From the NCBI GenBank assembly GCA_964016885.1, contig OZ024747.1, positions 85,188,001 through 85,252,000 of the forward strand: a DNA stretch of 64,000 bases, read 5' to 3'. A model generated the notes under the pieces. That model ran no database searches, had not been told where the DNA came from, and saw only the letters and a list, made by a program, of their open reading frames with translations. Positions within the stretch are counted from its first letter, which is position 1. Each line of letters begins with the position of its first letter. A program made the position numbers and the translations under genes. This document shows, one piece after another, positions 1 through 64,000 of the stretch. The stretch comes from Eledone cirrhosa. Taxonomy: Eukaryota.

Positions 1-1535
1 TCCAATACGAAAGGCATTTTCTCTGAAAAAAAAAACGTTATAACTTTATAATCCTTTCATTTGTTTGCCTAAACGCTAAATGTCTCAAGTTGTATTACAT
101 TTATAGAATAAAATATATTAAATGAACTTTTTTGTCTCGTATTTTACATTCATTTCAATATTCTATGCAAGGCCTAATGGTTAATTTCAGTACTCAATAA
201 CGCAGTTTTGAGTTCAAGCATGATACTTTAAGCAAATGTCTTCTATCATAGCCTCGGCTCGGCTCAAACCTTTTGAGTAAAATTCAGTGTATGAATTATG
301 CTTCTAGCTTCTAGAATGGTGGACTTAATTCGTCGCCCGTTTTAACATCACTTGGCCCTTGAGTGCCTTTTAGTGGTGTTAAGTGTTGTAAGTATTCATA
401 CCAGGTCGGTTTATTTGTAGGAAAGGCAAACTGATTGAATCAACCTCAGTTCTTGACTGATACTTTATTTTATCGATCCGGGAAGAATGAAAGGCAAAGT
501 TGACTTTAGCATGATTTGAACTTAAAATGTAAAGAACCAGAACAAATACTGTAATAGCATTTTATCGGAGGCTCTTACCAATTCTGCAAATTCTCCCACC
601 CTGTGTACTAGTAAGATATTGATGCCGATTTATATCGATAATTAGCTAAAGTAGATTGGTATTTACAATGATTTCTAAAATCTTATCTCATTGGCGAAAT
701 CACATTTTCATTTTTTTGCTTTTTTTACATCTGACAAGTTAAAAGTTCTCAACTTTTAAATTACGATTTCTGAAATTTAAATTTTATGGTGATCACCATT
801 GAAACCTCTGTCTTCTTTCACCGAACTGGTTCCTACGCCAAGTCGGAAGAAGGGTATCACACCAGTGGAAGAGACCCATGACATGGAATACGTTACAGAG
901 GGTATCACTAGCGTCCGTCATCTTGTTCTCAAGCGAAGCAGCTGACATATCCCGTTCAGCCAAGGGTGTAGTTTGTCTTCTCCCATACCCACAACCTCAA
1001 GTGAACATTTAACCAAAATCACTGTCAGATAAAACAGATGTTATCAAAACTGCCACGCAAGCTATTTCTGCCAACGTACACACAGCTATGGTTCAAGTGA
1101 CTGAATGATAAAAGATTAACCAGACTTCAGTCGGCTCATAATTTACACTAATTCGCTCTCTACACATTTAGGACGAACAGTTAAAAACACTTTAAATAGA
1201 GTAAAATCTGTTTCTTCTGTCCAAACGTATTTTTAAAAATTCCCTTTCCTCCCTATGGAGAATTGTGCGACTTTCGTCCTTTCTGTAGCAATTTAGATTA
1301 ATGGAAGTAAAGTCGCTAGCTTCGCATTTCATCCCTCCTCCCCCGTCAACATCAATCTAGACTAAAGGTTTTCAACCCCTTTTGCCCCTCGAAATATACT
1401 ACTGATTTTGATATCAGTAGATTACTGGGCCAAATCAAGTTATGTTAGATTCTTTAAAAAAATACTCGTACGAATTAAATACAAAAAAGTTTCAGTCCAA
1501 AACAAAAGCAAACTATTTCAAATTATATATTTTTG

Positions 1536-1580
<45 letters not shown>

Positions 1581-2683
1581 CTCAGTCGAAAATTTTTTTT
1601 TTTTTTAAAATTCTATATTTCACTGTTAGCTGTTGTAATATTAATATTTTGAGTGGATAGACAATTGAAACTACAAAGTCAAAATACAAAAGTTGCAAAA
1701 TATGAAGAATTTCTTACCTTTCTCTGAAATCACAAACTCAGGGGAAAAATAGTACCTTGCAAAATAATATACCTCGTAGCAAAATAAGTAGTAACGAATG
1801 AATTGAGAAGCTTGGTGACTGAGAAAGCAATATTTTTATCCCTTATATATATAAACACGCACACACGTGTGTGTGTGTGTGCCTTGGTACAGAAACGATT
1901 TTGCCTATTTTTTTTTTTATTGCCAGGTCAAAGGCCACAGCTCTTTTCAACAACGCCAAATAACAACGCTGCACGCACGCACGCACGCATGCATGCATGA
2001 AGAGGGAGGGACAGAGGAGAGTAAGAAATGTGTGTGTGTTTGGTACACGTCTATCTTTTTATCTCCAACAGGGGTTCACACATGCGGCCCACGAACTACT
2101 TATCTGTGGCCAGTGGTAGAACCAATATTTCATATCGCATTATAACTGATGGAAACAAGGCGGCGAGCTGGTGGAATCGTTAGCACATCTGGCGAAATGC
2201 TTAACGGTACTTCTTCCGTTTTTACGTTCTGAGTTCAAATTCCGCCGATCTCAACTTTGCCTTACATCTTTTTGGGGTCGATGAATTAAGTACCAGTTGT
2301 GTACTAGGATCGATGCAATCGACTGAACCCTAAACCCCAAATTTCATGCCTTGTTCCTATAGTAGAAATGATTATAACTGGTGAAAATGTTCACCCACCA
2401 CCACGTTTGGCCCACTGTGCCTCTCCTCCAGGACGTAATAGCCCTTTTGTGTCCTTCAGTTTGAGACCCTCTTCTACACACGCACACGCACACACCCCTT
2501 TCATGCTGGAGCATCACCTTGGTAAGTTATGGGGACGTCAACAAGCATTGGTGGGAGGGCAAACGCAAAGACATATATACGACGGGCTTCTTTTAGTTTC
2601 GATCTATCAAATCCACTTTCGTCGGCTCGGGCAGTGGGACTGAACCCGGAAATATGTGGTTGGGAAACAAGCTTCTTGTCACA

Positions 2684-2727
<44 letters not shown>

Positions 2728-3087
2728 CCTTACACACTTAAATATAAATGCATGTATATATATATACAAATGTATAAATGCATAGCTAGATACATACGTA
2801 AATGTATATATGTATGTAGATTTATATATATATATGTATATATGTATGTAGATTTATATATATATATGTATATATGTATGTAGATTTATATATATATGTA
2901 TATATATATGTATGTAGATTTATATATGTATATATATATGTATGTAGATTTATATATATATATGTATATATGTATGTAGATTTATATATATATGTATATA
3001 TGTATGTAGATTTATGTATATATGTATGTAGATTTATGTATATATGTATGTATGTATGTATGTATGTAGATTTATATGTATATATAT

Positions 3088-4070
3088 TATCATCAGGTCG
3101 AGTTTGCTCGGCTTTCTACGACACGCTTCCTCCATCCATCTCTGTCTCTCATAGCGTTTGCCAGTTCTTGCGCAGTGCATCCAGTATCGTCCTCAAGTTG
3201 CGTGACATGTCTTCTTGGGACGACCAGCGTTTCTTGCTCCATGAGATGGACTCCATAACAACACATCACCTGCTATTTCTTCCTTGCTGCGCCAACAGTG
3301 GCCAGCAAATCTGAGTTTCTGTCCACGTATTGACATGCTGATAGGTGGTATATTGCCATAGAGATCTTTATTTGTTGGGTGTTCCCTCCAAGATACGTTT
3401 AAAGCAGCGCGGAGCATACGTGTGTATGCCCCGTCTAGCTTTTTCTCCAGTTTCGACGAAAACTTAGAGCTTGGTTTCATTCTCACAAAGCGAAAGTGTA
3501 GACGCCATGCAGCTCAGAAAATCACCGATGCTGACTATGCGGATGATTTAGCGGTCCTCGCTGACTACCTTAAGGATGCAACATCACTACTTCACAGCAT
3601 TGAATCAGTTGCAAAGGAAATCGGACTCTGTCAACGCAGGCAAAACAGAATATATATTCCTGTACCAAGATTCCTCAGTTGGTATGCGAAGTCAAAACGG
3701 CGATATAATCAAGCAAGTTGACGACTTCAAATACCTGGGTAGCTATATCGCCTCCACAGAACATGATGTTAACATCAGACTGGGAAAAGCCTGGGGAGCA
3801 TGGAATGTAATGGAAAAGATATGGAAATCAAACCTGCCGGCCAAACTGAAAAGGAATTTCTTCAGAGCTGCTGTGAAGTCTGTGCTTGTTTATGGCTCTA
3901 TCACTTGGACACACTAGAAGAGGAAGACCAAGGTTAACGTATGTTGATGCCCTAAGGACAGACACTGGTCTGTTGGAGACGCAGGACATGGCAGCGATAA
4001 TGAGGGACAGAGACCGCTGGAGAGAACTCGTCCATGGATCTCGGGAATTTTACCCGCCTTAGATAGATAG
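3088..4070. mobile_element. Composite RTE-clade LINE relic with internal inversion
   Basis: Minus 3088-3452: LEKKLDGAYTRMLRAALNVSW...GRPKKT (3' end); plus 3453-3915: DADYADDL...FKYLGS...[10 protein letters not shown]; plus 3916-4070: a second RTE 3' end RGRPRLTYVD...RDRDRW with (agat)n tail. Confidence 0.88.
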
Positions 4071-4099
4071 GTATATGTATATATATATGAATTAGTTTA

Positions 4100-5360
4100 G
4101 CGAGGTTTTTTATATGAAATCGTGCTAAACCCATGGCCTCCAAATACCTGATACTCAAAAACTCAGCAATGTCCAGTAGTGCTAAGTTTAATATTCTGAT
4201 CGCAGATTTGGTACGAGTGATGAAGAATGTGTCCAGCATGTGCGACCCAACAGAAATGGAAAGACACATCCAACACTTCATCAACCGCATGCAGTTCTCT
4301 GGCTACAACCAAAGAGACGGAGTCAGAGTATACGAAGGAGCCATGGAAAAGTATAAGACCCTCATAGAACTGGACATGAAAGGAATTTGCCCACTATACA
4401 GGAGCAAATCATGGAATAGCTTAGATAGGGCTAGACATAAGATAGGGAAGGCCACATCATGGTACGACAACCAGAGATATCAGAGTGTCATGTTTGTGGA
4501 CGCCACCCCTGGAGGGAAATTAGCTAAGCAGTGTAGAAAGGCCCTGAGAAAGACTCACTTAAAAATAAAGGTGGTAGAAAAGCCAGGAACCACCATAAAA
4601 TCCCTGATCAGCAAAACCTACCCTTTTAAGAAAACCCACTGTACCAATAGGAAATGTATCATATGTAAGGTGAACCCCCGGATAAACTGTAAAACTAGAA
4701 ACGTAGTCTATAGCATAAGATGTACAGAGGGTACTTGCAGAAACATGACAACAACATACATAGGTGAGACAGCTCGTAGCATAGGTGAAAGGATAGACCA
4801 ACACTGGGGGGAACTAAAAGGACGAAAAAACGGGTCAGTACTATACGAACATGCTAGACAACAACATGACGGTAACATAGACAACATAGAAATTAGAATA
4901 ATATCTAAACATAGGAATGACCCAGCAGATAGGCAAATCAGAGAGGCCAGTGAAATAGAAATTAGAAGACCAAAGCTAAACAGAAAGAATGAGTGGAACA
5001 ACAACAACACCCAAACAAACAACACTGACCTAAGAGAAGTGTAAATAAGTAAATAAATAAAATAAAATAAAATAAGATAAATAAATACATACACAAGCAC
5101 AATAACAACAAGCACATAAACACACACTAGTCACCCAGCAGACACAACACTATACACACTAGTCACACAGCACACATAACACTATACACACACGCAAACG
5201 CATGCGCAAAGAAGACAAAATAAAATAAACAAACAAGCAAATAAATATATAGACAGACTGAATAAAAAATGGCGTAGACATACAACACAACAGGAGGAAA
5301 AAAAAAAAAAAATAACACCACTGACGATGTTGCAGATGTGCAACGAAAGATTTATGTAAA
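4100..5360 (+). mobile_element. 5'-truncated Penelope-like element (Neptune-type): RT C-terminus, Cys-rich linker, GIY-YIG endonuclease, 3'UTR with hammerhead remnant
   Basis: ORF 4133-5044: CTNRKCIIC linker, NVVYSIRC...YIGETARSIGERIDQH...REASEIEIRRPKLN; sense-strand CTGACGA-T-GTTGCA-gatg-TGCAAC-GAAA at 5321-5348. Confidence 0.88.
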
Positions 5361-5559
5361 TTATGTAAACTATATATATGTGTTTGTGTCTATATTGTAT
5401 CTGTATTATTTTTGACCGTCGGTCAGTCAATGGCAACATTGAGGACCGAGTAAGTTAGATCGCAGATATAAAAGACAGCGAGAAGCGAAAACCAACCAAA
5501 CAGTGAGTGTGTTCTGTTATTAATTCTGGCAATATTACGCAAATATGACCCTCCCCAAG

Positions 5560-6086
5560 TATATATATATATGTATATGTTTATATGTATATATATGTAT
5601 ATATGTATATATATATATGTATATATATATATATGTGTATGTATATGTGTATGTATGTGTATATGTATGTGTATGTATGTGTATATGTATGTGTATATAT
5701 GTGTGTATATATGTGTATGTATGTGTGTATGTATGTATGCATGTGTGTATGTATGTGTGTATATATATATATGTGTGTATATATATATATATGTGTATAT
5801 ATATACGTGTGTATATATGTGTATGTATGTGTATATATGTGTGTATGTATGTATGTGTGTATGTATGTGTGTGTATGTATGTATGTGTGTATGTATGTGT
5901 GTATGTATGTATATATATGTATATGTATGTATATATATGTATATATATGTATATATATGTATATATATATGTATATATATGTGTATATATGTATATATAT
6001 GTATATATATATGTATATATGTATATATATGTATATATGTATATATATACATATATATATACATATATACATACATATATACATAC

Positions 6087-6117
<31 letters not shown>

Positions 6118-6188
6118 CATACATATATACATACATATATACATACATATATATATACATATATATGTATATATATATATATGTATGT
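5560..6188. repeat. (TA/TG)n compound microsatellite
   Basis: Direct inspection; similar tracts at 2688-3086, 12815-13115, 13868-14117, 24020-24340, 44600-45070, 45961-46420. Confidence 0.97.
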
Positions 6189-6200
6189 TTAAAATTTAGC

Positions 6201-6270
6201 TTCGTTTATTACTGCTATATATATTTCAGTGACAGCCATCTTTGGCTGTGACCTCTTCAGGCAGTCCGAA
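6201..6270 (-). ncRNA. Type I hammerhead ribozyme (Penelope-associated type)
   Basis: Minus strand TTCG-G-ACTGC-CTGAAGA-GGTCACAGCC-aaagat-GGCTGTCACT-GAAA-TATATA-TA-GCAGT-aataaa-CGAA: canonical core, stems I and II paired, palindromic stem III. Confidence 0.8.
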
Positions 6271-6536
6271 TTAGTGTGGTATAGACAAGTACATATGTTG
6301 TTGAGGTGTATAATTTTGTCAATACTCTGATATGCCCAGTTCCTGGTTGGGTTGTTATTTCACTGAGGAACTGGTTGGATTGTTATTTCACTGAAATAAC
6401 AACCGAACCAGGAACTGGGCATATCAGAGTATTGACAAAATTATACACCTCAACAACATATGTACTTGTCTATACCACACTAATTCGGACTGCCTGAAAA
6501 GGTCACAGCCAAAGATGGCTGTCACTGAAATATATA
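6218..6536. repeat. Long inverted repeat, arms about 145 bp (6218-6362 / 6392-6536)
   Basis: Arms are reverse complements with about 2 mismatches; spacer holds a short direct duplication. Confidence 0.95.
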
Positions 6537-6790
6537 GGTGGGACAGGTCGTAACCCTAGATAGGGGTCCATTTCAGGTGATGACAACCGGAGCTAGCTGA
6601 ACATGGGACTCAAATCACTTCACTCTGTTTTAATTGAACATTAGATAACACTGTCAAGAATTAAAATAACGTTTCTTCAAATCATTTATTCTATTTTTAA
6701 AGGAACAATAGATAATGCTATGTCCATATGGAAGCGAAATATTTTACTTGTTACTACGTCATTATTGCTGTCTCATCATCATGTACATGT

Positions 6791-6811
6791 TTCTCCAACA
6801 GTTTGACGTCA
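6791..6811 (+). promoter_or_regulatory. Perfect CRE (TGACGTCA, 6804-6811) and possible 5'UTR splice acceptor (ttctccaacag) upstream of PDZ ORF
   Basis: Motif match only, about 30 nt upstream of ATG. Confidence 0.3.
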
Positions 6812-6839
6812 TAAAATTCTCTTCGTTAGAAACCAATGA

Positions 6840-7640
6840 ATGATGGCGGCATTCGATCCTATAAAGATTGTTCTGAAAAGAGACTCATATGGGTTTGGTT
6901 TTGGCTTCCAACGGCAAGCCCAGAATGATGAAACAGGTATTTACGTTGTTGATGTTCTCAGAAATTACTGCAATAACAGGGCAGTCATGTTAGACGAATC
7001 CGATCGCATTTTGGCAATAAACGATCGTGGTTTAGAAAATAAAAGCATCAGCCAGATACGCGAGTTACTCAAGAAGTCCGGCAATGAAGTATGTCTAACA
7101 ATACAACCAAATAATAAGTCAACAAACACTATCAGAGCTGCTATATTGAAAAATATTCCAGACTACCAAAAGAATTCGAACAAGTCGTTGAAAGCAAAAT
7201 TCCTAAAAATCTTAAGAAAAATATTTGTACAACCTAAAGGTATTTTTATTGTGACCATCAGAACAACAAATGACCTCAAATTTCGTATTCTAGGGGGTTC
7301 TTTGCAACCAATCATAAGAGGTTATACAGGAATTCATATAGTGAAGATAGACAAAGATATACAATACTGCTGTGAAGGGATGCACTTAGAAGAAGGTGAT
7401 AGAGTTATTTGTGCTAATGATATACCTCTAGATGGTGAATCCCTTGCAAATGCGGAATCTGTTTTGCAAAATTGTAAACAAGACAGAATTAAACTGATTG
7501 TTTCGCGTATTAAATGTGAAAATGAGGCCAAGAAAAACGGGAATAGAAGAAAAAAGAGGGTTCTTTTCATGTCATCCATATCAATGGAACTAGTTTTCCT
7601 AAGCACTTTCGCTTTCATGATATCGCGTTTTATTCCTTAA
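6840..7640 (+). CDS. Intronless tandem-PDZ protein with C-terminal transmembrane tail (SYNJ2BP/OMP25-like)
   Basis: 266-aa complex ORF; PDZ1 LKRDSYGFGFGF...TGIYVVDV...DRILAIND; PDZ2 LKFRILGG...TGIHIVKI...LEEGDRVICAND; basic patch KKNGNRRKKR then hydrophobic VLFMSSISMELVFLSTFAFMI and short SRFIP end; AATAAA at 7755-7760. Confidence 0.85.
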   Translation: MMAAFDPIKIVLKRDSYGFGFGFQRQAQNDETGIYVVDVLRNYCNNRAVMLDESDRILAINDRGLENKSISQIRELLKKSGNEVCLTIQPNNKSTNTIRAAILKNIPDYQKNSNKSLKAKFLKILRKIFVQPKGIFIVTIRTTNDLKFRILGGSLQPIIRGYTGIHIVKIDKDIQYCCEGMHLEEGDRVICANDIPLDGESLANAESVLQNCKQDRIKLIVSRIKCENEAKKNGNRRKKRVLFMSSISMELVFLSTFAFMISRFIP

Positions 7641-7937
7641 ATCACCCTCACCCCACCAAAGCCATCTTAACTAGACGAAAGAGAGTCAAACAAAGCAACT
7701 ATGGAAAAATGCTTTTAATGTTAAAAACAAGCAAACCCCAAAATATCAACTATAAATAAAATTATATCTATATATATATGTATACAATGTGTGTGTTAAT
7801 ATTTGTGTGTGTATATATATATATATGATGTGTGTGTTAATATTTGTGTGTGTGTATATATATATAATATATATATAATATATATATATATATATGATGT
7901 GTGTGTTAATATTTGTGAATATATATATATATATACA

Positions 7938-8356
7938 TAGTTTTGGTGTGACAAATACAGTGAAGGAGGCAGAGGATTTGATGCAGGAAGTTGAGACTGT
8001 GGGGCTGAGAATGAATGAGACTAAGTCTGGTAGGAAATGTTGGGAAACCAGAGGGGATCACTAATGTAGGCGGGAAGCCGCTGGAATTAGTTGAGGACTT
8101 CCTGTATTTGGGAACAGAGATTGGGAATACGGAAAATGATGTGGTTGAGAGGAAGAGCAAAGCCTGGGCGGCGTGCCACAGTCTGAGATGGGTGTGGAAG
8201 TCGGACCTTCGTGAGGACCTGAAGATCCGGCTCTTCATTGCTGTAGTGGAGTCTGTGCTGCTGAACGGGTCTGAGACTTGGACACTGACCAAGAAACTCA
8301 CTCAGATGGTGGATGGGTGTTACACAAGAATGCTGAGGATGGCTCTGAACATTACG

Positions 8357-8360
<4 letters not shown>
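7938..8360 (+). mobile_element. RTE-clade LINE RT fragment
   Basis: VEDFLYLGTEI...VESVLLNGSETWTLTKKLTQMVDGCYTRMLRMALNI, truncated by (TA)n. Confidence 0.85.
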
Positions 8361-8420
<60 letters not shown>

Positions 8421-8512
8421 TTAATATTTGTGTGTGTATGTATATATATATATAGTGTTAATATTTGTGTGTGTGTATATATATATATATATAGTGTTAA
8501 TATTTATGTGTG

Positions 8513-8543
<31 letters not shown>

Positions 8544-8747
8544 TAATATTTGTGTATGAATCTACATTTATTTCAACGCGCACGTGGGCGTGCGTGGATA
8601 ACTCCAAATATCGTAGATTTTAAAGACTTATTTTCGAAATAAAGTAGCGTCTTCGACGTCGGGAAATCTGGTAAATTCTAAACAAAATTATAAAACTGTT
8701 AAGAACTTCATTAAAAAATTAAAAATTGATATTATTACTTATCTCAC

Positions 8748-8938
8748 GGGCGGTGGATTGGCAGTATTGGTAGAGGGTCGGACGCCATGCTTTGACGTAT
8801 AGAGTTACGGCCCTTGCCATTCTGAGTTCAAATCCCGCCGAGGTTAACTTTGTCTTTCATCCTTACGGGGTCGATAAAATAAAGTACCAGTAATACACTG
8901 GATATTTGCTGGCCTTGTGCCAAAAGTAGAAACAATTA
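8748..8938 (+). mobile_element. tRNA-derived SINE (family 1, about 190 bp) with target-site duplication
   Basis: A-box TGGCAGTATTGG, B-box GAGTTCAAATCC, core ctttcatccttacggggtcgataaaataaagtaccag (resembles Deu/Nin domain), tail AGAAACAATTA; 15-bp TSD attattacttatctc at 8731 and 8935. Confidence 0.9.
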
Positions 8939-9309
8939 TTACTTATCTCTCTTTATAAGAGTAGGCGCCCTTAATATTCAAGGGAAACTACTTTGTTCTA
9001 GTAGTGTCTTTTTACAAAACTATATAATTGTTTCTACTCTTGGCACAAGGCCAGCAATTACCCCAGTGCATTACTGGTGCTTTATTTTATCAACCCCGTA
9101 AGGCAAACTATAATGTTATTAAATTTCTTATTTCTAGTTTTGTTAAACGAGAGGTCCCAGTTATGGACATAGTCGACTATATCAGACCCAAGTAAATGAT
9201 TGGTACATTATTGCTCAGATGATTACATGTTTCAGTATTTTTACAGTAAATAAAATACTGTATTGTGTATTATCTTCATTTTTGTTCCCTCCATCTCCGC
9301 ATTCTCTCA

Positions 9310-10932
9310 CATTATGAATCGCACTTTAAGTCCCCAAATGATGACCCTTCAACTTCGATTTCAACGTAGGGAAGAAGTAGAAATTACACAGTTAGATCTG
9401 AGCTGTATGGATGACGTGAAATAATGGGAATGTTTGTGTTTTTGTTTTTTTTGCCAGAAATTTTCTAATTGAAAGTGTTGTGTGAGCAGGAGCGTTATCG
9501 TGGTGCAGTACCCAATCTCCTGCAATGTACTTTCGGACTCGCTGAATCCGTTTTTAAGTCGTTCCAAGACATCTTTATAGAAGGTTATCTGTCTGTCCTG
9601 GAGTGAGGTAAAAATTCTTCGTGAACAATACCTCCGCTGTCGAAAAAAATGATAATCATTGTTTTCACCCAGGATCTGCTCATGTGTACTTTCTTTGGAC
9701 GGTAGACTTTTTCGTCTGCCATTCCTCACTTTGTCGATTTGTTTCTGGATCGTTTCGAACACCCATCATTCATCTCCTGTTATTACTTCATCCAAGAAAT
9801 TTGGCTCAATTTCCAGTTTTCCAAGAAAATGCTGATAAATTTCCAACCGTGCATATGATCTGTTAAAATTCTGTGAACTCCATTTTTATCCAACCCCGTT
9901 TCTTCTGCAATCATCTTAACATTTCATTGGTGATCTTTAGCCATCATCGCTTTCACATTTTGTTCATTTATTGATGAAATTGGCCTTCCAGAACGAGGTT
10001 CGTCTTCAATATTTTCTCGGTTTCCTTTGAAAGTTTTGTGTCACTTAAAAACCTTACTTCTAGGTAGAGTGATATCTTTGTAAACTTGGGTTAAACAGTT
10101 AAATGTTTTGGTGGCAAATTTGTTGAGTTTCACACAAAATTTGAACGCGTACAGTCAGTCGTTCAATATTTTCCCTCGTCGCAAACGTGACAGGGATTAT
10201 AAACACGTCTGTATATATGACAGGGATTATAAACACGTCTGTATATATGACAGGGGTTGTAAACACGTCTGTACATATGACAGGGGTTATAAACACGTCT
10301 GTATATATGACAGGGGTTATAAACACGTCTGTACATATGACGGGGATTATAAACACATCTGTATATATGACAGGGGTTATAAACACGTCTGTATATATGA
10401 CAGGGATTATAAACACGTCTGTACATATGACAGGGATTATAAACACGTCTGTACATATGACAGGGATTATAAACACGTCTGTACATATGACAGGGATTAT
10501 AAACACGTCTGTATATATGACAGGGATTATAAACACGTCTGTACATGACAGGGATTATAAACACGTCTGTATATATGACAGGGATTATAAACACGTCTGT
10601 ATATATGACAGGGATTATAAACACGTCTGTATATGACAGGGGTTATAAACACGTCTGTACATATGACAGGATTATAAACACGTCTGTACATATGACAGGG
10701 GTTATAAACACATCTGTACATATGACAGGGGTTATAAACACATCTGTACATATGACAGGGGTTATAAACACGTCTGTACATAACCAGAAATAACTGATGC
10801 AATCGATCATGTTGAAACATGTATGTACCTGCAGCCAAGATCATAACCAAAATGCCTATATACATCGAGATATTTCGTTACAATGTCATACATAGGAAAG
10901 TCAGTACCCTTACTTTTGGATGAAAGCTCGTA
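9310..10932 (-). mobile_element. Degenerate Tc1/mariner element (mariner transposase pseudogene)
   Basis: Minus strand frames give KFCVKLNK...EDEPRSGRP (HTH region) and FFPTLKSKLKGHH, with stops and frameshifts; TIR-like TACGAGCTTTCATCCAAAAGTAAGG at 10932 end. Confidence 0.8.
10187..10781. repeat. 30-bp minisatellite, about 20 copies, inside the mariner 5' region
   Basis: Unit tgacagggattataaacacgtctgtatata with point variants and 1-2-bp deletions. Confidence 0.97.
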
Positions 10933-10942
10933 TATATATATA

Positions 10943-11630
10943 TACTAGCAGAGTAGCCGGTTGTTGCTGCGAAATTTTCACCTTATAGTGCTTTGTTTCA
11001 ATCTTTTTTTCTTTTATTATTCCGTGTCTCTCCCGTATATCGTCAATCATGCCCGGGGTGGTTTCTATAGACATTTACTCAGTGGTAGCTGTATGTTGAA
11101 GTGGTATCAATGACTTGTTGTATACTTTAGTGTGAACGCCTTCACGTAAACATCGGGTGACCTCTGTAAGGACAACTCTCTGCTTTATAGCAGAAGCAAT
11201 GCCCTCATGAATGGATGGAATAATAAGGTCACATTGAAGGAATGCACGAGACAATAAAAGCCAGACTACTTTAAATTGTCTCAGTGACAGTCATTGATAG
11301 CATTACTATTTTCTTTTTTTGCTTTTTACTTCTATTCATTTCCGAATTAAGAAACTTCAGGGGCCCACAAAAACCTTCTCCTTGATACGCACATTTCGAA
11401 AATCAAATACGTTTTTCTCTTGGACGCAGCGCGAGTTGAACTCTGAAATAGTCGCACAAGTTAGGTATCGAACTCAGAGTTGCCGTTACCAAAGCAAAAC
11501 TTAACACTAATCCGCCATTTTAAAGCCTTGGTTATCCACCAATAGATGTAAACAAATAAGTAAATAGTTTTAGAAGCGTTGAGCGAATTTGGAGTTTGGA
11601 AGTATATTAGCTTATAAATTGATTGACACA
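10943..11630 (-). mobile_element. Probable non-autonomous Helitron-like repeat
   Basis: Minus strand ends ...caacaaccggctactctgCTAGt into TA repeat, resembling Helitron 3' ends; other boundary uncertain. Confidence 0.35.
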
Positions 11631-11631
11631 G

Positions 11632-11733
<102 letters not shown>

Positions 11734-12005
11734 TTCGTATTTCTAAAGAAATAACACCCTTGCTTCTTCTGGAAACCACCGAGGGTGTTAGCCCCGGTGT
11801 TTGCATAGCTACGGCTTCCTAAAACCGTGTTTCTTTAGAAATACGAAATTTCTATACATATTTGTATAACGCTATGCTTGAAGCGAAATCCTATTTCTCT
11901 CTCTCTCTCTCTCTGAGGGGGGATGCAAAAGGCAAACAGAAATAACGACACGGTCCAACGAAGAAATATATTGTTACTTTTACGCTTGATATAGTAGGAA
12001 AAGAA

Positions 12006-12040
12006 CCTTAACGTTTCGGACGCTAGTCCTTCATCAGAAG

Positions 12041-12041
<1 letters not shown>
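12006..12041 (-). ncRNA. Minimal hammerhead ribozyme motif
   Basis: TCTT-CTGATGA-A-GGAC-tagc-GTCC-GAAA-CG-TT-AAGG; palindromic ACGT stem III; decayed copies near 32040-32075 and 49562-49597. Confidence 0.55.
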
Positions 12042-12076
<35 letters not shown>

Positions 12077-40578: not shown

Positions 40579-41429
40579 ATATAATAAAACCCGGTGGTGT
40601 ATACAAAAACCATAACATTATTTTACTTCTCATTTATACTATTTCTCTGCACACAAGCTTCTTTATCATACACAAAAAATACCTTACCACTACAACCTCC
40701 ATAATACTCTTGATTACCCGCTTAAAGTGCTTGTATTGCATATAACACCCTGCTGCACAATAATCATATATAAATAAGACACACGTGCATGCCCCACGTG
40801 TAACTAATGCATACAATAACTACTACAACTGACTAACAAACTATCCTCTTGCATTATCTACGTTAACTACCGATGTTGTATTTTAATTTTAATTTTGCTT
40901 TGATTCTGTTTTAATATGATTTTAATTTTTGAATTTAAATTGCCATTCAGAAATAATATAATATATGTCACCCCCACTGTGCATCAATATATACATATGT
41001 ATCTATATGTCTCTTGAGTTGGAAAGGAGGTCATGTATGTATACAAACATTGAAAAATGCTCCAAACCTGGGTTTGGATGAAACAATTGTAAGCTAATAA
41101 ATGGTTTGAACATAACTTTGATTCCTGTGAATTCTCTCTCTATATATATATACAGGAAAATAGTCAGGACCGAGATGGCTGAGCTCCGGCCGTTTCGTCA
41201 GCTAGATGCGAACTAATGTTTGGATCTATTACCCACTCTACTACTCTAAGTATCGAGTACTCTAGTGCGTTATGGTCCACCTGGTATCTTACCACATCTT
41301 CTTTGTTATATATATATATATATATATATATAAACCGTATTTTCTTGACAGGATCTAGCTAGAATTCCTCTCCGTTTCCTCTTCTTTCAAACTATATATT
41401 TAAACTCTTTTTTGAATTGGAAAAATACC

Positions 41430-42080
41430 GTTGGTAGTCACGGTAGCGGTGAGACGTCAATAGTATCGCTGGCGCTATCGCCAACACTACAAACCATGAC
41501 TGATTCAGAGTTACTTCCCTTAGCGTGCGTCAAAATACAAACATGATGCCTCTCACGTAGTATGGAGGTCGTTTTTGTTCCTTCTCAGCCATATCCAGCT
41601 GGAACTCCTTTCCGCTACCTCTCATATTGCCATTAGGGCTTTGGTCCTTGTCTTCCCAGAGACTGAAAGTTGTTTCATGAGATTGTAGGTAGATTGGCCT
41701 ACAAAGCCTCTAGTTCCACTCTCTATGGCGAGAACTTTGACTCGGAAGTCAGCTTCCCTCAGGCTGTTGACCAAACTGGCGTATTTATCGGCCTTGAACA
41801 CGCGCCTCTTCTAATCTATTTTCAAACGGCACGGTAAGTTCAATCAAACTCAACTGTTTTGATGAACTGTAATGGAAGACGATATCTGGCCTCAAACCAC
41901 TATTTCTGATGATTTCTTGTTGTTTTGCTGACACTGGTAGGTCTGCTGTACACTCCCAGTCGTCCGCACCACCCAGATGACTTGATCCCCATGCCCTGTA
42001 TGGCATAGCATTGCCTGACCATAATTTGCTACCTCCTGCTATATAGAATGTTGTTGGAGATTTCGTACTACGGGTTTTAC
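41430..42080 (-). mobile_element. HERO-like non-LTR retrotransposon 3' end (restriction-like endonuclease)
   Basis: LRPDIVF...LIELTVPFENRLEEA...KY...AIESGTRGFVGQS...AERSSSWIWLRR, with frameshifts. Confidence 0.75.
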
Positions 42081-42409
42081 TTTTGCCGTACTTCTCACAT
42101 ATACGATCTCCTTCAACATTTGACTGTGTCTCTACGTGTATCTACCCTGGGCTAGAGCTACTCTGCATGAGCTCAGAACGCGTTCCACAAACACACGTTA
42201 TATATATATATTATATATATGGCTTTTTGATAGATAAAAGGCCATGGGCGCGCTATGGATCGATGTTCTGTTTATAATGCGCCGAAACATCTATGGCCCG
42301 TAGTAAACAGCTGACGAAGGGTAACTTTTCATGTCTTGTTTGTGTCCCCTTACTTTCTAACACTCGTTATCAGTAACCACACAGCCTGGCCTTCCTCAAC
42401 CCATATTTT

Positions 42410-42492
<83 letters not shown>

Positions 42493-43528
42493 AGATCCCG
42501 AGTTAAATGATGATTCCATACGAATGAAACAGTTCTAGTCCTGTTGAAGGCATTTCAATATTAAATTTTGATTATATATATTCATACATACATGTGACAG
42601 TAACAATAAAGTTCCATTATCTCATGGAAGAATCATTTTACTCATTCTAAATAAAAATTCTTCTTACTAATTTATTTTGTGATGTAAAAATGTTTTGGGG
42701 GCCACTTGATACCATTCTATAGTCTTGGAATTGTGTCAGGGACCAGAATTTAAACAGTTGTGTTTTGAATATCTAAAATGACTCTTTCTCGATGTAACTA
42801 TTTTAGTTTTCAATACGCAGTTTGAACACAAGGTCTTACATCAACTCATTTACAAACAAATCCGACATTACATAGCAAAGAGGTGGGTGAACAACAACAA
42901 CAACAGCAACCACATCAGCAACAAGAACAACATGAGTGTCAATCTATAGAATATATGTTGTATATCAGCCTCTCTTATTGTGCGTGTGTGCGGGGCGGGG
43001 GGGTATGAGTATTAATATGTTGTATATATAAAATGGTGTAATAACAACATGCTTATATATATATACTTAGCCATAATAAATGGATATCTATATAGTTGTA
43101 TATATATAGTTGTAAAGTGGTAAACATGGGTGGGAAATAGGTTAACAAAGAGAGCTGAAGATAAGATGTAAATAAAACGAAAATGCTTGTGTAGGTGTGT
43201 TCTTGTGGTGTGGTCTGAGTGACTCTCTCTCTCTGTGTGTGTGTGTGTATGTGTGTGTTTGGTAATAACGATAAGAAATGTAAGCTCTACTGGAATAGAA
43301 TGAGCTGTCGTATGTCGTTTACGATGGGAGAGTCCATATATATATATATGTATGTGTGTGTGTGTGTGTGTATATATATATACATATATATATTATGTGT
43401 GTGTGGGTGTATTGTGTGGTTGCTGGATAAATTGTATTTAGAAATGAGACGAAAGCACAAACGATATTTCCCATCATCAGTTGTCTGCTGGAGATCGCAG
43501 ACATTTCTACGCATCTATATCTATATAC

Positions 43529-43609
<81 letters not shown>

Positions 43610-43614
<5 letters not shown>

Positions 43615-44560
43615 GCCCTCTGTAATACGGACAGCCTCTCTCACAAACTATGCTAGTGATACTAATGTAGTACAGGCAATCAATAAACCGGCTGATGTTA
43701 CTCTTTTACAACAAGATTTAGATGCCATGTACAAATGGGTCGAGACAACAATATACAATTTAATGCAAGTACGTTTCAAGCCCTGTGCTATCAAGACAGA
43801 AACACGGGGCCACGAGAACAAAGGTACACTGGACCAGGAGGAATCGAAATCGCAGTCAAAATCAATACGGGACCTGTGTATTGACATAAGCAATGATGCA
43901 TCGTTTCATGCACACATCACCAAAATGACGGCAATGTGGAGACGACTGGTGGGCTGGATTCTGAGGAGCTTCAGGATAAGAGACCTGGTAACCATGCTGA
44001 TCCTTTTGAGGACTTTCATTCTTAGGCGGCTGGAGTATTTCTCTTAGCTGTGTTCGCCCAACAGTATCAAACTGACTGCAGAACTTGAAGCAATGCAACG
44101 AGGCTACACCAAGAGGATTGCCTCAATGAAAGAGATGAGCTACACGGTGAGGATAAAAGAACTAAAGCTTTACTCTCTGGAACGAAGACGGGAGAGATAT
44201 GCTGTGATACACGTATGGAAGAGCTAGCACCAAATTTCGGCTTTGAGGGCTGGACCAACCCACGAATAGGACACCACTGTGTAGTGCCAAAGATCCCATC
44301 TTTCGCACCAAGAATAAGGACCACATACCGCAATAGCCTGGAGTTCAAAGGCTCCCAACACTTTAATAAGTTGACAAAAAAAAACCTGAGAGATCTATAT
44401 CGTGTACATGTAGATGTTTTCAAGACATTCTGCTAACTAAGGTCCCAGATGAACCTACAGCTCGAGGCGAAGCGCAAATAAGGGTGGAAGCAACAAACTC
44501 CCTTTTGCATCAATGGCAGTGCCCTAGCATGGCCTCAGCCTGTCGGTTGGAACACGTAAT
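43610..44560 (+). mobile_element. CR1-clade LINE 3' part, degenerate
   Basis: YASDT (YADDT)...LQQDLDAMYKW...IRDL...ILRSF...LEY...LKLYSLERRRER, with stops and frameshifts. Confidence 0.85.
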
Positions 44561-44600
44561 AGACTAATAGAATATGTATGTATGTATGCATATATGAATA

Positions 44601-44656
<56 letters not shown>

Positions 44657-44892
44657 ATAATAATAAATGTGAAGACTAAAATAAATAAATATATATGTAT
44701 ATATATATATATATATATGATATATATATATATGTATATATATATTTATTTTAGTCTTCACATTTATTATTATTACTATATATATATATATATACACATA
44801 CATATATGTATATACAATATATTTTTATATATATAAAAATATTTTTTGCTTGGTGTATCCCAACAAATTAAATATAACCTCTACATATATGC

Positions 44893-44974
<82 letters not shown>

Positions 44975-44977
44975 GTG

Positions 44978-45073
<96 letters not shown>

Positions 45074-45201
45074 CGTGGTATTTTCTTCGTGGTTATAAGA
45101 GGCTTAGCTCTGTTTCTCGACCGTTATATCGCGTGACTGTCTCCCCCTCCGCCTTTTGGGATTCTTTCTCGCGTCGTGTAGACGCGTTCTTGAGACTAGT
45201 A

Positions 45202-45303
45202 AAATGAGGTATCCTCTTGATAAGTCGGCAGACCTCGCAAGTACTCTATATCTTTGATATATTGTTTTTGTTTATGCCACGAAACTACGTAGTCGAGGAA
45301 TTT
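45202..45303 (+). ncRNA. Type I hammerhead ribozyme, U3-A8 core variant (copy 1)
   Basis: Stem I TCCTC/GAGGA; core TTGATAA; stem II GT(C)GGCA/TGCCAC; GAAA; palindromic stem III CTACGTAG; GTC cleavage triplet, cut after 45294. Confidence 0.8.
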
Positions 45304-45792
45304 AGGAACAGTTTAGGTATGATACATTTTATTACTAATTATATCTAAATGTTTCTTCTCTCTTCATAATGTATTTTTAACTCTGATACTGGTTCAGTCT
45401 GGTTCAAACTGAATTAGTCTGTCCCAGTCATTCATTGAGCAACATCGGTGAAGTTGGCACCCTTAACTCACAGTTGGGTGCGGATGCATTCATGTATATA
45501 TGTGTGTGTCCGCATGTATCTGTGTGTTTCTAAATATATTAATAACTCCCTCTGGTCGAGCAATCTTTGAAGTGTGGGGACAACTGGAAAGCTTCCATTA
45601 CTCATACTTCTCGCCTTCTTCACTACCTCTTCTGCGGCCTCGATGTGAATACCCCCTCCGCCTCCGTGGTATTTTCTTCGTGGTTATAAGAGGCTTAGCT
45701 CTGTTTCTCGACCGTTATATCGCGTGACTGTCTCCCCCTCCGCCTTTTGGGATTCTTTCTCGCGTCGTGTAGACGCGTTCTTGAGACTAGTA

Positions 45793-45894
45793 AAATGAGG
45801 TATCCTCTTGATAAGTCGGCAGACCTCGCAAGGACTCTATATCTTTGATATATTGTTTTTGTTTATGCCACGAAACTACGTAGTCGAGGAATTT
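45793..45894 (+). ncRNA. Type I hammerhead ribozyme, U3-A8 core variant (copy 2)
   Basis: Same elements as copy 1 shifted by 591 bp; cut after 45885. Confidence 0.8.
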
Positions 45895-45959
45895 AGGAAC
45901 AGTTTAGGTATGATACATTTTATTACTAATTATATCTAAATGTTTCTTCTCTCTTCATA

Positions 45960-46007
<48 letters not shown>

Positions 46008-46008
46008 A

Positions 46009-46064
<56 letters not shown>

Positions 46065-46104
46065 TATGTATGTATATATATATATATATATATGTGTATA
46101 TATA

Positions 46105-46153
<49 letters not shown>

Positions 46154-46424
46154 GATATAATGTGCATAGCGTTTATAATAAATCTTTAAGGAATTTCACC
46201 AGTCCAGCCTCCGATCATTTTACTCAATAATATATATATGTATATATAGACACACACATATACATGGTATATACAATATATATATAGAGAGAGACACACA
46301 CATATACATGGTATATATATATATACATATACACATATACATATATATATACATACATACATATATACATATATATACATACATATATACATATATATAC
46401 ACATGGTATATATATATATATGTA

Positions 46425-47192
46425 GTCAGCCAACCACCCAGTCAGCCAACCATCATGCCAGCCAGACAACCACCCAGTCAGCCAGCCAGACAACCACCCA
46501 GTCAGCCAGCCAGACAACCACCCAGTCAGCCAGCCAGACAACCACCCAGTCAGCCAGCCAGACAACCACCCAGACAACCATCCAGTCAGCCAGCCAGCCA
46601 GACAACCACCCAGTCAGCCAGCCAGCCAGACAACCACCCAGTCAGCCAGACAACCACCCAGTCAGCCAGCCAGTCAGCCAGACAACCACCCAGTCAGGCA
46701 ACCACCCAGTCAGACAACCACCCAGTCAGCCAGCCAGACAGACAACCACCTAGTCAGGCAACCACCCAGTCAGCCAGCCAGACAGACAACCACCCAGTCA
46801 GCCAGCCAGTCAGACAACCACCCAGTCAGCCAGCCAGCCAGACAACCATCTAATCAGCCAGCCAGCCAGCCAGACAACCACCCAGTCAGCCAGCCAGCCA
46901 GACAACCACCCAGTCAGGCAACCACCCAGTCAGACAACCACCCAGTCAGCCAGCCAACCATCCAGTCAGCCAGCCAGCCAGCCAGACAACCACCCAGTCA
47001 GCCAGCCAGCCAGACAACCATCCAGTCAGCCAGCCAGCCAGCCAGACAACCACCCAGTCAGCCAGACAACCACCCAGTCAGCCAGACAACCACCCAGTCA
47101 GGCAACCACCCAGTCAGACAACCACCCAGTCAGCCAGCCAGACAGACAACCACCTAGTCAGGCAACCACCCAGTCAGCCAGCCAGACAGACC
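46425..47192. repeat. Irregular minisatellite built from CAGC/CAGA/CAACCACC/CAGT modules
   Basis: Direct inspection; followed by a TGG/GT-rich low-complexity tract at about 47340-47905. Confidence 0.95.
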
Positions 47193-48472
47193 GACCACAG
47201 ATTAAAAGGCAATGTTGCACAGCTGAACTGGGTCACCAGTCCACCATCACTATTCCATATACGGTCATAGACTAACTGTTGGACTTTGGGGAGGGAGGGG
47301 GGGGGGTGACGTTGTGAGGTGGCTAGCACACATATACTTTGGTGATGGTGGTGATAGTAGTAGTAGTAGTAGTAGTGGCAGAAATGGTAGTGGTGTGTGG
47401 TATGGTAGTGTTGGGGTTGTGGTGGCAGTAATGGTGGTGTGGTGTGGTATGGAGGTGTGAGGTAATGGTGGTGTCCTGATGGTATTAATGGCAGTGGTGT
47501 GTGGTATGGTAGTGTTGGGGCTGTGGTGGTAGTAATGGTGGTGTTGGGGATGTGGTGGCAGTAATGGTGGCGTGGTGTGGTATGGAGGTGTGAGGTAATG
47601 GTGGTGTCCTGATGGTATTAATGGCAGTGGTGTGTGGTATGGTAGTGTTGGGGCTGTGGTGGTAGTAATGGTGGTGTTCTGATGGTATGGTGGTGTTGGG
47701 GATGTGGTAGTGTTCTGGTGGTATGGTGGTGTTGGGGATGTGGTGGCAGTGATGGTGGTAAGGTGTGGTGTGGTATGGTGGTATTAATGGTAGTGGTGTG
47801 GTATGGTAGTGGTGTGGTATGGTGGTGTGCTGGTGGTATTAATGGTAGTGGTGTGTGTGGTGATACTGGTATCCTGATGGTATGGTGGTATAGTGGTGGT
47901 AGTGTTGTAACACACGATATACGCCATGTTCAAGGCCTGAGAGACTGATATAAAATATTAGACCAGGGGAAGGAGAGAGGAGGTGGTGGTGATGGGGGGG
48001 GGGGGAGTAGGCACAGGTCTAAAGAGGATAGGAAGTTGGCGCGGCGGCGGCGGGGAGACATATCTCACAGAACTGTGTCGAGTAGTAGTGGTGGTGGTGG
48101 TGGTTAATGTTTCTATTACTGTAATGGTGGTGGTGGCGGCGGTGGTCGTGGTGGTGGTTAATGTTTCTATTACTGTAATGGTGGCGGCGGTGGTGTGTGA
48201 TAATCTATGTTGTGTGTTGTTATTGTTTAGCCCTCGGCTCAACCTTATGAAAGGCTTCCGTGGTTCTCTGATGTTATACTATGTACATCAGGGACTACAC
48301 TGTCCAATGTGTTCATTTAATTAAAACAGTAGGGGTGCGGTTTGTGGCAAATTTGGCTGCTGTTTCTAGTGTTTGGCCCTAGGCCAGCCCTTAACAAGCA
48401 GTCATTTCCATGGTATATGGATATTTGACCGAATGACATAGCGTGACACCTTAGTTGTATTTGTACCTCCTT

Positions 48473-48519
<47 letters not shown>

Positions 48520-48700
48520 TGTAGTAGTAGTAGTAGTAGTAGTAGCAGCAGCAGCAGCAGCAGCATATGCAAAATACTCAATACCTAAGTGTACACCAGT
48601 GTATATATGAACAAGTTATGACACATGCCAGTACACCCTGTATTTGAGTGTAAGCTGGGGTAAAGGGTGGTGTGTAGTAGTGTTACTAGAAGAAAAAAAT

Positions 48701-49279
48701 TAGACAATTATTAATTGTTTACAGTATCGGTAGAGGGTCGGACGCCATGCTTTCCAGCATAGTTACGTCCCTTTACGATCTGAGTTCAAATCCCGCCGAG
48801 GTTGACTTTGCCTTTCATCCTTACGGGGTCGATAAAATAAAGTACCAGTAATGCACTGGGTAATTGCTGGCCTTGTGCCAAAAGTAGAAACAATTAATTG
48901 TTTCTACTTTTGGCACAAGTACATTACTGCTACTTTATTTTATCGACCCTGAAAGGATGAAAGGCAAAGTTAACCTCAGCGGGATTTGAACTCAGATCGT
49001 AAAGGGACGTAACTATGCTGGCAAGCATGTCCGACCCTCTACCGATACTGCCAATTCACCGTCCATGACAATTAATTGTTTCTACTTTTGGCACAAGGCC
49101 AGCAATCATCTCAGTATATTACTGGTACTTTATTGTATCGACCCCGTAAGGATGAAAGGCAAAGTTAACCTCGGCGGGATTTGAACTCAGACCATAAAGG
49201 GCCGTAACTCTTTGCTGCAAAGCATGGCGTCAGACCCTCTGCCGATACTGCCAATCCACCTTACTAGACAATTATTAAT
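48701..49279. mobile_element. Nested SINE trimer (+,-,-) within one 15-bp TSD
   Basis: Plus copy about 48722-48897 tail-to-tail with minus copies about 48895-49065 and 49072-49260; tagacaattattaat at 48701 and 49265. Confidence 0.85.
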
Positions 49280-49639
49280 GCTAGTTGGTCTGTTGAAATT
49301 GCTTTCTTCACAATACAAGCTAGTGGTATGAAATCCATGCAGAGTGCAAGATGAAGATATGTTAGCCCTGTGTCAACCCGGAGCTATAGTAGAAGACATT
49401 TGACTAAGGTGACACGCTGTAGACTGAACCCGAAGCCATGTATCTGCAATGTGAAGTTCTTAACCCCCAAATCATACCTGGTTTTCCAATTTCACTATAC
49501 ACAAAACAGTTACACAAAGTTTTATAAGTTACCAGATTGTATGAAAAGGAAAAAAGAATGTTTCAACGTATCGAACGTTAGTCTTTCTTCAGGGAAGAGT
49601 AAAGTTAGGAGAAAGAAGAGCTTGGAAGATATAATTATC

Positions 49640-49945
49640 TTCTCTTCTTCTTTGCCCACTAATTCCTAAGAGAGTCGTGGGGGCAGAGCCCTCAAACACT
49701 CCTTCTAGCGGGTCCTGTCAGAAGCAACCGTCTCCAACTGATCCGGCTGGATCCCTAAGTGAAACCAGCTAAGTTCAGGGATGTTATCCAACCAACTTGC
49801 TCGGGGTTTACCCCTGGGTCTCCTACCTGTAAAATCTGTCCAGTGATTCCAGTGATTCCAGATGTCCTGGGACATTTTAACCACATGCCCATAGTATGGG
49901 ATCTGTGATCCCTTAATTCGGAGAAGTAGCGACTCTACCTGGAGT
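49640..49945 (-). mobile_element. LINE (RTE-like) 3' end fragment
   Basis: GRRPRGKPRASWLDNI...LETVASDR...LPPRLS*. Confidence 0.6.
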
Positions 49946-50505
49946 GATATATATATTGTTTGGGTGGGAGTGAGCTTGTCGTAGTGATGGTAATAATTGT
50001 TTCTACTTTTGGCACAAGGCCAGCAAATACCCAGTGTATTACTGGTACTTTATTTTGTCGACCCCATAAGGATGAAAGGCAAAGTTAACCTCGGCGGGAA
50101 TAATGGTGAAGGTATTGGTAATAACAGTGGTGGTGGTGGTGAAGGTGGTGATGGTGGTGGTGGTGATGGTGGTGATGGTGGTGATGGTGTGGTTGATGTT
50201 GGTGGTGGTGGTGTTGTTGTTGTTGCTGTTGCTGGTGGTGGTGGTGTTGTTGTTGCTGTTGCTGGTGTTGTTGTTATTGTTTTTTCCCTACTTTAACCTA
50301 TTTTATTTATTTATGTGTTTAGTTGGTTTTTGATTGAAACGTTAAAAAATGGGACGAAAGAAAGAAAACAAGAACAAGGAACTGTTTTTTATAGGATGGA
50401 ATAGCTAAGGAGGGGGAGGGGTGATAATGATGAGGAGATTGAGTGAAGGAGGTATCGGGGAGAGAAAGTGGGAAGAAGAGAGGAATGCAGTAGACAAGAT
50501 CTCTC

Positions 50506-50538
<33 letters not shown>

Positions 50539-50667
50539 GTGTGGGAGGTTATCGTTGAGTTAGGGGTGGTGGTGGTGCTATGTTCCAGGAAGCTGTCGGA
50601 AAGATAATTTTTGGTTAAAGTGGTGAGAACTGTGTTGAGAGAAAGGAGTGGAATATATGTGTGTGTG

Positions 50668-50689
<22 letters not shown>

Positions 50690-50700
<11 letters not shown>

Positions 50701-51227
50701 AAAGAAAGAAAGAGAGAGAGAGAAAGAGGTGAAATGGGGTGTTTTATTTACACAGAAGGGTAAAACATTAAATGAATGAGCACTCAATAGATGTGTGTGT
50801 GTGTGTGAAGTGTTGGAGTCCAAACGCAGAAATCACTATAAATAATAGCTTTAGAAAATCGGGTAAAATACACTTAGTGACAGAAAAAGTGGCTAACAGC
50901 TATTACAGAGTATCAAACTCTGTGTCTCTTGAATTCCATTCGAGCACACCAAATGGCAGCTGACAACAGTTTCTCTCCAAATTATATATATTAGAATGTG
51001 TGACTAAAATACCATACTATTTAAAATATTTAAACATTAACTAATTGAGTAGTCAATATTGTTGGGGTAGAGTGTGAATTTTATTTTCTAAGTAGAAACG
51101 TGGCAGTAACTACGAAGTTTCAGCTTGGAAGCTTCCTCTGCAAGTGTAAGTTATACACACACATCTATTGAGTGCTCATTCATTTAATGTTTTACTCTTC
51201 TGTGTAAATAAAACACTCAATTTCACC

Positions 51228-51259
<32 letters not shown>

Positions 51260-51290
51260 TTCTCTTTTTTTGTATACACACACACACACA
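50690..51290. repeat. Inverted repeat, arms about 110-140 bp, spacer about 350 bp
   Basis: ggtgaaat...ttacacagaagggtaaaacattaaatgaatgagcactcaatagatgtgtg mirrored at about 51155-51230, with mirrored (GA)n and (GT)n. Confidence 0.9.
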
Positions 51291-51709
51291 CACATATATA
51301 TAGGGTAAAAAAAAACCCTCAGTCACGAATGACCATAGGATTTGAACCTAGAAAGTACCCCTCCGAGGCACAGGTCCGAGCAAGGTTGTTTGTTGAAGAC
51401 CAGCAGTCACCCATGCATACCACTCTCCCTTCTCCACACCACCGATGTTGTCCAAGGGAAAGGCAATGGCCGATACAGTTTGACACCAGTGACATCACAA
51501 CTCATTTCTACAGCTGAGTAAACTGGAGCAATGCGAAATAAAGTGTTCTGCTCTCGAACACAACGCAAAGCCCGATCCAAGAATCAAGCTTACAACCCCA
51601 CGATTGCAAGCCCGACGCTCTAACTACTAAGCCCCCCCCCCCCACACACACACATTATACACACATATATATTAGCATAGAGTCTTTGCTTTCACCCTTT
51701 CAAGAGACC

Positions 51710-52660
51710 TTCAGAAGGTTGAGATTTTCTCAAATATATTGCAGGTAAATTTCAAACAAATGGACGGAAGAACGTGAAGTAGATCTTCAGCTGGAAGCAT
51801 ACAGATAGAATGAGATGAAGAGAACTAGAAGAAGTTTGGATTAAAAACTTATAATTTAACTCACCTTTAAAAATACATTTCAAGAAGGAATTATTTAAAC
51901 TCATCCAGAATATCAAATTCAGAAAGAGAAGTAATCCCTTCCAATAGGATTTAATGAAAAGGATAAGTGATAAAGATAGTGGATTCTAACGCCGTGCAAT
52001 GTCCTCTCCGATGGTAATCGATATCAAGCTGAGAGTGGCTCATACCATTGATTTTTATCTAATGCAATCATCAAAAATTGTTAATATAAGATTGTGATGC
52101 ATGATATCAATAATTCCAAATTCAGACTGACCCACCGAATGCCTTAGCTTCTAACTTAACATTAAAGGATCACAAACCTGATTTCGATAATACTCCATCT
52201 ATTAGGCTAATTAACCATACTAACTTCGATATAGATAAGCTTAGTAAAAAAAAATTGGTTAGAATCTGGCGCTGTGATAAATTGGTATAAGGATATCTAC
52301 ATTAAAGAATATAGCTGTTTTATCCAATTCGACATCAACAATTCTTCTTCTATTATCTTACTGTTATTACTTACGGATACTAATTTTGCCAAGACTGATT
52401 GGAGAATAAGGATTTTGAAGTTGATGTCCTAATTAATGCTCGGAAGCCTTTGATAAATTTCAATAATTCTATTTGGATAACAAATGTAATAGTACCCTCT
52501 TCAATGTGAGCATGGGGCAAGCGACCCTGCGGAAGCAACAGAACTTATTGGGTTTTTTCATACTCTTTTCCATTAAAAAAGAATTACTCAATGCATGGGT
52601 GGTCTGTATAGAGATGGTGGGCTGTGCAGAGATGATGGTCTGTTAACTATGACCCTAAAA
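51710..52660 (+). mobile_element. Heavily decayed Penelope-like RT
   Basis: FIQFDI...FNVSMG...GLYRDGG/RDDGL motif remnants across frames; another PLE fragment at about 59140-59480 (+). Confidence 0.55.
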
Positions 52661-54928
52661 CTATCCAATGGTTTGTTTTATCCATGTATGGCTAACAAGG
52701 CATCTAACCCCAACCCACCAGTATAACTAATAATCTGAGTGTTGAAACTGAATAGTTATTTCAGTCATAATTCCCCTTGATATTTATTATTTACTTCTTG
52801 GTATAACATTTTTCGTCGCACCTTTTTCAGTGACACAGTTCCACTATAACTCTTGACAAAATCATTTTATTTTCTTCACAACATTTATTATATTGGTTCA
52901 TTTTCGTCGGGCCTCTACCCATTGACCTATCCAACAAGGGTGTCCCTACCAGGAGTTTGCATATATATATATATATATATATAATGATGACGATGCTCCA
53001 GTTGGCTTGGCTCGCAGGGTCACAGAGGCACACAAGCCACCCCACCACGTCAAGGTGTGAACCACGGGGTAGACAGACAAAATTACAATAAGTGAATGTA
53101 TAATGTGTTGATGTTTTTCTTAAATGGCCATCCAGTTATGAACTTTACTTCGCAACTACACAGTTTTTGGTTTTACCCAATTGCACGGAACGTGTAAAGC
53201 GTTGTAGAAGCCGGTGAGTAGGTTAACTAGTTTGATGTTCAGCTCACAATCATAAGGTAGTAAGTTCGATTTCCAGCGACGGAAGACACTTTACTTCACG
53301 TTGCTCCAGTCCACTCAGTAGGCAAAAGTAAGTTTTACCAATAATTCAAAGAACCAGCACTGTCCCACACAGTTTCATGCTTTAAGGGTCACGTGTTTGT
53401 GAAATATCATCTATTCGCACGAGCAAGCTGTTCGATTGTTAGAACACTCGTCGTTGGGACCGACGGAGCTCCAACACGTCTCCCTGGTTACGTGACAAAA
53501 ATATGAAAATATGCTTCAAATTTCTCGTCGCTTGAGTCCATTATCTTTTAGTTGACATGTGACGTGTTATATAATACAATAAGTTGAAGATAAAACAGTT
53601 GATGACTTTTGACCTTGTGACCTTATCGAAAATTCTAGGCCACGGTGTAAGAAGTAGAGGAAGGAGGGGGGGGGGGTCAATTATGATGTCAGTAAGAATA
53701 CCTACTACATGTGAGTACATTTGAACTTTAATATTTAAATGGTATTTGTTAGATTTGTGTGGGAGTCAGTGAATATTGAAGGGATTTAGTAATATAACTA
53801 GTTTAGTTTTCTCATAATGAAGCTGGTGTTTGGAACATAACTTAACAAAGGTGCTTACATCAAATTATGATGGAAGATTTTTAGATAAATATAAACAATT
53901 TAACCCCTTCGTTACTTTATTTCTAAAGAAAGATATGAATTTTAAATGATTTTGAAAATCAAGAATTTGGAGGGATTTAGTAATAAAGTAAACTTCTCAT
54001 TAAGCTGGACTTCGGAACATAACTTAACAAAGGTTCTTACATAAAATTATGATAGAATATTTTTAAAAGATAAATATTTTAACATATTAAAAGATAAATA
54101 ACATTTAAAAGATAAATATTTTAACATTTTAACAGTTCTGTATCGAGATTTAGCTGCTAATTACAGCAATTTGAGCCACTGCATTATCAGCCCTTTCGTT
54201 GTCTCACGACCAGAATCAATGGTCCTAGAGAAACACCCAATAGATGGATTGTCGTATGTAGAAGACTTAATCTCTCGCCCGATTTAATATTTAGGACTTG
54301 AGTGTCTTTAGTCCATTATTTCTCAGAGACACAGGTCACTTTCCTTCTCCTTGCATTCTCAGGATTTCTCAATTCCAACATTATTTTCCATTGTCACGTA
54401 ATCAGTCATTTTTCACCCGAGCACCATATTCGCACGACCTCAACAATTGTATAATCACAAACGGGATTCAGTCTGAAAGAGTTTTTTTAAACTGTAAAAA
54501 AATTCGTAATCACTTTTATAGTTGGATGTAATTGTATTTCAATACAAATACACACACGCGCGCGCGCGCACACACCACCACACACGTGTTATAGTTAATG
54601 TCTTCAACACATATAAAAGTTGCTACCCCCGGTTTCAAACGCTGCATGTATGCTACATTGCGACATGCGCAGATGCACGCGACGTTATCTTTTAAACAAC
54701 TGCAAATACATACATACAATGTACATTATAGTTGGATGTATATATTGGTATTTACGCAATATACAATATAGTTGGGTATATTAATATTTCAATTGATATA
54801 TACATGCGAGAAAAACCACAAACCCTCCATCTCAATTCTACTTTTGAAAAGCATAAGAACTGTGAAACCGGTAAAGGAAATAAATAAATATTCTTAAAAA
54901 GACTCCAGTTGAATTTTCGATTTCTTTT

Positions 54929-54980
<52 letters not shown>

Positions 54981-55078
54981 GAAAAAGTATGATCCCGACG
55001 GCAGAGCTCAAGCTGTTTCGACGGCTATTTCTGGACTATGCGTTATGGTCGATCTGGTTCCTTACCACATCTCCTTCG

Positions 55079-55125
<47 letters not shown>

Positions 55126-55405
55126 CAATGTACACTATAGTTGTTTATACTGGTATTTTATTTGTTATGCATACATTCCGATTCCTCTCCAAACCCTCTA
55201 CTGGAAGTCAAGGACCTCCGTTTGAGAATTCACTCTCTAGAGGTGCCCACTACAGACATTCAAGGTCTCCAGTTTGAGGGTATCTCCTACCGCGCCCACC
55301 TCCCAGTATTCAGACATCAGAAAAGGATCATTGGCACGTAGTTAAAGAAAGCGGTATTGGGAGAAGAGAGAAAGAAAGAGAAGTTAAAAAAAAAACAAGA
55401 ACGGG

Positions 55406-55557
<152 letters not shown>

Positions 55558-55766
55558 TCGTGCTGTCATTCATATGAATTTGAATAAAGGTCATTTGGGT
55601 CAAATTACTGTTGTTGGATTATGTGATGGTTGGACGCTAGTGGGAGGTATGCTGAACGTTGGTGGTAGTGGTGGGAGGTAGATGGATTTGTAAGTGGTCG
55701 TAGTAGTAGTAGGAGGGGGCAGTGGTTGTCATGTGTCAAATGATTACAGGGCTGGGAAAAAATAAA

Positions 55767-56144
55767 TACTCTCAGGTCTTGAATAGTCGTCCTCGCCCCG
55801 CTTATTAATTTTTCAGATTTTTTTCCACCCCAATCTCCTGCTTTTATAACCCCCCCCCCCCCCCCTAATAAATTTTGCTAATCTATCTCCAGCGAAATGT
55901 TATTTTATGTGGTAGCATTCAGGCGACAATTAAATTTCTTTAGACATTAAAAAACAACAACAAAAAGTACATTACTAGAAATCCCATACGTTATAAAATA
56001 AATCGGATAGATTGGGGTATCAATATGTAAACTAAACGTCTAATTCTGGTTTTAAAAAAAAATCCACGGAGACAACCTACAAAAACTACCGATTTTCCAC
56101 CAACACCCCCGCTTATCCCCCATATTATTTGGGACCCGAGAGTA
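55767..56144. mobile_element. Tc1/mariner(pogo)-type MITE
   Basis: TA-ctctcaggtcttgaata ... tatttgggacccgagag-TA imperfect TIRs with TA target duplication. Confidence 0.65.
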
Positions 56145-56246
56145 GGTGGGAGCTGTAAATTTCAGCAACCAGCATCCTTTTTCTGGACCAATTAGAGTAT
56201 GTACTTTATAAGTTGAGTTATAGTGTTGGGTGGTGATTGTGTAGAT

Positions 56247-56350
56247 CAGGCATGTCAAACGAGGGTCTCCCGAGGGCCACATGGGTCACATATGTGTTGT
56301 CTGAGGGCCACACACGACAACTAATTGCGCGCATTACAACTAATTTTTAA
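56247..56350 (+). mobile_element. hAT-like MITE end
   Basis: CAGGCATGTCAAAC start with repeated GGGCCACA subterminal motifs. Confidence 0.4.
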
Positions 56351-57005
56351 AAATTTTATATTACGAAGATAAAACATGTTCGCGCTGTTTAAAATGTGGT
56401 GTGAGTTGGAAATGTAGAGTGCTGAGTAATGTTGTTCAGAGAATTGTTGTGGAGAATGTGGAGAATGTGTGATGTGTAGGTTGTGTAGAGTATGTTATGT
56501 TATAATATTGGGTGGTGATTGTATAGAGTGTGTGGTTTTGGGTAGAATACATACTGTGTAAGTTGTGTTATAGTATTGATTGGTGGCTTGTTAGATAGAA
56601 TATGTTTTGTTATAGTATTAGTTCGAGACTGTCATATTGTTACAACCAAGAGAAATAACACATCAGTATTGATAATATATCTACGGGAAGGTCACGGCTA
56701 GAATGTATAGGTACAACAACCAGGATTCAATAATATATCGATGAGAGGGTCACGACTGTAATGCCTTTCATCAACTGTTTGATCAACCAATGCTGACTTA
56801 AAACAAAACAACACTAACAACATAACGATAGATATAACACCTAATAAAACTAATTTGTTGATGATACATTTTTGGGGACGGTCAGGACTGAAGTGGACGT
56901 ATTAGGTACAACGTCTGTCATTAAAGACCAACATTGTAAACTAGATACGGTTTGCTTTTATTTTCCAGTTTCCATAATCCAGTTATATTTTTCATTGATG
57001 GCAGA

Positions 57006-57227
57006 CGATAGATAATGACGTAATCTATCGGCTATTGACTCGATGATTACGTCAACCTCGTGAATATAAAGACTGTTTCAGAAATAACATCCACTGTCAC
57101 CTCTCTTTTCCTCTTAACCCTCTCTCTCAATCCCCAAGTCTCTCCATCTTAATTCTTCCGCTTTCCCTCTCTTATTCGCAATCTTCTTATGAAAGAAACT
57201 CATCCTCTCCCCCTCTCTCTCTCTCTC

Positions 57228-57261
<34 letters not shown>

Positions 57262-57340
57262 ATTCACAGTCGTCTTATGAAAGAACTTCATCCACTCTCT
57301 CTTACTGTCTTCTCTCCTTCTCTCATTGTCTCTCCCTCTC

Positions 57341-57377
<37 letters not shown>

Positions 57378-57874
57378 CCTTCTTTCTGCTCTTGCAGTCA
57401 TGACCTGTATTATAATTAGCTACCTCACCACCAACCCCACCATCAAGAAAACCCATCAGTACCACCATTACTGTGATTGTTACCACTATGGTTTTATTCA
57501 CAAGTACACGGCGCATGTGCACAATTGTCACGTACTACATTAGTTACTATAATATATATAGTGTCTGTGTATGTGTGTATTATATATTCACATACACAGA
57601 CACATACATACTATACTGTATTCTGAGCATGCGCATTTGGAGATTGTAGTAAATTATGTATATAAAGCGGCGTCATTGGAGGAGGATTGTAATGGAGAAG
57701 ATGGCGTGGATTTCTTACAAAAAGATGACGTTAATACAACCATCCGACTAACCAATCAGATGCAAGGCAATAGATGATATCATAGTTTAGAATCAGAAGC
57801 AGCGATTGGATAATAATCACTTCACCTGATTGGATGAGTGGTGGTTAGAGAAAACGAGAAACGAGGCTTCGAAT

Positions 57875-57928
<54 letters not shown>

Positions 57929-58045
57929 ATGTACGTGGTTGGTGTACGTTGTATTTTGTGTGTGTATACGTTTTGTGAGAGTGATCGTGCTATTGCTGTT
58001 TGTAAGTCATCTGGTTCGGCGTAAAGTACAACAAGCATGGCGGAG
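57006..58045. promoter_or_regulatory. Promoter/enhancer-like motif cluster
   Basis: TGACGTAA 57016, TTACGTCA 57047, TGACGTTA 57726; TATAAA 57065 and 57661; NRF1-like 57511 and 57625; YY1 AAGATGGCG 57698; CCAAT boxes 57752, 57804, 57828. Confidence 0.5.
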
Positions 58046-59522
58046 AGGAGAGCAAATACGCTTCACAACCACATAGTTCCAGGTTCGTTCCCATCGTGTG
58101 ACACATTGGCCAGTGAGGGAGTCTGATAGTCTCAGTTGTTAAACTCCCATGAAACGGAAATAAAGTCAAGGTTTCATGTAAGCATAGAAAAACTGACATA
58201 AAACCATTTTGTTTTTAGTTATTGACATTCATTTATATATCTTATGCATTACACTGTATGTCTTGCATTTATACGTGGAGGCAGTAAGGCCGAATGGTTA
58301 AAATAATTGCCTTGCAATCACGGGATCCATTCCACTAAGTGCAAGGCCTCCAAGAGAAATTATGCAAGGCGAACAAGACCTCTTTGGGACCCGAAGCAGA
58401 CAAAGATTTTTCTCAAAACAGATGCTGCATGGTTGTTGTGGGGCCTTCTTAGCTCTTGGGCCCCGGACAAAAGTACCGGCTGGACACCCCCCTTCTCATA
58501 GGCCGTGATTGTGTGACATCTTGGACAAGTGCTAGTTACAATAGCCTCGTGTCGACTCAAGATTTATGAGTGAATCTAAGAAGGAGGAAAGTGTTTGGGA
58601 GGCCATGGGATGGATGTACCTGTAATTCACAGGGTCCACCTTGTCACATTGTGTCACGCTGAATTGCCCATAGGATTACTTTAAGGTTGTATGAGTTTGT
58701 GAAATAATCCGCCACTTGCACTATTATGCACGGTGTGCTGTACCTGTAATTCAAAGGTGCAGGATTGTCACCTGAGAATTACGTTAAAGGATATATCTAT
58801 CTGTAGAATGCTCAGTCACTTGCACGCTAATTTTACGATCCCTCGACCAAACAACTCAAATTCTCGTCGTCTAAACCGACGGAAGTGCATTCTACGCATT
58901 TATACCATATGTTAAAATACATAATACACAGCTCAAATAACACAGAAGAATGGGCTCTCTCTAGGTCACATTGACCTGGGTTACGTTGGCCAGGGCCACC
59001 TTGTCCCAGTCATACACTGGATACAACATTTGAGGGCAATCCAGAGATGGGACTCACTATATAATTTTGTTGTTGTTGTTTTTAAAATGTTTTATTTTAA
59101 CCCTTTCGATGCCAAACCAATCGACACCAGCCCTGGTTTTATAATACAAAACTGTTAGATTTTAAATGTTTATCTAAAAACCTTCTTAAAGCCAATAGTT
59201 TTAAACTCAACAACCAGAGACCATGAACTAAAAAAGATAAAACAAAATACTTATCAAGAAAAAACACCCTCAGAATTTAATCAACAATAGTATCCAAAAA
59301 GCAAGCCAAATCAATATCCAAACATTCTGAGATACAAAAACTAAACAAGGCAAAAAGGTCATACAATACATTTCAACTTTCAATCCAAAGAACACAGAGA
59401 TATACACACATGTAACAAAACTTACCTTTCTTACTAAAGGACAAGATAATGGAAAACATCTTACAAGAGAGAAAGAGAGAGCCTGCGGTGCTGAGTCCAG
59501 GGAGACCACTAAGCATGGGAGC

Positions 59523-59576
<54 letters not shown>

Positions 59577-59758
59577 AGTGTGTATCGATTGAAAAAGGCG
59601 AGGCTGTGTGGTTACTGATAACGAGTGTTAGAAGGTAAGCCGACACAAACAAGAGATGGTCAGTTTCCCTTCGTCAGCTGTTTACTACGAGTCATAGATG
59701 CTTTGGCGCATTATAAACAGAACATCTATCCATAGCGCGCCCATAGCCTTTTATCTAT

Positions 59759-59870
<112 letters not shown>

Positions 59871-60057
59871 TATAAAGAGTCGGGACCCTGATGGCTGAGA
59901 GAAAGGAGTACGCAATAACAATGTAGAGTTTTAATATCTTTATTATGGCTAAAAAATTAGTCGTTACTTTGGAGTTTCTTCTGTTTATCACAAGGTTCTT
60001 GTCTGATGACTGTGATAAACAGGTGAAACTCCAGAGACTCACTTTTTAGTCCTAATA

Positions 60058-60107
<50 letters not shown>

Positions 60108-60416
60108 CTCAAAATAGGGATTGAAAATAACAGCAGAAAGACGGACAGTCCCATTTCCTCAGTCAACCTATAGAAATCACTATGGTTTCGGTTATTAAGG
60201 TCGATACCATTCATTCAAGTACACATTGGGACAGAATAAAAGAGGCAGACAAGTTATGCATTTAGGCAAATTACACAAATATAGAGTGCGCATGTGCTTA
60301 GAGCTAAAGGAGAAAAATAAAGGAGAGGAAATAGTAAAACGGAAGAGAATAGGAACTGTAGTCTAGCGTGTGGACCAAGAAGGACACAGAGGCGTAGGAA
60401 AGGTAAGACGGTAGAA

Positions 60417-60460
<44 letters not shown>

Positions 60461-60527
60461 GGAAATCAGTAAAATCGAATCTCTGGCGGTTTGCAAGTAA
60501 ATTCGGCCTACTTATATGAAATGATGA

Positions 60528-60803
60528 GTTAGCAAAGCACTCGATAAGATAGGACCTCAGAGTAATAACATACGTTTAAATAGCTTGACAAATCGAACAT
60601 TGTGGTAGGTGAAACTAACACACAATACATACCAAAGTAACGATAGAACTAATCAGGTTATATGTATGTATTTTGTCTCGCGAGTCAGTTCATTCGTTGC
60701 TACGGACCCCGCGGCTGAATTACCGGTCGCTATCTTCAATTTGCAAAGCCCTTTAAACTGTATGTTATTACTCTGAGGTCTATATCTTGTCGAGTGCTTG
60801 GCT
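60528..60803. repeat. Diverged fold-back element (about 75-bp arms)
   Basis: agcactcgataagataggacctcagagtaataacatacgtttaaa mirrored by tttaaactgtatgttattactctgaggtctatatcttgtcgagtgct. Confidence 0.85.
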
Positions 60804-60888
60804 GCACTTCTGAATGCATTCGTCGGCTTAGCTGCGGCTCAAGCTTCGAATATGCTGTACTTCCATTTACATATATATATCTATATTT

Positions 60889-60973
<85 letters not shown>

Positions 60974-61445
60974 ATGTATTTATGTATATATATATACATA
61001 TATATATAAGTATGTGTATATATATATATATAAAGAGAGCGATTGGGGGGGGGGGGGAACAGAGCGAGAGAGAGAGCGTGGCAGAAATGTAATTAGATAG
61101 ATGGATAGACAAAGACACAGACAGATAGATTGATAGGTATAGAGATAGTGAGACAGATAGGAAAATATATTGAGATAAAATTAGAACAGCGGGGAAGAAA
61201 AAGAAAAAAAAAAATCTCGAAGAAAGGAAGAAAAAGAAAATGAAAACTACAAAAAAATTAAGAAAAACGAAAAACGAAAGACTAATGATAAAAGAAACAC
61301 AGACAGAAGGCTGAAGGTGTAGAGATTGAGTAGGTAGAAGGAAGAGATGGGACGCAGTGTGTGGCCTTTCTGATGTGGAAAAGATAAAAACATAAAGTAT
61401 AAAATAAAACGGGAAACTACCTCGGGCGAAACACGAAACAAAGAA

Positions 61446-61472
61446 GTCACATGACAAAGATGGCTGCCATCT
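61446..61472. promoter_or_regulatory. E-box GTCACATGAC next to palindromic double YY1 site AAGATGGCTGCCATCT
   Basis: Motif match in non-repetitive sequence. Confidence 0.35.
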
Positions 61473-61959
61473 ACTTCGGAAGACTACAAAAAACGTGAAA
61501 TACATGCATTACATATTGCTGTGTGGTATGTAGTAAAGATGTGACTGGCTTGGTGTCGATTTATCTGTCAATCTGTCTGTCTATCTCTCTGTTTGCTTCT
61601 CTATCTAGTAACTTTATCTATTCTTATCTATCTGTGCTTGAATGCAAATCATGCACGCACACATGCATATACAAACACACATATATACATATGCACACAC
61701 ACACACACACCCACCTTTCATGATAGATTGGCATGCTCAGTAAAGGTCTGCTCGGGATTAAAAATGTCTTTTGCTTCTCCATAATTTGGATTAAGAGCCG
61801 TCAGGAGATTCGCTGACTCCAAGACTCCATTCTCTGAAAACATTACATTAATCCTTATGTTCTTTATAGATCTTGTGTATTCATGTAGCTACGTATGTAC
61901 GTGTATGTGTGTGCAACTATTATGCATGTGTGTATATTTTTTTCTCTCTTCCATCTAAG

Positions 61960-62420
61960 CGTGAACCTAATAAAATATTCGTTTTCTGCAATGCATTCCG
62001 GATTGCTTTGACTAACCATTTCATGTCTCGTGGGAAGGTTGTAACGAGAAGATATTAGTTCACTATTGGCAACAATATGGCTAACATCTTTGGGTCATTG
62101 TCTTGCACAGTTTACATTGTCAATTGATGAGAAGTTTTGTGCAATAAGTGAAGATTTCTTGTTCGGGATCATATGACGGTATCCTTTAAGGCTGGATGTT
62201 ATGAACTTGTCGAAACTCTATACCAGTCTTTCAGGGTACGTACCTATTCCCGTCTTTTCATCTGAGGTACCCATGTACAACCTTCTCGGAGAATTGGTAT
62301 AATTTTTTTTTATTTTGCTTTAGTATTAAGTAGAGTTTTTTAAGTGGAGCTTTTTGTTCCGGAGAGAGAATTGAGTCCGCTTTTATTTCATGTCTCTCTT
62401 CCAGATCAATGACTATCCTA
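61960..62420 (-). mobile_element. R4/Dong-like non-LTR C-terminal zinc-knuckle fragment
   Basis: QCKLCK...DVSHIVANSELISSRYNLPTRHEMV, with frameshifts. Confidence 0.5.
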
Positions 62421-62456
62421 ACACACATATATATATACGTATATAATGAGTGTGTG

Positions 62457-62594
<138 letters not shown>

Positions 62595-63082
62595 TAATCA
62601 AACATACACGCACTCACATAGATACAAGTATATATACACATGCACCCAAATACATTTACGCATTCATATATACACGCACAGAGAGACATAAATGTAGACA
62701 TGGCCATGCTCCATCCATATCTATATATACAATATATACACTCACCTATACATGAATATTCATACACACTGACAATATATTCACAGACATTATAGATATA
62801 CATGTGCAAAGATGGTCTATCCATACCACAACGCTATTTTACTCACCTTTCACAGCTCCTTCAACCCCTTAAAAATCTGTATTCCCTTCCTCCTCCTACT
62901 ACAACTATTACCACCACCACTACGACCCTTTATAAATCACCCCTACATTTCATTGCTGTTGCTGGCTGCCATGACTGTCGTCGTTGAACCCATCACTACC
63001 GTCATCACCAACAACACTACTACCACCACCAACTTTTATATATATATATATATAGGAAGGGCGTATTATATATATGTAGCCT

Positions 63083-63268
63083 GGTGGATTGGCAGTATCG
63101 GTAGAGGGTCGGACACCATTCTTTCCAGCATAGTTACGTCCCTTTACGATCTGAGTTCAAATCCCGCCGAGGTTGACTTTGCCTTTCATCCTTACGGGGT
63201 CGATAAAATAAAGTACCAGTAATGCACTGGGTAATTTGCTGGCCTTGTGCCTAACGTAGAAACAATTA
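63083..63268 (+). mobile_element. SINE family 1 copy with 20-bp TSD
   Basis: TSD attatatatatgtagcctgg at 63065 and 63265; two tandem minus copies follow at about 63644-64000. Confidence 0.9.
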
Positions 63269-63458
63269 TATATATGTAGCCTGGGGACTATAATACGTCC
63301 TTCCTTTTTTAAGACAGAAAGGTGCGAATAAAAGGGGATCTGACTGCTATTTGCTGCATGTCGAAGGATCCTATATTTAAAGGTTCACTGATTGGTTCAT
63401 ATATTCAGATATGTCCTTCACCTCTATCAATATTTACATGTATCTATCCATATATTTA

Positions 63459-63638
63459 TACGATGGTCGGCCGAGAGGTTGATGGGCTGACTCAAATGTG
63501 ATTAGTTGTTCAACATAGAACCTGGAAGGAAACAATGAAGTTACTAATAAAAAGAGATGAAATTAATGCGTGCAAGATTTCACAGCTCTAGCATCAACCA
63601 TTCATAATCAACCTATGAACTTTCAGCCGACCCTCGTA
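63459..63638. mobile_element. Mariner-derived MITE
   Basis: TACGATGGTCGGCCGAGAGGTTGATGGGCTGA versus reverse complement TACGAGGGTCGGCTGAAAGTTCATAGGTTGA, TA ends. Confidence 0.75.
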
Positions 63639-64000
63639 TATATAATTGTTTCTACTTTTGGCACAAGGCCAGCATTAACCCAGTGCATTACTGGTACTTT
63701 ATTTTATCGGATGAAAGGCAAAGCTAACCTCGGCGAGATTTGAACTCAGACCGTTAAGGGCCATAACTCTATGCTGCAAAGCATGGTGTCTGACGCTCTA
63801 CCGATATTACCAATTCACCGCCCTCGTATATATAATTGTTTCTACTTTTGGTACAAGGCCAGCATTACCCCAGTGTATTACTGGTACTTTATTTTATTGA
63901 CCCCGTAAATATGAAAGGTAAACTTAACCTCGGCGGGATTTGAACTCAGATCATAAAGGGCCGTAACTCTATGCTGCAAAGCATTCGTATATATAATTGT

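What the first reader, a model, noticed from the sequence alone, without database searches (positions are those of the whole stretch)
45202..45303. Variant hammerhead core (U3-A8) with a candidate stem I bulge / loop II pseudoknot
Seen: the core reads UUGAUAA instead of CUGANGA, so both partners of the 3-8 pair changed together (C-G to U-A), identically in both copies. The stem I bulge GAGGT (45206-45210), closed by AAAT/ATTT, is complementary to ACCTC (45232-45236) at the start of an unusually long loop II of about 44 nt. Established: the 3-8 Watson-Crick pair is needed for catalysis and tolerates compensatory swaps, and stem I / loop II contacts accelerate natural hammerheads. Inference: the covariation argues for selection on activity, and a search requiring CUGANGA would miss this family.
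Basis: partly seen in the sequence, partly recalled or inferred. Interest (0 to 1): 0.72.

Follow-up and report, generated by a model that had tools for sequence, protein, structure and literature searches.

The report
Knotted hammerhead in a jumping retrozyme
This is a hammerhead self-cutting RNA motif, with an already known base swap in its core, carried by thousands of copies of a non-coding jumping repeat in an animal genome; comparing young and old subfamilies suggests that it likely folds with an extra knot and likely cuts as a pair, but cutting has not been tested.

Summary
The motif is real: a type I hammerhead with a U3-A8 core, one per 591-nt unit of a young tandem repeat (7,047 matches genome-wide, control 0; U3-A8 in 6,282 of 6,304). 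The repeat is a non-LTR retrozyme with Penelope-style insertions in (TA)n. U3-A8 and stem I/II pseudoknots are both in print, and this scan already noted this family elsewhere in the genome.

New here is the comparative test. Across six U3-A8 subfamilies and a distant, probably homologous C3-G8 family, stems I, II and III and the 3-8 pair covary. The pseudoknot holds (UGAGGU/ACCUCR against YGAGUUU/AAACUCG; 709 of 786 cells paired, 23-57% when slid), but on only about two compensated changes.

No Rfam hammerhead model matches. No RNA data; activity untested. New variant of a known kind.

The parts
45071..45961 (+). One retrozyme insertion: 1.5 units of a 591-nt tandem unit, i.e. two 300-nt direct repeats (45071-45370, 45662-45961), each with a hammerhead
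44572..45070 (.). (TA)n-rich run on the 5' side (insertion target)
   Evidence: 50 of 51 family 3' ends run into TA
45960..46150 (.). (TA)n run on the 3' side, directly after the commonest fixed 3' end (unit position 591)
45205..45210 (+).
45212..45216 (+). Stem I 5' strand UCCUC
   Evidence: 4 of 5 pairs change on both sides
45217..45223 (+). Core U3 U4 G5 A6 U7 A8 A9
45224..45230 (+). Stem IIa 5' strand (G10.1, U, bulged C, GGCA); pairs with UGCCAC 45275-45280
   Evidence: G10.1-C11.1 in 50 of 50; next pair CG 26, UA 23
45232..45237 (+). Pseudoknot 3' strand ACCUCG on the 5' side of the stem II internal loop
45238..45270 (+).
45281..45284 (+). Core G12 A13 A14 A15.1
   Evidence: invariant in alignments
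45284..45293 (+). Stem III: perfect 10-nt palindrome ACUACGUAGU
45294..45295 (+). Predicted cleavage site after C17 (GUC)
   Evidence: hammerhead numbering (established knowledge); not observed
45295..45299 (+). Stem I 3' strand GAGGA
45295..45885 (+). Predicted unit-length RNA between the two cleavage sites (591 nt), strongly folded
   Evidence: z -6.7 linear; z -8.4 folded as a circle
45304..45355 (+). Predicted long hairpin just upstream of the fixed 3' end; its base can capture GAGGA (with 45360-45364)
45539..45539 (+). Second fixed 3' end of the family (unit position about 169), internal in this copy
   Evidence: 22 of 51 ends
45796..45890 (+). Second hammerhead copy (pseudoknot strand to stem I 3' strand); predicted cleavage at 45885/45886

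Best explanation
This is a type I hammerhead motif with a U3-A8 core, repeated once per 591-nt unit of a young non-coding retrozyme family, and it likely uses a six-pair pseudoknot and likely pairs with a second copy in order to cut. Shown: motif, family size, covariation of stems I-III and of the 3-8 pair, conserved complementarity of the pseudoknot strands, palindromic stem III, insertion pattern. Inferred mechanism: (1) a transcript runs through two or more units; (2) two hammerheads swap their palindromic stem III strands into a 10-bp duplex; (3) in each, UGAGGU upstream of stem I pairs with ACCUCG in the internal loop of an elongated stem II and docks stems I and II, in place of the usual non-Watson-Crick loop contacts; (4) cleavage after C17 frees a 591-nt unit that would circularise and refold into a non-hammerhead shape; (5) a Penelope-like RT/GIY-YIG enzyme supplied in trans would copy it from two fixed internal start points into (TA)n. 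U3-A8 is most simply a tolerated compensatory swap fixed once in the ancestor of the lineage. Odds: functional hammerhead 0.9, pseudoknot 0.8, dimer 0.75, Penelope-type mobilisation 0.8.
For: Core and stems: 92.9% of 650 cells paired, 32-48% when slid; 9 of 13 pairs change on both sides; 3-8 is UA 34, CG 15, other 1. Family state U3-A8 in 6,282 of 6,304. Pseudoknot: 709 of 786 cells paired in all 131 distinct copies, 184-451 when slid; GAG/CUC is the majority state in all nine subfamilies while flanking positions vary; pair 5 is G-C in six subfamilies and U-A in family J; pair 1 is U-A, U-G or C-G; cross-family strands mostly pair worse, about -3.5 against -6 to -9 kcal/mol. Family J aligns to subfamily G outside the ribozyme (score 260, best of 100 shuffles 193). 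Dimer: stem III is a perfect palindrome in four states (ACUACGUAGU, ACUGCGCAGU, ACUGUACAGU, ACCCAUGGGU); monomer hairpin +1.5, duplex -12.9 kcal/mol; precedent in PMC4209133 and PMC6765202. Mobility: 49 of 51 3' ends at two positions, 50 of 51 into TA, 40 of 55 5' ends at inversion junctions, none at the cleavage site; a young high-copy element with a 1,257-aa RT/GIY-YIG-like frame shows the same two-ended TA footprint.
Against: No cleavage and no RNA were observed. The pseudoknot rests on about two independent compensated changes; the count of pairs changed on both sides is no higher than in shuffles (3 against 3.1); offsets and trimmed ends were set by me after seeing the subfamilies; pair 6 is broken in subfamily F; two cross-family combinations also pair well (J1 strand with AB loop -8.7). 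Nested folding does not favour the hammerhead by itself (median 0.8-11 kcal/mol above the best fold), and in the window copy GAGG prefers a hairpin with CCUC (p 0.92 in one folding window). Subfamily J3 and some J2 copies have non-palindromic stem III. Homology of J is weak against A and D (z 2.7, 3.3) and a profile search did not detect it. The one autonomous element tested shares no sequence with the unit. No Rfam hammerhead match.
Confidence: 0.7

Rival explanations
1. The hammerhead is active, but UGAGG and CCUCR are conserved for another reason (non-Watson-Crick loop contacts, protein or RT binding) and do not pair.
For: Three of six pseudoknot pairs (GAG/CUC) do not vary between subfamilies, so they say nothing about pairing; few compensated events.
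Against: Where they change, both sides change and stay paired (G-C to U-A; U-A, U-G, C-G); in family J the 5' strand is a clean 7-nt bulge matching the 7-nt loop strand.
Confidence: 0.13
2. It works as a monomer with a 3-pair stem III and a 4-nt loop, stabilised by the pseudoknot; the palindrome is incidental.
For: Three Watson-Crick pairs plus a tetraloop can form; J3 has a non-palindromic stem III.
Against: The four central bases stay self-complementary through four different states, which a hairpin loop does not need; monomer hairpin energy is positive.
Confidence: 0.12
3. The youngest subfamily's ribozyme is crippled or mostly misfolded, and the element spreads from uncleaved multimeric transcripts.
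For: Competing GAGG/CCUC hairpin and capture of GAGGA by the 3' hairpin; no 5' end at the cleavage site; Penelope-element hammerheads were slow in vitro (PMC4209133).
Against: Core and stems were kept through every subfamily replacement; a circular template also leaves no end at the cleavage site.
Confidence: 0.05

Closest known systems
Metazoan non-LTR retrozymes (Cervera and de la Pena 2020, PMC7229834, passages and section 14 read; Li, Clavereau and Pollet 2026, bioRxiv 10.64898/2026.07.22.740005, parts 1-2 of 5 and passages read)
   Same: Non-coding tandem units, one type I hammerhead per unit, thousands of copies, strongly folded unit, Penelope-like elements in the same genome.
   Different: 591 nt against about 170-400 nt given for invertebrates; U3-A8 core; elongated stem II with internal loop; Watson-Crick pseudoknot in place of the loop 1/loop 2 contacts described there (the word pseudoknot does not occur in either main text); circles shown there, not here.
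U3-A8 hammerheads (Perreault et al. 2011, PMC3088659, passages and section 8 read; Schistosoma Cercyon Penelope-like elements, Cervera and de la Pena 2014, PMC4209133, passages read)
   Same: Same compensatory swap; Penelope-associated context; palindromic stem III read as a dimer signal.
   Different: The Schistosoma motifs are minimal and mostly single; here the motif is full-sized, tandem, and has a C3-G8 sister family with the same outer architecture.
Pseudoknot-stabilised hammerheads (PMC3088659: about 40% of representatives, all three types; human C10orf118 hammerhead with a 5-pair pseudoknot)
   Same: Base pairing between elements of stems I and II as the tertiary contact.
   Different: Here the partner strand lies in an internal loop capped by a further hairpin, together with a dimer-type stem III; I did not find this combination in searches, but figures and the supplement of PMC7229834 could not be seen and Lunse et al. 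2017 is not held.
Penelope-like element insertions (Craig et al. 2021, PMC8557442, passages read)
   Same: 5' truncation, partial tandems, inverted 5' copy, extension at one end, microsatellite targets.
   Different: No coding frame; the partner element is not identified.

Membership tests
Type I hammerhead ribozyme | Core 3-9 with a Watson-Crick 3-8 pair | tested here: met
   U3-A8; UA 34, CG 15, other 1 of 50
Type I hammerhead ribozyme | G12 A13 A14, A15.1-U16.1, H17, G10.1-C11.1 | tested here: met
   A-U 50 of 50, G-C 50 of 50; GAAA was required by my search patterns
Type I hammerhead ribozyme | Three helices, stem I open | tested here: met
   9 of 13 pairs change on both sides
Type I hammerhead ribozyme | Match to an Rfam hammerhead model | tested here: not met
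   none at gathering score or E up to 10; none for two J loci and one G locus
Type I hammerhead ribozyme | Self-cleavage after N17 | not testable with these tools
   needs an assay
Pseudoknotted hammerheads (Perreault 2011) | [quoted passage not shown] | tested here: met
   6 pairs; 709 of 786 cells; about two compensated changes
Pseudoknotted hammerheads (Perreault 2011) | Disruption lowers the rate and compensation restores it | not testable with these tools
   needs kinetics
Dimer-type hammerheads | Short palindromic stem III in tandem copies | tested here: met
   four palindromic states; J3 is an exception
Non-LTR retrozyme | Tandem units, one type I hammerhead each, dispersed in many copies | tested here: met
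Non-LTR retrozyme | No protein coding | tested here: met
   no open frame of 150 codons or more confined to the unit in 60 loci
Non-LTR retrozyme | Strongly self-paired unit RNA | tested here: met
   z -6.7, z -8.4 as a circle
Non-LTR retrozyme | Accumulates as circular RNA | not testable with these tools
   no RNA run was listed
Penelope-mobilised element | Fixed 3' ends, 5' truncation, inverted 5' arm, microsatellite target | tested here: met
Penelope-mobilised element | Sequence shared with the terminal repeat of an autonomous element | tested here: inconclusive
   none with the one family tested; other Penelope-like families in the genome were not tested

The most novel reading that the evidence does not exclude
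A hammerhead subclass that curated models miss, gated twice: it cuts only when two units dimerise through stem III and the pseudoknot docks, and the same GAGG strand flips into a hairpin with stem I to switch the finished circle off. U3-A8 would be a selected rate setting rather than a neutral swap, since it was kept through six subfamilies and occurs in an unrelated minimal family of the same genome.
Probability: 0.2. Interest if true: 0.62.

Novelty: new variant of a known kind. Interest (0 to 1): 0.4.

Why it matters
It gives a natural series (nine subfamilies in one genome) in which the 3-8 core pair, all three stems and the tertiary pseudoknot have changed in step. The evolved variants are ready-made controls for asking whether U3-A8 is neutral and how a pseudoknot and dimer formation combine. 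It also shows that retrozyme counts based on CUGANGA descriptors or Rfam can miss families of thousands of copies.

Tried and rejected
Alternative CUAG/YUAG closing stem: seen in subfamilies AB, J1 and J3 but only 46% in fixed columns over A-F; so the 5' strand may be a bulge in some subfamilies and a free strand in others. GAGG/CCUC hairpin as a conserved switch: 77.4% against 77.3% for shuffles; limited to some subfamilies. Splice-donor reading of the conserved GGUA about 20 nt 3' of the cut: the +5 G is absent in most D, G and E copies; not supported. Loci L093-L095 and L129-L133: stems do not fit a hammerhead and they lie in coding-like sequence; rejected. Family K (L154-L157): too decayed to use. 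Profile search for J homology gave only microsatellite hits. Expression: no RNA holder listed; four runs of unrecorded kind were laid as contigs and show presence only. Pfam and PDB sequence searches with the 1,257-aa frame found nothing; its RT and GIY-YIG labels rest on the Atlas look-alikes and on motifs that I recall. Papers not held: Lunse et al. [quoted passage not shown]

Full report
Observation. They form a type I hammerhead: stem I UCCUC/GAGGA, core UUGAUAA and GAAA, G10.1-C11.1, A15.1-U16.1 and C17 at 45294. A second copy lies 591 nt on and differs at 1 of 300 positions. Rfam gives no hammerhead match, at the gathering score or at E up to 10.

Context. The two copies belong to one 891-nt insertion (45071-45961) between (TA)n runs. 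It is 1.5 units of a 591-nt tandem unit. The genome (3.0 Gb) holds near-identical arrays at many places (945 candidates, 40 scored) and 7,047 matches of the core-to-stem-III pattern, control 0. In 60 loci, collapsed by flank, 49 of 51 3' ends fall at unit position 591 (27) or about 169 (22), 50 of 51 run into TA, 5' ends are scattered, 40 of 55 lie at inversion junctions, and none lies at the cleavage site. This matches the Penelope-like footprint in PMC8557442 (passages read). The unit has no long open frame and folds far better than shuffles. It is a non-LTR retrozyme in the sense of PMC7229834. A young, very abundant element with a 1,257-aa frame (36,044 candidates, 150 scored), whose Atlas look-alikes carry RT, HTH_animal and GIY-YIG families, ends in the same way: of 30 loci, 15 and 13 stop at two fixed ends before TA and 2 run on in tandem. 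It shares no sequence with the unit, so it is a candidate helper only.

The U3-A8 core. In the young subfamily, 6,282 of 6,304 copies have U3-A8 when both positions are left free. A CUGANGA search gave 17 hits (control 7), none with this stem III. Pattern searches with other stem III sequences found older subfamilies (C, D, G, E, F) and a family J of about 685 nt. Of 131 distinct copies, 102 of 106 in AB-G are U3-A8 and 24 of 25 in J are C3-G8 (the pattern allowed only A or G at position 8). J aligns with G outside the ribozyme (238 positions, 71%, score 260 against a best shuffle of 193), more weakly with A and D; I take homology as probable. On 51 of the 131 copies (up to six per subfamily; visibly truncated ones left out) the core structure is paired in 92.9% of cells, 9 of 13 pairs change on both sides, and 3-8 reads UA 34, CG 15, other 1. 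The swap is already in print: natural U3-A8 in PMC3088659 (section 8 read) and about 1,300 hits in Schistosoma Penelope-like elements in PMC4209133 (passages read).

The pseudoknot. The family register is UGAGGU (45205-45210) with ACCUCG (45232-45237), one pair longer than proposed. With one offset per subfamily, set by eye, 709 of 786 cells pair in all 131 copies, against 184-451 when slid by 1-3. On a MAFFT alignment of 44 trimmed copies, 88.5% pair against 18-57% slid, and the covariation score is 0.277 against 0.151 in shuffles; the number of pairs changed on both sides (3) does not exceed shuffles. The informative changes are pair 5 (G-C in AB-G, U-A in J) and pair 1 (U-A, U-G, C-G); pair 6 is U-G in E and broken in F. 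That is about two independent events plus conservation of GAG/CUC while the adjoining stems turn over, so I put the pseudoknot at 0.8. Three details change. The AAAU/AUUU closing stem is not a family feature. The 44-nt loop II is predicted to hold a hairpin, leaving the partner strand in an internal loop. In the window subfamily GAGG can instead close a hairpin with CCUC, but this is not conserved. Pseudoknots between stems I and II are common (about 40% of representatives in PMC3088659, with mutational support there and a 5-pair case in the human C10orf118 motif).

Stem III is the palindrome ACUACGUAGU. Relatives have ACUGCGCAGU, ACUGUACAGU and ACCCAUGGGU; J3 and some J2 copies are exceptions. 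A monomer hairpin costs +1.5 kcal/mol and the two-strand duplex gives -12.9. Palindromic stem III is the published sign of dimer cleavage (PMC4209133; PMC6765202, passages read). Nested folding alone does not favour the hammerhead, which fits a need for both the pseudoknot and the dimer, but is also a caution.

Mechanism. Shown: structure by covariation, family size, insertion ends. Inferred: transcription through tandem units, dimer and pseudoknot formation, cleavage after C17, circularisation, refolding of the unit into a non-hammerhead shape, and copying by a Penelope-like enzyme from two internal start points. No RNA evidence was available.

Novelty. Each component is known. The combination of an internal-loop pseudoknot, an elongated stem II and a dimer-type stem III in an animal retrozyme, with a C3-G8 sister family, did not turn up in searches; figures, one supplement and three relevant papers could not be read. 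Earlier notes of this scan describe the same family in this genome and U3-A8 retrozymes in other genomes; I reached the retrozyme reading before opening them. Verdict: new variant of a known kind, interest 0.4.

Noticed in passing
L134-L153, L170-L173: Family J: about 685-nt units with a canonical C3-G8 hammerhead of the same architecture and a 7-pair pseudoknot; the two loci scanned had no Rfam hammerhead match.
   Followed up: yes
L096-L099, L126, L127: A second, apparently unrelated U3-A8 family with a minimal stem II, palindromic stem III (ACAGCGCUGU in the hit at C8:58678010-like copies; decayed in the fetched ones) and units of about 317 nt.
   Followed up: partly
L125, L158-L160: Another U3-A8 hammerhead-like family with long stem II; a possible pseudoknot to the 3' side of the internal loop was seen by eye only.
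   Followed up: no
window 45071-45075 (unit positions 291-296): Five of 15 non-inverted 5' ends cluster at unit positions 291-296, at a CCCCUCCGCC motif that occurs twice per unit and is kept in older subfamilies; possible transcription start or RT stop. The sample is biased by the query.
   Followed up: no
L174-L207: Very abundant young Penelope-like element with open frames up to 1,257 aa, two fixed 3' ends in (TA)n, inverted arms and a CUGAAGA..GAAA motif in its 3' region.
   Followed up: partly
window 4123-5010 and 5542-6150 (- strand): Older fragments 71-74% identical to that Penelope-like element.
   Followed up: no
L107-L109: Decayed C3-G8 minimal hammerhead-like motifs sharing the palindromic stem III ACUUCGAAGU.
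   Followed up: no
window 45304-45355: A long hairpin just before the fixed 3' end; similar hairpins appear by eye in subfamilies D-G and may be the signal for the copying enzyme.
   Followed up: partly
runs X1 and X5 on window 45060-45975: Contigs of 621 and 620 nt, one unit plus about 30 nt, as expected from a tandem repeat or a circle; run kind not on record.
   Followed up: no
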